NCBI GenBank assembly: GCA_022826245.1 | Contig: JAJDVG010000046.1 | Span: 5,523 to 69,522, forward strand | Reading direction: 5' to 3' | Source of the DNA: Gammaproteobacteria bacterium | GTDB taxonomy: Bacteria > Pseudomonadota > Gammaproteobacteria > Steroidobacterales > Rariloculaceae | DNA length: 64,000 bases | In this document: positions 1 to 64,000 of the stretch, piece by piece | How the letters are laid out: each line of letters starts with the position of its first letter | Position numbering within the stretch: the stretch's first letter is position 1 | The notes under the pieces: model-generated | Databases searched by the model: none | What the model saw: the letters and a program-made list of their open reading frames with translations, nothing else | Told to the model about the DNA's origin: nothing | Made by a program: the position numbers and the translations under genes

Positions 1-455
1 CGTCCCCGCGGCGAGGCGATGACGGCACTGCCCGACGCCGTGTCGAAGTCGACGCACTCGTGTTCGAACCGGTACTCGACGCCGTAGCGCCGGCTCGCGA
101 TCTCGTACAGCGTGTAATTCAGCGCCGATCTCGATACCGAGTGGATCGCCTCGCCGCGGCGTTGACCGTAAGGCACGAATCGCCGCCCGCCGCGTTCATC
201 GTGCAGCATCCGGCCGCGCATCGGGATCAGCAGGCCCTCGATCTCGTCGAATATTCCGGCGCGATCGAGCGCAGCGATGCCGCGGGCAGCGAGCGCGAGA
301 TTGATCGAACGGCCGCGCGGCGGCGCGGCGTTCGAGAACGGCCGGCTGCGCTCGATGACGATCGGCGCCGTACCGCGCCGGGCCAGCAGTATCGCGAGCA
401 GGCTGCCGGCGAGGCCGCCGCCGATGATTGCGGCCGATTCCGATCCTGCGGACAT
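1..455 (-). CDS. kmo: kynurenine 3-monooxygenase, N-terminal ~151 codons (gene runs off the left edge)
   Basis: Absent from the ORF track because there is no in-window stop. My own minus-strand translation from the ATG at 455-453 gives MSAGSESAAIIGGGLAGSLLAILLARRGTAPIVIERSRPF...RSINLALAARGIAALDRAG...IPMRGRMLHDERG. This shows a GxGxxG FAD fold plus KMO-like blocks. It lies downstream of kynU and 3-HAO on the same strand. Confidence 0.7.
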   Translation of the reverse strand, partial: MSAGSESAAIIGGGLAGSLLAILLARRGTAPIVIERSRPFSNAAPPRGRSINLALAARGIAALDRAGIFDEIEGLLIPMRGRMLHDERGGRRFVPYGQRRGEAIHSVSRSALNYTLYEIASRRYGVEYRFEHECVDFDTASGSAVIASPRG

Positions 456-477
456 CAGGGCCTGTCACGCAAAGCGT

Positions 478-1764
478 TCACCGGCCCGGGCCAAGGGCGC
501 GCTCGAGCGCTCGCACTGTCTCGAACACATCGCAATAGCGATTGTAGAGCGGCACGGGCGCGAGCCGAACGATATCCGGCGGCCGCCAGTCCGCGATCAC
601 TCCGGAACGCCGCAGGCGCTGCTGGATGGCGTCCATCGATACCGCGGGATCCTTCAGCCGGACCGAAAGTTGGCAGCCGCGGTCCGCGACGCCGGGCGGG
701 GTCAGGATCTCGATCCGTTCGCGAAGCATGCCCTGAAGCAGATATTCGAGATAGGCCGTCAGGCGTTCGGATTTGCGGCGCAGGCGGTCCATGCCCGCCG
801 CGGCGAAGATGTCGAGCGAAGCCGCCAGCGGCGCCAGCGACAGCACGGGCGGATTGCTGAGCTGCCAGCCCTCGGCGCCGGGTATGGCGGAGAATTCGGG
901 GGCCAGCCGGAACCGGCTTTGCTTGTCGTGCCCCCACCAGCCCGCGAAACGCGGCAGATCGCCGGCCTCGGCCCACCGTTCGTGGACGAAGCAGCCGGCC
1001 ACTGCGCCGGGCCCGCCGTTCAGATACTTGTAGCTGCACCAGACGGCAAAATCGGCGCCCGAGTCGTGTACCGAGAGCGGCAGGTTGCCGATGGCATGGG
1101 CGAGATCGAAACCGATGCGGCAACCGAAGCGGTGGGCGATGTCCGTATACGTGCGCAGATCGAGCGCCTGTCCGGTCAGGAACTGAACGCCGGGCAGCAG
1201 CACGAGCGCGACGCGGCCGCCCTCCGTTTCGAGCAGTCGTTCGAGCCTTTCGGGATCGAGCAGGCCGGTGTCCGGCGCGGGCGCGAGCTCGAGCATGGAG
1301 TTCGCGGGATCGAGACCGTGAAACCCGAGCTGCGATTGCACGGCGTAGCGATCGGACGGAAACGCACCGCGTTCGATGACGATCTTGTGACGCTCGGGGC
1401 CGGGCCTGAAGAAGCTCACCAGCATGAGATGAAGGTTGGCCGTGAGCGTGTTCATCGCGACGACTTCGCCCGGCTGCGCGCCAACGAGCGCGGCCAGGGG
1501 CTCGCTGAACCGTTCGTGGTAGCCGAGCCAGCCGTCCGCGCCGAAATGTCCCTCGACGGCGCATTCGGCCCAGCGGTCGAGTTCCTTGCCGATCAACGTG
1601 CGAACGCGGCGCGGCATCAATCCGAGCGAATGCCCGCACAGGTAGACTGCCCGGCCTTGCCCGTTTCCGGGTTGCTGAAACCGCCGCCTGAAGCCCGCGA
1701 GCTCGTCGTCGGCGTCGAGCTTCCTCGCGCAGCTCAGGTCCGTGCTGAATTCGGTCGAAACCAT
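478..1764 (-). CDS. kynU: kynureninase
   Basis: 428-aa ORF with kynureninase-like blocks: YLCGHSLGLMP, NTLTANLHLM, FDLAHAIGN and SYKYLNGGPG (PLP-lysine context). Confidence 0.9.
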   Translation of the reverse strand: MVSTEFSTDLSCARKLDADDELAGFRRRFQQPGNGQGRAVYLCGHSLGLMPRRVRTLIGKELDRWAECAVEGHFGADGWLGYHERFSEPLAALVGAQPGEVVAMNTLTANLHLMLVSFFRPGPERHKIVIERGAFPSDRYAVQSQLGFHGLDPANSMLELAPAPDTGLLDPERLERLLETEGGRVALVLLPGVQFLTGQALDLRTYTDIAHRFGCRIGFDLAHAIGNLPLSVHDSGADFAVWCSYKYLNGGPGAVAGCFVHERWAEAGDLPRFAGWWGHDKQSRFRLAPEFSAIPGAEGWQLSNPPVLSLAPLAASLDIFAAAGMDRLRRKSERLTAYLEYLLQGMLRERIEILTPPGVADRGCQLSVRLKDPAVSMDAIQQRLRRSGVIADWRPPDIVRLAPVPLYNRYCDVFETVRALERALGPGR

Positions 1765-1821
1765 GGGTTCGGGGCTGTGCGCGTGCCGGCGGATCGGCGT
1801 TGCATCGGTGTGTCGAGGCGG

Positions 1822-2334
1822 CTAGTCCGCCGGCATGACGGTGCCGCAGCGATCGCAGGTGCGTGCATCCTCGTTTCCGTAGAAGCGCTCGAACACGGGA
1901 GGCAGGTCCGTGACGATGTCCGCGACGTGCAGGAACTCCTCGTGAAGCTTGTGTTCGCAGTTGGCGCAGAACCACATGAACCCGTCCTGCTCCTCGGGCG
2001 TGCGCTGCCGCTCGACGACGATCCCGACCGTGTTCCCGAAACGCTGCGGGGAGTGCGGAACGCAGGGCGGCAGCAGGAAGATCTCTCCTTCGCGGATCGG
2101 GACGTCGACGATCCGGCCGTCCTGTACGGTCTTCAGCAGCATGTCGCCCTCGACCTGGTAGAACAGCTCGGGGCCTACGTCGTAGTGATAGTCCGTGCGC
2201 GAGTTCGGGCCGCCGACGACCATCACGATGAACTCCGAATGCCGGAACATTTCCCGGTTGCAGACGGGCGGTCTCAGCAGTTCGCGATTGTCTTCGATCC
2301 AGCCTAACAGGCTGAACGGCATCGTCAGGCTCAT
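1822..2334 (-). CDS. nbaC: 3-hydroxyanthranilate 3,4-dioxygenase
   Basis: Track ORF 1822..2586 trimmed to the internal MSLTMPF start at 2334; the longer form would overlap apaH. It has the cupin block GGPNSRTDYHYDVGPELFYQVEGDM and a C-terminal CxxC...CxxC pair (CANCEH...CDRCG), as in bacterial 3-HAO. Confidence 0.85.
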   Translation of the reverse strand: MSLTMPFSLLGWIEDNRELLRPPVCNREMFRHSEFIVMVVGGPNSRTDYHYDVGPELFYQVEGDMLLKTVQDGRIVDVPIREGEIFLLPPCVPHSPQRFGNTVGIVVERQRTPEEQDGFMWFCANCEHKLHEEFLHVADIVTDLPPVFERFYGNEDARTCDRCGTVMPAD

Positions 2335-2396
2335 CGTCGCGCTCCAGGCCAGGCGTCGGACGCCGTTGTCATTATGCCCAATCGCGGCTTGCGCGG

Positions 2397-3212
2397 TCAG
2401 GCTCGCTCCCGGCCGGGCTCGGCGATCGGCGGGCCGGCCGGATCGAGCGGTACGGCGGTCAGTGCGCCGCCCCAGACGCAGCCGGTGTCGAGCGCCGTTA
2501 TGTCGGCGCGGCGCTTGAGTCCGAGCGCGGACCAGTGACCGAAGACGACATGGACGTCGCAAGCCCGGTGAGGAACGTCGAACCACGGGACGAGACCCGC
2601 GGCTTGCGTGCCCGGCGGCCCGGTGTGCTGCAGATCGAGCCGCCCGCGGCGATCGCAGAAGCGCATGCGCGTGAGCGCGTTGATCGTGAAGCGCCGCCTT
2701 TGCTGCGGAGGCAGGCCTTCCGACCAGATGGCCGGCTCGTTGCCGTACATGCCGTCAAGCGCATCGCGCCAGCGCGGTCCCGAGAGCAGCGCCGTGACCT
2801 CGCCGCCGCGGGCAAGCGCCTGTTCCAGGCTCCAGACCGGCGGGATGCCGGCGTGCACGAGCACCGTGCCGAGCCGCGCGTCGTGGTGCAACAGCGGGCG
2901 TCGGCGCAGCCAGTCCAGCAGTTGCGGGGCGTCCGGCGCCGTCAGTACATCGTTGAAGGTATCGCCCGGCCCGGCGGGTCGTATGCCGGCCGCGGTCGCC
3001 AGCAGGTGCAGGTCGTGATTGCCGAGCACGCAGGTCGCACTGTCGCCGAGTGCGATGACTCGCCGCAGGACCCCCAGGGAATCCGGGCCGCGATTGACGA
3101 GGTCGCCGACGAGCCACAGTTCGTCCCGACCGGGTTCGAAGGCCATGGCGTCGAGCAGCGCGTCGAATTCCGCGGCGCAGCCCTGAATGTCGCCCACGGC
3201 ATAGAGCGTCAT
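2397..3212 (-). CDS. apaH: bis(5'-nucleosyl)-tetraphosphatase, symmetrical
   Basis: MTLYAVGDIQGC...GDLVNRGPDS...GNHD metallophosphatase motifs. 4-nt overlap with rsmA. Confidence 0.9.
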   Translation of the reverse strand: MTLYAVGDIQGCAAEFDALLDAMAFEPGRDELWLVGDLVNRGPDSLGVLRRVIALGDSATCVLGNHDLHLLATAAGIRPAGPGDTFNDVLTAPDAPQLLDWLRRRPLLHHDARLGTVLVHAGIPPVWSLEQALARGGEVTALLSGPRWRDALDGMYGNEPAIWSEGLPPQQRRRFTINALTRMRFCDRRGRLDLQHTGPPGTQAAGLVPWFDVPHRACDVHVVFGHWSALGLKRRADITALDTGCVWGGALTAVPLDPAGPPIAEPGRERA

Positions 3213-3991
3213 GACGGATTCTCAAGATCGGCGAGCCGCGCGAAGTCCGCCGGCTGAAGCGTCTCGGGGCGGGCGCCCGGATCGATCCCGGCAGCTTCGA
3301 TCTGCGCGGTCGTGAGCCGGCCCTTGAGGGATCTCCCAAGCGTCTTGCGGCGCATCGAAAACAGGTGAGCGACGAGTCCCGCGAAGGCCGTTGCGTCGCG
3401 GACGGCGAAACTCGCGGTCGGGCGAGGCCTGATGCGCACGAAGGTCGAGCGGACCTTCGGCGGCGGCGTAAACGCGCCCGGTCCGATGTCGAAGCACGCC
3501 TCGATGTCGCTCCAGGCCGCAAGCATCACCGTCAACCGCCCGTAGTCCTTGCCGCCGGGTCGGGCGGTCATCCTGTCGACGACTTCCTTCTGCAGCATGA
3601 GGTGCATGTCCGCGACGATCGTCCTGAACTCGAGCAGGCGAAACAGCAACGGCGTCGACACGTTGTAGGGCAGATTGCCGACGATGCGCAGCGGCATTGC
3701 CGCGCCGGAGACCGCGGAATAGTCGAACTCGAGTGCATCGGCCCGATGCAGGGTCAACGCCGCCGAACCGCCGTAGCGCGCCTCGATCAGATCGGCAAGT
3801 TCGGTGTCGAGTTCGATCACGTGCAGGTCGTCGGACCGCTCGAGCAGCGGCGCGGTCAGGGCTCCGCGCCCGCCGCCGATCTCGACGATCCGCTCGCCGC
3901 GCCGCGGAGCGATCGCCGAGACGATTTTCGCGATGACGATCGGATCGTGCAGGAAATGCTGGCCGAGGCGCTTGCGTGGGCGCCGCATCAA
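3209..3991 (-). CDS. rsmA: 16S rRNA (adenine1518/1519-N6)-dimethyltransferase
   Basis: RKRLGQHFLHD...VEIGGGRGALT...GNLPYNVSTP motifs. Classical position between pdxA and apaH. Confidence 0.92.
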   Translation of the reverse strand: MMRRPRKRLGQHFLHDPIVIAKIVSAIAPRRGERIVEIGGGRGALTAPLLERSDDLHVIELDTELADLIEARYGGSAALTLHRADALEFDYSAVSGAAMPLRIVGNLPYNVSTPLLFRLLEFRTIVADMHLMLQKEVVDRMTARPGGKDYGRLTVMLAAWSDIEACFDIGPGAFTPPPKVRSTFVRIRPRPTASFAVRDATAFAGLVAHLFSMRRKTLGRSLKGRLTTAQIEAAGIDPGARPETLQPADFARLADLENPS

Positions 3992-5043
3992 CGCGAACCG
4001 GCTGTTCCGGCGAGGCGCACGGCCATTTGGACGGCCTCATACAGGCTGTCATGCCGGGCGCGGCCGCTGCCGGCCAGCGACAACGCGGTACCGTGATCGA
4101 CGGAGGTACGGACGATCGGCAGACCGAGCGTGACGTTGACGATCGCTCCGAACGCGGACGCCTTGAGCGCCGGCAGGCCCTGGTCGTGGTACATCGCAAG
4201 CACGACGTCGCAACGGCTGAGCGACTCCGGGGTGAAGGCCGTGTCCGCGGGCACCGGGCCGATGATGTCGATGCCGCGTGCGCCAAGCGACGCCAGCGCC
4301 GGTTCAATAACGGTCAGTTCCTCCTCGCCGAGCGTGCCGTCCTCGCCCGCGTGCGGGTTCAGTCCGAGCACGAGGATGCGCGGTTTCCCGATTCCGAAGC
4401 GGTCGGTGAGCCCGTCGTGCACGATCGTGATGATTCGCTCGATCCGGCCGCGGTCGAGCGCGGCGGGGACGTCGCGCAACGGCAGATGGGTCGTTGCGAG
4501 CGCGACCCGCAGGGCACTGCTGCAGAGCATCATCACCGCCTGCCCGGAACCGGTCAGTTCGGCGAGAAACTCCGTGTGTCCCGTGAACGGCACGCCGCTT
4601 TCGCTGATCGCGCTCTTGTTCACGGGCGCGGTCACCAGCGCATCGCACTCGCCTCTCATGCAGAGCCCCGCGCCCAACTCGAGCATGTCGAGCACGTAAC
4701 GCGCGTTCCGGGCATCGAGTCGGCCTGCAACGGCAGAGCACTTTGCAGGCACCTCGAGCACCTGCATCGTCCCGCGGCGATGCGGCGCGATGTCCCTCGC
4801 GCCGTCCAGGACTTCGAACCGAAGCTCGAGACCGAGCTTGCGTCCCCGCGAAGCCAGAATCTCGGCATCGCCGAGCACGGCAAGGCGCGCCGGAATATCC
4901 TCGTCGCAAAGCGCGCAGCAGATGTCAGGACCGATTCCGGCCGGTTCGCCGGAACTGACGACGATTGCGGGAGGTGTCACTGGCGGTTCCCCGCTCACGA
5001 CGCGTGGTTGACCGGCGAGCATTGTGGTGCGGCCGCGTACCAC
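3988..5043 (-). CDS. pdxA: 4-hydroxythreonine-4-phosphate dehydrogenase
   Basis: SSGEPAGIGPDI...TTHLPLRDV...GLNPHAGEDG...VRTSVDHGTA blocks. The start could instead be the MLAGQ codon at 5022. Confidence 0.9.
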   Translation of the reverse strand: MVRGRTTMLAGQPRVVSGEPPVTPPAIVVSSGEPAGIGPDICCALCDEDIPARLAVLGDAEILASRGRKLGLELRFEVLDGARDIAPHRRGTMQVLEVPAKCSAVAGRLDARNARYVLDMLELGAGLCMRGECDALVTAPVNKSAISESGVPFTGHTEFLAELTGSGQAVMMLCSSALRVALATTHLPLRDVPAALDRGRIERIITIVHDGLTDRFGIGKPRILVLGLNPHAGEDGTLGEEELTVIEPALASLGARGIDIIGPVPADTAFTPESLSRCDVVLAMYHDQGLPALKASAFGAIVNVTLGLPIVRTSVDHGTALSLAGSGRARHDSLYEAVQMAVRLAGTAGSR

Positions 5044-5071
5044 CTGCCCCCCCGGTTTGCCACAATGCCAA

Positions 5072-5180
5072 GGGGAGTTGCACTACCGGTCGCTTGAGAC
5101 CCTCGCGCGCTGGTTTGCGCGCGCGGAGCGTACAGGGTTGTATTTACCGCGTGTCTCAAGCGACCGGTAGTGCGACTCCC
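5072..5180. repeat. 109-bp palindromic MITE/REP-like element (full copy)
   Basis: Left arm GGGGAGTTGCACTACCGGTCGCTTGAGAC (5072-5100) matches the reverse complement of 5152-5180 at 28 of 29 positions. The 51-nt core contains a second CGCGCGC/GCGCGCG palindrome. Positions 5116-5184 recur at 40758-40826. Confidence 0.8.
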
Positions 5181-5202
5181 CGCACCACGTAGCGAACGTG
5201 GC

Positions 5203-6540
5203 CTACAGGCGCGTATCGATGTACGCCTGATCCCGCAGGCGGCGCAGCCACATCGCCTTTTCCTCCTCGGCCTTGGCTGCCCGAATCTCCCCGGCGCATT
5301 GCTGTTCCTTGACGTCGTTGGTCTGATCGTAGGAACGGTGCTCGAGCACCTCGAGGATGTGCCAGCCGAACCGGGTCTGGAAAGGCTCGCTGAGTTCGCC
5401 GATCGGCAGCGAGGTCAGCATTTCGGTGAACTCCGGGACGTACGCCTCGGGCTCCGACCAGCCGAGATCGCCGCCGTCGGCGGCCGATACGGCATCTTCG
5501 GACACGGCCTGCGCGATCGTCGCGAAGTCGTCGCCGCCGAGGATCTGGTCACGGATGCCGCGCAGGCGCTGCATGGCGGCGTCATCGTCGAGCACCTCGT
5601 TGGGCGTGATCAGAATGTGCCGGCCGCGTACCTGATCGACCATGACGCGCTGGTCCCCGCGCATGTCGTTGAGGCGCACGAGATTGAGACCGCTGCCGCT
5701 CTGGATCGGCTCGGACACCTCTCCGGCTTGCATGCGCGTCACCGAATCGGCGAACAGCGTCGGCAGTTCCGAGCCGCGCCGCCAGCCGAGCTCGCCCCCC
5801 TCGAGCGCCGTCGGCGAGTCGGAAAACGTCACGGCGAGTTGACCGAAATCCTCGCCGTCTTCAACCCGCTCGAGAATCTCGTTGACCTCCCGTTGCGCGG
5901 CGGCGAGTTCTTCGCTGCTCGCCGCCGACGACACGCTGACGAGGATGTGCGAAATGTTGTACAGGAACTCGCTGGTCCGCGACTGGTCGGTGCGCTGCAG
6001 GCACTGCTCGAGTTCGCGCGGGGTGATGGCGATGCGGGCGAGCACGTCACGCTGTTCGAGCTGGCGCAGGGTGAGGTCCTTGCGGCTGTCTTCCCGGTAC
6101 ATCGCGTAGTCGATGCTCTCTTCGGCGAGCGCCGCCGGCAGTTGCTCGAGCGTCAGCCCGAGTTGTTCGGCGACGGCCGAAAGCGCCTGGTTGAGCACGT
6201 CGTCGCCAATCTCGATGCCGATACGCGCGGCGCGTTGCACCTGTATTTCCTCGAGAATGAGCTGTTCGAGCACCTGACTTTCGAGCACGGACAGCGGCGG
6301 CAGCGGGCGGCGCTGTTCGGCAGGGAGCTGTTCCTGCTGCAGCCTGAGGTTGTCGACGACCGTGGCCATGCGCATGGCGAGCTCGCTCTTGAGCACGACG
6401 CCCTCATCGACGAGGGCCGCGACACCATCGAGCAGTTCACCGCTCGATCCGAGTTCCCTGGTCTGGGCCTGAACGTCGGCGCAGACCAGGATTGCCGCCG
6501 CGCCGAATGCGGCGGCGAACGATCGTTTGCACAGGTTCAT
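5203..6540 (-). CDS. surA: periplasmic chaperone / peptidyl-prolyl isomerase SurA
   Basis: 445 aa with a signal peptide and two parvulin-like regions (...HILV..., ...GWHILEV...). 4-nt overlap with lptD. Confidence 0.9.
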   Translation of the reverse strand: MNLCKRSFAAAFGAAAILVCADVQAQTRELGSSGELLDGVAALVDEGVVLKSELAMRMATVVDNLRLQQEQLPAEQRRPLPPLSVLESQVLEQLILEEIQVQRAARIGIEIGDDVLNQALSAVAEQLGLTLEQLPAALAEESIDYAMYREDSRKDLTLRQLEQRDVLARIAITPRELEQCLQRTDQSRTSEFLYNISHILVSVSSAASSEELAAAQREVNEILERVEDGEDFGQLAVTFSDSPTALEGGELGWRRGSELPTLFADSVTRMQAGEVSEPIQSGSGLNLVRLNDMRGDQRVMVDQVRGRHILITPNEVLDDDAAMQRLRGIRDQILGGDDFATIAQAVSEDAVSAADGGDLGWSEPEAYVPEFTEMLTSLPIGELSEPFQTRFGWHILEVLEHRSYDQTNDVKEQQCAGEIRAAKAEEEKAMWLRRLRDQAYIDTRL

Positions 6541-8747
6541 TGAAAGGTCGATCCCGCGATGCTGCGATAGCCTAGAATACCACGGTCGAGCAGCTCCTCA
6601 GGAGCGCCCGAGCTTTCCGTAAGGCCCTTCAATTCGAGCTGAATCGTGATCGCGCTGTCGGTCTCGCCCGTGCGGCTGCTCACGTAGCGGCGGCCGACCA
6701 GGCGGATGCGCCAGCAGCAGGCTTCGTATTCCCAGCCGACGAACTGCTCGAGCGGTTCCTCCTCGAGCAGCGAATAGCTGTAATGGCCGATCACGCGCCA
6801 GCGCTCGCCGATGGGCCAGACCATCGACAGGTCGCCCTGTTCGAGCAGGCTGCGGCGGTATCGGTAGCCGATGCCGAACAGCCGGTCGGCCTGCGGCCGG
6901 AACTCGAATCTGGTTTCCGCCCGCGCGGTGTCCTCGGTTTCGCTGTTCCATTGGTAGCCGAAGTCGAGATTCCAGGTATCGCTGAGCCGCAGCGCCATTT
7001 CGGCGACGTAATCGGACGCGTCGGCATCGTTCGCCCGGCCGTCCGGCAGGCTCACGTTCTGCGCTTCGAGGTAGCGGGTCTGGCCGAGAGTCGCACGGAG
7101 GCGCTCCTGACCCGTCGCGCCGTCGATGAGCCGGGTCGAGACGCCGAAGCTCACCTGTTCCGTATCGGCGATGCGATCGGGGCCGGAGAACCGGTACTTC
7201 CTGAATAGCTGAACGAGGTTGAAGTCCGGGACGATCGTGTCGAACACGGGCAGGTTCGCCTGATCCTCGAACGGTACGTGGACGTAGAGCAATCGCGGTT
7301 CGAGCGTCTGAATGAAGCCTCCGTCGGCGCCGGCGGAGCGCTCGAAGGTGAGTCCCGAGTCGATGCTCGCGATCGGCAGGCCGCGCTTGATGTCCCCGGG
7401 CTCGCCCGGCGCCGTGTCGTCGAGCCAGTAGTTGGTCTGCCGGTACGCGACCGCGGGTGTCAGGTACATGCCGGCGCGCGCCAGCATCAGGCTCATTTCC
7501 TGCGTCGAGTCGAACCGCCAGCCCGTCGTGCCGATGTCGCGGTCGAAGTTCACGAGTTCGGTCGTCGATTCGAAGCCGACGACACGCCCGGCCCAACGCC
7601 CGTCGAAGACGATCTGCGGCACGCGTTCGTACGGCCGGTTCGTGGACTCGATCAGCGCGTCGATGGTCTGGTAGTTCTGGAACCGGGACCGCAGGGACCA
7701 GTTGTCGGCATAGAAACCGAGGTCGAAGAAACGGTTCAGATGCGTCTGGCTCGTGATGCTCAGGCTGTCGCCGAGATCTTCGAAATAGGTGTCATCGGAT
7801 ACTTCGGCAATGCCGGCGAGGAGCTGCCAGTTGCGTCCGAACAGCGTCTCGTGCGCGAAGTTGACGTAGCGTCGCGTACGGTCGAGTTGCGAGTCGTCGG
7901 GGAGGAATTCGAACCCCAACTGACCCGTGCTGCGCGGCATGAGGTAGCGGAAGTCGCCGTTCAACTGCATGCCGCGCTCGCTCATGTAGCGCGGTTGGAG
8001 CGTCAGGTCGTAGTTCGGGGCGAGGTTGAGATAGTAGGGAATGCCGATATCGAGCCCCGTGCGGTCCCGTTCGGCGAGTTGTGGCGTCAGGAAGCCGCTC
8101 TTGCGGCGATCGTCGATCGGAAAAGTGAAGTAGGGCGCATACAGGAGCGGCACTCCCCGGAACTCGAACTTGACGCCGCGCGCCGTGCCGAAGCCGCGAT
8201 CGACATCGAGCAGGATCTCGCGGGCAAGCAGTTCCCAGGCGACTCCGTCGGCCGGGCAGGTCGTGAAGTTGACGGCAGCAAGTTCCACCGTGTTGTCGGC
8301 GCTGAGCAGGAGATCGTCGGCGGAACCTCGCGCCGGCCGCGTCAGCAGCTCGAATCCGGCCCGGTCGAAGAATATCTGCTCGGCGTCGGCGCGCAATTCC
8401 GCGCCTTCGGCGAACACGTTGACATCGGAATCGCGGTATGTCGTGCGGCCGATGACCTGCACGGTTTCGTTGTCCCGGTCGTAGCTCGCCCGTTCCGCGG
8501 ACAGACTTCCGTCCCCGTAACGTATCTCCACCTGTTCGGAAAAATCCGCCGTGTCGCCGCCCGCGATGTCGATTCTCCCCGCGGAGATGATCAACGGCTG
8601 CCGTCCGGTCGAGTCCGACGCCGGTGGCAACGGGGGCAGGGGCGGTTGGGCGACCGGTGTCAGACACAGTTCCTGCGCAGCGCCCAGCCGGAAGGCGCAC
8701 AGGCACGCAAGGACGACGAGGGAGCGTGATCGATTGCTCGGGACCAA
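6537..8747 (-). CDS. lptD: LPS-assembly outer-membrane protein LptD
   Basis: 736 aa with a signal peptide and a beta-barrel-like Y/F/R-rich C-terminal region. Conserved lptD-surA-pdxA synteny. Confidence 0.9.
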   Translation of the reverse strand: MVPSNRSRSLVVLACLCAFRLGAAQELCLTPVAQPPLPPLPPASDSTGRQPLIISAGRIDIAGGDTADFSEQVEIRYGDGSLSAERASYDRDNETVQVIGRTTYRDSDVNVFAEGAELRADAEQIFFDRAGFELLTRPARGSADDLLLSADNTVELAAVNFTTCPADGVAWELLAREILLDVDRGFGTARGVKFEFRGVPLLYAPYFTFPIDDRRKSGFLTPQLAERDRTGLDIGIPYYLNLAPNYDLTLQPRYMSERGMQLNGDFRYLMPRSTGQLGFEFLPDDSQLDRTRRYVNFAHETLFGRNWQLLAGIAEVSDDTYFEDLGDSLSITSQTHLNRFFDLGFYADNWSLRSRFQNYQTIDALIESTNRPYERVPQIVFDGRWAGRVVGFESTTELVNFDRDIGTTGWRFDSTQEMSLMLARAGMYLTPAVAYRQTNYWLDDTAPGEPGDIKRGLPIASIDSGLTFERSAGADGGFIQTLEPRLLYVHVPFEDQANLPVFDTIVPDFNLVQLFRKYRFSGPDRIADTEQVSFGVSTRLIDGATGQERLRATLGQTRYLEAQNVSLPDGRANDADASDYVAEMALRLSDTWNLDFGYQWNSETEDTARAETRFEFRPQADRLFGIGYRYRRSLLEQGDLSMVWPIGERWRVIGHYSYSLLEEEPLEQFVGWEYEACCWRIRLVGRRYVSSRTGETDSAITIQLELKGLTESSGAPEELLDRGILGYRSIAGSTFQ

Positions 8748-8838
8748 GGATTGGCGCCGCGTAAAGGAAGTTACAATGGCACAGATCGCACCTGGCGTTC
8801 AATTGATCCCGCAAACCACCGCCGCTTTCCGTAGCCCG

Positions 8839-9531
8839 ATGTCCTCCCGACCCGCCAAGGCCATGATTCTGGCTGCCGGACGGGGCGAGCGAATGCGCGC
8901 CCTGACGAGCGACCGTCCCAAGCCGTTGCTCGAGATCGGTAACGAGTCGCTGATCGAAAGGCACCTGCGGCGGCTTGCCGAATGCGGCACGACGGATGTC
9001 GTGATCAACCTGTCGTATCGAGGCGCGCAGATTCGCAGGCGCCTGGGCGACGGAGCGCGCTGGAACCTGAACATCGAGTACAGCGAGGAGGGTGAACCGC
9101 CGCTCGAGACCGGCGGCGGGATCGTCCGCGCATTGCCGATGCTCGGCGGCCAACCCTTTCTGCTGATCAATGCCGACGTGTTGACCGACTTCGACTTCTC
9201 GAGCTTGCGCCTGGACAGGGAGCACGGCGTGCTCGTGCTCGTGCCGAGGCCGGCCTGGCGAGAGCAGGGCGATTTCGGCCTGGACGGCGGATCGATGGTC
9301 GTTGCGGCGCCGCCAAGCTACGTATTCGCGGGCGTCTCGATGCTCGATCCCGTGCTGTTCGAGGGCTGCGGTCCCGGCCGTCGGCCGCTCAAGCCGATCC
9401 TCGACGCGGCGATCGCAAGGCGCTCGCTGCGGGGCGAACTCCACGAAGGCTTGTGGACGGACGTCGGGACGCCGGAGCGCCTGCGCGCGGCGCGGCGCCT
9501 CGCCCAGGCTAGTGCGTCATCGCGTAGATGA
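8839..9531 (+). CDS. murU: nucleotidyltransferase, MurU-like (N-acetylmuramate-1-phosphate uridylyltransferase family)
   Basis: AMILAAGRGERMRALTSDRPKPLLEIG...LETGGGI...LINADV motifs, divergent from lptD as in other Gammaproteobacteria. Start chosen at MSSRPAKAMILAAG; ATG 8776 is an alternative. The track start at 8551 overlaps lptD. Confidence 0.7.
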   Translation: MSSRPAKAMILAAGRGERMRALTSDRPKPLLEIGNESLIERHLRRLAECGTTDVVINLSYRGAQIRRRLGDGARWNLNIEYSEEGEPPLETGGGIVRALPMLGGQPFLLINADVLTDFDFSSLRLDREHGVLVLVPRPAWREQGDFGLDGGSMVVAAPPSYVFAGVSMLDPVLFEGCGPGRRPLKPILDAAIARRSLRGELHEGLWTDVGTPERLRAARRLAQASASSRR

Positions 9532-10273
9532 GGTAGTTGACCGCGAACCGGTAGGCCAGCGCCGTCATCGGTTCGGGATAGTAGGGATCGTCGGCGTGCT
9601 CCCAGGCGTCGCCGAGATCCATATTGTGATTGATCGCGACCATGAGCCGGCCGCTGTCGTCGTAGACGCCGCGCCAGTGCGGCGTGATCCCGTCGCGTTC
9701 GTAGGTCACGCCGTACGAGAGCGCGGCGATGCCCGGAATCTGGATGCGCTGGTCGAGATCGTAGAGCACGTGCAGCACTTCGTCGTTGTCGGGAATGTCG
9801 ACGATCGGACGGTCCGGAAAGACGCGCGTCATCGACTCCATGAAGCCCGCCCATTCGTAACTGCCGTGAAAGTCGTCGACCATGAGGAAGCCGCCGCGCA
9901 GGAGATACTCGCGGAGCCGGGCGGCTTCGAGCTCGTCGAGGTACCAGCGGCCGACCTCGACGGCGTACAGCCACGGATAGTCGAAGATCGCGTCGTCGTC
10001 GAGACCGATGATTCGGGCTTCGTTGCGAGGGCTCGCTTCGACCCGGGTCAGGCGCGTAATGCCCTGAAGGAAGTGCGTTTCGGCTTCAGGCCAGTCCACG
10101 TCCCAACTGCTGCCGTAACCGAAACTGCCGCCGCGGCTCGAGTAGAGCAGCCTCGTGAAATGAAACTCGGCCGTCGGCTGTTCCGTGCGGCGGCCGTACT
10201 CATCGCTTAACGCGGCAAGCGTCAGCGCGATCAGCGCAGTCGCAGCCAGCACCTGGATCAAGCGTGCAGTCAT
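9509..10273 (-). CDS. DUF4159-like protein (membrane-anchored or secreted)
   Basis: Trimmed to MTARLIQVLAATALIALTLAA, a hydrophobic N-terminus. The blocks YPWLY...GGFLMVDDFHG...VAINHNMDLGDAWE recall DUF4159, a family that co-occurs with MoxR/DUF58/BatA clusters. Confidence 0.7.
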   Translation of the reverse strand: MTARLIQVLAATALIALTLAALSDEYGRRTEQPTAEFHFTRLLYSSRGGSFGYGSSWDVDWPEAETHFLQGITRLTRVEASPRNEARIIGLDDDAIFDYPWLYAVEVGRWYLDELEAARLREYLLRGGFLMVDDFHGSYEWAGFMESMTRVFPDRPIVDIPDNDEVLHVLYDLDQRIQIPGIAALSYGVTYERDGITPHWRGVYDDSGRLMVAINHNMDLGDAWEHADDPYYPEPMTALAYRFAVNYLIYAMTH

Positions 10274-10420
10274 CGAGCCGTGTGTTCGTGTCGCCGTTTC
10301 AGGATTGCAGTCCGTCGCCAGCATGTTCCGCTTTGGCGGCCCTGCGCGCAAGTCTGCGCCGCTCGCGGCCTGATCTCACTCCGCAGCGGTCGGCGGACGG
10401 GCCGGTGCGCCGCGGCGGCA

Positions 10421-10660
10421 TCACGGTTGCTCTGCCTCGGTAAACCAGCCGTCGATCTCGCCGGTGGCAAGCTCATCGATGGTGTATTCGTTGAATGCCC
10501 GGTAGGCGGTCCAGTGGCCGATCTTGTCCTGCAGCTCGAGCGCCTGCCAGCCGGCGGTCGTGGCAACGCGCTCGCGGTAGGCGGCGAGCTGCGCGTCGGC
10601 ATACTCGTTGCACCTCGCCAGAAACGCCGTGACGACGGCCTTTTTCTCCTCTACGGTCAT
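10421..10660 (-). CDS. small hypothetical protein (79 aa)
   Basis: Internal start MTVEEKKAVVTAFLARCNEY. No recognisable motif. Coding is judged only from non-shadow-like composition. Confidence 0.4.
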   Translation of the reverse strand: MTVEEKKAVVTAFLARCNEYADAQLAAYRERVATTAGWQALELQDKIGHWTAYRAFNEYTIDELATGEIDGWFTEAEQP

Positions 10661-10859
10661 CTTCGTCCCCGGTCGTTCGGCCGGCCGCAACCGCGCGCGA
10701 GAGCGCCTCTTTCGGGCTGATTCCGGGCTGGTTTTGGAGCGGGTTGTCGATGCTATCATGCTCGGCCGACGGCACTTCTACAGTGATTTGCTTGTCACAA
10801 GGTAATCTGACACAAGACCAATACTCATTCAGCCGTCGCCAGGCGCCCAAAGGCAAATC

Positions 10860-13103
10860 TTGTTCGAACTGTTCTTCAAATACTCTCGCCGCACGTTTGA
10901 GCAGGGCGAGTTCCTGTTTTCGAGCGGCTGGCCGCTCTGGCTGCTCGCCGTGTTCGTCGTGCTCGGCGCCGCGGTCATCGGATTCGCGCTGTATCGGAAC
11001 CGTCAGGACATGGGCCTCTTCAGGCTCGTCGCGCTCGGCGCGCTGCAGACCCTGATGTTGGCCGTGGCTCTCACGCTGCTTTGGCGCCCGGCGCTGCTGA
11101 GCCAGACGCTCCGCCCGCAGGAAAACTCCGTAGCCCTGCTGCTCGACACGTCGGCGAGCATGAGCTACGGAACGGACGAAGAGTCGCGCCTGCAGCAGGC
11201 GGTAACGGCGCTCGACGAGCGCACATTGCCGGAACTCGAAGCCGACTTCGATATCGAGTCGTTCGCATTCTCGGACCTTACGGTCTCGCTCGAGTCGCTC
11301 GAACTCTTGCCGCCGCCGGGTTCGCGAACGCATATCGGCGACGCCGTACTGACGGTGCTTCGCGGCGCGAACGCCGGCGCCCTCGGCGCCCTCGTGCTGA
11401 TCAGCGACGGCGCGGACAATTCCGGCGACCTCGACGCCGCGCAAATCGCCGAGATCGCCGGTTTCGGCGTTCCGGTGCACACGCTCGGCGTCGGTCGCGA
11501 GAACCTCGACGACGATCTCGAACTCGAGGACGTGATCCTGCCGGCCCAGGGCATTCCGGGTTCCACTGTCGGCGCCCAGGTCAGCGTACGTCACGGACGC
11601 GGCTCGCAGGCTCAGCTCAAGGTCTACGACGGCGACAGCATCATCGCCTCGGAGCCGATCGACCTGCCGGCGCAGGCCGGCGTGACGACGCGCCTGATCG
11701 ACATCGACGTCGGCGATGCGGGGGTCCGGGATCTGCGTTTTTCGGTCGATGCAATCGGCGGCGAGCAGAATCTGGTCAACAACACGCAGATTCGCCCGCT
11801 CGAGGTTCCCGAGCGCAGGCGGCGCATCCTGTATGTCGAAGGCGAACCGCGCTGGGAGTACAAGTTCATCCGCAGGGCGCTCGACGAGGCGGCGCCCGTC
11901 GGCCTCGCGACGCTGTTGCGCACGACGCCCAACAAGTTCTACCGCCAGGGCGTCGATTCGGCCGAGGAACTGGCGGACGGCTTGCCCGACGACGAGCAGG
12001 CGCTGTTCGCCTACGACGCACTGATCATCGGCAGCTACGAAGCGGCGGCACTGACTCCCGAGCAGCAGGAGATGATCCGCGCCTTCGTGAGCCGCCGCGG
12101 CGGCAGCCTGCTCATGCTCGGCGGCCGCCGCGGCCTCGCCGACGGCGGCTGGGGCTTGACGCCCGTGGCCGAAGTCCTGCCCGCGCAGTTGCCCGAGATC
12201 GACGCGCCGAGCTTCATCCGCTATCCCGCCAAGGCCGTCCTGACCGCCGACGGCGAGCGCTCGCTGCTTACCCGGCTCGATGCCGACGACGCGGTCAACC
12301 GGCGACTCTGGGAAGAGCTGCCCGATCTCGCCGATTTCCAGTACGTCAGCAATCTGAAGCCCGGCGCGGCCGTGCTGCTCGAGGCCGAGATCCAGGGCAG
12401 CACCGAACCGCTGCTCGTGCATCAGCGCTTCGGGCTCGGCAACGCGTACATACTGGCGAGCGGCGGCACCTGGCGCTGGCAGATGCAGTTGCCGCACGAA
12501 GACCAGCGCCACGAAACCTTCTGGCGCCAGTTGTTGCAGGCACTCGCGGCGAGCGCGCCCGAGCCCGTCATGCTGTCGACGCAACGGGTCTTCTACGCCG
12601 ACGAGACCACCGTGACGCTGCGTGCGGAAGTCAGGGACCGCGAATACCAGCCGGCCGCGAGCGCCGCCGTCAGCGTTTCGATCGACGACGGCTTCAATCC
12701 CGCGGTCTCCGAGGCGATGACGCCCGTGCCGGGTGAGCCGGGCGTCTACGAATTGAGTTACGAAGCCGAGGCGGCCGGGATCTACCGTTTCGAAGCCACG
12801 GCCGAACTCGATGGCGAGGTGCTCGGCGACGCCCGGGTCGCGGTCCGGCGTGAGGACGACGTGGCCGAGCATTTCCGCATCCAGCAGGACCGCGCGTTGC
12901 TCGAACGGCTCGCGGCGGCAACGGGCGGGCGCTACTTCTCGCTCGACGATGTCGATGAAATCCCGGAGGCCGTGCAGTTCTCCGAGGCCGGCATCGTGGA
13001 GCGGCAGATCCTGGATCTGTGGAACATGCCCGTGAATTTCCTGCTGCTGCTCCTGCTCAAGGCCGGGGAGTGGCTGCTCAGGCTCCGCTGGGGTCGGTTG
13101 TGA
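10860..13103 (+). CDS. membrane protein with VWA (MIDAS) domain and a C-terminal class-I glutamine-amidotransferase-like domain
   Basis: TTG start. Two N-terminal hydrophobic helices. MIDAS LLLDTSASMSYG. Later blocks ILYVEGEPRWEYKFIRRAL...YDALIIGSY...GGSLLMLGG, as in Bat-type VWA/GATase-like proteins. Confidence 0.75.
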   Translation: MFELFFKYSRRTFEQGEFLFSSGWPLWLLAVFVVLGAAVIGFALYRNRQDMGLFRLVALGALQTLMLAVALTLLWRPALLSQTLRPQENSVALLLDTSASMSYGTDEESRLQQAVTALDERTLPELEADFDIESFAFSDLTVSLESLELLPPPGSRTHIGDAVLTVLRGANAGALGALVLISDGADNSGDLDAAQIAEIAGFGVPVHTLGVGRENLDDDLELEDVILPAQGIPGSTVGAQVSVRHGRGSQAQLKVYDGDSIIASEPIDLPAQAGVTTRLIDIDVGDAGVRDLRFSVDAIGGEQNLVNNTQIRPLEVPERRRRILYVEGEPRWEYKFIRRALDEAAPVGLATLLRTTPNKFYRQGVDSAEELADGLPDDEQALFAYDALIIGSYEAAALTPEQQEMIRAFVSRRGGSLLMLGGRRGLADGGWGLTPVAEVLPAQLPEIDAPSFIRYPAKAVLTADGERSLLTRLDADDAVNRRLWEELPDLADFQYVSNLKPGAAVLLEAEIQGSTEPLLVHQRFGLGNAYILASGGTWRWQMQLPHEDQRHETFWRQLLQALAASAPEPVMLSTQRVFYADETTVTLRAEVRDREYQPAASAAVSVSIDDGFNPAVSEAMTPVPGEPGVYELSYEAEAAGIYRFEATAELDGEVLGDARVAVRREDDVAEHFRIQQDRALLERLAAATGGRYFSLDDVDEIPEAVQFSEAGIVERQILDLWNMPVNFLLLLLLKAGEWLLRLRWGRL

Positions 13104-13105
13104 GC

Positions 13106-14083
13106 ATGCCGGCAACTCGCGGCGGAAGCCCAGCCGCATGGGGTGGAAAACTGCCTGGCCGGTTTCTCGGCGATGCGGTGTTGCGCCGCGGACTGCTTGC
13201 CGCGACTTTAACGGCCGGCCTGCTCGCAGTCGCGCCGGTTGCCCGGGCGGAGCTGTACTATCTGATCGTCGGCGGCCTGGGCGGCGAAACTTCCTATGAC
13301 GAAGCCTTCGCGGGCTACGCCGAGTCGCTTGCCGAGGCGGCTCTGCGGACCGCCGGCGAAGAGTCCCGGGTCGCCGTGCTCGCCGGCGCCGACGCCAGCC
13401 GCGACGCGCTGCGGGCGAGCCTGTCGGACCTGGCCGAACAGACGGGCGAAACGGACAGCCTGGCGGTCTTTCTCGTCGGCCACGGCAGCTACGACGGTCA
13501 GCAGTACAAGTTCAATCTCCCGGGCCCGGATATCGACGGCGACGAACTCGGAGCGCTGCTCGCGGCCGTGCCGGCGCGCACGCAGCTCATCGTCAACGCG
13601 ACGAGCGCGAGCGGCGCGGTGCTCGAGGACTGGAGCGCGGACAACCGCACGGTGATCACGGCAACGCGCAGCGGCGCCGAACGCAATGCCACGCGCTTCG
13701 CCGAACACTGGGCCGCGGCGCTGTCGTCGGACGAATCCGACCTTGACAAGAACAACGTGATCACGGCCCGGGAGGCGTTCGATTACGCGGCGCGCAAGGT
13801 CGCCGACAGTTACGAGTCCGAAGGCACGCTCGCCACCGAGCATCCGCAGATCGCCGGCGATACCGCGGCGCGATTCGATGTCGCGAGGCTCGTGGCCCGG
13901 GTTGTCGACACGCCGCGCATGCAGGCGCTCATCGACGAACTCGATTCCCTCGAAGAACAGATCGCGGCGCTGCGCCTGCGCCGCAACGAGCTCGCGGTCG
14001 ACGATTACCAGGCGCAGCTTCAGGCACTGTTGGTCGAGCTCGCGCTCGTGCAGCAACAGATCGACGTGGTTGGAGAGCAATAG
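13106..14083 (+). CDS. secreted caspase-fold (clan CD-like) protein with Ser in place of the catalytic Cys, plus a C-terminal coiled coil
   Basis: Start ATG lies 2 nt after the upstream stop. N-terminal signal or anchor ...LAVAPVARA. AVFLVGHGSYDG matches the His-Gly strand of caspase/legumain-like peptidases. QLIVNATSASGAVL occupies the xxDACxSG strand but has Ser where Cys is expected. Heptad-like tail at the C-terminus. Confidence 0.55.
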   Translation: MPATRGGSPAAWGGKLPGRFLGDAVLRRGLLAATLTAGLLAVAPVARAELYYLIVGGLGGETSYDEAFAGYAESLAEAALRTAGEESRVAVLAGADASRDALRASLSDLAEQTGETDSLAVFLVGHGSYDGQQYKFNLPGPDIDGDELGALLAAVPARTQLIVNATSASGAVLEDWSADNRTVITATRSGAERNATRFAEHWAAALSSDESDLDKNNVITAREAFDYAARKVADSYESEGTLATEHPQIAGDTAARFDVARLVARVVDTPRMQALIDELDSLEEQIAALRLRRNELAVDDYQAQLQALLVELALVQQQIDVVGEQ

Positions 14084-14087
14084 CTTC

Positions 14088-16367
14088 ATGCGCCTGAACG
14101 CCCCTCTTGTCTGGCTCCTGCTGGCGGTCGCGGCGCCGCAAGCGCACGCGTTCAGGATCGAGTACGGCGCGGACCGGCAAACGGAACTAGTTGCCTGCGA
14201 CCGGGCTCTCTACACGGGGCAGCGCGCCGAGGCCATGCGCTGCTACCGGGAACTGCTCGCGACGAACGACGACGTTCGCATCAAGGCCGAGGCGGCCCGC
14301 TCGCTCGGCGACCCGCGCGCCGCGAACGGGTTCTTCCAGACGGCGCTCGATACGTATCCCGAAGATCCCGCGGTCCGCACGCGCTGGGGCGAGTTGTTCA
14401 TCGAAACGCATCAGGACAACGAGGCGGTAAGGCTCTTCCAGGAGAGCCTCGAGCTCGCGCCGGATCATGCGCCGGCCATACTGGGGCTCGCGAGTATCTC
14501 GGCGGGCCGCTTCGAGGACAGGACGCGCGCGTGGGTCGACGAGGTGCTCGACCTGGACCCGGACAACATCGGCGCCCACCTGCTGCTCGCGCGCATGAGT
14601 CTCGAGGAAGGCGACATCGACGCGGCCGACGCGCGCCTGACACGCGCGTTGGAGATCGTCGAGGAGCGCGGGCTGCCGCCGCTCGAAATCCATGCGCTCA
14701 AGGCTTCGGTCGACCTGCTCAGGGGCATCGAGCAAAGCCCCTGGACCGAGCGGGCGCTGGAATACAACGCGGGCTTTGGCGAGATCTTTGCGACTCCCGC
14801 GCACTTCTACGTGATCACGCGCCGGTATCGCGAAGCCGCCGAGCTGTACCGAAGCGCGGTCGAGATTCAACCCGATCTGTGGGCGGCGCATGCCGAACTC
14901 GGAGTGAACCTGCTGCGCGGCGACTGCGAGAATCCCGAGGCGACCATTGCCGAAGCGCAGCGGCACCTTGCGCTCGCCTACCAGGGCGACCCTTACAGCG
15001 CCCAAACGGTCAACTCGCTGCGGCTCATCGACAGCTTTGACAATTTCGCGCTCACGCGCCACGACTCGGCCGAGGGCGACGAGGCCGCGGGGCCTTCCGT
15101 GATCCTGCGCCTGCATCGCGACGAGGACCTGGTACTCAGGCCCTATGTGCTCGAACTGGTGAATCGAAGCATCGAGACCTTCGCCCGGCGCTATGGTTTC
15201 GAGCTCGAGGAACCCGTCATCGTCGAGCTGTACCCCGAACACGATGACTTTGCCGTGCGCACCGCCGGTCTGCCGGGCATCGGGCTGCTCGGCGTCACCT
15301 TCGGTTGTCTCGTCGCCATGGACAGCGTATCGGCGCGCGCCGAAGGCGACTTCCACTGGGGCACGACGCTGTGGCACGAAATGGCGCATGTGTTCACGCT
15401 CCGGGCGACGAACCATCTCGTGCCGCGCTGGTTCAGCGAGGGCGTGTCGGTCTACGAGGAATGGAGCACCGGGCCGCTGCCGGGCCGCCACATCCCCGTG
15501 CACGTGCTCGAGGCGATCGGCGATGACAAGCTGCTGCCCGTTGCCGAACTCGACCAGGGCTTCATCCGGCCGACCTACGAGAACCAGGTCGTGGTGTCCT
15601 ACATGCAGGCCGGGTTGATCTGCGAGTACATCGCCGCGAACTGGGGCCAGAGGAGCCTGCAGGCGATGCTCGAACACTATCGCGACGGCCTTGAAACGGA
15701 CGAGGCGATCGAGCGCGCGCTCGGCGTGACGGCCGGGCAGTTCGACTCGCAGTTCGAACGATACGTGGCGGAGGAATTCGGCGCGGTGCTCGGCAATCTC
15801 GAAGACTGGCAGCGAGCCCAGGGCGCCGCCTGGGAAAGCGCCGCACAGGGCGCATGGGATCGGGCGCTGACCGAGGCGTCGCGAGCCATCGAACTCTTTC
15901 CGGAATATGTCGATGACGGCAGCGCCTGGCTCGTCAAGTCCCGTGCTCATGAGGAACTCGGTGAGGACGGTGCGGCGCTTGAAGCGCTCAGCGAATACCG
16001 CCGGCTCGGCGGCTACGCTCCCGGCGCGCTGATGCGGCTCGCCGGCTGGCTGCGCGACGCAGGCAGCGATTCCGAGGCGATCAGCGTTCTCGAGGATGTC
16101 ATCCAGGTTGCGCCGCTGCAGCAGGATCTGCACGTCGGGCTCGGCGACCTGCTGCTCGAAGCCGGTCGTAGCGACCAGGCGCTGACCGAATATCAGGTCT
16201 ATGCCGCAACGAATCCCCACGACCAGGCTTCGGTGCATCTGCGGCTCGCGAAAGCCTATCGCGCGCTCGATGACCCGGATCTGACCCGCGAGCATGTATT
16301 GAGTGCTCTTGAAATCGCGCCTCACTACCGCGAGGCGCAGCAGCTACTACTGGAGATCGTACGTTGA
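14088..16367 (+). CDS. secreted TPR-repeat protein with an embedded HExxH zinc-peptidase (peptidase MA-like) domain
   Basis: Signal peptide MRLNAPLVWLLLAVAAPQAHA. WHEMAHVFTLRATNHLVPRWFSEGVSVYEE gives HExxH plus a downstream Glu. TPR-like repeats lie on both sides. Confidence 0.75.
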   Translation: MRLNAPLVWLLLAVAAPQAHAFRIEYGADRQTELVACDRALYTGQRAEAMRCYRELLATNDDVRIKAEAARSLGDPRAANGFFQTALDTYPEDPAVRTRWGELFIETHQDNEAVRLFQESLELAPDHAPAILGLASISAGRFEDRTRAWVDEVLDLDPDNIGAHLLLARMSLEEGDIDAADARLTRALEIVEERGLPPLEIHALKASVDLLRGIEQSPWTERALEYNAGFGEIFATPAHFYVITRRYREAAELYRSAVEIQPDLWAAHAELGVNLLRGDCENPEATIAEAQRHLALAYQGDPYSAQTVNSLRLIDSFDNFALTRHDSAEGDEAAGPSVILRLHRDEDLVLRPYVLELVNRSIETFARRYGFELEEPVIVELYPEHDDFAVRTAGLPGIGLLGVTFGCLVAMDSVSARAEGDFHWGTTLWHEMAHVFTLRATNHLVPRWFSEGVSVYEEWSTGPLPGRHIPVHVLEAIGDDKLLPVAELDQGFIRPTYENQVVVSYMQAGLICEYIAANWGQRSLQAMLEHYRDGLETDEAIERALGVTAGQFDSQFERYVAEEFGAVLGNLEDWQRAQGAAWESAAQGAWDRALTEASRAIELFPEYVDDGSAWLVKSRAHEELGEDGAALEALSEYRRLGGYAPGALMRLAGWLRDAGSDSEAISVLEDVIQVAPLQQDLHVGLGDLLLEAGRSDQALTEYQVYAATNPHDQASVHLRLAKAYRALDDPDLTREHVLSALEIAPHYREAQQLLLEIVR

Positions 16368-17413
16368 GCGTTGAAGTCGAAGTTCCAAGCCAGCTCCAGG
16401 ACGAAGAAACGATTGCCCTCGTCGGGAGCTTCCGTGAATCCCTGGATCGTATCCGGGTCGAGGTCGGCAAGGTCATCATCGGCCAGGAGGAAGTCGTCGA
16501 GCACCTGTTGCTGACGCTGCTCGTCGGCGGTCACTGCCTGATCACGGGCATGCCCGGAACGGCCAAGACGCTGCTCGTACGCACGCTTGCGGACGCGCTC
16601 GGCCTGACGTTCAATCGCATCCAGTTCACGCCCGACCTGATGCCCACCGACGTTACCGGCACGGACATCATCGAGGAGGACATCACGACGGGCCATCGGA
16701 CCTGGACATTCGTCCCCGGGCCGATCTTCGCGAACGTCCTGCTCGCTGACGAGATCAATCGCACGCCGCCGAAGACCCAGTCGGCGCTGCTCGAGGCCAT
16801 GCAGGAATTCTCGGTGACGGTGCGCGGAAACCACCACGACATCGAGCGGCCGTTCTTCGTGCTCGCGACGCAGAATCCGATCGAACTCGAAGGCACCTAT
16901 CCCTTGCCCGAGGCGCAGCTCGACCGATTCCTGTTCAACGTCATTCTCGACTACCTGACCGGGGACGAGGAGGTCGCGGTCGTCAACCGCTACACGACGC
17001 GCATGGACATCCCGGCCGTTGAAGCTTGCACGACTCCCGAACAGATCATGAAGTTCCAGTGGCTCGTCAGGCAGGTCCCGGTCTCCGAGACGGTCAATCG
17101 TTTCGCGGTGGATCTCGTCCGGGCCACCCGTCCGGAGGATCCGCTCTCGACGGACATCGTGCGCAAGTACATCCAGTACGGCGCGAGCGTGCGCGCCACG
17201 ATGTTCCTGACGCTCGCCGGCAAGGCGCGGGCGCTCATGAAGGGCCGCTACCACGTGACGCGCGACGACATCACCGCGCTCGTGCTGCCGGTCCTGCGCC
17301 ATCGCGTGCTTACGAACTACTTTGCCGAATCCGACAACATGGATGTCGACAAGGTGCTCACGCAGCTTCTGGAAGAGTTCGACAGCGCCGGGCTCAAGGC
17401 GCGCGCGAGCTGA
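16364..17413 (+). CDS. MoxR-family AAA+ ATPase
   Basis: TTG start overlapping the upstream stop by 4 nt. Walker A GMPGTAKT, Walker B LLADEINR, and the FFVLATQNPIELEGTYPLPEAQLDRF block typical of MoxR. Confidence 0.92.
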   Translation: MSVEVEVPSQLQDEETIALVGSFRESLDRIRVEVGKVIIGQEEVVEHLLLTLLVGGHCLITGMPGTAKTLLVRTLADALGLTFNRIQFTPDLMPTDVTGTDIIEEDITTGHRTWTFVPGPIFANVLLADEINRTPPKTQSALLEAMQEFSVTVRGNHHDIERPFFVLATQNPIELEGTYPLPEAQLDRFLFNVILDYLTGDEEVAVVNRYTTRMDIPAVEACTTPEQIMKFQWLVRQVPVSETVNRFAVDLVRATRPEDPLSTDIVRKYIQYGASVRATMFLTLAGKARALMKGRYHVTRDDITALVLPVLRHRVLTNYFAESDNMDVDKVLTQLLEEFDSAGLKARAS

Positions 17414-17436
17414 GCCATGCGAGCGAGCCGACATCA

Positions 17437-18345
17437 ATGAGCGCACGGGCGGGAGCCGCGCCGAAACACCTGCTCCAGCCGGAAGTGCTGGCGAGCCTCT
17501 CCAATCTCGATCTCGTCGCCCGGGTCGTCGCCGAAGGTTTCCTGACCGGGCTGCACCGTTCGCCGTTCTTCGGTTTCAGCCAGGAGTTCGCTGAGTACCG
17601 AGCCTATTCGGAGGGCGACGATCCGCGCTTCGTCGACTGGAACGTGTTCGCGCGCACCGAGCGCACCTACATCAAGCGCTATATCGGCGAGACCAATACC
17701 CACCTTGTTTTGCTGCTCGATGCCAGCGCATCGATGGCTTATGGCACCGGCAGCGTGAGCAAGCTCGACTACGGGAAGTTCCTCGCCGCGACGCTCGCCT
17801 ACCTGGCCGGCCGGCAACACGACGCGGTCGGCCTCATCGTATTCGACGAGGACGTACGCGAGTACCGCCCGCCGTCGTCGCGCGCGGGCCAACTGCAGGG
17901 CGTGTTTCACGCGATCGACCGGGCGCAGCCCGGCTCCGGCACGGATATCGACGCGCCGTTCGAGCGCTTCCGCGAGTTCGAAAAAGGGCGGGGGCTCGTC
18001 GCGGTCATCTCCGATTTCTACTGCGATCCCGAGGCCCTGCTCAAGGGCGTGCAGCCGCTGGCCTATCAGGGTCAGGACGTCATCCTCTTCCAGCTTCTCG
18101 ATCCGGAGGAACTCGAACCCACGCTCAGGGAATCGGCGATGCTCGAGGACATGGAGACGATGGAGACGATGGAGGTGTCGCCGATCTTCATGCGGTCGCG
18201 GTATCGTGAGCGCATCGACGCGCATGTCGACGCGCTGAAAAAGGCCGCGGTCGGAGTGGGCGCCGACCACACGCTCGTCAATATCTCCGCGCCGCTCAAC
18301 GAAGCGCTCAAGGACTATCTGACGTTCAGGCAGCGCCGTGGGTAA
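17437..18345 (+). CDS. DUF58 protein (VWA-like partner of MoxR)
   Basis: Trimmed to MSARAGAAPKHLL. GFSQEFAEYRAYSEGDDPRFVDWNVFARTE...LLLDASASMAYG are canonical DUF58 blocks. Confidence 0.9.
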   Translation: MSARAGAAPKHLLQPEVLASLSNLDLVARVVAEGFLTGLHRSPFFGFSQEFAEYRAYSEGDDPRFVDWNVFARTERTYIKRYIGETNTHLVLLLDASASMAYGTGSVSKLDYGKFLAATLAYLAGRQHDAVGLIVFDEDVREYRPPSSRAGQLQGVFHAIDRAQPGSGTDIDAPFERFREFEKGRGLVAVISDFYCDPEALLKGVQPLAYQGQDVILFQLLDPEELEPTLRESAMLEDMETMETMEVSPIFMRSRYRERIDAHVDALKKAAVGVGADHTLVNISAPLNEALKDYLTFRQRRG

Positions 18346-18375
18346 GCGATTTCGAGTGTCCGCGAGGCGCGGGCC

Positions 18376-20373
18376 ATGACCCTGATTGCACCGGCGTTTC
18401 TGTTGGGACTGCTCGCGATCGGGCTGCCGATCTGGCTGCACCGGCTGTCGTCGGAGAATCCCAATCGCAAACCGTTCAGTTCGCTGATGTTTCTGGAGGC
18501 CGGCGAACCGCGCCGCGTGCTGGCGAAGAACCTGCAGTACCTGTTGTTGCTGGCGCTGCGGATCGGCGTCCTGGCGCTGCTCGCATTCGCGTTTGCCCAG
18601 CCCGCCCTGTGGCGGGCGCCGGGCGCCGTCACCGGCGGCACGGCGCAACTTCACGTCATCGTGCTCGATGCATCGGCCTCGATGTCGTACGGCGACCGCT
18701 GGGAACGCGCTCAGGATACGGCGCTTGAGCTGATCGGCGGTTTCGCCCCGGAAGACCGGGCGCAGCTCATCTCCGGCGGGCGGGTAACGGAACTGCTCAC
18801 CGGCCAGACGGTCGATCGCGCCGTGCTTCGCCAGGCCGTCGCGGCGGCGCGTCCGGGGGTCTTCTTCGTCGACTACGGTCAACTCACCCGCACGCTCGAC
18901 GGCGTGTTGCGCGGCGCCGAACTGCCGGCCGTGCTGCACCTGGTCACGGACGGGCAGCAGGGCGCGCTGCCAACGCGCTTCGCGGAACTCGCGCCGACAC
19001 AGCCGGCCGAACTTCGGGTTCACAATGTCGCGGCCGCGGAGGAGGGCAACTGGGCCGTCGAGAGCCTCGTGGGTTCGGCGCTGACGGGTGAAGTACAGGC
19101 GAGCGTGCGCAGCTTCTCGTCCGATCCGGCCGACAAGACGCTGACGCTCGAGTTGAACGGCCAGCGCATCGATGAACGGCGGCTCGAGATCGAACCGGGC
19201 GGGCGCGCGCAACTCAACTTCGGCGCACTCGATCTCGCATCGGGCGCCAACCGCGTCCGCGTCCTGCTGAGTCCGGACGACGGCATGACCCGGGACGATG
19301 CGCGCATGATCGCGCTGCAGCGCGCCGAACCGCGACCGGTGCTGCTCGTGTCCGGGGATCTCAGGATGCGCGACACGCTGTTCGTGTCGTCGGCGATGGA
19401 GTCGCTGTCGGCGCTCGCGCTAGTCCCGAGCACGGTAGCTGCAGCGGAGCTCGGCGACTACGTGCTCGCGGAATACGACTTCGTCATCGTTGCCGATGCC
19501 GGCGCACTCGGCGAAGCGCAGGTGAGCCAACTGGAAGACTACGTCGCGGCGGGCGGCGCCATGCTGATGGCGCTCGGGCCGCGCACGGCCGCGCAGAGTG
19601 CCGTGCCACTGACCGGCCAGCAGCTCGAGTCGGGCTCCGCGGTGCTGTTCGGCGAAGACGACTACGCGTCGATCGGCGCACTCGATGCCACTCACCCGGC
19701 CCTGCAGGGCGTGGAACTGCTTCGTGCAGCGCGATTCTTCCGCCATACGACGATCGCGCCTGGCGCCGAGGATCGGATCCTGATCAGTCTGGACACCGGC
19801 TCGCCCCTGTTGCTCGAGCGCGATGTCGGCATTGGCCGCGTGCTCGTGTTCACATCCTCACTCGACCGGGAGTGGAACGACCTGCCGGTACAGCCCGTTT
19901 TCGTGCCGCTCATGGCCGGGATCGCCAATCACCTGCTCGGCGGCGCCGGGTTCAGCAGCGAGCGAGCGCTTGGCGGCACGCTGGCGCTCGGCGCCATGGG
20001 TCTTCGCGGGGGGCAGATTTTCGATCCGGCCGGAGATCCCGCCCTCGGCCTCGGCGGCGGAACCGACGATGTCCTGCTCGATCAAATCGGTTTCTACGAG
20101 ATCGCCGCGGGCGGCAACACCGACCTCGTGGCGGTCAATTTCGACATCAGGGAGTCGGACCTGACGACCATCGACACGGAGACGATCGAGCGCTGGCAGG
20201 CCCTGGGCCGCCGCGACGACGGGCAGGCCGCTGCCGGCGTGCTGCCCGGGGACCAGGAGCCGGTGCTCGCATCGCTGGCACAATGGATTTTGATTCTGCT
20301 GCTCGTTGCCGTACTCTTGGAGTCGTGGGTCGGCAACTGGCATCTTGGAGTTAGAAGAGGGATCGCCGAGTGA
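18376..20373 (+). CDS. BatA-N-terminal-domain / VWA membrane protein
   Basis: MTLIAPAFLLGLLAIGLPIWLHRL is an aerotolerance-regulator-type double-TM N-terminus. MIDAS IVLDASASMSYG. C-terminal TM helix. Confidence 0.8.
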   Translation: MTLIAPAFLLGLLAIGLPIWLHRLSSENPNRKPFSSLMFLEAGEPRRVLAKNLQYLLLLALRIGVLALLAFAFAQPALWRAPGAVTGGTAQLHVIVLDASASMSYGDRWERAQDTALELIGGFAPEDRAQLISGGRVTELLTGQTVDRAVLRQAVAAARPGVFFVDYGQLTRTLDGVLRGAELPAVLHLVTDGQQGALPTRFAELAPTQPAELRVHNVAAAEEGNWAVESLVGSALTGEVQASVRSFSSDPADKTLTLELNGQRIDERRLEIEPGGRAQLNFGALDLASGANRVRVLLSPDDGMTRDDARMIALQRAEPRPVLLVSGDLRMRDTLFVSSAMESLSALALVPSTVAAAELGDYVLAEYDFVIVADAGALGEAQVSQLEDYVAAGGAMLMALGPRTAAQSAVPLTGQQLESGSAVLFGEDDYASIGALDATHPALQGVELLRAARFFRHTTIAPGAEDRILISLDTGSPLLLERDVGIGRVLVFTSSLDREWNDLPVQPVFVPLMAGIANHLLGGAGFSSERALGGTLALGAMGLRGGQIFDPAGDPALGLGGGTDDVLLDQIGFYEIAAGGNTDLVAVNFDIRESDLTTIDTETIERWQALGRRDDGQAAAGVLPGDQEPVLASLAQWILILLLVAVLLESWVGNWHLGVRRGIAE

Positions 20374-23300
20374 CCGCACAGACGCAATTCGAGGCCTATC
20401 TGGCCGATTTTCGCCGCCGCCTGAAATCGCTGATCATGGCTCGCGGCGCCGCCGCGCTTTGCGCGGTCGCACTGGTCCTGACACTGACAGCCGTGTACTT
20501 CGGTACGCGCCGGGCCTTCGATCCGGAGTTCATCGTCGGCGCCCGCCTGCTGCTCGTGCTGCTGCTCGGGGCCGCCGTGGTCGGCCTGCTGGCCTTGCCG
20601 CTGCGCGCGCTGCGCCGCGGCCGGGGCGTCGCCGACATGGAACGCCGTGCGCCGGACCTCGACGGCCGTATCGAGACCTATGACGGCATGACGCAGACCG
20701 AAAGCGGCCGGGCGTCGCCGTTTCTCGGGCTGCTCGCCGCGGACGCGCTGAAGCTGGCCTCCCGAATCCCGGTCGCGTTGCGTATCCCGCGTCGCGAGCT
20801 TTCGATTCCGCTCATCGTCGCTGTTGTCGCAGCCGCAACGCTCGTCTGGTTTGCCGCCGCGGGTCCGGACAACTGGCGCTACGGCGTGCGTCACCTGTGG
20901 GCCGGCTGGCTGCTCGACAACACGCTGCCGCCGCAACGTATCGCCGTGGTCCCGGGCGACGGCGCTGTCCGCCGCGGCGGCGATCTCGCCATCGACGCGC
21001 GCGCGGATGGCTTCGACCCCGTGTCGATGGAAGTGTTCGCGCTGTTCGAGGGCGATGCGGACTGGCAAAGCGCCCCGATGATCCAGATGGGCGATGAGTT
21101 CGAGTTCACCTTTTTCGCCGTCCGCGAGCCGATACGCTACTACGTGACGGCTGCCGGCGTGCGCAGCCGGGAATTCGAGGTGCAGGTCGTGGACCTCCCC
21201 GAGATCGACCGGATCACGCTGAGTTACGCCTACCCCGACTGGACCGGTCTCGATCCGCTCGTCGAGGACCCGGGTTTCGACATCCGCGCCGTGGCGGGCA
21301 CGGAGGTCACGGTTGAGGTTCACACCGACACTCCGCTCAACGCGCCGACGCTCACGGCAAACGGCGAAACGCTGCAGATGCGTACCGACGGCGCCGTCGC
21401 TACGGCGACGCTTCAGGTCAACGATGAGGGCGAGTACTTCATATCGACGCTCGTCGAGCAGGATCCGGTCCGGCTGACCGACGATTACTTCATCAGCGTG
21501 GTTCCGGACAACGAGCCGGTGGTCAGGGTCACGAGGCCCGGCCGCGACTGGCGCGCGAGCAATATCGAGGAGGTCACCGTCGGCATCGAAGCGAGCGACG
21601 ATTTCGGTCTCGACAGTCTCGAGCTGCGTTACACCGTGAACGGCGGAGAGTGGCGAACGATCGAGCTTGCCGCGGGCGGGACCGAAGCCACTGGCGAAGA
21701 GATCCTGTACCTCGAAGAGATGAGGCAGCCGATCCGCCGGCCGGTATCGAGTCCGGGTTCGCCGCGCGGCCAACCGTTCCCGGTGACGCTCGAGGACCTG
21801 CGCGCGCTGCGCGACGAACTCGCCAGCGAGGATGCCGAAGATGCCGATGCGGACGAACCCTCGGCGCCCGCGGACCGCAATCTCGAGCCGGGCGACCTCA
21901 TTTCCTACTATGCCGTCGCCGAGGATCGCGGCCGGACGGTGCAGACGGACCTGTTCTTCGTCGAAGTGCAGCCTTTCGATCGCAGCTTCACGCAGTCGAG
22001 CCAGGCTGGCGGCGGCGGGGGCGGTGGCGGAGGCGGCCAGCAACAGGATGAGATTTCCCGCCGCCAGAAAGAGATTCTCGTTGCGACCTGGAACCTGATC
22101 CGCGAGCGCGACGAAGAGGAACAGAGTTTTCTGGACGAGCAGGCGCTCGGCGATAACGCGCGGATGCTCGCGGAGCTGCAGCAGACGCTCGCCGACCAGG
22201 CGCGCACCCTCGCAAGCCGCACGCGGGCCCGGCAGCTTACGCGCGCGGACGACGATATCCGCACGTTCGTCGAGTACCTTGAACTGGCGGCCGAAGCCAT
22301 GGGTCCGGCGGCCGAGCGACTCGCCGAAGTGGAGCTTGCCGAAGCCGTGCCTTCGGAACAGGAAGCGCTCCAATACCTGTTGCGCGCCGAGGCGGTGTTC
22401 ACCGATATCCAGGTCGCGTTTCAACGCGGCGGTGGCGGTGGTGGCGGCGGCGGGCTGGCCGGCCGTGATCTGAGCGAGCTGTTCGAACTCGAGATGGATC
22501 TCGACAAGAATCAGTACGAGACCGAATCGCCGGTTGCGTTCGACCAGGAGCAGCCCGAGGACCAGGTCGACGAGGCGATCGCCAAGCTGCAGGAACTTGC
22601 GCGGCGGCAGGAGGAACTCGCGCGCCGCGCCGGCCGCCGGGACGACCAGTTGACCGAGCAGGAGCGCTGGCAGCAGGAATCGCTGCGCCGCGAGACCGAG
22701 GAACTCAAGCGGCAGCTCGAGGAGTTGCAGCAACGCCTTGCCCAGGCTCAGCAGCAAGGTCAGCAGGGCCAGCAACAGCAGGGGCAACAGGGGCAGCAGG
22801 GTCAACAGCAAGGCCAGCCGGGCCAGCAGCAGGGTCAGCCCGGCAACGGCCAGAACGCCCAGACGGCGCAGACGATCCGGCAGCTCGAGGAAGCGCTGCA
22901 GGCGATGAACCGCGCCGGCCAGCCCGGCGAAAACGTCGATCCGGAGCAGGCCAGACGCGCGATCGAGCAAGCCCGACGCCAGTTGCAGCAGGCGCTCGAA
23001 CAGATGACGGCGCAACGCCAGCAGGCTGCCGGCGAGGCCTTTTCGGATCTCGCGGATCGCTCGAGCGATATGTATGCAGAGCAGCGGCAACTCGCCGCCG
23101 ACCTGCAGCGGGAATTGCAGAACGCACTCGACGACCAGATCGATCAGGGCGCCGCGACCGGAGGTCTCGACCGCCGCGTCGCACAGGACCTTTCCGACCG
23201 CAAGTACGACCTGCAGGAGGAACTGGAAGCCCTCGAGGAAGACATTCAGCGCGTCGCGCAGGAGTTCAGGAACCAGACGCCCGGCGCCAGCGAGGAACTC

Positions 23301-24107
23301 GCCTCGGCGCTTGCGGATCTGCAGCAGTCGCAGGTCGCGCTGCGTTTGCTCTATGCGGCGGAGTACATTCGGCGCGGTGCGGCCAACCAGGTCGCGGCGA
23401 CCGAAGCCGTGACGACGGCGGCGCTGCGCGATCTCGAGCGCAGCACGCAGGAAGCCCTCGCGCTCGCGAATCGCGAAGCCGTGGAAGGCGAGCAGGAGGA
23501 ACTCAATCCCAATGCCGAGCTCATCGCCGAACTGCAGGCCTTGCGCCGCGAGTTGGCGGAGCTGACCGACGGGCAGGGCGCCGCGGCCGGCGAACAGCAG
23601 GGCGCGAACCAGCAGGCGCAGGCCGGCGGCGCGCAGCAGGGCGGCGCCAGGCAGGGCGGCGCGCGCGGCGGCGCATTCGACGACCGATTCGGTTTCGGCG
23701 GCGGTTTCAACGACTGGGAGCGTACCGGAATCTGGGACCCGCGCCGCAACGGTTTCTGGCAGGATGAGGATGCCGTCTCCGAACTCAGGGACAGGCTCGG
23801 CGACGCGGGCAGGGATCTGTTGACGCTAAGTGCGCAAATGCGTGCGGAGGGGCTCAGCGATGAGGACCTGCAGGCCGTGCGCGCGCTCGGCGACGCGTTG
23901 CGGGCCGGCCTGACCGGCAACCCGGAACTCGTGGAGGCCGAGTTCCAGGCGCTCGTCAATCTTGCCGAGCAGCTCGAGATCCAGCTTCAGGCCGAAGGCG
24001 CTGTCGAAGAGTCCGTAGTGCGGACCGAGGCTCCGGCCCAGGTGGCCCAGGGTTTCGAAGACATCGTTGCGGAATACTATCGTCGCTTGAGCCGCGCGAC
24101 GCCCTGA
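20370..24107 (+). CDS. 1245-aa membrane-anchored Gly/Gln low-complexity protein (DUF4175 / TIGR02302-like)
   Basis: 4-nt overlap with the upstream gene. It has 2-3 N-terminal TM helices, then a long extracytoplasmic region with G10 and G9 runs, a Q/G tract and coiled-coil-like E/R/Q-rich segments. This matches the description of the alphaproteobacterial low-complexity family found with MoxR/DUF58/BatA. Confidence 0.7.
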   Translation: MTAQTQFEAYLADFRRRLKSLIMARGAAALCAVALVLTLTAVYFGTRRAFDPEFIVGARLLLVLLLGAAVVGLLALPLRALRRGRGVADMERRAPDLDGRIETYDGMTQTESGRASPFLGLLAADALKLASRIPVALRIPRRELSIPLIVAVVAAATLVWFAAAGPDNWRYGVRHLWAGWLLDNTLPPQRIAVVPGDGAVRRGGDLAIDARADGFDPVSMEVFALFEGDADWQSAPMIQMGDEFEFTFFAVREPIRYYVTAAGVRSREFEVQVVDLPEIDRITLSYAYPDWTGLDPLVEDPGFDIRAVAGTEVTVEVHTDTPLNAPTLTANGETLQMRTDGAVATATLQVNDEGEYFISTLVEQDPVRLTDDYFISVVPDNEPVVRVTRPGRDWRASNIEEVTVGIEASDDFGLDSLELRYTVNGGEWRTIELAAGGTEATGEEILYLEEMRQPIRRPVSSPGSPRGQPFPVTLEDLRALRDELASEDAEDADADEPSAPADRNLEPGDLISYYAVAEDRGRTVQTDLFFVEVQPFDRSFTQSSQAGGGGGGGGGGQQQDEISRRQKEILVATWNLIRERDEEEQSFLDEQALGDNARMLAELQQTLADQARTLASRTRARQLTRADDDIRTFVEYLELAAEAMGPAAERLAEVELAEAVPSEQEALQYLLRAEAVFTDIQVAFQRGGGGGGGGGLAGRDLSELFELEMDLDKNQYETESPVAFDQEQPEDQVDEAIAKLQELARRQEELARRAGRRDDQLTEQERWQQESLRRETEELKRQLEELQQRLAQAQQQGQQGQQQQGQQGQQGQQQGQPGQQQGQPGNGQNAQTAQTIRQLEEALQAMNRAGQPGENVDPEQARRAIEQARRQLQQALEQMTAQRQQAAGEAFSDLADRSSDMYAEQRQLAADLQRELQNALDDQIDQGAATGGLDRRVAQDLSDRKYDLQEELEALEEDIQRVAQEFRNQTPGASEELASALADLQQSQVALRLLYAAEYIRRGAANQVAATEAVTTAALRDLERSTQEALALANREAVEGEQEELNPNAELIAELQALRRELAELTDGQGAAAGEQQGANQQAQAGGAQQGGARQGGARGGAFDDRFGFGGGFNDWERTGIWDPRRNGFWQDEDAVSELRDRLGDAGRDLLTLSAQMRAEGLSDEDLQAVRALGDALRAGLTGNPELVEAEFQALVNLAEQLEIQLQAEGAVEESVVRTEAPAQVAQGFEDIVAEYYRRLSRATP
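22743..22860 (+). repeat. CAG/CAA-GGN coding low-complexity tract (QQQGQQGQQQQGQQGQQGQQQGQPGQQQGQPG)
   Basis: Read directly in the DNA. It is an imperfect trinucleotide-type repeat inside the 1245-aa ORF. Confidence 0.9.
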
Positions 24108-24155
24108 GTTCGCCGGAACAAATCGCGTCAAGAATTCTTTAGCGGCGCCCAAAAA

Positions 24156-24179
24156 GCCGGCCTCGAATGCGAGGCCGGC
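24156..24179. terminator. GC-rich hairpin (10-bp stem, 4-nt loop) after the MoxR-cluster operon
   Basis: GCCGGCCTCG-AATG-CGAGGCCGGC. An A5 run precedes it on the plus strand, so the U-tract is on the minus-strand reading. No T-run follows on the plus strand. Confidence 0.45.
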
Positions 24180-24248
24180 AAGAATGGATGCGATAATAAG
24201 CGTCGAAGTACTCGATCCGGTACGGCACGTTGCTGAGGCGCCGGCACG

Positions 24249-24962
24249 ATGAGCGAATCGACGGACAACGCGATCATTCGTACCCGCGACCTGCGGCGCC
24301 ACTACCGCATGGGAGGCGAGTTCATCCATGCGCTGAGCGGTGTCGATCTCGTCATCGAGCGCGGCGAATACGTCGCGATCATGGGTCCATCGGGTTCGGG
24401 CAAGTCGACGTTGATGAACATGATCGGCTGTCTCGACACGCCGGACAAAGGTGAATACTGGCTCAACGGCAAGCTCGTCTCGGACATGAACGATCGCGAG
24501 CTCGCCGGCGTTCGCAACACCGAAGTCGGTTTCGTCTTCCAGACATTCAATTTATTGGCGCGTACGAACGCATTGCACAACGTTGAGATGCCGCTCATAT
24601 ACGCGGGTCTCAAGCGCAAGGAGCGCATCGCGCGCGCGGAACTGGCCCTCAAGCGCGTGGGTCTCGAAGATCGCATGATGCATCGGCCGAGCGAGATGTC
24701 GGGCGGCCAGCGCCAGCGGGTCGCGGTGGCGAGGGCGCTCGTGACCGAGCCCAGTATCCTGTTGGCGGACGAGCCGACCGGTAATCTGGATTCGGCCACC
24801 GGCCTTGAAATCATGGCGTTGTTCCGGGAACTGCACGCCAGCGGAAACACGATTCTGGTGGTGACGCACGAAGCGGAAATCGCGGAGAACGCCGAGCGCG
24901 TCATCTATTTGCGTGACGGCCTGGTCGCCGAAGACCATCGTAAAGACAACGTGAGGCACTGA
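24249..24962 (+). CDS. ABC transporter ATP-binding protein (MacB/LolD/DevA-type)
   Basis: Walker [10 protein letters not shown], signature [14 protein letters not shown], Walker [12 protein letters not shown]. Confidence 0.9.
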
Positions 24963-24963
24963 T

Positions 24964-26565
24964 ATGCGCGTTTGGGCACTCGTCCTTCCCGCGGCCGTCA
25001 TGCTCGCGGCCGGTTGCGAAACTCAAACCGAAGCGGAAGCGGTCGCGCCGCTTTACGATGCCGCGCCCGTCGAGAGCCGGGACATACAGGTTTCGGTCGA
25101 GGCCGCCGGCGTGATCGAGCCCGAAACCACGGTCGAGGTCAAATCGAAGGCGTCAGGTGAAATCCTCACGGTGCGTGCGGAGACGGGCGATGTCGTCGAG
25201 TCCGGGACGCTGCTCGTCGAGGTGGACAAGCGCGAGCCGCGGAACCGGCTGGCCGAGGTCGAGGCGAACCTGGTCGCGGCCCGGGCACGGCGCACGATTG
25301 CCGAGACGCAGATGGAGCGCGCCGAGACGCTGTACGAATCGGGCACGCTGACGGAGTCGGACTTCGAGCAGTCGCAGCTCGAGTTCGCCAATTCACAGGC
25401 CCAGGTCGTGAGTGCGGAAGTGGCGGTCGAGAATGCGCGAATCGCGATGGACGACACCGATGTGCGTGCGCCGATTACCGGAACGATCATCGAGAAAGCC
25501 GTGGAACCCGGGATGGTGATCTCGTCGCCGACCCAGGCGGTCAGCGACGGCACGATCCTCATGAGGATGGCCAATCTCGACGCCGTGCAGGTGCGTACGC
25601 TCGTCGACGAAACCGACATCGGCAAGATCAGGCCCGACATGCCGACGCGCGTGACGGTTGCGGCTTATCCCAATCAGCCCTTCGAAGGCGTCGTGCTCAA
25701 GATCGAGCCGCTCGCGATCGTCGAGCAGAACGTAACCATGTTCGCCGTGCTCATTCGTCTGGAGAACCGCGGCGGTTTGCTGATGCCGGGCATGAACGCC
25801 GACGTCGAGATCGAGATCGCCGATCGGCAATCGGTCTCCACCATTCCGACAGCGGCATTGCGGGCCGAGGCGGATTTCGCGTCGACCGCGGCGATGCTTG
25901 GCTTGACCGACGCGGAATTTCTGGCCCTGCTCGGTCGCGAGACGCCGGCCGCGGCAAGCCCGCAGCGCAATGTGTTGTCGATCGCAGGCCGGGAGATCGA
26001 GCTGCCGGAAGGGGTGGATGCCGGGCAGGTCGAGGCGCTCATCGAGAAGCGCACTAGTGGCGGTACGCTGACGGCTGACGAACGGGCCATGCTGCGTCCG
26101 ATCATGCAGCAGATGTTCGCCGATGGCGGTCCTCCGGGCGGATTTGGCGGCGGAGGCGGCGGGCGTTTCGGCGAAGGCGGTGGTCCTCCGGGCGGTTTCG
26201 GTGGCGGCGGCGGACCCGATGGAGAGGGTTTCGGCGGCGGAGGACCGGGCGGCGAAGCCTTCGGTGGCGGCCGGCGTGCGTCGTCGCCGAGCGTCACGCA
26301 GTACCAGTTCGGAGGCGAGTACTGGGTCATCGCGCTGCGCGACGGCGAACCCGTACCCGTAACGGTACAGACCGGATTGACGGACCTTCAGTACACCGAG
26401 ATCGTCGCCGGCCTTGAACCCGGAGACAGCGTCCTGCTGCTGCCGAGTTCCAGCCTGTTCGAGCAACAGGCGATGTTGCGGGAGCTCATTTCGAGCCGAT
26501 TCTCCTCGACGCCGTTCCAGCAGCAGCAGGGCGGAAACATGCGGATGATGCGCATGTTCCGTTGA
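24964..26565 (+). CDS. efflux periplasmic adaptor (HlyD/MacA family) lipoprotein with a Gly-rich insertion
   Basis: Lipobox MLAAGC. Biotinyl-lipoyl-like and coiled-coil hairpin regions, and the DVRAPITGTI motif. A ~50-aa GGPPGGFGGGGG-type insertion is encoded at about 26120-26280. Confidence 0.85.
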   Translation: MRVWALVLPAAVMLAAGCETQTEAEAVAPLYDAAPVESRDIQVSVEAAGVIEPETTVEVKSKASGEILTVRAETGDVVESGTLLVEVDKREPRNRLAEVEANLVAARARRTIAETQMERAETLYESGTLTESDFEQSQLEFANSQAQVVSAEVAVENARIAMDDTDVRAPITGTIIEKAVEPGMVISSPTQAVSDGTILMRMANLDAVQVRTLVDETDIGKIRPDMPTRVTVAAYPNQPFEGVVLKIEPLAIVEQNVTMFAVLIRLENRGGLLMPGMNADVEIEIADRQSVSTIPTAALRAEADFASTAAMLGLTDAEFLALLGRETPAAASPQRNVLSIAGREIELPEGVDAGQVEALIEKRTSGGTLTADERAMLRPIMQQMFADGGPPGGFGGGGGGRFGEGGGPPGGFGGGGGPDGEGFGGGGPGGEAFGGGRRASSPSVTQYQFGGEYWVIALRDGEPVPVTVQTGLTDLQYTEIVAGLEPGDSVLLLPSSSLFEQQAMLRELISSRFSSTPFQQQQGGNMRMMRMFR

Positions 26566-26569
26566 TCCC

Positions 26570-27439
26570 GTGAATCCGGGTCCCAGGGAACGGGAATTCT
26601 CACTGCCGGGCATCCGGCTCGCGGCGCGAGAGTGGGGCGCGCCCGGATCGCTGCCGGTATTCGCGATCCACGGCTGGCTCGACAACGCGGGCAGCTTCGA
26701 TCTGCTCGCGCCGCTGCTCGGCGACTGCCATCTTCTTGCGCTCGATTGCGCCGGTCACGGCCAAAGCGGCCACCGCTCTGCGGACGCCTCGTACAACGTC
26801 TGGCAGGACGTCGGCGATGTCATCGAGATCGCCGAGCAGATGGGCTGGTCCCGGTTCAGCGTGATCGGACACTCACGCGGGGCCGGGGTCGGGACGCTCT
26901 GTGCCGGCGCGTTTCCCGACCGGGTCGAGCGCCTCGTGCTCATCGAAGGCGGAGTACCGATGGTGAGTACGGTGACAGACGCGCCCGAGGATCTTGCCCG
27001 TGCATTGACCGAACGCAAGGAACTGAGCGGCCGGAAGGGCCGCGTCTACGAGACCCGCGACGCTGCGTTGCGCGGACGCGCTTCCGGTTTCTCGCCGGTC
27101 AGCCATTCGGCGGCCGATATTCTCGCGCGCCGATCCCTGCAGCGTGTCGACGGCGGCTACCGCTGGCACATGGATCGGCGCCTCAGGGCCAGGTCGGAGA
27201 TCCGATTGACCGAGGCGCACATCGAGGCCTTCATCTCCAGAGTCGAGTGCCCGGTGCTCTGCATGATGGCCGAGCGCAGCCCGTTTGCCGACCGTCCCAT
27301 ATTCAAGAGACTGTTAAGCCTGTTCAAGGACATCGAGCGGGTGACGCTGCCGGGCGGCCACCACCTTCATCTCGAAGGCGCCGAGACGGAGATCGCCGCG
27401 CGTACGCGGGCGTTTCTCGGGCTGCGGGACGACGGCTGA
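26570..27439 (+). CDS. alpha/beta-fold hydrolase
   Basis: HGWLDNAGSF and the nucleophile elbow GHSRG. 289 aa. Confidence 0.8.
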   Translation: MNPGPREREFSLPGIRLAAREWGAPGSLPVFAIHGWLDNAGSFDLLAPLLGDCHLLALDCAGHGQSGHRSADASYNVWQDVGDVIEIAEQMGWSRFSVIGHSRGAGVGTLCAGAFPDRVERLVLIEGGVPMVSTVTDAPEDLARALTERKELSGRKGRVYETRDAALRGRASGFSPVSHSAADILARRSLQRVDGGYRWHMDRRLRARSEIRLTEAHIEAFISRVECPVLCMMAERSPFADRPIFKRLLSLFKDIERVTLPGGHHLHLEGAETEIAARTRAFLGLRDDG

Positions 27440-27571
27440 CGGCGGCGCTCGGTGCGCACCTGGAGCATGCCCAGGGACCAGCCCGGACTGCGGCCACAGT
27501 ATGCCAAGCCGGTCACGCGGGTCGATTTACGGCGCTACCCGCCTGGTCCGTCGAAACCGGAAGCGCACAAG

Positions 27572-28276
27572 TCAGTAACGGTCGCGATGCCGAATCCAGG
27601 CCATGGTGAAGGCGAGGTCGTCCTCGTCCCGGCCCTTGGGAACGATATCCAGAAAGCGGTAGGCGCCGAGAAAGGTTTCGAGGCCGCGGGCATAGGTCGA
27701 GTAGGTGTGAAAGACTTCCCCCGCGTCGTTCTTCGCGAACACGCTCATGCCCGGTAGTTCGGTGCCCGGAACGCCGGGCTCATTGCGATAGTTGTATTCG
27801 ATATCGCCCTTGTCGATCTGCTCCTGAGTGAAGGAAACCCGAAAGTCCCCGCTGAAATCGTTGTCGGCGGAGGACACCCACTTGAAGTCCCAGCCCATGC
27901 GCTGCCGGAAAGCTTCGAGCTTCGCGATCGGGGCGCGCGAAACGGCCGCCATCGTGACGTCGCGCTGGCGCAGATGGACCACCAGCGGCGTGAAGTGATC
28001 GGCCATGAAGGAGCAGATCATGCAGCCTTCGTCCCAGGCGGGATCGAACATGAAGTGGTAGACGACGAGCTGGCCCTTGCCGTCGAAGAGTTGAGCCAGC
28101 GTCTCGCGGCCGTTCGGGCCATCGAAAACGTAGTCCCTTTCAACTCGCTCCCAGGGCAGATCCCTGATGCTGCGGCTCAAGCGATCGCGCAGACGCGAAA
28201 ACTCCTTCTCCCGCGCCAGCAGCTCCTTGCGGGCGGCGATCCAGTCATCATGTGAAACGACTCGCGGTCTGCTCAT
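27572..28276 (-). CDS. DUF899 thioredoxin-like protein
   Basis: WIAARKELLAREKEFSRLRDRL...LPWERVERDYVFDGPNG...LVVYHFMFDPAWDEGCMICS is the characteristic DUF899 pattern. Confidence 0.8.
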   Translation of the reverse strand: MSRPRVVSHDDWIAARKELLAREKEFSRLRDRLSRSIRDLPWERVERDYVFDGPNGRETLAQLFDGKGQLVVYHFMFDPAWDEGCMICSFMADHFTPLVVHLRQRDVTMAAVSRAPIAKLEAFRQRMGWDFKWVSSADNDFSGDFRVSFTQEQIDKGDIEYNYRNEPGVPGTELPGMSVFAKNDAGEVFHTYSTYARGLETFLGAYRFLDIVPKGRDEDDLAFTMAWIRHRDRY

Positions 28277-28323
28277 GGCTTCATCGCTTCCCGGCCGGTT
28301 GTAAAGCGTGTCCGTCGGATCGG

Positions 28324-29682
28324 TCAGGGACCGGCCATGTAGTCCACGGTCAGGTGGGTCAGCACGCGAACGCCGGTCACGAGCGCCGCTTCATCCACGT
28401 AGAACAACGGCGAATGATTGGCGGGAGCCGTCGCGGCGTCGACATCCGGCGGCGTCACTCCGAGAGTGAGATAGAGCGCCGGCACTTCGAGGGCGAAGAA
28501 CGAAAAGTCCTCCGCGACGGTGCGCGGTTCCGCCTCGACCATGTTTTCGCGGCCGACCACGCGCTCGATGGTAGGCAACATCTGGCGTGTCAGGTCGCGG
28601 TCGTTGGCCGTCACCGGGTACATCTCGACGATCTCGAAATCGGCCCGTGCGCCCGCCGACTCCGCGATCGCGTTGACGGTGGTGCGTAACCTCTCGTGCA
28701 CCATGTCGCGGGTCGCCATGTCGAGGTTGCGGATCGTGCCGATCAACTCCACCGAGTCGGGAATGATGTTTTCGCGTATTCCGCCGTTGATCGCGCCGAA
28801 GCTGACGATGGCGGGCGCGCGTGTGAGATCCACCTGGCGGCTCACGATGGTCTGGACGCCGGTGATGATCTGCGCCGCCGTCACGATCGGATCCACTCCG
28901 TCCCAGGGGCGTGCGCCGTGGGTCTGACGGCCGCGGACGGTGAGCCGGAACCGATCCGCGCTCGCCATGATCGCTCCGGCCCGATAGCCGATCTGACCCG
29001 TGTTGAGATTCGAAAACGCATGCATTCCGAAGATCACGTCGGGGCGATAGCGCTCGAACAGCCCCTCCTTGAGCATCAGTTCCGCGCCGCCTTCCTCGCC
29101 TTCGGGCGCCCCTTCCTCGGCGGGCTGGAAGATGAAGAGCACCGAACCCGGCAACTCGTCCCTGAGCGTCACGAGGTTCTGCGCCACGCCGAGCACCATG
29201 GCCATGTGGGTGTCGTGACCGCAGGCGTGCATCACGCCGACCTCCTGCCCGCGAAACTCCACGCGTTCGGTCGAAGCGAAGGGCAGATCCGAGACCTCGG
29301 TCACAGGCAGGGCGTCCATGTCGGCGCGAATGGCCACGAGGGGCCTCTCCTGGGCGCCGCGCAGGTAAGCCACGACGCCGGTGTGGGCGATCCCGGTCTC
29401 GACCTCGAGACCCATGCCGCGCAGTGCGTCTGCAACCACGCCCGAAGTACGAAACTCGCGGTTGCTGAGTTCGGGAAACTGATGGAAGTCCCGCCGCCAG
29501 GCGATGACCTGAGCCTCGCCCTCGGCCGAGAGCTCGTCGATGCGCGAGTCCTGGGCCACGGCGGAGTGCGCGAACAGGCCGATGGATATGACTGCGACGG
29601 CCAGCCCTGCCGATGCGGCGCGTCGCCGCAGGCTGTCGGCAGGTCGGGAGTGTGTTTCACGCCTGCAAGTTGTTGATGTCAT
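28324..29682 (-). CDS. M20D-family amidohydrolase (aminoacylase/hippurate-hydrolase-like), secreted
   Basis: Signal peptide. MHACGHDTHMAMVLG and FIFQPAEEG metal-binding blocks. Confidence 0.85.
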   Translation of the reverse strand: MTSTTCRRETHSRPADSLRRRAASAGLAVAVISIGLFAHSAVAQDSRIDELSAEGEAQVIAWRRDFHQFPELSNREFRTSGVVADALRGMGLEVETGIAHTGVVAYLRGAQERPLVAIRADMDALPVTEVSDLPFASTERVEFRGQEVGVMHACGHDTHMAMVLGVAQNLVTLRDELPGSVLFIFQPAEEGAPEGEEGGAELMLKEGLFERYRPDVIFGMHAFSNLNTGQIGYRAGAIMASADRFRLTVRGRQTHGARPWDGVDPIVTAAQIITGVQTIVSRQVDLTRAPAIVSFGAINGGIRENIIPDSVELIGTIRNLDMATRDMVHERLRTTVNAIAESAGARADFEIVEMYPVTANDRDLTRQMLPTIERVVGRENMVEAEPRTVAEDFSFFALEVPALYLTLGVTPPDVDAATAPANHSPLFYVDEAALVTGVRVLTHLTVDYMAGP

Positions 29683-29703
29683 GAAGCAGAGCCTCCTGTT
29701 CGT

Positions 29704-29994
29704 TTATCCATCCCACGAGGGCCGACGCGCGTATCGTGCCCTGACCGCTGCGTCGGGCTCAACCGGCGCGTCGAGCGCAGCGACAAACGCATCCCAGGTT
29801 TCATCGTCCAGGGAGATGGCGGGCTGCTCGTTCAAGGTCTTGATTGCGGCGGCATCGCGCACCGCCGGTGTATTCAAGAATGCGCTCGATGTATCCATCA
29901 AGTGTTCCAGAAGGCGATGATCCGCCTGCGTGTCCCGCCGCGAAATGGTATTCCCTCCGTCAAGACGCGGTCGCGCATCGGCCGATTGTCTCAC
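29704..29994 (-). CDS. DUF1778 (TacA-like) antitoxin-like protein, no toxin partner
   Basis: The C-terminal ISLDDETWDAFVAALDAPVEPDAAVRARYARRPSW resembles the DUF1778 tail. The ATG at 29898 gives 64 aa. A GTG at 29994 gives about 96 aa and restores an RHH-length N-terminus. The start is uncertain. Confidence 0.45.
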   Translation of the reverse strand: MRQSADARPRLDGGNTISRRDTQADHRLLEHLMDTSSAFLNTPAVRDAAAIKTLNEQPAISLDDETWDAFVAALDAPVEPDAAVRARYARRPSWDG

Positions 29995-30189
29995 GCGACC
30001 GATCGAATTGTCGCTTACGAGTGGAAACGTCACGACGATGAAGCGTTTCCGGCGCGGCCTGAATACCGTTAAGATGCTCGAAGGCGATTCCGGCCGGTCA
30101 GGCGTATTGTCCCGGCCAGGCCGGCAGCGGCCGATCGGCGCCGGCCTGGCGCATGATCGGCGTACCACAACACGAAGGGGGGGGATACT

Positions 30190-31422
30190 GTGAACAGAAA
30201 ATCATGGACCGCTGCGGGGCTTGCCGCGGCACTGCTGTTTGGCGTTGCGGGATGTTCGCAGGAAGCGCCGCCGGCGCCGGCAGAGGAGCCGCCTCCGCCT
30301 GCGGTCGACGCGGACGCCGGCGCCGCCGATGCCAACGCGGCCGATGCCGAAGGCACGAACGATTCCGGCGTACCGCAGTACGAAGTCGATGCGTCCTGGC
30401 CCGGCGAGCTGCCGGAGAACTGGATACTCGGCCAGGTTGCGGGCATCGCTGTCGACTCGAACGACCACGTCTGGCTCGTGCACCGGCCGCGAACGATCAC
30501 GGCGCACGAAGCCGCGGCCGTGCAGAATCCGCCGACGGCCGATTGCTGCACGCCGGCGCCTTCGGTCGTCGAATTCGACGCCGATGGCCGGTTCGTGCAG
30601 GCCTGGGGCGGCCCGACCTGGGATCAGGAGTCCGGCGCCTGGATCGACTCCGAGGACGACTGGCCGTTCAACGAACACGGCATCTTCGTCGATGCCGAGG
30701 ACAACGTCTGGCTCGCCGGGAACGGCGACACCGACCACATCGTCCTGAAGATGAGCCGCGACGGCGAGCGCCTGCTGACGATCGGCCGGCTCAACGAGAA
30801 CGGCGGCAGCAACGACACCGAGCGTCTCGGCCGGCCAGCGGATGTATTCGCCGACGTCGACGCGCGCGAGGTTTACGTGGCGGACGGCTACCTCAACAGG
30901 CGGGTCATCGTCTTCAACATGGATACGGGCGCCTACAAGCGCCATTGGGGCGCATACGGCAACACGCCGTCGGACGACGAGTTGCCGGCCTACGAGCCCG
31001 GAGGCGAGCCGTTGGCGGACTTCAGCGGACCGGTCCACGGCATCGAGCTTACGAGCGACGGCCTGGTCTACGTGGCCGACCGTACCAGCAACCGGATCCA
31101 GGTTTTCGAGCGTGACGGGACGTTCGTCTCCGAGCACCTGGTCGCCCCGTGGACGCTCGACCAGGGTGCGGCATGGGACATCGAGCGGGCCGGATTCGCT
31201 GACGAGGCCTGGCTCTTCGTCTCCGACGGCCACAACAAGCGGATCTGGATTCTCGACCGCGAGACGATGGAGGTCGTGGACTCGTTCGGCCGCGGCGGCA
31301 GGAACGCGGGCCAGTTCGAATGGGTGCACAACATCGCCTCCGACTCCGGAGGCAACCTCTACACGTCCGAAGTCAACACCGGCAAGCGCGTGCAGAAATT
31401 CCGCCGGATCGTCGCCGAATAG
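30190..31422 (+). CDS. NHL-repeat beta-propeller lipoprotein (peptidyl-alpha-hydroxyglycine lyase-like)
   Basis: Lipobox LFGVAGC and a Pro/Ala-rich linker. Repeated blocks V.VDS.DHVW / VADGY.NRRV.VF / VYVADRTSNRIQVF / LYTSEV..GKRVQKF. Confidence 0.65.
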   Translation: MNRKSWTAAGLAAALLFGVAGCSQEAPPAPAEEPPPPAVDADAGAADANAADAEGTNDSGVPQYEVDASWPGELPENWILGQVAGIAVDSNDHVWLVHRPRTITAHEAAAVQNPPTADCCTPAPSVVEFDADGRFVQAWGGPTWDQESGAWIDSEDDWPFNEHGIFVDAEDNVWLAGNGDTDHIVLKMSRDGERLLTIGRLNENGGSNDTERLGRPADVFADVDAREVYVADGYLNRRVIVFNMDTGAYKRHWGAYGNTPSDDELPAYEPGGEPLADFSGPVHGIELTSDGLVYVADRTSNRIQVFERDGTFVSEHLVAPWTLDQGAAWDIERAGFADEAWLFVSDGHNKRIWILDRETMEVVDSFGRGGRNAGQFEWVHNIASDSGGNLYTSEVNTGKRVQKFRRIVAE

Positions 31423-31545
31423 GCGTAACGGCGGAACGGCAGCACACCAGGCTTGCGCCACGGGCGGTCAGACCCTGACCGGGCGCTGACCGCCCGGCAG
31501 CTTGGCTCCGGGCGCCAAGAGCTGACGCAAGGAACCAGGCGATTC

Positions 31546-33441
31546 ATGGCGCGTGTTCTGACGCTGATCGAGCAGCTCTATCTCGGGGCGATCGTCGTCG
31601 TCGGCATCGCCTGGATCACGGATGTCCCGAGGTTCGCAGGATTGTCGCCGATCGCGGCGGAGTGGATCGGACTGCTGCTCGGCATCGGCATCGCCGGCGC
31701 GTTGCTCAAATATCCGTATCTGCAGCGCTTCAGGATCGTCGATGCGCTGCTCGGCATCGTCGCGCTCGGCTGCTGGCTCTGGATGTCGGTCAACTACAAC
31801 GACTGGATCATCGACGTCTCCGGCTACACGGCCGACAAGTTCGTTCCCGGCGTCGTCGCGATCGTGTTGCTCATGGAAGCGATCCGCAAGTCCGCGGGCC
31901 TGCCGATCACGGTTCTCGTCTGGCTGCTCATCGCCTATGGGCTCTTCGGTTACCTGCTGCCTGCGCCGGTTCGGGGCGAAGCGCTGCCGCCGCAGGCATT
32001 CGTGATGTACGTGTACGCCGATACCAACGGAATACCCGGCCTCGTCATGACGGTTGTCGGTACGCTGGTGCTCGCGTTCGTCGTGCTCGGCCGCCTGATG
32101 GAGGTCAGCGGAGCGACGAAGTTCTTCACCGATCTCGCGCTTGCCGGCATGGGACACAAGCGCGGCGGGCCGGCCAAGGTCGCGGTCGTCGCCTCGAGCA
32201 TCTTCGGCTCGATCAACGGCACGGCGATCGGCAACATCATGTCGACCGGGATCGTGACGATCCCGCTCATGAAGAAGTCCGGCTTCAGGGCGCGTTTCGC
32301 CGGAGCGATCGAGGCGGTCGCTTCCAACGGCGGACAGATCGCGCCGCCGGTCATGGGCGCGACGGCCTTTCTGATCGCGGAGTTCCTGCAGCGCAGCTAT
32401 GTCGAGGTGGTCGTGGCCGCGCTCGTGCCGGCGCTGCTCTACTACGTGAGCCTGTTCCTGCAGGTCGATGCCATCGCGGCGCGTTACTCGCTGCACGGCA
32501 TGGACAGGCGCGATCTGCCGAATGCGCGTTCGCTGCTGCGCAGCGGTTGGGTATTCCTGCTGCCGTTGATCGTGCTGATCTGGCTGCTCTTCGGGCGCGG
32601 CTTCGACCCGGCGCTGTCGGCTCTCGCCGCGATGGCGACCCTGTTCGTGCTCATGGCGGTGCTGCGGCGACGCCTGATGAGCTTGCGGACGATCGTGCGG
32701 ATCATCGTCGGCGGGGGCGAGAACATGCTGCCGTTGCTCATGATCGCAGGCGGCGCGGGCGTCGTGATCGGCGTCATGAACATCACGGGACTCGGTTTCT
32801 CGCTCTCGATCATGCTGAGCCAGATCGGCCAGAACGCCGGTATCTTCGTCATGCTGCTGCTGACCGCGGCGATCTCGATCGTGCTCGGCATGGGGATGCC
32901 GACGACGGCGATCTATGTCGTGTTGTCTGTCGTGCTTGCGCCTGCGATCGTCGAGATGGGCGTCGATCCGATGGCGGCGCATCTCTTCATCTTCTACTTC
33001 GGCTTGCTTTCGTTCCTGACGCCGCCCGTGGCGATTGCGAGTTTCGTCGCCGCGAACCTGGCCGGGAGCGGCATGTGGCGGACCGCGTTCGAGGGCGTGA
33101 AGCTCGCGGCCATCGCCTATCTCCTGCCGTTTCTGTGGTCGTTCAACCCGGCGCTGATCATGGACGGTTCGCCGCTCGAGATCGTCTACGCGATCGGGAC
33201 GGCGCTAGTTGGCGCGCTCATGATCACCCAAGGCATGCAATGGGTGCGGCTGTCGGACCTCAGGGAACTCGCACTCGGACTTGCGTTGTTCGCCGGCGCC
33301 ATCGCGGTCGGCGGCAGCACGATCTGGTTCGGAGCGGACTCGGCGCTCAACGCGGTGACGGGGCTCGTCGGGGTCGCGGTGTTGTTTGCCGTGTCCAGAG
33401 TCACACGCGCACGGCTGCGCCCCGAGATGCCGCAGGCGTAG
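31546..33441 (+). CDS. TRAP transporter fused permease (4TM/12TM, TAXI-type)
   Basis: Trimmed to MARVLTLIEQ. 631 aa and highly hydrophobic, with blocks GGPAKVAVVASSIFGSINGTAIGN and GMGMPTTAIYVVLS. Confidence 0.85.
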   Translation: MARVLTLIEQLYLGAIVVVGIAWITDVPRFAGLSPIAAEWIGLLLGIGIAGALLKYPYLQRFRIVDALLGIVALGCWLWMSVNYNDWIIDVSGYTADKFVPGVVAIVLLMEAIRKSAGLPITVLVWLLIAYGLFGYLLPAPVRGEALPPQAFVMYVYADTNGIPGLVMTVVGTLVLAFVVLGRLMEVSGATKFFTDLALAGMGHKRGGPAKVAVVASSIFGSINGTAIGNIMSTGIVTIPLMKKSGFRARFAGAIEAVASNGGQIAPPVMGATAFLIAEFLQRSYVEVVVAALVPALLYYVSLFLQVDAIAARYSLHGMDRRDLPNARSLLRSGWVFLLPLIVLIWLLFGRGFDPALSALAAMATLFVLMAVLRRRLMSLRTIVRIIVGGGENMLPLLMIAGGAGVVIGVMNITGLGFSLSIMLSQIGQNAGIFVMLLLTAAISIVLGMGMPTTAIYVVLSVVLAPAIVEMGVDPMAAHLFIFYFGLLSFLTPPVAIASFVAANLAGSGMWRTAFEGVKLAAIAYLLPFLWSFNPALIMDGSPLEIVYAIGTALVGALMITQGMQWVRLSDLRELALGLALFAGAIAVGGSTIWFGADSALNAVTGLVGVAVLFAVSRVTRARLRPEMPQA

Positions 33442-33497
33442 CAAGCCGCTCGAAGGACCGGCGCGGACATACGTGCCTGTTCCGGACAACCTCGTCT

Positions 33498-34928
33498 TCA
33501 GACGACCCCGAACGCCGGCCAGTACGTCGCAAGCAGGTAGCCGGCCCCGATAAGCACGACAAGGATCATGGCGGTCAGCCACAGGCCGCGCGTGAACATC
33601 ATCTTGAGGTTTACGCCGTAGCCCGCGGCGAGCGCCGGTCCGCCCGACGACGAAGGCAGCATGAGGCCGTAGTTGCCCGCCGCCGCGACGATGTAGACGA
33701 ACGGCACGGGATTCATGCCGAGGCTCTGAAACGTCGTGATGGTGATCGGCACGATGATGGCGACGGCTGCCGTGTTGTTCGTGATCTGGGTCATGAGCAC
33801 GGTCAGGAACACGAAGACGACGATGGCGACGAAGCCGCCGCCGCCCGCAAGCGGAATGAGCAGATCCGCGAGGAATCGGGCCGTGCCGGTTTCGCTCAGG
33901 ATCATGCCGAGCGCCGAGCCTCCGGCGAACAGGTAGATGAGCCCCCAGACCATGTGACGCTGGGCGTACTTCCACTCGAGCAGCGCTTCGCCCTTGTGCC
34001 GCACCGCAAAGCTCAGAATCCCGAATACGAGGAACGCGAACGCCGGCGTCAGCCCGGGCAGGATGTCCGCGTAGAGCTGGCGCGTGAACGCGAGCAGCGT
34101 CGCCGCGACGAAAAAGCCGAGGCCCCATTTCTCGGGAGTGCTCATCCTGCCGAGCGCCTCGAGTTCGCCGGCGAACCACTCGCGCGTGCCTTCGACGTGA
34201 TCCATCTCGGGCTTGAGCGCAAAGCGCATGTAGACGAAGGTCACGACACAGATCAACGCAGTCAGCGGCAAGAGCCGCAGCGCCCAGGTGGAGAACAGGA
34301 ATTCGCCGTCAATGAGCTGCTGTTCGATGAACTGCACTGTCAGCAGGTTCGGCGCGCCGCCCATGGGCGTTCCGGATCCGCCGACGGCTGTGCCCCAGGC
34401 GACGGCAATGAGCAGCGCCGACCCGAACGCGCTCTTGCCGACATCCTCGATCCCGATGAAACGCAACATCGCGAGGACGATCGGCATCATCGTCGCCGCG
34501 ATGACGGTGTTCGGCAGGAAAGTGCTCAGGATGGCGGCGATCGCGAACCAGGCGAGGATGTGCTGGCGCGTGCTCGTGCCGATGCCCATGAGCGAGACGA
34601 GCGCGATGCGCCGGTCGAGTCCCCAGCGCGACCACAAGGACGCAAGCATGTTGGCGCCGAGCAGCAGTATGACGAGCTGCTGGGCGTACGCCGGCAGTAT
34701 CGTGCCGACGGGCAGGAAGTCGAACACCGCAAGCACGACCAGCGGCAGGAAGCCCGTGACGGCGAGGTGGACGGGCTGGGTGATCCACCACCACGACATC
34801 CACAGCAGCAGGCCGATGCTGCCGCGCACGGGATAGGGCACGCCGGGCAACGGCAGCGCGACGAGCAGCAGGAAGGCGGCCGGTCCGCCGACGAGGTGGT
34901 GCAGACGGGAGCCGCGTGCGGCGGTCAC
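33498..34928 (-). CDS. SLC13/DASS-family anion:sodium symporter
   Basis: 476-aa polytopic protein with WWITQPVHLAVTGFLPLV and GSGTPMGGAPNLL hairpin-type motifs. Confidence 0.8.
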   Translation of the reverse strand: MTAARGSRLHHLVGGPAAFLLLVALPLPGVPYPVRGSIGLLLWMSWWWITQPVHLAVTGFLPLVVLAVFDFLPVGTILPAYAQQLVILLLGANMLASLWSRWGLDRRIALVSLMGIGTSTRQHILAWFAIAAILSTFLPNTVIAATMMPIVLAMLRFIGIEDVGKSAFGSALLIAVAWGTAVGGSGTPMGGAPNLLTVQFIEQQLIDGEFLFSTWALRLLPLTALICVVTFVYMRFALKPEMDHVEGTREWFAGELEALGRMSTPEKWGLGFFVAATLLAFTRQLYADILPGLTPAFAFLVFGILSFAVRHKGEALLEWKYAQRHMVWGLIYLFAGGSALGMILSETGTARFLADLLIPLAGGGGFVAIVVFVFLTVLMTQITNNTAAVAIIVPITITTFQSLGMNPVPFVYIVAAAGNYGLMLPSSSGGPALAAGYGVNLKMMFTRGLWLTAMILVVLIGAGYLLATYWPAFGVV

Positions 34929-35078
34929 GTCGCGAGTGCCCGCCGGTGCGCCCGGGACCGGGTCCGCCCGTACCGGCGACAGGGCCGTGGGTGACGCGCT
35001 GAAGTCATCTCGCGAGCACGCGCCAGCGCGCCGGGGACCGGTCTTGCCGTCGACAAGGCCGTGAGCGATGCGCCGACA

Positions 35079-36305
35079 TCACGTCGCGAGCGCCGCCTGC
35101 CACGCGTCGGCGTACTTGTAGCCGCTGCCCGTATTGAACAGCACGATCGTCTCGTCCCGGCCGATCCTGCCCTGCGCGGCGAGCTTCTCGACGGCGACGA
35201 GGCCCGCGCCGCCTTCGGGCGCGGCGAAGATTCCTTCGAGGCGAGCCATGTCCCCGCACGCCGTCATGAGTTCGGTGTCGCTGGCCGCAATCGCTTCGCC
35301 GCCACTTGCATAGATTCCGTCGAGAATCAGAAAGTCGCCGAGCGCCTTGGGCACGCGCAGGCCGGCGGCCACCGTTTCGGCATTGTCGAAGAACTCCGAT
35401 TCCGCCGCGCCCTGCCCGAAGGCCCGGACGATCGGCGCGCAGCCTTCCGCCTGCGCGGAGATCATCCTTGGGCGTGCGCTGCCGACGAGACCCATCGCGC
35501 CGAGTTCCTCGAACGCCTTCCACATGCCGATCAGGCCGACGCCGCCGCCGGTCGGGTAGACGATCGCATCGGGAAGCGCACCGTCGAATTCCTCCCAGAG
35601 CTCGTAACCCATCGTCTTCTTGCCTTCGATGCGGTAGGGCTCCTTCAGGGTCGATACTTCGAACCAGCCTTGGTCGGCCGCGTGTTCGGCGATGTACCTG
35701 CCGCAGTCCGAGATCAGGCCGTCGATCATGTGCACGTCCGCGCCGAAGGCGCGCGACTCGATGACGTTGGCGGCCGGCGTGTCGGTCGGCATGGCGATGA
35801 CGCAGCCGATGCCCGCCGTGGCCGCATAGGCCGCCGCCGCGCCGCCGGCATTGCCGGCCGTCGGCAGCGCGATGGCTGGCGCGCCGAGGGCTTTCGCCAT
35901 GGTCACGGCCGCCGAGAGCCCGCGCGCCTTGAACGAGCCCGTCGGGTTCAGCCCCTCGTCCTTGATGTAGAGACGCTCGAGGCCGAGTTGCTCGCCGAGG
36001 CGGCGCGCGTGGATCAGAGGCGTCATGCCTTCGCCGAGCGTCACGGGCGGCGTGCGGCCCCGCGGCTTCTCGCCCTCGTTGCGCGTCGCACGCGCCGCAT
36101 CGGGCAGTACCTCCGCATAGCGCCACATCGATCGGGTGCGCGTCCTGAGCGCGTCGAGCGTCAGCGTCTCGCGGGCCAGATCGAGGTCGTAACGGGCGAG
36201 CAGGGGAGAATGGCAAAGCGGGCAGAGGTTTCGGGCCGGCGCCGGCGCGAGCCGCTCGTCGCAGTTCGGGCGCGAGCATTCGAGGTGGGACAGTGTCGAG
36301 CGCAT
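35079..36305 (-). CDS. thrC: threonine synthase (PLP-dependent, N-terminal Zn-ribbon type)
   Basis: CSRPNC...CPLCHSPL ribbon. YIKDEGLNPTGSFKARG PLP-lysine block. PTAGNAGGAAAAY. Confidence 0.85.
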   Translation of the reverse strand: MRSTLSHLECSRPNCDERLAPAPARNLCPLCHSPLLARYDLDLARETLTLDALRTRTRSMWRYAEVLPDAARATRNEGEKPRGRTPPVTLGEGMTPLIHARRLGEQLGLERLYIKDEGLNPTGSFKARGLSAAVTMAKALGAPAIALPTAGNAGGAAAAYAATAGIGCVIAMPTDTPAANVIESRAFGADVHMIDGLISDCGRYIAEHAADQGWFEVSTLKEPYRIEGKKTMGYELWEEFDGALPDAIVYPTGGGVGLIGMWKAFEELGAMGLVGSARPRMISAQAEGCAPIVRAFGQGAAESEFFDNAETVAAGLRVPKALGDFLILDGIYASGGEAIAASDTELMTACGDMARLEGIFAAPEGGAGLVAVEKLAAQGRIGRDETIVLFNTGSGYKYADAWQAALAT

Positions 36306-36518
36306 CGGGCGGCAGTTTAGCAGCCCGCATCGAGCGCGATATGCAATGTGCGCGCTCGAGCCCGAATCTGGCTTTTTTCGACAGGTTTGAAGCTGGACTG
36401 CAAGCTCGATCCGGGTAATTTTGTGTCTTGTCCCTTGTGTTGGGTGAATTCGTCGACGGTCAGGCTCGCAATCATGTTTCTACTCTCGATCGTCGATTCG
36501 ATTCGCAAGGAAGTGGCA

Positions 36519-37151
36519 ATGGCATTGGGGTTGGCGGCAGCCCGCGGTCTGGTCTTGCAGACGAACGCCGAAGACGGCGACCGGGCGTATTTCACGATTA
36601 TCGACAACGCCCTCAAGTACAGGGCAAACCGGAAGATCAAGAACAACGAACCGGTCCAGATCGTTTATCTGCTGAACAGGTTCTTTGCCTGCGCGCAAAG
36701 GGACGTGCGGATCTATACCGGCAGGTTCTCGCGAACGATCGGCAATGTGCCTGCCTACTCCGATCCGCAACTGATCCGATCCGCCATCGAATTCCTGCGC
36801 AAGAAAAACACCCGCCTTGCGATCGTGATACTGGGCGAACCCGATGTCGATCCCGGGCAAGCGCTCGCGTCGCATCCTCTGTTGGCGGCCATTTCGGAAG
36901 CGGAGGACATCAGGGGAACAGTATGCGTGTCGCGCGGAGACCGCCGCGAGTGGAACGAGTTCCCGTTCCATTTCGTCATCATGGACAGCGAGGCGGCGCG
37001 TATCGAGTTCGACGGCAACACCACGGACGCCGCGGCGAAATTCGGCGATGCCCATTTTGGCGCGCGGCTCGCGAGAATATTCGACGAGTTCGAACGCCGC
37101 GGTTCGCCGCTGCTTTCGATTGGCGGCAGCGATTCGGCGACGCCAGGCTGA
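36519..37151 (+). CDS. hypothetical protein, lower-GC orphan (possible degenerate PLD-like fold)
   Basis: Start chosen at the ATG preceded by AGGAAG-N5; ATG 36474 and track start 36348 are alternatives. No catalytic motif was recognised. The hydrophobic-strand pattern (VRIYTGRFS ... LAIVILG ... PFHFVIMDSEAARIEFDGN) recalls PLD-type nucleases but lacks HxK. Confidence 0.5.
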   Translation: MALGLAAARGLVLQTNAEDGDRAYFTIIDNALKYRANRKIKNNEPVQIVYLLNRFFACAQRDVRIYTGRFSRTIGNVPAYSDPQLIRSAIEFLRKKNTRLAIVILGEPDVDPGQALASHPLLAAISEAEDIRGTVCVSRGDRREWNEFPFHFVIMDSEAARIEFDGNTTDAAAKFGDAHFGARLARIFDEFERRGSPLLSIGGSDSATPG

Positions 37152-37389
37152 CGAAGGTACCGCTGGCAGCCCGTGGCAAGGCATCGTCTCCGGGAGGGTG
37201 AAATCCTCCGGTCAACGGTTGCCCCGGCCAAATTCGCTTGACGGTCATTGACGGCTAACGAAGCCGGCGGAGGACTCACTCGGGCCGCTTGCTTCGCCTG
37301 TCGCGCGCAAGGCATCATCATCGGCCTTCGCGGCACCTTCCGATCACGCATCAAGCGCTCATTTTTCCTGTGTTCGTCGCCCGAGAGAT

Positions 37390-37448
37390 CCCGCATCCCG
37401 AAGCAGAACGCTGCGACGCGGAGACGCAACGATGAGACGGGATGCGGG
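37390..37448 (+). promoter_or_regulatory. 10-bp perfect inverted repeat bracketing the SD and ATG of the nuclease-helicase gene
   Basis: CCCGCATCCC (37390-37399) and GGGATGCGGG (37439-37448). GGAGA (37420-37424) and the ATG (37432-37434) lie in the enclosed loop. Confidence 0.35.
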
Positions 37449-40400
37449 CGGGATTCGGCTGTCCGCCCACGACCTCATGCTGTTCACCGCGTGTGCTCAC
37501 GCTACGCGTCTCGACATGGCCTGGCTCGAGGGCGATGAGGATCTGATACCGGTCGAGGACAACGAAGTCAGCGTTCTGCTGCAGCAGCACGGCTTCCGGC
37601 ACGAAGCCGCCTACCTGTCCCGGCTCGAGGCCGAGGGCAAGAGCGTAGTCCGCATCGATACGGAAGGCGCAACCTTCGACGAGGCTGTCGACGCCACCAG
37701 AGACGCCTTGCACTCCGGGCCGGACGTCGTCTTCCAGGCCGCGCTCGAAGGAGGCATGTGGGGCGGTTACGCGGATTTCCTCGAGCGCGTCGCCGAGCCG
37801 TCCCGACTCGGGGCGTTCTCCTACGAGGTCGCGGACACCAAACTCAAGCACAACCCGGTTCCGAGTCATCTGCTTCAGCTCGTGCTTTACTCGGACCTCG
37901 TCGCCGAAGTGCAGGACCGCACGCCGGAACGTGCGTACATCGAACTCGGCACGGGCGAACGCGCCGGCTTCCGGCTCTCGCAATATGCCGATTACGCACG
38001 GCTCGCCCGCGACCGTCTCGAACGGTTCGTGCATAAGCCTGCGAAGACGCGTCCGGTGCCCTGTTCGCACTGCGAGATGTGCCGCTGGCGCGAGCGCTGC
38101 GCCGCCGAGTGGCGCGACTCCGACAGCGTTTTCCTGATCGCGGGAATCTCGCGAAGCCAGGTCGCCAAACTCGAGGCGGCGGACATCGGGACGGTCGAGG
38201 CCCTGGCGGGAAACCGGGCGGCGGTACCCGGGCTCGCCGACGCAACAGCCCGAAAGCTTAAGCTGCAGGCACGGCTGCAACACCTGCGCAAGACGGGCAA
38301 GCCGCATTTCGAGCTCCGCCCCCCCGTACGCGGCAAGGGGTTCGATCTGATGCCGCGGCCGGACGACGGCGACCTTTTCTACGACATCGAAAGCGATCCG
38401 TTCCGCTCCGAAGCCGACGCCGTGGGTCTTGCATTCCTGCACGGTGTGTGGGACGGGGAGGATTTCACCGCGTTCTGGGCGCACGATAACGCCGGGGAAC
38501 GGCAGGCACTCGGCACGTTGTTCCGGCGCTTCCACGCGCACTTCCAGCGCCACCCGAACGCGCACATCTACCACCACGGCACGAGTGAGGTGACCGCGCT
38601 ACGCAGGCTCGCCACGCGCCACGGCGTCGGCGAGACGACGCTCGACCGATGGTTCCGCGAACGGCGCTTCGTGGATCTCGCCGCCGTCGTGCGCAGCGGT
38701 CTGGTGATCTCCGAGCCGTCCTACGCGCTCAGCGACCTGGAGGCCATCTACGATTCATCGGACGTGCGCGAGGCGAACGCCGACAGCTCTGCGCTCGTTC
38801 AGTACGAGATCTGGCGCGAAACGGGCGACGAAAAGATCCTTGCGGAAATCGGGGAATCCGTTCGCCTGGAATGCCGTTCCGCCGAGAAGTTGCGCGACTG
38901 GCTGCTCGGCATCCGGCCCGAACGGCCCTGGCTTGAAGTCGGGGCGGGCGAGACGACGGCATCCCTGCGGCGGCAGGCCGACAACCGGTCGCTGGTGGCG
39001 CGCCTGGACGCTTCGGATCTGCCGAAGGACCGCAAGCGGACGCTCTACAACCTCGGCGTCTACCATTGGCGTGAGAGCAAGCCGCAGGCATGGTCGGTCT
39101 TCGACTCGACGGCCAAGGATTTCGACGATCTCTGCGACGATCTCGAATGCCTCGCCGGTCTCGTTGCGACCGATGTGCCGGACGACGGTCAGGACACTGG
39201 TTTACGGGACCGCGAATTCGCCGCGGGCGTACGCAGATACAGGTATCCCCCGCAGGAAACCAAGCTGCGGGAGGGCCGGATCGCGCGGTTCGAGAGCAGG
39301 GGAAGTTTCGAGTCCGTGGAGATCGCCTGGCTGGACCGGGACCGGCGCGAGGTCGGCTTGAAGCCGGACTCGCGTTCGGGCGCATTCCTGCCGGACAGCC
39401 TGGATCTTCTCCCGGACTTCGCCCTGAACGCGCTGGCGATCCCCGGGGCAATCCGCAAGGTCATCGCCGATCAGTGCGCACGGCGATCGAACCGGGCGGC
39501 CGACGATCTTCTCGCGCGCAGCGCGCCCCGATTCCGCGGTCCATCGCCGCTGCCGCTCGACCGCGACGCCGACGCGCTCGACGGCCTGATCGCTGCCGTG
39601 CGCGCCCTGGACCGGTCCGTGCTGCCGGTTCAGGGTCCGCCGGGCACCGGCAAGACCTACGCGTCGGTACGGGCAATCCTCGCGCTCGTCGGGGACGGCA
39701 AGCGCGTCGCGGTGGCCTCGAACAGTCACGAGGCGATCCGCAACGTGCTGATGGGCTGCGCGCGCACGCTTGCCGGCGGCAAGGCCGACGCCGGCGCCGC
39801 GGCCGTCAGCATCGTCCACAAGATTTCCCGCAAGGTCCGCCTCCCGGCCGAGGTCCGCAAGGCCATCGTCTGCGTGACCGGCAACAATGATTCATCGATC
39901 CGGACCGGCGACATCGTCGGTGGAACGGCGTGGCTCTTCTCGCGAGTCGAGTTGCATGGCGCCTTCGACTACCTCTTTGTCGACGAGGCCGGACAGGTGT
40001 CGCTGGCCAATCTAGTCGCCATGTCGAATGCGGCGAGGAATCTCGTTCTGATCGGGGATCCGCGGCAACTGCCGCAGGTCGTGCAGGGCACGCACCCATA
40101 TCCGGCGAACCTGTCCTGTCTCGACTGGGTGCTCGGCGAGGGCCGGAACGTCGAACCGGATCGCGGCGTCTTTCTGCCCGAAACGTGGCGGATGCATCCG
40201 GATCTCTGCGACTACATCTCGTCCCAGTTCTACGAGGAGCGGCTCCGAAGCCATCCATCGACGGCGTTACAGGCCGTCGACGCCCCGAATCTGCCGGGCT
40301 CCGGTGCCTGGTGGATGGCGGTTGCGCATGAAGGCCGCGCGCAGGTCTGTCCCGAGGAACTCGATGCGATACGGGCCGCCATCGGGCGCCTGCTCGAGGG

Positions 40401-40812
40401 GACGTGGACGGACCGGCACGGACTGACGCGCCCGATGCGCAAGAGCGACGTCATCGTGGTCGCTCCGTACAACGCGCAGGTCAATCTGCTTGCCGATGCG
40501 TTGACGGGCATCCGCGTCGGCACCGTCGACAAGTTCCAGGGCCAGGAGGCGCCTGTCGCGCTCGTGTCGATGACCGCATCGTCCGCCGACGAAACCTCCG
40601 TGGGACTCGACTTCCTGCTGTCGCGGGAACGGCTCAATGTCGCCGTGAGCCGCGGCCAGTGCCTGAGCCTGGTCTTCGCATCGCCGCGGCTGCTGCATGC
40701 GCGTTGCGCGACGGTCGATCAGATGCGACTCGTCAACGCACTTTGCGCACTGCCGGATGCGCGCGCGGAGCGTACAGGGACGTATTCACCGCGTGTCTCA
40801 AGCGACCGGTAG
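37432..40812 (+). CDS. fused Cas4-like 4Fe-4S PD-(D/E)xK nuclease (TM0106/RecB-like) + RNase-H-like domain + SF1 Upf1/Dna2-like helicase
   Basis: The N-terminus has Cys20 (FTACAH), GYADF...YEVADTKL (D...D-x-K) and CSHCEMCRWRERC (38062-38100). A helix-hairpin-helix-like GISRSQVAKLEAADIGTVEALA follows. LFYDIESDP is a DxE exonuclease-like block. The C-terminal helicase has GPPGTGKT (about 39634-39657), LFVDEAGQ, LIGDPRQLPQVV, VVAPYNAQV, TVDKFQGQEA and RLNVAVSRG. Confidence 0.85.
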   Translation: MRRDAGGIRLSAHDLMLFTACAHATRLDMAWLEGDEDLIPVEDNEVSVLLQQHGFRHEAAYLSRLEAEGKSVVRIDTEGATFDEAVDATRDALHSGPDVVFQAALEGGMWGGYADFLERVAEPSRLGAFSYEVADTKLKHNPVPSHLLQLVLYSDLVAEVQDRTPERAYIELGTGERAGFRLSQYADYARLARDRLERFVHKPAKTRPVPCSHCEMCRWRERCAAEWRDSDSVFLIAGISRSQVAKLEAADIGTVEALAGNRAAVPGLADATARKLKLQARLQHLRKTGKPHFELRPPVRGKGFDLMPRPDDGDLFYDIESDPFRSEADAVGLAFLHGVWDGEDFTAFWAHDNAGERQALGTLFRRFHAHFQRHPNAHIYHHGTSEVTALRRLATRHGVGETTLDRWFRERRFVDLAAVVRSGLVISEPSYALSDLEAIYDSSDVREANADSSALVQYEIWRETGDEKILAEIGESVRLECRSAEKLRDWLLGIRPERPWLEVGAGETTASLRRQADNRSLVARLDASDLPKDRKRTLYNLGVYHWRESKPQAWSVFDSTAKDFDDLCDDLECLAGLVATDVPDDGQDTGLRDREFAAGVRRYRYPPQETKLREGRIARFESRGSFESVEIAWLDRDRREVGLKPDSRSGAFLPDSLDLLPDFALNALAIPGAIRKVIADQCARRSNRAADDLLARSAPRFRGPSPLPLDRDADALDGLIAAVRALDRSVLPVQGPPGTGKTYASVRAILALVGDGKRVAVASNSHEAIRNVLMGCARTLAGGKADAGAAAVSIVHKISRKVRLPAEVRKAIVCVTGNNDSSIRTGDIVGGTAWLFSRVELHGAFDYLFVDEAGQVSLANLVAMSNAARNLVLIGDPRQLPQVVQGTHPYPANLSCLDWVLGEGRNVEPDRGVFLPETWRMHPDLCDYISSQFYEERLRSHPSTALQAVDAPNLPGSGAWWMAVAHEGRAQVCPEELDAIRAAIGRLLEGTWTDRHGLTRPMRKSDVIVVAPYNAQVNLLADALTGIRVGTVDKFQGQEAPVALVSMTASSADETSVGLDFLLSRERLNVAVSRGQCLSLVFASPRLLHARCATVDQMRLVNALCALPDARAERTGTYSPRVSSDR

Positions 40813-40826
40813 CGCGACTCGCCGCA
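40758..40826. repeat. half copy of the palindromic element seen at 5072-5180
   Basis: 64 of 69 nt are identical to 5116-5184 (TGCGCGCGCGGAGCGTACAGGG..GTATT.ACCGCGTGTCTCAAGCGACCGGTAG.GCGACTC.CCGCA). The left 29-nt arm is absent. Confidence 0.8.
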
Positions 40827-40975
40827 TGCTGGCGGTGACATATCCGCGCTAAACTTGCGCGCGCGCTTCATGCCGCGCGGCGATTCGACGTTCGGACGGC
40901 TCCGTTCGCGGCGGCCCGATACACCGCACGGAGCGCAGGCAGAACAACATGATTATCGGCACGCGAGGGTAAGCG

Positions 40976-41965
40976 ATGAATGTCTACGAGGTTGTCACCG
41001 GAAGCACGAGCATCGATGGACTGCGGCGCGCGGAAAGGGCGCGGCCGGAGCCCGGAGCGCATGAAGTGCTGGTCCGCGTCCGGGCCGCATCCCTGAACTT
41101 TCGCGACATCGCCGTGGTCCGGGGCAAGTACATTGGCGGGCCGTTGCGACACGACACGATCCCGTTGTCCGACGGGGCGGGCGAGGTCGAGGCCGTGGGC
41201 GAGGGCGTGGAAGGCTTGGCCGTCGGCGACCGCGTCGTCGCCACGTTCATGCAGGGAAACCCGCCACTGGCGCTCGGTTCGCCGCTCGACGGAATGCTGA
41301 CCGAGTACGTGTGCCTGAACGCGAACGGCCTGTTGCCTATCCCTTCGGACCTGTCCTTCGAGGAAGCCGCGACCTTGCCCTGCGCCGCCGTGACCGCCTG
41401 GAACGCGCTGACCGAAGGCAAGACGGTGCGTCCCGGCGACACCGTGCTGACGCTCGGTACGGGAGGCGTTTCGCTGTTCGCGCTGCAGCTCGCCAGGATG
41501 GCCGGCGCGCGCGTCATCATCACCTCATCGAGCGACGACAAGCTCGAGCGGGCGAGGGCGCTCGGCGCCGACGAGACGATCAACTACAAGCGCGAGCCCG
41601 ACTGGGACCGTGCCGTGCGCGGACTCACCGGCGGCCAGGGGGCGGACCACGTCATCGAACTCGGCGGTTCCGGCACCTTGCCCAACTCGTACAGGGCGGT
41701 CGGCCCGCGCGGCGAGATCGCGCTGATCGGCGTGCTGACCCTGCCCGACGGCGACCTGAGCCCGCACGCCATGATGTTCAAGGGCGCGACGATGCGCGGC
41801 ATCTTCGTCGGCGACAAGGCGCTCTTCATGGGCCTGAACAGGGCCATCGAGGTCAACGGGCTCAAGCCCGTGATCGACACGGTCTTCGACTTCGACGACG
41901 CGGTTGAAGCTTACAACTACCTGCGGTCAGCGCAGCACTTCGGCAAGGTCGTCATCAGGATTTGA
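40976..41965 (+). CDS. zinc-type (MDR) NAD(P)-dependent oxidoreductase / quinone-reductase-like
   Basis: HEVLVRVRAASLNFRDI...; GTGGVSLFALQLARMAGARVI Rossmann block. 329 aa. Confidence 0.85.
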   Translation: MNVYEVVTGSTSIDGLRRAERARPEPGAHEVLVRVRAASLNFRDIAVVRGKYIGGPLRHDTIPLSDGAGEVEAVGEGVEGLAVGDRVVATFMQGNPPLALGSPLDGMLTEYVCLNANGLLPIPSDLSFEEAATLPCAAVTAWNALTEGKTVRPGDTVLTLGTGGVSLFALQLARMAGARVIITSSSDDKLERARALGADETINYKREPDWDRAVRGLTGGQGADHVIELGGSGTLPNSYRAVGPRGEIALIGVLTLPDGDLSPHAMMFKGATMRGIFVGDKALFMGLNRAIEVNGLKPVIDTVFDFDDAVEAYNYLRSAQHFGKVVIRI

Positions 41966-42066
41966 CGGCGCGGAGCCGCGAGCGGCGACCGCGATCCATC
42001 GTCGGTCGATCGGCCGTATTCGGCGCGGCGGTCGTCCGGCCGCTGCCGCGCGCCGTCGGTGTCCGT

Positions 42067-43245
42067 TCAGGTACCGGGCACAAGCGACAACTTCGGGTCC
42101 GCGATCAGGCACTCGGCCTCGGGCACGCCGAGTTCCCGGCGCACGATGTTCGTGCCCTGCACGAGCGCCGCCATCTTGTACAGGGCGTGCCGCCGGCTCA
42201 TGCCTTCGCGTCCCATCCCGCAGTCGGATGAAATGACGAGACGCTCGGCGGGGACGTGCTTGAGCGCTTCGCGAATGTGATCGGCCACGGCATCGGGGCG
42301 TTCGACCTGCAGCGAGTGATGATCGATCACGCCGATCGTCACCTTCATGTCGGTAATGCTCTCGCCGATCGCCGCGAGGTCCATGCCGCCTGAACTCACC
42401 GATTCGAACGTGATCACGTCGGCGTCGACGCGGTTCAGGATGTCGAGAGCGGGCTTGTAGGTCTGCACCTCGGCGAACATGCGCTGCTGAGACGGATTCC
42501 CCCAGCAGGTATGGCACCAGACCTCGGTCTTGTCCCTGAGCCCGCGGACGGTGTTGTTGAACACCTCGAGCATGTACTCGGGATTGATGACATCGTCGAC
42601 GATGCCGCGCGCGGCGAGCAGGTGGACCTGCGGCTCCTCCATCTGGATGACCGGGCAGCCGGCGTCCGCGAGCTCGTGCAGCTCCTCGTTGAAGGCATCG
42701 CTGATCGCCCAGATGCGCTCGCGGATGTCCTTGTAGTGGAAGTCCTGGACGGCGAACGCGACGAGTTCGGGCGTCACCGTACCGAACTTGACGGGATTGT
42801 GCGTCATCCTCTGGGCCGCTTTCCACATCTCGGCGTATTGCAGGTCGCCGCGCCCGACCGGGCCGACGATGCTCGGCATGATCCGCGCCTCGATGTAGTC
42901 GTGCAGGATGTGACCGCGCGGAAAGGCGATGCCGCCGCCGCCCGGAGGCGCCGCCTTCGGGATGCCGTCGAAGCCCGCCATGTGAAACGGTGGATAGCTC
43001 GTCCAGCTCTGCCCGCCGATGTCGGCGGTGAAGCGCACATCGCCGTCACTGAAGATATCGAGCCCGGCGATGGTCTGCTGGTTCAGATAGACGGCAAGCG
43101 CATCCTCGTACTGCTCGCGAAAACGTGTCTCGACCATGGCGGCGAGAAAGGTCTTCTGGCCGAGGTTTTCCGTATACCAGCTTGGCCGCGGTAGCGAGCC
43201 GGTGATGGTCGTGGGTAGAATCGTGTCCGCCGTTGCTGCCAGCAT
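42067..43245 (-). CDS. cobalamin-independent methionine synthase II (MetE C-terminal-like) family protein
   Basis: LPTTITGSLPRPSWY...DGDVRF...H.CWGN...SSDCGMGRE zinc-ligand-type blocks. Confidence 0.75.
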   Translation of the reverse strand: MLAATADTILPTTITGSLPRPSWYTENLGQKTFLAAMVETRFREQYEDALAVYLNQQTIAGLDIFSDGDVRFTADIGGQSWTSYPPFHMAGFDGIPKAAPPGGGGIAFPRGHILHDYIEARIMPSIVGPVGRGDLQYAEMWKAAQRMTHNPVKFGTVTPELVAFAVQDFHYKDIRERIWAISDAFNEELHELADAGCPVIQMEEPQVHLLAARGIVDDVINPEYMLEVFNNTVRGLRDKTEVWCHTCWGNPSQQRMFAEVQTYKPALDILNRVDADVITFESVSSGGMDLAAIGESITDMKVTIGVIDHHSLQVERPDAVADHIREALKHVPAERLVISSDCGMGREGMSRRHALYKMAALVQGTNIVRRELGVPEAECLIADPKLSLVPGT

Positions 43246-43304
43246 TGTTTGGCTACTCCCTGAGATGAGTCGTCATCGAAGGTGCGTATTCTAAGGAGAT
43301 TTGC

Positions 43305-44504
43305 ATGGATTTGGGTCATGGCCTGGGTCTCTTGACCTATTCGACGCTCGTGCATCCGGGCGATACCTGGCCGGAGATGTGGGACAGCCTCACGACCTAC
43401 GTGCCGCAGGTCAAACAGCGCGTGTCGCCGAACGATCCGTTCGGCGTGTCGCTGCGCATCTCGGCCGCGTCGGCCGAAACGCTGACCAGCGACGCCGCGG
43501 AGCGCGAACGGCTCAAGGCATTTCTCGCCGACAACGACATGTACCTGTACACGGTCAACGCGTTCCCCTACGGGCCGTTCAAGAACACGATCGTCAAGGA
43601 ACAGGTCTACGAACCCGACTGGCGCAGCGACGAGCGGGCGGTGTACACGATGCAGGTCGCCGACATCCTCGCCGAGGTTGCGGCGCCCGGCATCGAGCCG
43701 ACGATCCAGAGCCCGCCGCTCGGCTTCAAGCCGCGAGTGACCGGGCCGGATGTCGTCGCGGCGTTCACGCGGCAGGTGATCCGCGTTGTCGCGCATCTGG
43801 TCCGGCTCGAGCAACGCACGGGACGCACGGTGCGCCTGGCGCTCGAGCCGGAACCCGCCTGCTTTCTCGAGACGACGGACGAGGCCCTCGACTATTTCGC
43901 GAACCACCTGTACGCGGCCGAAGCGCAAGCCTCGCTGGCCGCGCAGACGGGCCTGGCGGAAGCGGACGCGGCAGCGGCGCTGCGCAACCACCTCGGCATG
44001 GTCTACGACATCTGTCACCAGGCCGTCGAATACGAAGACATCGGCACTTCGCTCGGGCGTCTGGCGGATGCCGGCATCCCGGTCTTCAAGCTGCAGGAGG
44101 CAGCGGCCGTGCGTGTGCCCGAGGTCACGCAGGCGACGGTCGGCGCCCTGCGCCGCTTCGCCGACACGGTCTACCTGACCCAGACCGTCGAGCGCCGCAA
44201 CGGCGAACTCACGCACTATCTCAACCTCGAGGACGCGTTCGACGCCTGGGACCGGGATCCGGGTCCGCGCGAGTGGCGCACGCATTTTCACGTGCCGGTG
44301 TTTCTCGACGATCTGGGCGATTTCAAGACCACACGCTTCGCCATCGAGGATGCGCTCGAGTTCCACAGGAACAACAAGCTGTCGCCGCATCTCGAGATCG
44401 AGACCTACACCTGGGACGTGCTGCCGGAGCACCTGAAGACCGGCGACATCGTCGACTACGTCACGCTCGAAATCGAGTGGGTGCGCGAGCAGCTTGGCGC
44501 CTGA
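43305..44504 (+). CDS. xylose-isomerase-like TIM-barrel protein, EboE-like
   Basis: YSTLVHPGDTW...LYTVNAFPYGPFKNTIVKEQVYEPDWRSDERAVYT...matches my recollection of the EboE family signature (NxFPYGxF...VKExVYxPDW). Recalled from memory, not verified. Confidence 0.55.
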   Translation: MDLGHGLGLLTYSTLVHPGDTWPEMWDSLTTYVPQVKQRVSPNDPFGVSLRISAASAETLTSDAAERERLKAFLADNDMYLYTVNAFPYGPFKNTIVKEQVYEPDWRSDERAVYTMQVADILAEVAAPGIEPTIQSPPLGFKPRVTGPDVVAAFTRQVIRVVAHLVRLEQRTGRTVRLALEPEPACFLETTDEALDYFANHLYAAEAQASLAAQTGLAEADAAAALRNHLGMVYDICHQAVEYEDIGTSLGRLADAGIPVFKLQEAAAVRVPEVTQATVGALRRFADTVYLTQTVERRNGELTHYLNLEDAFDAWDRDPGPREWRTHFHVPVFLDDLGDFKTTRFAIEDALEFHRNNKLSPHLEIETYTWDVLPEHLKTGDIVDYVTLEIEWVREQLGA

Positions 44505-44551
44505 GCACAGCACGCCGCAACAGCCTCGAATCAACCTGGGAGAACGACATC

Positions 44552-45427
44552 ATGGACGTTGGTTTCATAGGGCTTGGCCGCATGGGCCAGGCGATCGCCG
44601 GACGCCTTCTCGACGCCGGACACGATCTGGTCGTCTACAACCGCACGCGCTCGAAGGCCGACGACCTCGAGCGGCGCGGCGCGACGGTCGCGCAGGACAT
44701 CGCCGGCGCCTGTGCGGGCCGGGACGTCGTCTTCACAATGCTGACCGACGACAAGGCGCTCGATACGGTCGTCGGCAGCGGTCTGCTCGATGCGCTGGCG
44801 GAAGGCGCGATCCATGTCCCGATGGGTACGCACAGCGTCACCGCGCTCACGGAACTGGCCGAAACGCACGATGCCGCCGGGCAGGTGCTCGTCGCGGCCC
44901 CGGTGCTTGGCCGACCCGACGCCGCGGCTGCCGGGCAGCTCGGCGTCGTGCCCGCGGGTCCCGCCGACGCGATTGAGAAGCTCGCGCCGCTCTTCGACAT
45001 CATCGGCAGGCGCACTTTCGTGGCCGGAACGAATCCCGCGGGCGCCGCGGCCGTCAAGCTCGCCAACAACATGGTGCTCGGCTGCGCGATCGAAGCCATG
45101 GCCGAGGGCTTCGCGCTGACGCGCAAGTTCGGCGTGACGCCGGAGGTGTTCAACGAGGTGCTGACCGACGGGCTCTTCGCAGCACCGGCCTACAAGGTCT
45201 ACGGCGGGATCATCTCGAACGAAGCCTACGATCAGGCAGGTTTCACCACGCTGCTCGGCCTCAAGGATTCGAACCTGATTCTCGCCGCCGGCCACGCGGC
45301 CAGCGTGCCGCTGCCGAGCTGCAACGTGTATCGCGACCGGCTGCTCGGCGCCGTGGCGCAGGGCGACGGCGAGCGGGACTGGGCCGTGATGGCACGCGTT
45401 CAGGCGCGCGCAAGCGGCCTGGAATAG
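44552..45427 (+). CDS. NAD(P)-dependent oxidoreductase, 3-hydroxyisobutyrate/6-phosphogluconate dehydrogenase-like
   Basis: MDVGFIGLGRMGQAIAGRLL Rossmann N-terminus and the AAAVKLANN block. Confidence 0.85.
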   Translation: MDVGFIGLGRMGQAIAGRLLDAGHDLVVYNRTRSKADDLERRGATVAQDIAGACAGRDVVFTMLTDDKALDTVVGSGLLDALAEGAIHVPMGTHSVTALTELAETHDAAGQVLVAAPVLGRPDAAAAGQLGVVPAGPADAIEKLAPLFDIIGRRTFVAGTNPAGAAAVKLANNMVLGCAIEAMAEGFALTRKFGVTPEVFNEVLTDGLFAAPAYKVYGGIISNEAYDQAGFTTLLGLKDSNLILAAGHAASVPLPSCNVYRDRLLGAVAQGDGERDWAVMARVQARASGLE

Positions 45428-45451
45428 CGGTTTCGAGGGAGGAAGGAACTC

Positions 45452-46477
45452 ATGATCAATGCCGGCATCGTAGGTCTCGGATGGTGGGGACAGACGCTCG
45501 TTGAAGCCGTATCCGGCGGCAGCGACAAGATCCGCTTCGTCGCCGGCGCGACCCGTACGGTCAATGCCGATGTCGAGCGCTTCGCGGGCGAGCACGGTTT
45601 CGCGCTCAGGGAGAGCTATGAAGACCTGCTGGCGGACCCGAACGTCGATGCCGTCGTGCTCGCGACGCCGCACTCGATGCACGTCGAGCAGGTCGTCGCG
45701 GCTGCCGCGCAGGGCAAGCACGTCTTCTGCGAGAAGCCGTTCGCGCTGACGCGGGCCGGCGCCGAGCGGGCGGTAGAGGCCACCGACCGGGCCGGCGTCA
45801 CGCTCGGGCTCGGTTACAACCGCCGCTGGCATCCGGAAATGGTCGCACTGCGCGAGCGCATCGCCTCGGGCGATCTCGGCGTCGTTCTGCACGTCGAGGC
45901 GACGATGACGTTTCCGAACGCGCTGTATCTGAAGCCCGATGCGTGGCGCGCGAACCGCGAAGAGACGCCGTGCGGCGGGCTCACGCCCATGGGCGTGCAC
46001 GCTGTCGACGGCATGATCGATCTCTGCGGCGACGTCGACGAGGTCTATTGCCAGAGTTTTCGCCGCGTGGTGGAGGTTGATGCCGACGACACCACGTCGA
46101 TCCTGTTCCGCATGAAGGCCGGCATGTCCGGTTATCTCGGCACGATGACCGCGACCGGCGGCGGCTTCAACTTCCAGGTCTACGGATCGAAGGGTTTCGT
46201 CAAGCTCGAGGGCATGACGCACGTCGCGGGCGCGCCGTCGGAGGAACGGCGCACCAGGCTCTTCGGCAACTGCACCTTCAAGCCGGCCAAGGGTCCGGCC
46301 GAGACCTGGCAGGCCGAACGCTGCGACCTCAGCCGCGCCGTGCTTGAAGCATTCGCGGCCGCGGCCGAGGGCGATGAGCCGTTCCTGATCCCGACCGACC
46401 AGATGATCCATGGCGCGGCCGTGACCGAGGCCATCATCGAGTCGGCCGCATCGCAAGCGATCACGAAAGTGGCTTGA
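45452..46477 (+). CDS. Gfo/Idh/MocA-family oxidoreductase
   Basis: MINAGIVGLGWWGQ...VVLATPHSMHVEQV...GKHVFCEKP blocks. Confidence 0.85.
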   Translation: MINAGIVGLGWWGQTLVEAVSGGSDKIRFVAGATRTVNADVERFAGEHGFALRESYEDLLADPNVDAVVLATPHSMHVEQVVAAAAQGKHVFCEKPFALTRAGAERAVEATDRAGVTLGLGYNRRWHPEMVALRERIASGDLGVVLHVEATMTFPNALYLKPDAWRANREETPCGGLTPMGVHAVDGMIDLCGDVDEVYCQSFRRVVEVDADDTTSILFRMKAGMSGYLGTMTATGGGFNFQVYGSKGFVKLEGMTHVAGAPSEERRTRLFGNCTFKPAKGPAETWQAERCDLSRAVLEAFAAAAEGDEPFLIPTDQMIHGAAVTEAIIESAASQAITKVA

Positions 46478-46649
46478 GCCGTCCGCCAGGCCGAGTCGGC
46501 CGCATCGCGGCGGATCGCCATCGGGGTTTGAGCCGTCCGCCGTCCCGGCCAGCCGCGGCGACATTCCGTATACATCGTCGTTGTTCGCCGGGCGGTGCAC
46601 CAGTGTATATTTGACGGCGACCCGGCCGGACCAAACGAGGAGAACGACG

Positions 46650-47555
46650 ATGTCCGTGTTGCGCTACTCCTGCATTCCATGCGCTCTTCTGATCGTTGCC
46701 GCGCCGGTGGCGGCACAGAACCCGTTCGAAGCCCAGATCGCAGCGACCGAAGTCACATCGGAACAACTCGGCGACGGTTTGCACGCGTTGTTCGGTGTCG
46801 GCGGCGCGGTTGCCGCGTCGATCGGCGAGCAGGGCGTGCTGATCGTTGACGATCAGTTTCCCGGCATGGTTCCGAAGATCCAGGCGCGGATTCGTGAGCT
46901 CGGCGGCGGCGATGTCGATTTCGCGATCAATACCCACTGGCACTTCGACCACGCCGACGGCAACCTGGTCCTCGGGCCGGAAGGCACCTGGCTCGTGTCG
47001 CAGGAGAATTCCCGCGACATGCTCACGCGCGACAATGTCATCAACCTTGTAACGCAGACCATCGATCAACCGGCATATCCGGCGGCCGCCTTGCCCTCGA
47101 TCACGTTCGAGCGGCACATGCGGTTTCATTTCAACGGCGAGCCGATCGATCTGCTGCACTTCGGGCCGGCGCACACCGACGGCGATACGGCGGTCGTCTT
47201 TCGGAACCACAACGTCGTGCACATGGGGGACGTGTTCAACAACGCGGGCTATCCGTTCGTCGATGCCGACAGCGGCGGCAGTCTCGCCGGCATGATCGCC
47301 TTCTGCCAGGGCGTGCTCGATGCGACCGACGCGGACACGGTCGTCCTGCCCGGCCATGGGCCGATCGCCGACCGGCAGGCGCTACAGGACTACGTCGACA
47401 TGCTGAGCACGATCCACGATCGCATTGAGGCGATGATTTCAGACGGAGCGTCGCTCGAGCAGGTCGTAGCGGCCGGGCTTACGGCGGAGTGGGACGAGCA
47501 GATGGGCGATCCGGCGAACTTCCTGAACCGTTCCTACACGAGCATGACGCGGTAG
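46650..47555 (+). CDS. secreted MBL-fold metallo-hydrolase
   Basis: Trimmed to MSVLRYSCIPCALLIVAAPVAA (signal peptide). NTHWHFDHADGN (HxHxDH) and the later HTDGD. Confidence 0.8.
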   Translation: MSVLRYSCIPCALLIVAAPVAAQNPFEAQIAATEVTSEQLGDGLHALFGVGGAVAASIGEQGVLIVDDQFPGMVPKIQARIRELGGGDVDFAINTHWHFDHADGNLVLGPEGTWLVSQENSRDMLTRDNVINLVTQTIDQPAYPAAALPSITFERHMRFHFNGEPIDLLHFGPAHTDGDTAVVFRNHNVVHMGDVFNNAGYPFVDADSGGSLAGMIAFCQGVLDATDADTVVLPGHGPIADRQALQDYVDMLSTIHDRIEAMISDGASLEQVVAAGLTAEWDEQMGDPANFLNRSYTSMTR

Positions 47556-47758
47556 CGTCCTGCGCGCATAGGCAAATAAGTAACGAAATTCTGCGACAAA
47601 AGCAGAATGTACGATCCAAGTCATCGGCGTTTACTTGATTCTCGCTTGAATCGCACGTTCGGCAAGCGGCGTCGTTGAACACCCGCTTTCGTGTCATTCC
47701 CCGGGCGCGGGCTCCCGGTGACTGGCGCCAGTAGCATCGGCCACTGCGCCGCGCCTGC

Positions 47759-49123
47759 TCACGAGGCCGATTTTGCGCGTGCGGGGAGTTCGACCGGCTC
47801 CCCGCGGCCGACCCCGAAGTAACGAATCCCTCGGCGTTCGAGTTCACCGGGATCGTAGATATTGCGGCCGTCGAAAATGACGGGATCGCGCAGCTTCGCC
47901 TTGATGAGGTCGAAGTCCGGACTGTTGAACTCGCGCCATTCCGTCACGATCGCGAGCGCGTCGGCGCCGTCGAGCGCCTGCTCGGCGCGTTCGCAGAGCT
48001 GCAGCTCCGCGCGGTCCGGATACAGCCGCCGGGCCTCGTCCATCGCGACCGGATCGTAGGCGCGCACCGTGGCGCCCGCGGCCCAGAGCGCTTCCATCAG
48101 CACGCGGCTCGACGCTTCGCGCATGTCGTCGGTATTCGGCTTGAACGCGAGCCCCCACAGCGCGATCGTCCGGCCGCGCAGATCGCCGCCGAAGTAGTGG
48201 TTGATCTTCTCGAACAGCAGGCGCTTCTGACGGTCATTGACCCGCGCGACGGCCGACAGCAGCTCGAGCGGATAGCCCTGGGTGCTTGCCGATGCCGTGA
48301 GCGCCCTGATGTCCTTCGGAAAACAGGACCCCCCGAAGCCTGCGCCGGGATAGATGAACGCGTGGCCGATGCGCGGATCCGAACCGATGCCGACCCGAAC
48401 CTGCTCGATGTCCGCGCCAACCAGTTCCGCGAGGTTGGCCATTTCGTTCATGAAGCTGATTTTCGTCGCCAGCATCGCGTTGGCGGCGTATTTCGTGAGC
48501 TCGGCGGATCGAATGTCCATGACCAGCATGCGGTCGTGGTTTCTGTTGAACGGCTGGTAAAGCGCGCGCAACAGTTCGGCCGTGCGGGGGTTGTCCGTGC
48601 CGACGATGATTCTGGCCGGCTTCATGAAATCCTCGACCGCGGCGCCTTCCTTCAGGAATTCGGGATTGGACACGACGTCGAACTCGCACGCGAGGTTCCG
48701 CCGTTCGAGCGCCGCTTCGATTTCGCTACGCACGCGATCCGCCGTGCCGACCGGGACGGTCGACTTGTGTACGACGATGCGGTATTCCTCGATGTGCTCG
48801 CCGATCGAAGCTGCGACCGACAGCACGTGCCTGAGATCGGCCGAGCCGTCTTCGTCAGGCGGCGTGCCGACGGCTATGAACAGGAACAGGCCGTGCGCGA
48901 CGCCCGCGCCAACGTCCGTGCTGAACCGCAGCCTTCCGGCGTCCGCCGCCGTGCGAACGAGCGTCTCGAGTCCGGGCTCGTAGATCGGGATTTCGCCGCG
49001 GTTGAGGCGAGCGATCCGGTCGTCGTCCACGTCGATGCACAGAACGTGGTTGCCCGCGTCCGCAAGACAGGCGCCTGTGACGAGACCGACGTAACCTGCG
49101 CCGAAAATGGTGACGTGATGCAT
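47759..49123 (-). CDS. ugd: UDP-glucose 6-dehydrogenase
   Basis: [16 protein letters not shown]...; [10 protein letters not shown] catalytic Cys block. 454 aa. Confidence 0.9.
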
Positions 49124-49261
49124 GCGTGGCCTGGATTGGGTGAGACAGGCGCAAGCGTACTACCAACCGCGGCGAATGCGAACTGGATGACCTGACCGGG
49201 CGATTCGGCGGCCAGCTTGCGCGCGCGGTGCAAGCTGCGCAAAATGAGCCACTTCCGGGAC

Positions 49262-49336
49262 GGGCGATTAGCTCAGCGGGAGAGCGCTGCCTTCACACGG
49301 CAGAGGTCACTGGTTCAATCCCAGTATCGCCCACCA
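49262..49336 (+). tRNA. tRNA-Val (anticodon CAC)
   Basis: Hand-folded cloverleaf. Acceptor GGGCGAU/AUCGCCC, anticodon stem CUGCC/GGCAG with loop UUCACAC, T-arm ACUGG-UUCAAUC-CCAGU, encoded CCA. Confidence 0.85.
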
Positions 49337-49355
49337 CCAATTCAACCGTCTCGTC

Positions 49356-50774
49356 ATGACTGTCCGCACGCGCTTCGCGCCGAGCCCGACCGGCCACCTG
49401 CACATCGGCAGCGTTCGCACGGCGCTGTACGCCTGGTTGTTCGCCCGCCACCACGGTGGCGACTACGTGCTCAGGATCGAGGACACGGATCGGGCGCGTT
49501 CCACCCAGGAAGCCATCGACGCCATCCTCGACGGTCTGGACTGGCTCGGAATCGGCGCCGACGAAACCCCGGTCTACCAGACGCGGCGGTTCGACCGTTA
49601 CGCCGAAGTCCTGCAGCAGATGCTCGACCAGGGCCTTGCCTACCGCTGCTACTGCAGCCGCGAGGAGATCGAGGCGATGCGCGCCGAGGCGCAATCGAAA
49701 GGTCTCAAGCCCCGCTACGACGGCCGTTGCCGCGACGGCTCCGGCGTGCGCGGCGACGTCGCGCCCGTGGTTCGATTCAGGAATCCGCTTGCCGGGACAA
49801 TCGTCGTCGACGACCTCGTCAAGGGCCAGGTCACGTTCGACAATGCCGAACTCGACGACCTGATCATCGCCCGTTCGGACGGCACGCCGACCTACAACTT
49901 CACCGTCGTCGTCGACGATTCGGACATGGTCATCAGCCATGTCATCCGGGGCGATGACCACCTCAACAACACGCCGCGCCAGGTCAACCTGTTTCGCGCG
50001 CTCGGAGCCGAACCGCCGGCCTTCGCGCATCTGCCGATGATCCATGGATCCGACGACACGAAACTATCGAAACGCCACGGCGCCATCGACGTTCTCGAGT
50101 ACCGGAAGATGGGTTACCTGCCGGAGGCGTTGCTCAATTACCTGTTGAGGCTCGGCTGGTCGCACGGCGATCGGGAAATATTCACGCTCGACGAGATGGT
50201 GGATCTGTTCGGGCTCAAGGCAGTGAGCCGGTCGGCGGCGCGTTTCGATCCGCCGAAGCTGCTCTGGGTCAACCACCAGCACATTCAGTCGGCGGACGCC
50301 GGCCGCCTGGCTGAGCTGCTCGCGGATCAGCTACGGGCGCGGGGCGTCGACCCTCACGCCGGGCCACCGCTGGCCGTCGCGGTCGAGGCGCTGCGGGAAC
50401 GTAGCCAGACTGTGAAAGAGATGGCCGAGCGTGCCCACTGCTATTACGCGGACTACGATGAGTTCGACGCGAAGTCCGCGAAGGCGCATCTGCGCCCGGT
50501 CGCGCGGTCCGCGCTGACCGCCGTTCAGGACGAGCTTGCGACGCTCGAGGACTGGACCGAGGAGTCGACGCAGGCGGCCGTCGAAGCCGCTGCTGGCCGT
50601 CTCGACCTCAAGCTCGGCAAGGTCGCCCAGCCGCTGCGCGTGGCATTGACGGGCCAGGCCGCTTCGCCCGGCATCGGCACGACGCTCGTGCTCGTCGGCC
50701 GGGAACGCACGCGGCACAGGATCGACCGGGCGCTTGCGTTTATCGATGCGCGTGCCGCTGCCGCTCAAACATAA
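49356..50774 (+). CDS. gltX: glutamate--tRNA ligase
   Basis: MTVRTRFAPSPTGHLHIGSVRTALY (HIGH motif) and KLSKRHG (KMSKS variant). Confidence 0.95.
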   Translation: MTVRTRFAPSPTGHLHIGSVRTALYAWLFARHHGGDYVLRIEDTDRARSTQEAIDAILDGLDWLGIGADETPVYQTRRFDRYAEVLQQMLDQGLAYRCYCSREEIEAMRAEAQSKGLKPRYDGRCRDGSGVRGDVAPVVRFRNPLAGTIVVDDLVKGQVTFDNAELDDLIIARSDGTPTYNFTVVVDDSDMVISHVIRGDDHLNNTPRQVNLFRALGAEPPAFAHLPMIHGSDDTKLSKRHGAIDVLEYRKMGYLPEALLNYLLRLGWSHGDREIFTLDEMVDLFGLKAVSRSAARFDPPKLLWVNHQHIQSADAGRLAELLADQLRARGVDPHAGPPLAVAVEALRERSQTVKEMAERAHCYYADYDEFDAKSAKAHLRPVARSALTAVQDELATLEDWTEESTQAAVEAAAGRLDLKLGKVAQPLRVALTGQAASPGIGTTLVLVGRERTRHRIDRALAFIDARAAAAQT

Positions 50775-50919
50775 AAAAAGAGGCAATGCCCCGCCTGTTG
50801 TCTCCACGTATCGCTACGCAGAATTGCATACGGGGCCGAGCCTCCAATTCCAATGTATGTACGAGGGCGCGTGACGTCAACTCTCTCTTTCGTCCATTGC
50901 TCGACGCCCCGCGCCAGTC

Positions 50920-50947
50920 TTGACCGATTCCGCCGCGGTGCTAGACT
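50920..50947 (+). promoter_or_regulatory. candidate sigma70 promoter for tRNA-Ala/tRNA-Glu
   Basis: TTGACC (50920-50925), a 16-nt spacer, then TAGACT (50942-50947), about 20 nt upstream of the tRNA-Ala 5' end. Confidence 0.35.
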
Positions 50948-50966
50948 GCACTGCTCAATCGAACGG

Positions 50967-51042
<76 letters not shown>

Positions 51043-51058
51043 CTTTCTACCAACGGAC

Positions 51059-51134
51059 GTCCCCATCGTCTAGAGGCCTAGGACACCGCCCTTTCACGGC
51101 GGCAACCGGGGTTCGAATCCCCGTGGGGACGCCA
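51059..51134 (+). tRNA. tRNA-Glu (anticodon UUC)
   Basis: GUCCCCAUCGUCUAGAGGCCUAGGAC... Anticodon stem CCGCC/GGCGG with loop CUUUCAC. Encoded CCA. Confidence 0.9.
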
Positions 51135-51273
51135 TCTTGACCCGGTCCATTCCGAAGACATGGTTTACAGATTGTTCCGAATGGGTCCGGGGCGGGGGAG
51201 CAGCTGGCGACGAGTCAAGTCAAGGAACCAGCAGCCCTGACCCGTGAATACGAACGATCATCCCGTACGACAA

Positions 51274-52576
51274 TCATTCACACGTCAGTTTCATGCTCAT
51301 GCGGCTTCGGGTGACGCGACAGTAGCCGCATTCGATCGGCATTGGTGCCTGATGGCGGCTTGGCTGCTCTAACGAGAGCACGCACAGGCGCTCGACCATG
51401 GCGCGCTCCTTTTGCGCGCGTGCCTCGGAGTAGCAGTTCAGGCGGACTTCTCCGCTGTCCTCGCAGACCTGCCGGTCCAGATGCAGCGTCTGCCCCGAGG
51501 CCGTGTCGTTGGCCTCGGCGGCGTCGGCGTCGAACTCCCGCTGGCGCTTGCGGCTGACGACCAGATAACGGTAGCCGGACTCCCGCAGCCAGGCGATCTG
51601 CGCCTCGGTGGCGAGGCCCCGGTCCATGACCACGAGCGCATCGGCCGGTGCGCCCAGACCGTCCAGCATGCCTTGCAGCATGGTGTGCTCGCGCACGTTG
51701 CCGGCGAACATCCGCGAGCGGCTCACGAAGCCCGAGCCGTCCAGCACCAGACCCAGCGTGAGGCAGGGGACGGTCGTCGCGCTGCTCCCTGGAATGCCCG
51801 TGTCGCGCCAGCGGCTGTTTTGCGGCATCGCCCTCGAAGTAGGTGTTGGTCAGATCGAACAGCGTCACCGTGGCCGACAGGCCGAACAGGTCCATGGCGG
51901 GCTCGTGCAGCCGCGCCTCGATGGCGTGGCGGTGTTTTACCAAGGCGTCGGAGGCCCGGTACAACTGCATCGCCCCCATGGCTTCGTTTTCCACGCCCAG
52001 CAGTTCGCCCAGACCGCTGTCGCGGCCCAGCCAGCGGTGGGTCTCGCGCTCGCTGGCCGGATGCGCCATGCGGCCGACGATCAAGCCGGCCGCCGCCGCC
52101 CGCAGCGCGCCGTTGACGCCCAGTTCCTCCAGCAGCGGCATCAGCCCGACCTGCTCCAGGGCCCACAGCCCCGCCTGCTCGACGCCCACGCTGCGCGGCC
52201 GCGCCAGTGCCATGGAGTCCGGATGGACCGCCACGCTGTCCGCCGGCGCATCGGCCGCCACGCCGACCCCCCGCGCCAGCAGCAAGGCTGCGATGCGTTG
52301 CGCTTCGGTCTCGACCGTCTCGGGGAGCTCGGCGATCAGCGCCTGCTGGCCGTCGAGCAGGTCCTCGATCCGGGCGCACAGCCCAAGCCAGGCCGCGGAC
52401 TCGATCTCGAAGTGGCGGCCGAGGTTCAACAGCGTGCGTTGCCGGACCTTGTCGCCGCGGCGTTCGCTGCGGACCAGTCGGCAGGTGCTGTAGCTGGAGC
52501 CGTCCGCGGCGCGGCGCGTCTGGGTGCGGCAGATAAACATGGGCATGATCGGCGCCCCCCCCCGGGGGCATGTCAA
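51274..52576 (-). pseudogene. IS1634/IS4-superfamily transposase remnant (frameshifted and 3'-truncated)
   Basis: The N-terminal ~265 aa lie in track ORF 51278..52576 (MPMFICRTQTRRAADGSSY...TNTYFEGD...GHSREQRDDRP). Homology continues in another frame in ORF 51274..51828 (CLTLGLVLDGSGFV...VVMDRGLATEAQIAWLRESGYRYLVVSRK). The frames switch near 51760-51785, and the reading frame ends early. Confidence 0.7.
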
Positions 52577-52703
52577 TACCCAAATGAACGATTATGGCAC
52601 TACATTCGCCTTCCGCGCCCCGCCAAGACCATGAATCAAGAACTCACGCACGAAAATCCCCGGAAAATCAGCGAAAAACTCCCCGTTCAGGCCTCAAAAC
52701 GGC

Positions 52704-53369
52704 TCAAGTTGGTAAATTTGGGCTAGACGGTCGAGACCGAATGCTTACGGTGAAATAGAAAAGGCCTGTGTCTTGTTGGTCGACATCAAACTTCACGCCT
52801 CGTGCTTCCAGTATTCCGGGTAGCTTACTCGAGCGACCGGTAGCGCCATTAGCTTCATATTGCACCCCAGTCACAACAGGTGGCTGATCTTCTGTGATTG
52901 GAATATCGGTAACCTTGGTTTCGCTCCTGATCGAGACGCCTTCCAGTGACTCCGCGTATTTTCGAACGATCATCTCAAAAGTTGTACGGCGGCAATTCAG
53001 CGTCCGTAGGCGAAGGTCTGACTCAGACTTTTCAACTCGATGCATGAGTTCTGGATGGACGTAATCCATGAATGTGCTCTCACCTGCACCTGCGGCGAAT
53101 AAGGCCGACATCAGTTTGGGGTGAAACTCTTCGAGGAGGACACGCAAGCGGCCCATGAAAAAGTGCGAGTGTGCCGCTTGCGGCACGCCTTTACGGGTCC
53201 AGTCCCATGAATATTCCGGAGATATAGAGTTGTCCGGTGCGGAGTCGCGTTCCAGGAGTGTAGCTTTAATGCCGTGGCGACTAAGACTCAATGCGGTCAT
53301 TAACCCACTGATTCCGGTTCCGATGATGGCAACATGCTTTATCTGATCATTCGTCGTAGTTCTGCTCAA
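52704..53369 (-). pseudogene. FAD-dependent oxidoreductase, C-terminally truncated at the IS junction
   Basis: HVAIIGTGISGLMTALSL...LLERD dinucleotide fold. Homology-like sequence ends about ...GLFYFTV. The last ~13 codons (SIRSRPSSPNLPT) run into high-GC IS-flank sequence at about 52740. Confidence 0.6.
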
Positions 53370-53404
53370 TAAAATCGGGGAAGTGAAAATGCCGATATTC
53401 GCTA

Positions 53405-54649
53405 TTAGATCGGTCGCAAACCTAACCTAAACAGTTCCGCCATTTCACGAGGAGCCCTGGCCCGGTCATCTTCGTCGAATGCATCAAACCACTGTGGCAG
53501 CCATTCAACCAGACCAGGCAGACACTCGAGCACAGCTCGCGCGTTACTCTCGCGGATGCTTTTTTCAGCAATACCCTGGTTGTAAGACGCCTGGTAAATT
53601 TCGGACAAGGATTTCACACTGGCGTTCAACTCTTCCTGCTCTTCAGGAGGTCGAGCCTCTAGTCCAGTGAACGGGCGAAATGGGGCGATATCTTCACGGA
53701 GGCTCGCTTCGGCCAGGACGTGAGCGCTGGCGGAAATTGCATCGACCCGAGGACCTTCATAGGCCTCCATGCGTTTGCCGATGTCCAGATAAATGCGAAT
53801 AGCGCGTCGGAAACACTCGGTCATCAGGGTTTGCTTGTCTCCTACATTGTTGTAAATGACTTTCTTTGTAACTCCCAGACGCTCGGCAATCTCCTCCAGA
53901 GAAGTTGCCTCCGGTCCTTTCAGGTTAAACAGCCATGACGCGGCGGCGAGTATGGCCTCTTTGCGCGCTTCGCCCAACGCCACCGGATCGAATACGCGCA
54001 CGGCCGGCAGTGCCAACGGTGAGAGGGAGAAAGGTGGATAGCTGACGGGTGCGCTCCGATCGGCCGCGATGCCCTCAAGGATGGTGCTTCTCAGTTCTTC
54101 GAAGACCTCGCGGTCTGATAACCGAATCAACCGATCCCAGCGATGCACCGATGGCGGAACCCATGAAATAAGCCCGATAATTGCTGCGGCTACGAGTTCC
54201 GAATGGCAGGGCCTGACTTCACGTCGCTGAATGCCATTATCCAGGAGTTCAGCCAGACTGGAGCGCAGCGCTTCGTATAAGCCGAGAATCGTATTCCGCT
54301 GGTCCTGTCGCAGAAATGCCGGCTCACTCAGCGAAGCAAACTCCGGTTCGTCCGCACTGAGCATCAGCGTAACGAACAGATCGACTTGCTCTGGCGCTGA
54401 AGATAACTGGTGACGGGCTTCGCTGAGGCGACGAGCCATCTGCTCACACGAGCGGACATAGCACTGGAATACGAGGTCCTGCTGATCCTCAAAGTAATAG
54501 TAGAGCGCGGCGCGAGAGACGCCGACTCGTTCGGAGATTTCGGACAGTGAGGCGTGGGAAATTCCGCGACGATTCAGAGCCCTGGTGGCCTCGTCCATGA
54601 CCTGCATACGTTTCGCCCGCCGGCGACTGCCGGTTTTCTGTGCGCTCAT
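53405..54649 (-). CDS. tandem-domain TetR-family transcriptional regulator (two HTH + two ligand domains)
   Basis: Two TetR HTH blocks: GISHASLSEISERVGVSRAALYYYFEDQ near the N-terminus and ATSLEEIAERLGVTKKVIYNNVGDKQ at about residue 245. Confidence 0.8.
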   Translation of the reverse strand: MSAQKTGSRRRAKRMQVMDEATRALNRRGISHASLSEISERVGVSRAALYYYFEDQQDLVFQCYVRSCEQMARRLSEARHQLSSAPEQVDLFVTLMLSADEPEFASLSEPAFLRQDQRNTILGLYEALRSSLAELLDNGIQRREVRPCHSELVAAAIIGLISWVPPSVHRWDRLIRLSDREVFEELRSTILEGIAADRSAPVSYPPFSLSPLALPAVRVFDPVALGEARKEAILAAASWLFNLKGPEATSLEEIAERLGVTKKVIYNNVGDKQTLMTECFRRAIRIYLDIGKRMEAYEGPRVDAISASAHVLAEASLREDIAPFRPFTGLEARPPEEQEELNASVKSLSEIYQASYNQGIAEKSIRESNARAVLECLPGLVEWLPQWFDAFDEDDRARAPREMAELFRLGLRPI

Positions 54650-54714
54650 ATCCGGACAATTCCCTCAAATGGCCGCCTGACACGCCGAAAAGCGTACTCA
54701 GAGTGCGTTCCGGA

Positions 54715-54727
54715 GTCAAAGTTTGAC
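54715..54727. promoter_or_regulatory. candidate TetR operator palindrome GTCAAAGTTTGAC
   Basis: A perfect 13-bp palindrome in the divergent TetR/TBDR intergenic region. The GTCAAA half-site recurs at 54764-54769. A second inverted pair is CTATTCGCA / TGCGAATAG at about 54777 and 54829. Confidence 0.3.
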
Positions 54728-54856
54728 AGTTTTTTATCTTACTGGTACCATTAGCACTATAAAGTCAAAATATTTTCTATTCGCAGATACTGGACTGTAG
54801 AACATCTAGCGGAATTTGCGCTCCGAATTGCGAATAGCTGGATTCGTAAACTCGGA

Positions 54857-57391
54857 ATGAGTTGGGGAGGGGCAGTGATCACGAAGAAACCAAGAAATAT
54901 CCTCGCGAGACGTATCCCGTTTGCGGGATTTTTGGGTTTGATGGGGCTCGCACCGTTACCCGGTCTTGCGCAAACCGCGGGTGGGGCGCTGGAGGAAATC
55001 ATCGTGACGGCGCAGCGCCGCGCGGAAGACCTTCAGACAACGCCGATATCAGTTGCTGCCTTCGGTACTGAACGCTTGCGGGATCTAAATGCAGCCAGTC
55101 TCGGTGACATGGCTAGTTTTGTTCCTAACCTGAGCTTGGGAAATGCGACAGGCCGAGCGACGGATAAAGCGGCGATTTCAATACGTGGCATCAATGAGGC
55201 GCTTGGTTCGATTGGTACCTCTCCTGCAGTCGGTATCTATATCGATGATGTTTATTACGGCCAGCCACAGATCCAGTTTTTAAGGCTTATCGATGTGGAG
55301 CGAGTAGAGGTACTTCGTGGTCCGCAAGGTACGCTTTTTGGAAGAAACAGTCTTGGCGGGGCTATTAGATACATTACGAGAAAACCGGAATTTGATGCGG
55401 TCGACGGCTACGTTACTTCAACAATGGGCGACTTTGATCGCCTGGATGTGAGTGGCGCTGTCAACGTTCCTTTGAGTGATAATGTGGCTGTTCGCGTTAA
55501 AGCGGCAACTCTGAGCCGCGACGGTTACGTTGATCGCCTGGCCGATAATGCAAGCCTGGGTGCTGAAGATACACAGTTCGTGAGTGCGCAGTTGCGTTGG
55601 GCGCCTTCGGACCGATTGGATGTGAACCTTTCAGTTGACAGTACCGTGCGCGATACCGATACCGGTGCGATAAAGCTGATTGACTATTTCGGCTTTAATG
55701 GCGGCTTCGCACCCACCGGCGGAGACGCCAGCCCGCCCGCTTTCACTCCGGGAGCTGCGAGTTCTTTTGTATGGAACGCAGTGTGGGGCGGCACCCCAAG
55801 GGCTTATTCAGCAGAGATTCCAAACAGTCTGTATCAAACGGCCGGTACCGGTACGATGCCTAGACTGCGTTCAGAATCCACTGGCGTCACTTTGAACATT
55901 TCTTATGACATCAATGACTCACTAAACCTTAGATCCATAACCGGTTACAGATCGGTTGATGAATTCCGCATAAATGATTTTGATGATTCAGCGACCGCTG
56001 TTCATATCTTTGATGATGTGTCAGAAGAAGGCGTCGATTTCTGGTCTCAGGAGTTTCAGCTGACTGGTTCAACCGAAAGACTGAACTGGACCGCTGGCTT
56101 CTACTTTTCTCAGGAAGACCCATTTCTGCGGGGCATCGATAGCAGTGATCCACGTGGTGTTTTTGCCTTCGGACTCATAAATGCGAACGACATCGGCAAT
56201 ATGGAAATCACGCACACCGGTATCTTTGCGCAGGGCACTTATGATCTAACCGACCGCCTGGCATTAACGATAGGGATGCGCTGGGCGGAAGACGATAAGA
56301 CTTATCGTGTCCGTCAGGTTTCTACGTGGAATGCGGCATTGGCCGCGGAAGCGACCGCCTTAGGCGTAACCGCTTTTCCGGCACCGCCTTTCTTTACTCC
56401 AGGCCTTCCTTTGGCACCTCCGCCCGGTTTCGGTTGTGATGTTGTCACGCTTGGCACCTGTACCAACATTCCCGAACTGTCAGCGCAAAACGATGAGGAT
56501 TCTCTCACTAGTCGAATATCGCTCGAATATCAATGGAATGATGACGTAATGACCTATATCTCTGCGAGTGAAGGTTTCAAGACTGGTGGTCCAAACGATA
56601 CGGCCGAGGATATCAACATAGCCTTCCCTGCCGAAGAAGTAACTTCCTACGAGATAGGGATTCGTAGTGAATTGCTGGATTCACGCCTGCGCATAAATGC
56701 AACTTATTTCACGCAGGACAATACGGACAAACAAATTACTATTGCGCCAACAGCTGCTGCTGCCGGGGGTGGTTTTGTAAGCCCTTGTTTTGGTCGTTGC
56801 ATTTTTAGTGCCGGCGATGTGGAAATGTCAGGTATAGAACTTGACATGCTATTTGCGCCTACAGAGCGTCTGCAGCTACGCGCGAACCTGGGCACCATAG
56901 ATGCCGAATGGACAAGAGTCGTCCCCGGTGGGCCAGCCCGGCTGACGTCCGATTTGGCGCTTGCTCCGGAATTAAGCTGGAACATTGGTGGTTCTTACTA
57001 CGTGCCATTGGCAAGTGGTGGCAACCTGTCGTTCCTGCTGGATTACGCCTACAAAGATGATCAGGAGTCCAGTCAGCAGGATTCAACGACCCTGACGATT
57101 CCTGAATACGATTTACTAACTCTACGATTGAGGTACGAGGATCCTGACGGACGGTGGGATGCCAGTATCTTCTGCACTAATTGCGCAGATGAGGAATATA
57201 TCGTCGGTGGTAATGCATGGGCCGGTTCGACTGATAACACACCGTTTAGCTACAAGCCCGCAAGCCACCCAGCGTTTTTTGGCGGCGCAACTGCGAATGC
57301 CTTCCCCAACTTCCTCGTGGTTCCGGAGGTCACCTATGTCATCGTAGGCGCGCCACGAATGTGGGGTCTTGACTTCCGGTATAGCTTTTAA
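54857..57391 (+). CDS. TonB-dependent receptor
   Basis: Signal peptide. Plug region with the TonB-box-like EEIIVTAQRR and RVEVLRGPQGTLFGRNSLGGAIRYITRKP. C-terminal ...GLDFRYSF terminal Phe. Confidence 0.9.
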   Translation: MSWGGAVITKKPRNILARRIPFAGFLGLMGLAPLPGLAQTAGGALEEIIVTAQRRAEDLQTTPISVAAFGTERLRDLNAASLGDMASFVPNLSLGNATGRATDKAAISIRGINEALGSIGTSPAVGIYIDDVYYGQPQIQFLRLIDVERVEVLRGPQGTLFGRNSLGGAIRYITRKPEFDAVDGYVTSTMGDFDRLDVSGAVNVPLSDNVAVRVKAATLSRDGYVDRLADNASLGAEDTQFVSAQLRWAPSDRLDVNLSVDSTVRDTDTGAIKLIDYFGFNGGFAPTGGDASPPAFTPGAASSFVWNAVWGGTPRAYSAEIPNSLYQTAGTGTMPRLRSESTGVTLNISYDINDSLNLRSITGYRSVDEFRINDFDDSATAVHIFDDVSEEGVDFWSQEFQLTGSTERLNWTAGFYFSQEDPFLRGIDSSDPRGVFAFGLINANDIGNMEITHTGIFAQGTYDLTDRLALTIGMRWAEDDKTYRVRQVSTWNAALAAEATALGVTAFPAPPFFTPGLPLAPPPGFGCDVVTLGTCTNIPELSAQNDEDSLTSRISLEYQWNDDVMTYISASEGFKTGGPNDTAEDINIAFPAEEVTSYEIGIRSELLDSRLRINATYFTQDNTDKQITIAPTAAAAGGGFVSPCFGRCIFSAGDVEMSGIELDMLFAPTERLQLRANLGTIDAEWTRVVPGGPARLTSDLALAPELSWNIGGSYYVPLASGGNLSFLLDYAYKDDQESSQQDSTTLTIPEYDLLTLRLRYEDPDGRWDASIFCTNCADEEYIVGGNAWAGSTDNTPFSYKPASHPAFFGGATANAFPNFLVVPEVTYVIVGAPRMWGLDFRYSF

Positions 57392-57483
57392 CAGGCTGTT
57401 GAAAAAGTCCCGTTCAAGGTCGTTGGGCTGAGTCGAGACCGGTTAAAATTCATATTCCGTTTTGGGACCGAGGAACGAACCCG

Positions 57484-58596
57484 ATGCGCGGCGCCGATAT
57501 TCGTCAGGAAGGGCTGTTCAGCTACGTGTCCGCGGAGAGCCGGGTCCCGAAGCGGCATCCGCTGCGACCGATCAGGGAGATGGTTGACACGGCGCTGGCG
57601 GAGCTGACGCAGGAGTTCGAGGCGAGCTACGCGCATACGGGCCGGCCGTCGATTCTGCCGGAGAAGCGGGTCAGGGCCTTGCTGTTGCAGGTGTTCTACT
57701 CGATCCGCAGCGAACGGCTGTTGTGCGAGCAGTTGGATTACAACCTGCTGTTTCGGTGGTTCGTGGGGCTGTCGATGGACGATGCGGTCTGGAACCACTC
57801 GACGTTCTCGAAGAACCGGGATCGCCTGATGCAGGCGAACATCGCCCAGGCGTTCTTCGAGGAGGTGCTGGCCCAAGCGCGTGCCCAGGGGTTGACCAGC
57901 GACGAGCATTTCAGCGTGGACGGGACGCTGATCGAGGCTTGGGCGTCGCTGAAGAGCTTTCGTCCGCGCGACGATTCCGACGATCCGCCTCAAGGCGGCG
58001 GGCGTAATCCCGACCGCGATTTTCATGGCGAGCGGCGCAAGAACGAGACCCACGCCTCCACGACCGATCCGGAAGCGAGGCTGTTTCGCAAGGGCAAGGG
58101 CAAGGAAGCCCGGCTGTGCTACATGGGCCATGTGCTGACCGAGAACCGTCACGGTCTGGCGGTCGACGCCCGGCTGAGCCCGGCCACCGGTACGGCCGAA
58201 CGCGAGGCGGCGCTTGACATGCTCGAGGCGATACCGGGCCGGCACCGGATCACCCTCGGCGCCGACAAGAACTACGACACTCGGGCGTTCGTCGCCGCCA
58301 CGCGGGCGCTGAACGCGACCCCGCACGTGGCGCGGAACGCGACCCCGCACGTGGCGCGGAACACCACCCACCGGCGCTCGGCCATTGACGGGCGAACGAC
58401 GCGGCATCGCGGCTACGCCCTCAGCCAGCGGGTGCGCAAACGCATCGAGGAAACGATCGGCTGGGCCAAGGAGGTCGGCCCGGTGCGCAAGACCAGGTTC
58501 AGAGGGGTCGATCGAGTCCAGTTCCAATGGCTGCTGACGCTCAGCGGATACAACCTGGTCCGGATGCGCAATCTCGTCGCGGAAGCACCCACGTAG
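57484..58596 (+). CDS. IS5-family DDE transposase
   Basis: EGLFSYVSAESRVPKRHPLRPIREM...LDYNLLFRWFVGL is a DUF772-type N-terminus. GADKNYDTRAFV...RKRIEETIGWAK are DDE-region blocks. Confidence 0.85.
   Translation: MRGADIRQEGLFSYVSAESRVPKRHPLRPIREMVDTALAELTQEFEASYAHTGRPSILPEKRVRALLLQVFYSIRSERLLCEQLDYNLLFRWFVGLSMDDAVWNHSTFSKNRDRLMQANIAQAFFEEVLAQARAQGLTSDEHFSVDGTLIEAWASLKSFRPRDDSDDPPQGGGRNPDRDFHGERRKNETHASTTDPEARLFRKGKGKEARLCYMGHVLTENRHGLAVDARLSPATGTAEREAALDMLEAIPGRHRITLGADKNYDTRAFVAATRALNATPHVARNATPHVARNTTHRRSAIDGRTTRHRGYALSQRVRKRIEETIGWAKEVGPVRKTRFRGVDRVQFQWLLTLSGYNLVRMRNLVAEAPT
58311..58358 (+). repeat. perfect 24-bp in-frame tandem duplication inside the transposase gene
   Basis: GAACGCGACCCCGCACGTGGCGCG occurs twice back to back, encoding NATPHVAR-NATPHVAR. 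Confidence 0.95.
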
Positions 58597-58793
58597 CCAC
58601 CGCGATGTGCCCGAAGTGCGTATCGAAACGCAACAGGAGGACGAAAAAGGATGCACCGAGAACACGGCAACCGACGCAACATTCGCCCGATGACCGCCTT
58701 CCAGTTTCGAATCGATCTGAACTCTGTCGTGCATGAAATTTCAAGACGTTTTTCAACGGCCTGTTAGAGGTCGCTTCACAAAAAGGAATAGTA

Positions 58794-59240
58794 ATGAAGG
58801 AAATGTCAGCGTTCTTCTTGTTGCTCATCCGCAGTTCTGGTGCTGCAGTAATTGGCTTTACAGTCCTGTGCACTCCTGTTCTCGCTCATCATTCATATGC
58901 GATGTTTGATCTCGAGAACACGGTCGTACATGAAGGTGTCGTGAAGCGTTTTCTTTGGACGAATCCGCACAGTCTGCTGGTCATGACGGTAACCGACTCG
59001 GACGGTGTCGAGCATGACTACAACTACGAAGCAAACGGCCCGGGTTATCTTGCACGCAACGGCTGGAAGCGGCAGACCGTCCGGCCGGGCGACCGCGTGA
59101 CCATTGTTTCCAATCCGTTGATGGATGGCAGTCCGGGCGGGAACCTGGTTGCGCTGACGCTGCCCGACGGGACAACGCTGTCGGCGCAACCAGGCGTCAC
59201 ACCGGACGAGGTGAGTGAGTTGACTGGAGCTGATCAATGA
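58794..59240 (+). CDS. small secreted protein, DUF6152-like, predicted mature N-terminus His-His (module copy 1, gene A)
   Basis: SD AGGAA upstream. Signal peptide ...CTPVLA|HHSYAMFD. WTNPH and PGDRVT..GGN blocks are shared with 60047..60424. Confidence 0.65.
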   Translation: MKEMSAFFLLLIRSSGAAVIGFTVLCTPVLAHHSYAMFDLENTVVHEGVVKRFLWTNPHSLLVMTVTDSDGVEHDYNYEANGPGYLARNGWKRQTVRPGDRVTIVSNPLMDGSPGGNLVALTLPDGTTLSAQPGVTPDEVSELTGADQ

Positions 59241-60025
59241 GCGCCGGCTATCGGATTCGCGCGGCACTGCTGATATTCGCGGCACTGGGTATCAGTTCGT
59301 TTACGGCAGCCCAGACCGCGCTCGACGGCCTGTATCAGAGCGCGCTCGATCCGGAAAATCTTGCCAGGAGCAGGCCTGCGGCGCCGTTTGATCTGACCGG
59401 CACCTGGAACATGATCATTGATCCCGAGACCGGCATGCATCAGTTTCTGCCGATGCCGAAGCTGACGCCGGCCGCCCAGGCCGTATTCGACAGGCATCAG
59501 GAGTTTGCAAGTCAGGGTTTCGAGTATCGGGACGATCCGGCTGCATGCTGGCCGCTGGGTATGCCCAGGATGATGACACGGTTTTGGCCGATTCAGATCA
59601 TTCAGCTGCCGACGATGGTGCAGCTCACGACGATGTTCAATAACAGCATCCGCTGGATATTCACCGACGGTCGTCCGCATCCGCCGGAGGATCTGATCGT
59701 GTACAACTACAACGGTCATTCGATCGGGCGTTGGGAAGATGACGAGTTGGTCATTGAGACGATCGGCATGACCGGCGAACGTCGCTGGATTCAGGAAGGT
59801 ATTCAGACCGGGGAGAACCTGCGCATCATTGAACGAATTCGGATGGACGAAGACGGTCAGGCATTCGATATCGAGTTCTCAATGACCGACCCGGACAACT
59901 GGGAAGGGACCTGGACGAATACGAAGCGCTTTGTCCGCCAGCCCCGCTCAGACATCGAAGAACATGTCTGTATTTACGAGCAGATGCGTGAGCTGCCAAG
60001 CTTCAGATTCAACATTCGCGAGTAA
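59237..60025 (+). CDS. secreted protein of unknown function (module copy 1, gene B)
   Basis: ATGA overlap with gene A and a signal peptide. Blocks shared with 60421..61239: DPAAACWPLGMPRMM, GHSIGRWEDDELVIET, DPDNWEGTWT and EEHVC. Confidence 0.6.
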   Translation: MSAGYRIRAALLIFAALGISSFTAAQTALDGLYQSALDPENLARSRPAAPFDLTGTWNMIIDPETGMHQFLPMPKLTPAAQAVFDRHQEFASQGFEYRDDPAACWPLGMPRMMTRFWPIQIIQLPTMVQLTTMFNNSIRWIFTDGRPHPPEDLIVYNYNGHSIGRWEDDELVIETIGMTGERRWIQEGIQTGENLRIIERIRMDEDGQAFDIEFSMTDPDNWEGTWTNTKRFVRQPRSDIEEHVCIYEQMRELPSFRFNIRE

Positions 60026-60046
60026 ATACAGCGCAGGAGAAGTGTC

Positions 60047-60424
60047 ATGACGATTGCAGGAAAAATTCGAATGCTCGTGATGCTTGCCGTGCTGGCATTG
60101 CCGGCGGCAGCACATCACTCTTTTGCGATCTTCGACTCCACGAGGGAAGTCACGATCAGCGGGACCGTTGCTGAGTTTCAGTGGACGAATCCGCACTGCT
60201 GGCTGCATGTGGATGTGGTCGGTGACGACGGGGTTGCCGAGCAGTGGGCGGTCGAGATGCTGAGCAAGAACGTGCTTGGCCGGATGGGGTGGAACCGCAT
60301 TTCAGTTAAGCCCGGCGATGAGGTGACGGTCGTGCTGCACCCTGTTCGCACCGGGGCCAGTGGCGGCAATATGGTGCGCATATTTGACGCAGCCGGGGAG
60401 CCGATCGGAGGGCCGCTGCAATGA
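60047..60424 (+). CDS. small secreted protein, DUF6152-like, predicted mature N-terminus His-His (module copy 2, gene A)
   Basis: SD AGGAGA upstream. Signal peptide ...LALPAAA|HHSFAIFD. WTNPH and PGDEVT..GGN blocks. Confidence 0.65.
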   Translation: MTIAGKIRMLVMLAVLALPAAAHHSFAIFDSTREVTISGTVAEFQWTNPHCWLHVDVVGDDGVAEQWAVEMLSKNVLGRMGWNRISVKPGDEVTVVLHPVRTGASGGNMVRIFDAAGEPIGGPLQ

Positions 60425-61239
60425 AACAGCCGATATCAATCATTATCGGCCTGATCTCGATGGTGCTTGCAGGCGGTGCCACAGCGCAATTTGGTACACC
60501 GGTTATTGAAGAGCTTGAAGTTTCTCCACCTGTGCCGGCGCGATTGCCGGACGGCCGCCCGAACTGGACCGGCTTCTGGATTGTGCCGAACGGATTGCTT
60601 GATACCTATCGCGGCCCGAGTGGTGTGGACGGTCAGGCTCCTGGTACCAATACGCGCAGCGCCCGCCGCCAGGACATCCCGCCATTGAAGGAACCTTATG
60701 AAACGATGTATGTGGAGGCATTGAGAAAATCAGCGGCCGGAGAACTCTCCGATCCGGTAGCTGCATGTTTTCCGCCCGGGATGCCGCGAGTGATGGTGAT
60801 GATTTACGGCATGGAGATTCTGCAGACGCCGAATGTCATTTCGATTACCAGTGAGTGGGGGCCGGCAACGCGCCGGATATGGATGGACCTCGACGAGCAC
60901 CCGCCTCTCGAAGAGCTCGATCCAACTTACCAGGGGCACTCTATTGGACGGTGGGAAGACGACACACTGGTGATCTCGACCGTCGGCATCCGCGAGGATG
61001 TACCACTCGACTTCGGACAACTGCCGCATAGCCCCAGACTTCATGTTATCGAGCGGTTCACGGAAGTCAGGCCCGGCGTACTCGTTAATGAGCTGACAGT
61101 GGAGGACCCGGAGGTGTTTGAAGAGCCGTGGACTTCCCGCTATGTTTATGTATATAGGCCCGATTTCCGGCTGCAGGAATTCGTCTGTCAGGAAAATAAT
61201 CGCAATATCGATGCGGACGGTCACTCGGTATTTGAATAG
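60421..61239 (+). CDS. secreted protein of unknown function (module copy 2, gene B)
   Basis: ATGA overlap with gene A and a signal peptide. DPVAACFPPGMPRVM, GHSIGRWEDDTLVIST, DPEVFEEPWT and QEFVC blocks. Confidence 0.6.
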   Translation: MKQPISIIIGLISMVLAGGATAQFGTPVIEELEVSPPVPARLPDGRPNWTGFWIVPNGLLDTYRGPSGVDGQAPGTNTRSARRQDIPPLKEPYETMYVEALRKSAAGELSDPVAACFPPGMPRVMVMIYGMEILQTPNVISITSEWGPATRRIWMDLDEHPPLEELDPTYQGHSIGRWEDDTLVISTVGIREDVPLDFGQLPHSPRLHVIERFTEVRPGVLVNELTVEDPEVFEEPWTSRYVYVYRPDFRLQEFVCQENNRNIDADGHSVFE

Positions 61240-61263
61240 CGTTGCAATGAGGAAGGCCGGCCT

Positions 61264-61845
61264 GTGATTAGCCGCAGAAATGTATTGAAGTCAGGTGCGG
61301 CAGGCATAGCGACGATGGTCGCGTCTGGCTCAGTCCCGGCAACGACTGCTGTGAATGGAATCATGCCGTCTGCGGGGATTCGCCGCGCAGTATTCGATCC
61401 GCGCCATCGTGAAAGTCGTGACTTTGCGCAGGCATTTGAGCAACTCGGTGTAATGACCAGCCCGGTGCGAAACGACGTGGCGGGACTCTGGTACGGTGAT
61501 CTTCGCGATCAATTGCGCGCAGCAAGATCGCCTTTTGTCGGGCTCACAGATCGCTCGGCGCTTTTCTGTCTGGAAGAACTGGCGCGAGACCTGAACATGA
61601 GAGTGCGCTACCGGATTGATCGCGTGGTTGACTCCGGCGGGCGGGTTCTTCATCAAGTGTCGGGTCTGCCCGTCGATGTGGCGGAGATTCACGATCCTGG
61701 TGTCGACGAGCGTTTCGGCCATGCGATGGCCCGTCTGGCTCATCGCTTCGAAATCGAATCATTGGGTAACGTTCGTGCCCAAAAATACACGGGACCGTTC
61801 AGCAATGCGCACGAGCGAGCGCTCGTTGCGTGGCTTATCGCCTAG
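61264..61845 (+). CDS. Tat-signal protein of unknown function, upstream of the flavocytochrome genes
   Basis: GTG start after the GAGGAAGG SD. Twin-arginine motif ISRRNVLKSGAAGIATMVASG. No cofactor motif was recognised. Confidence 0.6.
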   Translation: MISRRNVLKSGAAGIATMVASGSVPATTAVNGIMPSAGIRRAVFDPRHRESRDFAQAFEQLGVMTSPVRNDVAGLWYGDLRDQLRAARSPFVGLTDRSALFCLEELARDLNMRVRYRIDRVVDSGGRVLHQVSGLPVDVAEIHDPGVDERFGHAMARLAHRFEIESLGNVRAQKYTGPFSNAHERALVAWLIA

Positions 61846-61918
61846 CTGTGCGTCGCAGATCGACGCGCTTCGCATAACGAGTCTCGGAAAAACAGTGTAA
61901 CTACAGGAGATTTTCGCG

Positions 61919-63532
61919 ATGGCACTACCTCCGAATGTAAGCGCAGAAGATTTTGCAGCTGCGCTTACTGACTTTGCTGCGGCGGTTGGCGACGACTGGG
62001 TTTTCAGTTCCGACGAAGACGTTGCGCAATACCGGGATTCCTACTCAATTCTCTGGGGAGAGCCCGAAGAACGAGTTGCTTCTGCGGCAGTTGCGCCGGC
62101 CAACGTAGAGCAGATCCAGCAGATAGTTCGCGTGGCTAACCGCTATGGTATTCCTCTCTATCCGATTTCCACGGGCAGGAACCTGACCTATGGGGGTGCG
62201 GCGCCAAACCTCTCCGGGAGTGTAGTGCTCGATCTGAAACGCATGAACCGGATTCTCGAGGTCGATGAGGATCGCCATTTTGCGCTTGTTGAACCAGGTG
62301 TTTCCTATTTCGATCTTTACAACTACATTCAGGAGCGCGGCCTCAAGCTCATGCTCGATGTGCCCGATCCTGGGTGGGGTAGCCCGATCGGCAACAGTCT
62401 CGATCATGGTGTTGGTTACACGATGGCGCCGTTCAGAGACCATTTTGGTTCGCACTGCGGGATGGAGTTCGTGACCGCGGAGGGCGAAGTCGTCCGTACC
62501 GGTAACGGCGCGATACCGGGTTCAGACGGCTGGCAGGATTATCGTTACGGCGTTGGTCCGATGATTGACGGTCTGCTTGCACAGTCAAACTTCGGCATCG
62601 TGACCAAGATGGGATTCTGGCTCATGCCAATGCCTGAAACCTTCCTGACCGGGACGGTGATGGTGCCGCGCTATGGCGATTTCGATGCGCTTGTCAAGGA
62701 GGTCAGCTACCTTGAGGACTCGTTCATGATTGGCCTGCCGGATTTCGGCAGCCCTTCAGCCGAAGGTGACCCTGGCGGGCCTATGGCGGCGCTGATGCAA
62801 AACGGCTGGCCATCTGTCGAGCAGCTCGAGGAGTTCGTCAGCGCGCAGGGTATGCCTGCCTGGTCTGTTGAGCTGCGGTTCTATGGTCCGGAGGAAGTCG
62901 TGCGCGCTGCCTGGGGAGCGGCACAGCGACGTTTCAGGGACCGCATTCCGGGGGCTACGTTTGAGGACGGTTATTTCTGGCGGCTGCCCTTGTCGGCAGA
63001 AGATGTAGCAGAAAATCCGCGTAAGCCGGAGCTTGGCATTCCGGCGCTCGAGATTTTCGATATGGTTGCGAGAAAACCTTACACCAATGATGCGCCATGG
63101 GAAGGGCACGCAGACTTTTTTGCATTCTTGCCGAGGAAGGCAGAAGCAGTCCACAAAGCTGCCCGAATGATGTATGAGACCTACACTGAAGTCGGGGCGC
63201 CGCCGGTGCATCATCCGTTTTTCACGCCGATCAACTACTACTCTCGCGCATATATCATGGCAACGCTGGTCCCGACCTGGCGGGATCCGGCCAGAAACGC
63301 GCAGAGTCGAGCGCTGTTTTCACTGCTTCTTGATCGATGCGCAGAAAACGGTTGGGGCGTGTATCGCACAAACCCGGCTTTCCAGGAGCAGGCGGTGAGC
63401 AAGTACTCATACAACAACAGCGCGCTGCAGCGGTACCAGGAAAGACTCAAGGACAGCATCGATCCCAACGGCATCATTTCGCCGGGCCGCTATGGAATCT
63501 GGCCGGCTGGCATGAGGAGCGGCCGAGCATGA
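61919..63532 (+). CDS. VAO/PCMH-family FAD-linked oxidase (p-cresol methylhydroxylase flavoprotein-like)
   Basis: AVAPANVEQIQQIVRVANRYGIPLYPISTGRNLTYGGAAP is a PCMH-type FAD-binding domain. 537 aa, with no signal peptide visible. Confidence 0.8.
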   Translation: MALPPNVSAEDFAAALTDFAAAVGDDWVFSSDEDVAQYRDSYSILWGEPEERVASAAVAPANVEQIQQIVRVANRYGIPLYPISTGRNLTYGGAAPNLSGSVVLDLKRMNRILEVDEDRHFALVEPGVSYFDLYNYIQERGLKLMLDVPDPGWGSPIGNSLDHGVGYTMAPFRDHFGSHCGMEFVTAEGEVVRTGNGAIPGSDGWQDYRYGVGPMIDGLLAQSNFGIVTKMGFWLMPMPETFLTGTVMVPRYGDFDALVKEVSYLEDSFMIGLPDFGSPSAEGDPGGPMAALMQNGWPSVEQLEEFVSAQGMPAWSVELRFYGPEEVVRAAWGAAQRRFRDRIPGATFEDGYFWRLPLSAEDVAENPRKPELGIPALEIFDMVARKPYTNDAPWEGHADFFAFLPRKAEAVHKAARMMYETYTEVGAPPVHHPFFTPINYYSRAYIMATLVPTWRDPARNAQSRALFSLLLDRCAENGWGVYRTNPAFQEQAVSKYSYNNSALQRYQERLKDSIDPNGIISPGRYGIWPAGMRSGRA

Positions 63533-63894
63533 GAAAAGCGATAATCACAGCTGGTCTGGCATTGTTGGCAACCACCGTCGGGCTCGCGCAGAACGCACCT
63601 TCACGCGACAACGGGAAAGTGGTGTACGACAAGTGGTGTTTGCCCTGTCATGGCGCCGTTGCACCGGCCGAAATGCCATTCGGTGGCTATGGACTGCCGG
63701 GCACGTCTGCGTTGCGAATAAAATACCGGGGTGAGATTCCGGCGGTCCTCGAAGATCGCACCGACCTCGTTCCTGCATTCATTAGAACAGTTGTGCGAGG
63801 CGGATTATTCGGAATGCCAATGACGAGAAGAACCGAAATCAGTGATGCCGAGCTCGACGACATCATCACTTATCTGACGAGAAACAATAACTAG
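63529..63894 (+). CDS. monohaem c-type cytochrome (flavocytochrome small subunit-like)
   Basis: Internal start MRKAIITAGLALLATTVGLA (Sec signal) in an ATGA overlap with the oxidase stop. One CLPCH haem motif. A distal GMPM is a possible Met ligand. Confidence 0.8.
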   Translation: MRKAIITAGLALLATTVGLAQNAPSRDNGKVVYDKWCLPCHGAVAPAEMPFGGYGLPGTSALRIKYRGEIPAVLEDRTDLVPAFIRTVVRGGLFGMPMTRRTEISDAELDDIITYLTRNNN

Positions 63895-64000
63895 CTCAGG
63901 GCAACGCTCGCATTTCGAGGTGAGCAGGACAATTGAAAGCGGCTGCAGATTTGCCGTGCCTTAGCAGCTATGTGCCTTCTTGCAGTTAGCGTTACAAACT

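Follow-up and report, generated by a model that had tools for sequence, protein, structure and literature searches.

Organization of the locus

The window analyzed here, a stretch of 64,000 nucleotides from a gammaproteobacterium of the family Rariloculaceae, contains three consecutive genes encoding a small protein with a twin-arginine motif (X), a flavoprotein of the VAO/PCMH family (F), and a cytochrome c (C) (Table 1). Four genes for secreted proteins probably share the operon of X, from which they are separated by only 24 nt, and the same four-gene block precedes X-F-C in loci L006, L011, L032, and L041; single DUF6152/unknown pairs were found near X in about 16 of the 75 loci inspected. 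The cluster begins with the gene for a TonB-dependent receptor, which is also conserved in L006. An IS5-family element interrupts the cluster and is no part of the flavocytochrome system.

Table 1. Position of the genes and features of the cluster within the window
Feature	Position	Strand	Description	Basis
TonB-dependent outer-membrane receptor	54857..57391	+	Cluster head	Plug and TonB_dep_Rec on the identical gene of locus L002
IS5-family insertion sequence	57389..58766	+	GC 0.67	18-nt inverted repeats, transposase domains
Four secreted proteins	58794..61239	+	DUF6152, 262-aa unknown, DUF6152, 272-aa unknown; co-directional with X	
X	61264..61845	+	193-aa PchX-family protein, GTG start	ORF and RBS
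Twin-arginine motif	61270..61290	+	S-R-R-N-V-L-K, X residues 3-9	Read from sequence
F	61919..63532	+	537-aa VAO/PCMH-family 4-phenol-oxidising flavoprotein, no signal peptide	FAD_binding_4
C	63529..63894	+	121-aa monohaem cytochrome c, Sec-type signal at residues 1-20	Cytochrome_CBB3

The GTG start of X is preceded by AGGAAGG at a distance of 8 nt. The N terminus of the protein reads MISRRNVLKSGAAGIATMVASG, in which SRRNVLK is followed by SGAAGIATMVASG, and it thus conforms to the pattern of Tat substrates, namely, S/T-R-R-x-F-L-K together with a moderately hydrophobic N-terminal region. The Pfam TAT_signal model matched X with 20.6 bits (E 4e-4), slightly short of the 22.7-bit cut-off, and the Pfam and NCBIfam searches returned nothing else for this protein. 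The hydrophobic region of the signal is short and rich in Gly, Ala, and Ser, with a best 12-residue hydropathy of 1.43 versus 2.15 for the Sec signal of C, and the family consensus shows no conserved AxA cleavage site. The signal occupies approximately residues 1-32 and precedes an alpha/beta domain some 155 amino acids long; in the AF2 model (pLDDT 75.7), residues 1-32 are disordered and residues 40-193 are folded as alpha/beta. X has a single Cys, one conserved His, and no cofactor motif in its sequence. Comparison with solved chains gave no PDB sequence match and no Foldseek match at E <= 0.001. The original prediction, which had described a 193-aa protein with the motif SRRNVLK and no cofactor motif upstream of the oxidase, is borne out on these points.

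F carries the FAD_binding_4 domain (PF01565, E 8e-29). Its closest solved relative is 9h40, annotated as 'p-cresol methylhydroxylase' (E 3e-163), and further matches include eugenol oxidase (1e-97), VAO (6e-86), and PchF (7e-79). As predicted, no signal peptide was found on this protein. The first 45 residues have no net positive charge and contain acidic residues within their sole hydrophobic stretch, and alignments begin at residue 2-3 of F, corresponding to residue 2-5 of the crystallised homologues. The ATG is preceded, 7 codons away, by an in-frame TAA (61898-61900), which makes an N-terminal extension of F impossible. A cryptic signal or an upstream start, either of which would have spoken against the original prediction, was ruled out by this stop and by the conserved start, M-x-L-P-P-x-V-S, shared by 66 F homologues.

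Tyr91, Tyr482, and Arg483 of F occupy the columns of the phenolate-binding triad of PchF (Tyr95, Tyr473, and Arg474; PchF numbering from the 1dii alignment). In the alignment of F homologues, the Arg is invariant and the conservation of each Tyr is 90% or higher. The substrate class suggested earlier, a 4-substituted phenol, would fit this triad. His397 is found in the column of the His that binds FAD covalently in VAO and eugenol oxidase (GGH-x-x-FSP), whereas the column of PchF Tyr384, which carries the 8-alpha-O-tyrosyl FAD, is occupied in F by a Thr and is accompanied by a 6-residue insertion. Judged by sequence, F resembles the VAO/eugenol-oxidase type more than classical PchF.

C matched Cytochrome_CBB3 with an E value of 4e-10. 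Its signal reads MRKAIITAGLALLATTVGLA and is followed by QN, its haem motif CLPCH lies at 63637-63651, and its ATG overlaps the stop codon of F (ATGA at 63529-63532), so that the Sec signal, the haem motif, and the coupling to F noted previously are all present. Because it combines a Sec signal with a CXXCH motif, C must be periplasmic. A small c-type cytochrome with an export signal is thus encoded adjacent to F, as in flavocytochromes c. The match of C to PchC (1dii_C) was weak (E 0.0075); PchF and PchC, the homologues of F and C, form one complex, both chains being present in 1dii.

The X family and its relationship to PchX

The X family comprises 1525 clusters at 50% identity and has no Pfam or NCBIfam model. 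Residues R4 and R5 of X are invariant in 118 close homologues, the RR pair is also kept in relatives at 24-30% identity, and every intact X homologue in the 75 genome loci has RR followed by a hydrophobic stretch.

The possible relevance of pchX had been raised in the original prediction. In Pseudomonas, the gene order is pchA-pchC-pchX-pchF, according to a Thauera preprint. The proteins encoded at the pchX position of classical clusters in Massilia and Sulfuricurvum were found to possess RR signals and a C-terminal (L/F)VS(W/F) motif; the F of Massilia is the nearest PchF relative found (E 1e-176 against 1dii). A database search with the Massilia pchX-position protein gave only 5 matches, whereas a 3-sequence profile collected 50. 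In an hhalign comparison, the X profile matched the pchX-position profile at 96.9% (E 2e-10, 178 columns), the identity of the latter as PchX being based on synteny in Massilia; the same comparison with only the 3 classical sequences gave 62% (E 7.5e-5). No F homologue was detected on the Pseudomonas plasmids in PLSDB. On the basis of these profiles, X is homologous to the pchX-position proteins of classical pchC-X-pchF clusters, and to this extent the relevance of pchX holds.

The P. putida-type pchC-pchX-pchF cluster and the locus studied here thus both unite a small cytochrome c with a flavoprotein of the VAO/PCMH family and a protein of about 185-195 amino acids, but they differ in gene order, which is C-X-F in the former and X-F-C in the latter. 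X shares less than 25% identity with the classical pchX-position group. F belongs to another clade than PchF, as its best match is 9h40 and PchF is matched only at E 7e-79, in two stretches.

Conservation of gene linkage

The juxtaposition of X, F, and C is not due to chance, because the same order recurs in dozens of unrelated genomes. In a sample of 75 loci centred on X, F was found directly downstream of X in about 59 of the approximately 70 loci with enough flanking sequence (~84%), usually with C next. In a sample centred on F, X accompanied 28 of the 43 F genes located next to a cytochrome c gene and none of the 10 lacking such a neighbour (Fisher p = 1.7e-4), the latter class being mixed, since several of its members are close paralogues of second F copies in X-containing clusters. 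Three plasmid-borne F genes lacking a cytochrome (Rhodococcus, Corynebacterium, and Rhizobium) also lack X. About 8 of the 43 F+C loci lack X, or any other ORF with an RR motif, within 4 kb, and F is signal-less there as well.

The RR-protein is kept in different gene orders, namely, X-F-C, C-X-F (Massilia and Sulfuricurvum), F-C-X (the bpfAB cluster), and F-X (Caballeronia). Plasmid pNL1 and Caballeronia have X and F and no adjacent C. Conversely, there are eleven distant X homologues that no F adjoins, six of them with only a cytochrome c beside them; X-C pairs without F occur in loci L048, L052, L054, L062, and L066. Three distant homologues (L056, L064, and L066) adjoin a haem-c/PQQ dehydrogenase, which has a Sec-type signal and for which a Tat escort would be needless. 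In locus L008, a second escort pair was considered and rejected, as it consisted of a small ORF without an RR motif preceding a GMC oxidoreductase.

A particular arrangement was found in locus L074, which has the order X-F1-C-F2. Here F2 has its own Tat signal, MTDRRKFLQTAAG, fused directly to the usual LPPGVS start, and this signal closely resembles that of X from the same operon, MTTRRRFLQATAG. It follows that F-type proteins are Tat passengers. This was the only case of an F with its own Tat signal among about 150 examined. Mirror-tree partial correlations over 30 triples gave r(X,F|C) = 0.62 versus r(X,C|F) = 0.05, a preference of X for F that was discounted because F is the longest and least noisy of the proteins.

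X as a candidate Tat escort of F

X is the sole gene of the X-F-C module with a Tat motif, and it places a small signal-bearing protein beside a signal-less, cofactor-containing one, the arrangement that characterizes hitch-hiker export. From the gene anatomy, the signals, the signal-less F, the family relationships, and the linkage, we infer that X binds F and is exported with it; that X is a Tat escort for folded, flavinylated F, which would later pair with Sec-exported C, is in our judgment somewhat probable. In this process, F would fold in the cytoplasm and take up FAD, probably through a covalent bond at His397 formed, as in VAO-type enzymes, by autocatalysis. Pre-X would bind the folded F by its alpha/beta domain, the Tat translocase would recognise SRRNVLK, and the X-F complex would cross the inner membrane. 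C would be exported unfolded via Sec and receive its haem in the periplasm, where it would pair with F into an active dehydrogenase for a 4-substituted phenol, probably imported by the TonB-dependent receptor. Since classical PCMH has been solved as a complex of only two chain types, X is probably released after export. It is conceivable that X, until displaced, covers the face of F that binds the cytochrome; export would then be coupled to assembly.

There are well-known precedents. In the [NiFe] hydrogenase small and large subunits HybO-HybC and in the DMSO reductase pair DmsA-DmsB, a signal-bearing partner carries a folded, cofactor-loaded, signal-less partner through Tat. In these cases, the carrier is a redox subunit of the final enzyme, whereas X has no cofactor motif and would be a dedicated escort. 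A closer parallel is the gamma subunit of the FAD-glucose dehydrogenase (FAD-GDH) of Burkholderia cepacia, a small Tat-signal subunit needed for secretion of the signal-less FAD catalytic subunit, which, once in the periplasm, assembles with a c-type cytochrome subunit (PMC6719666). Like X, gamma is small, lacks a cofactor, has a twin-arginine signal, and is encoded beside a signal-less FAD protein. However, its passenger, a flavoprotein with a 3Fe-4S cluster, is of the GMC family, whereas the candidate passenger of X belongs to the VAO/PCMH family; gamma consists entirely of helices (five, in 121 aa of mature protein), whereas an alpha/beta fold is predicted for X; and gamma stays in the complex, which X probably does not. 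X has no sequence or fold homology to gamma, and the resemblance is functional only. A literature search for links of PCMH or PchF with Tat or hitch-hiking gave nothing relevant, and no paper proposing an escort role for PchX was found. Escort by X, as proposed here, would be a new variation on the known Tat hitch-hiker mechanism.

The mechanism may extend to characterized enzymes. The bisphenol F hydroxylase BpfAB of Sphingobium yanoikuyae consists of a PCMH-like flavoprotein and a cytochrome c; BpfA, PchF, and PcmI are signal-less and the cytochrome has a signal, to which export is credited, while the periplasmic location was assumed by the authors and an RR-motif ORF is not mentioned (bioRxiv 10.1101/2025.09.08.674859). 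Plasmid pF1 of strain SJTF8, which has an identical bpfAB cluster, contains a 189-aa RR-motif ORF directly 3' of bpfB, giving the order F-C-X as compared with X-F-C in the present locus. The Sec signal of a cytochrome is unable to carry a folded flavoprotein.

Alternative explanations

X might instead be an independent periplasmic accessory that is Tat-exported for itself, either a cytochrome c assembly or docking factor or a third subunit, with F taking another route. The X-C pairs without F, the presence of X beside the Sec-type PQQ quinohaemoproteins, and the F+C loci without X all agree with this idea, which we nevertheless consider unlikely: we know of no other way out for a folded, signal-less flavoprotein, X tracks F and not C in most loci, including pNL1 and Caballeronia, and the F2 paralogue, whose Tat signal resembles that of X, marks F as a Tat passenger. 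That the divergence of X over the 30 triples was independent of C once F was accounted for points weakly in the same direction. The same exceptions qualify the hitch-hiker export of the original prediction. It appears to be the best-supported reading in comparative terms, in view of the invariant RR, the tight X-F linkage, and the F2 signal, but loci with F and C and no X, as well as X homologues without F, do not conform to it.

It is also imaginable that X escorts F via Tat and retains its uncleaved signal as an anchor; the flavocytochrome would then have a permanent third subunit holding it at the inner membrane. The family consensus, with its lack of a conserved AxA site, would be compatible with this, and the PCMH of Geobacter is reportedly membrane-associated; however, the hydrophobic region of X is typical of cleavable Tat signals and classical PCMH structures hold flavoprotein and cytochrome chains only, making a permanent anchor quite improbable. 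Hardly credible is a cytoplasmic F that serves as an oxidase or uses another acceptor and has no functional relation to X and C. Although many VAO-family relatives are cytoplasmic oxidases, such as eugenol oxidase and VAO itself, and some close F paralogues are solitary, with neither C nor X, the ATGA overlap of F and C, their adjacency in dozens of genomes, the single complex formed by the homologous PchF and PchC, and the secreted proteins and outer-membrane receptor encoded in the rest of the cluster speak against such a location. Escort of F by X thus remains the preferred reading. A wider and more tentative proposal, whose chances appear slightly below even, sees the PchX family, which numbers at least 1500 clusters at 50% identity, as dedicated Tat escorts that form a class with its own fold and deliver VAO/PCMH flavoproteins to Sec-exported cytochromes c.

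Significance

PCMH-type flavocytochromes are textbook periplasmic enzymes of the degradation of phenol, cresol, lignin monomers, and bisphenols. Sequencing of the pch genes in the 1990s raised two lasting questions, how the signal-less flavoproteins leave the cell and what purpose pchX serves. If X acts as proposed, an export route would be available for signal-less PchF, BpfA, and PcmI, and the role of pchX would be explained. X would then represent a second dedicated Tat escort for flavoproteins, structurally unrelated to the gamma subunit of FAD-GDH, and a function would be assigned to a widespread unannotated family. An escort role would also account for the difficult heterologous periplasmic production of PCMH-type enzymes, in which case engineers should co-express the X gene.

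Anatomy and genomic setting of the cluster

Three co-directional genes encode a Tat-signal protein (X), a VAO/PCMH-family flavoprotein (F) and a cytochrome c (C), and their anatomy, summarized in the table, agrees with the original prediction. C combines a Sec signal and a CLPCH motif with ATGA coupling to the flavoprotein gene, and F was correctly described as having no visible signal. An in-frame TAA lies 7 codons 5' of the F ATG, so there is no hidden N-terminal extension; the alignment of F to crystallised homologues begins at residue 2, and net positive charge is absent from its N-terminus. The solved relatives of F include 9h40, a "p-cresol methylhydroxylase" (E 3e-163), PchF (1dii; E 7e-79), bacterial 4-phenol oxidases, eugenol oxidase and VAO. 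In the alignment, His397 occupies the VAO-type covalent-FAD site and a Tyr91/Tyr482/Arg483 triad is present, which supports a 4-substituted phenol as candidate substrate. The locus adds an ordinary new member to the PCMH-like flavocytochromes. X matches a single Pfam family, TAT_signal, at 20.6 bits (E 4e-4), below the cut-off of 22.7, and an NCBIfam search gave no match. X contains a single Cys and one conserved His; its sequence shows no cofactor motif, so its description as a twin-arginine protein free of such motifs also holds.

Features of the cluster and its upstream region
Feature	Position	Strand	Remarks
TonB-dependent receptor gene	54857-57391	+	upstream of X
IS5-family insertion sequence	57389-58766	+	between TonB receptor gene and first DUF6152 gene
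Two gene pairs (DUF6152, then an unannotated secreted paralogue)	58794-61239	+	upstream of X
X	61264-61845	+	193 aa, GTG start, N-terminus MISRRNVLKSGAAGIATMVASG, AGGAAGG 8 nt before start
F	61919-63532	+	537 aa, FAD_binding_4 domain
C	63529-63894	+	121 aa, Sec-type signal MRKAIITAGLALLATTVGLA followed by QN, CLPCH, ATGA overlap with F stop

A contig of an uncultured gammaproteobacterium (L010; MAG p16x57bins.13) is 99% identical to the window, and the cluster is also present on several metagenome scaffolds. The IS5-family element has 18-nt inverted repeats (57389-57406 and 58749-58766), a transposase gene at 57484-58596 and a GC content of 0.67 versus 0.51-0.58 around it; the called transposase varies slightly in length (362-370 aa) among metagenome copies of the locus. 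In relatives such as L006 and L041, this insertion is absent from the same upstream block. Only 24 nt separate the last upstream gene from X, and no convincing promoter or terminator was found between the cluster genes. The two secreted paralogues (262 and 272 aa) share 35% identity and have no Pfam match, and the predicted mature DUF6152 proteins begin with HHS(Y/F)A(M/I)FD, a possible metal site. Of 75 genome loci, about 16 have a DUF6152/unknown pair of this kind close to X-F-C, often with a TonB-dependent receptor as well. The setting of X-F-C is that of an envelope-located uptake and oxidation cluster.

Conservation of the linkage between X and F

Among the roughly 70 loci found through X that had enough flank, about 59 carry an F homologue directly downstream, usually followed by C, and L006 and L022 have two X-F-C modules each. 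Those of L006 (8001-10645 and 12875-15535) are in opposite orientation, both X proteins being only ~29% identical to that of the window; L049 also contains two complete modules within a few kb. The F homologues uniformly start with M-x-L-P-P-x-V-S and lack a signal; N-terminal extensions called in some of them were rejected as longest-ORF artefacts in GC-rich DNA. In two Steroidobacteraceae loci (L080 6459-6935 and L081 6614-8977), a nitrite/sulfite-reductase-type gene comes after X; L080 keeps a short remnant of the F N-terminus (AVGAEWVFTS), suggesting that F was lost there.

The reverse sampling started from F in 80 metagenome loci, in which 53 F genes were flanked on each side by 900 bp or more. 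Of these, 43 have a neighbouring cytochrome c, and 28 of the 43 have X within 1.6 kb, versus 0 of the 10 without a cytochrome (Fisher p = 1.7e-4); the latter class is mixed, since it includes several close paralogues of second F copies. Of the 15 F genes with cytochrome c and no X, 5 are second copies inside X-containing clusters and 2 are cut by contig ends; the remaining ~8 truly lack X within 4 kb. On annotated plasmids, a protein with a twin-arginine (RR) motif adjoins every proteobacterial F that has an adjacent cytochrome, in variable order: X-F-C (Roseomonas, Novosphingobium pLA3, Paraburkholderia), C-X-F (Massilia, Sulfuricurvum) or F-C-X (Sphingobium SJTF8), and the C-F-C array of Novosphingobium pNL2 is preceded by a shorter RR-motif ORF of 124 aa. 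Plasmid pNL1 and Caballeronia have X and F with no adjacent cytochrome, and no RR-protein was found beside the three plasmid F genes without cytochrome from Rhodococcus, Corynebacterium and Rhizobium.

The X family and its relation to PchX

A word-indexed search returned 255 X homologues, all "hypothetical" and without Pfam domains, and a profile of 118 homologues, scored against 1.84 billion representatives, matched 1525 clusters at E <= 1e-3, of which 890 reached E <= 1e-10. The twin arginines R4 and R5 are invariant across these 118 close homologues and remain so when relatives of 24-30% identity (Roseomonas, Novosphingobium, pNL1) are added. Every intact X ORF in the 75 X-found genome loci, which stem from Gammaproteobacteria, Alphaproteobacteria and Bryobacterales/Acidobacteriota, carries (S/T/N/D)-R-R ahead of a hydrophobic stretch; the ORFs that deviate are all truncated or frameshifted. 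X is by far the fastest-evolving of the three proteins (mean identity 35% versus 57% for F and 54% for C), and its divergence tracks that of F, not C, in a comparison confounded by protein length. The AF2 model, based on the 118-sequence alignment (pLDDT 75.7), has disordered residues 1-32 and a confident alpha/beta domain at residues 40-193, for which a sequence search against solved chains gave no match and Foldseek against the PDB no significant one. The 229-aa homologue of L005 (8001-8690; P0009) contains an exact 37-residue internal tandem duplication spanning the most conserved segment (ALFCLEELARDVGMRV...), which may be either real or a long-read assembly artefact. Distant homologues with intact RR and 28-35% identity (L064 6001-8461, L056, L066, L048, L052, L054 and L062) neighbour a Sec-type haem-c/PQQ dehydrogenase or a lone small cytochrome c and have no F beside them.

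The gene order in Pseudomonas is pchA-pchC-pchX-pchF (Thauera preprint). On the Massilia plasmid, the cytochrome c gene is followed by one for a hypothetical protein of 182 aa and next by an F matching PchF (1dii) at E 1e-176; Sulfuricurvum has the same order, its middle gene being named [quoted passage not shown] by NCBI. Each middle protein opens with an RR motif and closes with FVSFV(I/L), which resembles the X terminus LVAWLIA. The suggested link to PchX is supported by profile comparison: a profile of 33 pchX-position proteins matched the X profile in hhalign (96.9%, E 2e-10), the 178 aligned columns reaching from the RR motif as far as the C-terminal motif; with only three sequences the value was 62%. 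By this match, X belongs to the PchX family as a divergent member, with the one reservation that the comparison used pchX-position proteins rather than P. putida PchX itself. On plasmid pF1 of Sphingobium yanoikuyae SJTF8 (L088 4916-5485), a 189-aa RR-motif ORF (MSAIEVTRRVALGAGALGVGAVAL...) directly follows bpfA-bpfB. The bisphenol-F hydroxylase preprint does not discuss this ORF and relies on the signal of the cytochrome to account for the export of BpfA, PchF and PcmI (bioRxiv 10.1101/2025.09.08.674859).

Proposed export of the flavoprotein by X

We consider it slightly the better bet that X is a Tat escort exporting F. C is periplasmic, and F is expected to act in complex with it, as in solved PCMH. 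Flavinylation at the VAO-type covalent site is autocatalytic; with FAD bound in the cytoplasm and His397 at this site, F would have to cross the membrane folded. Export in the folded state needs a Tat signal, which is absent from F and present on X, and X appears to hold no cofactor that would itself demand Tat. X would probably be released after export, because solved PCMH has flavoprotein and cytochrome chains only, and one may speculate that C displaces it from F. The documented precedent is FAD-glucose dehydrogenase: its alpha subunit, a flavoprotein without a signal, is secreted only with the help of gamma, a small Tat-signal protein, and afterwards associates with a cytochrome c subunit (PMC6719666). 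Gamma is all-helical and X alpha/beta, so they are not homologous and escort by X would be an independent invention.

The proposed hitch-hiker export is partly supported. In its favour, the L074 operon (X-F1-C-F2) encodes an F paralogue (F2, 8509-10182, GGGAG 8 nt before ATG) in which a Tat signal of its own (MTDRRKFLQTAAG...) runs directly into a normal LPPGVS start (N-terminus MTDRRKFLQTAAGMAAVPAVGAAGLALPATAAGAQ). This signal closely resembles that of X in the same operon (MTTRRRFLQATAG) and looks as if derived from an X gene; Tat can thus take an F-type protein directly as its substrate. This case, one among ~150 F genes examined, is the strongest single evidence for X supplying the Tat signal in trans. 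Against a general escort stand the ~8 loci with F and cytochrome c that lack X. Alternatively, X could have, or also have, a periplasmic role tied to small cytochromes, since 11 distant homologues have no adjacent F, 6 of them adjoining cytochrome c only and 3 a haem-c/PQQ dehydrogenase whose Sec-type signal needs no escort; in L055, F lies 3.5 kb downstream of an X homologue that adjoins cytochrome c. Such neighbourhoods do not fit a pure flavoprotein-escort role.

No proposal of a Tat or hitch-hiking escort for PchX, PchF or PCMH was found in the non-subscription literature searched, so an earlier mention is possible, and database annotation already labels some PchX-family members, as in Sulfuricurvum, with a Tat signal. 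Read as escorts, the PchX family would be a new form of an already known Tat mechanism, and this reading opens a long-standing, concrete question to direct test.
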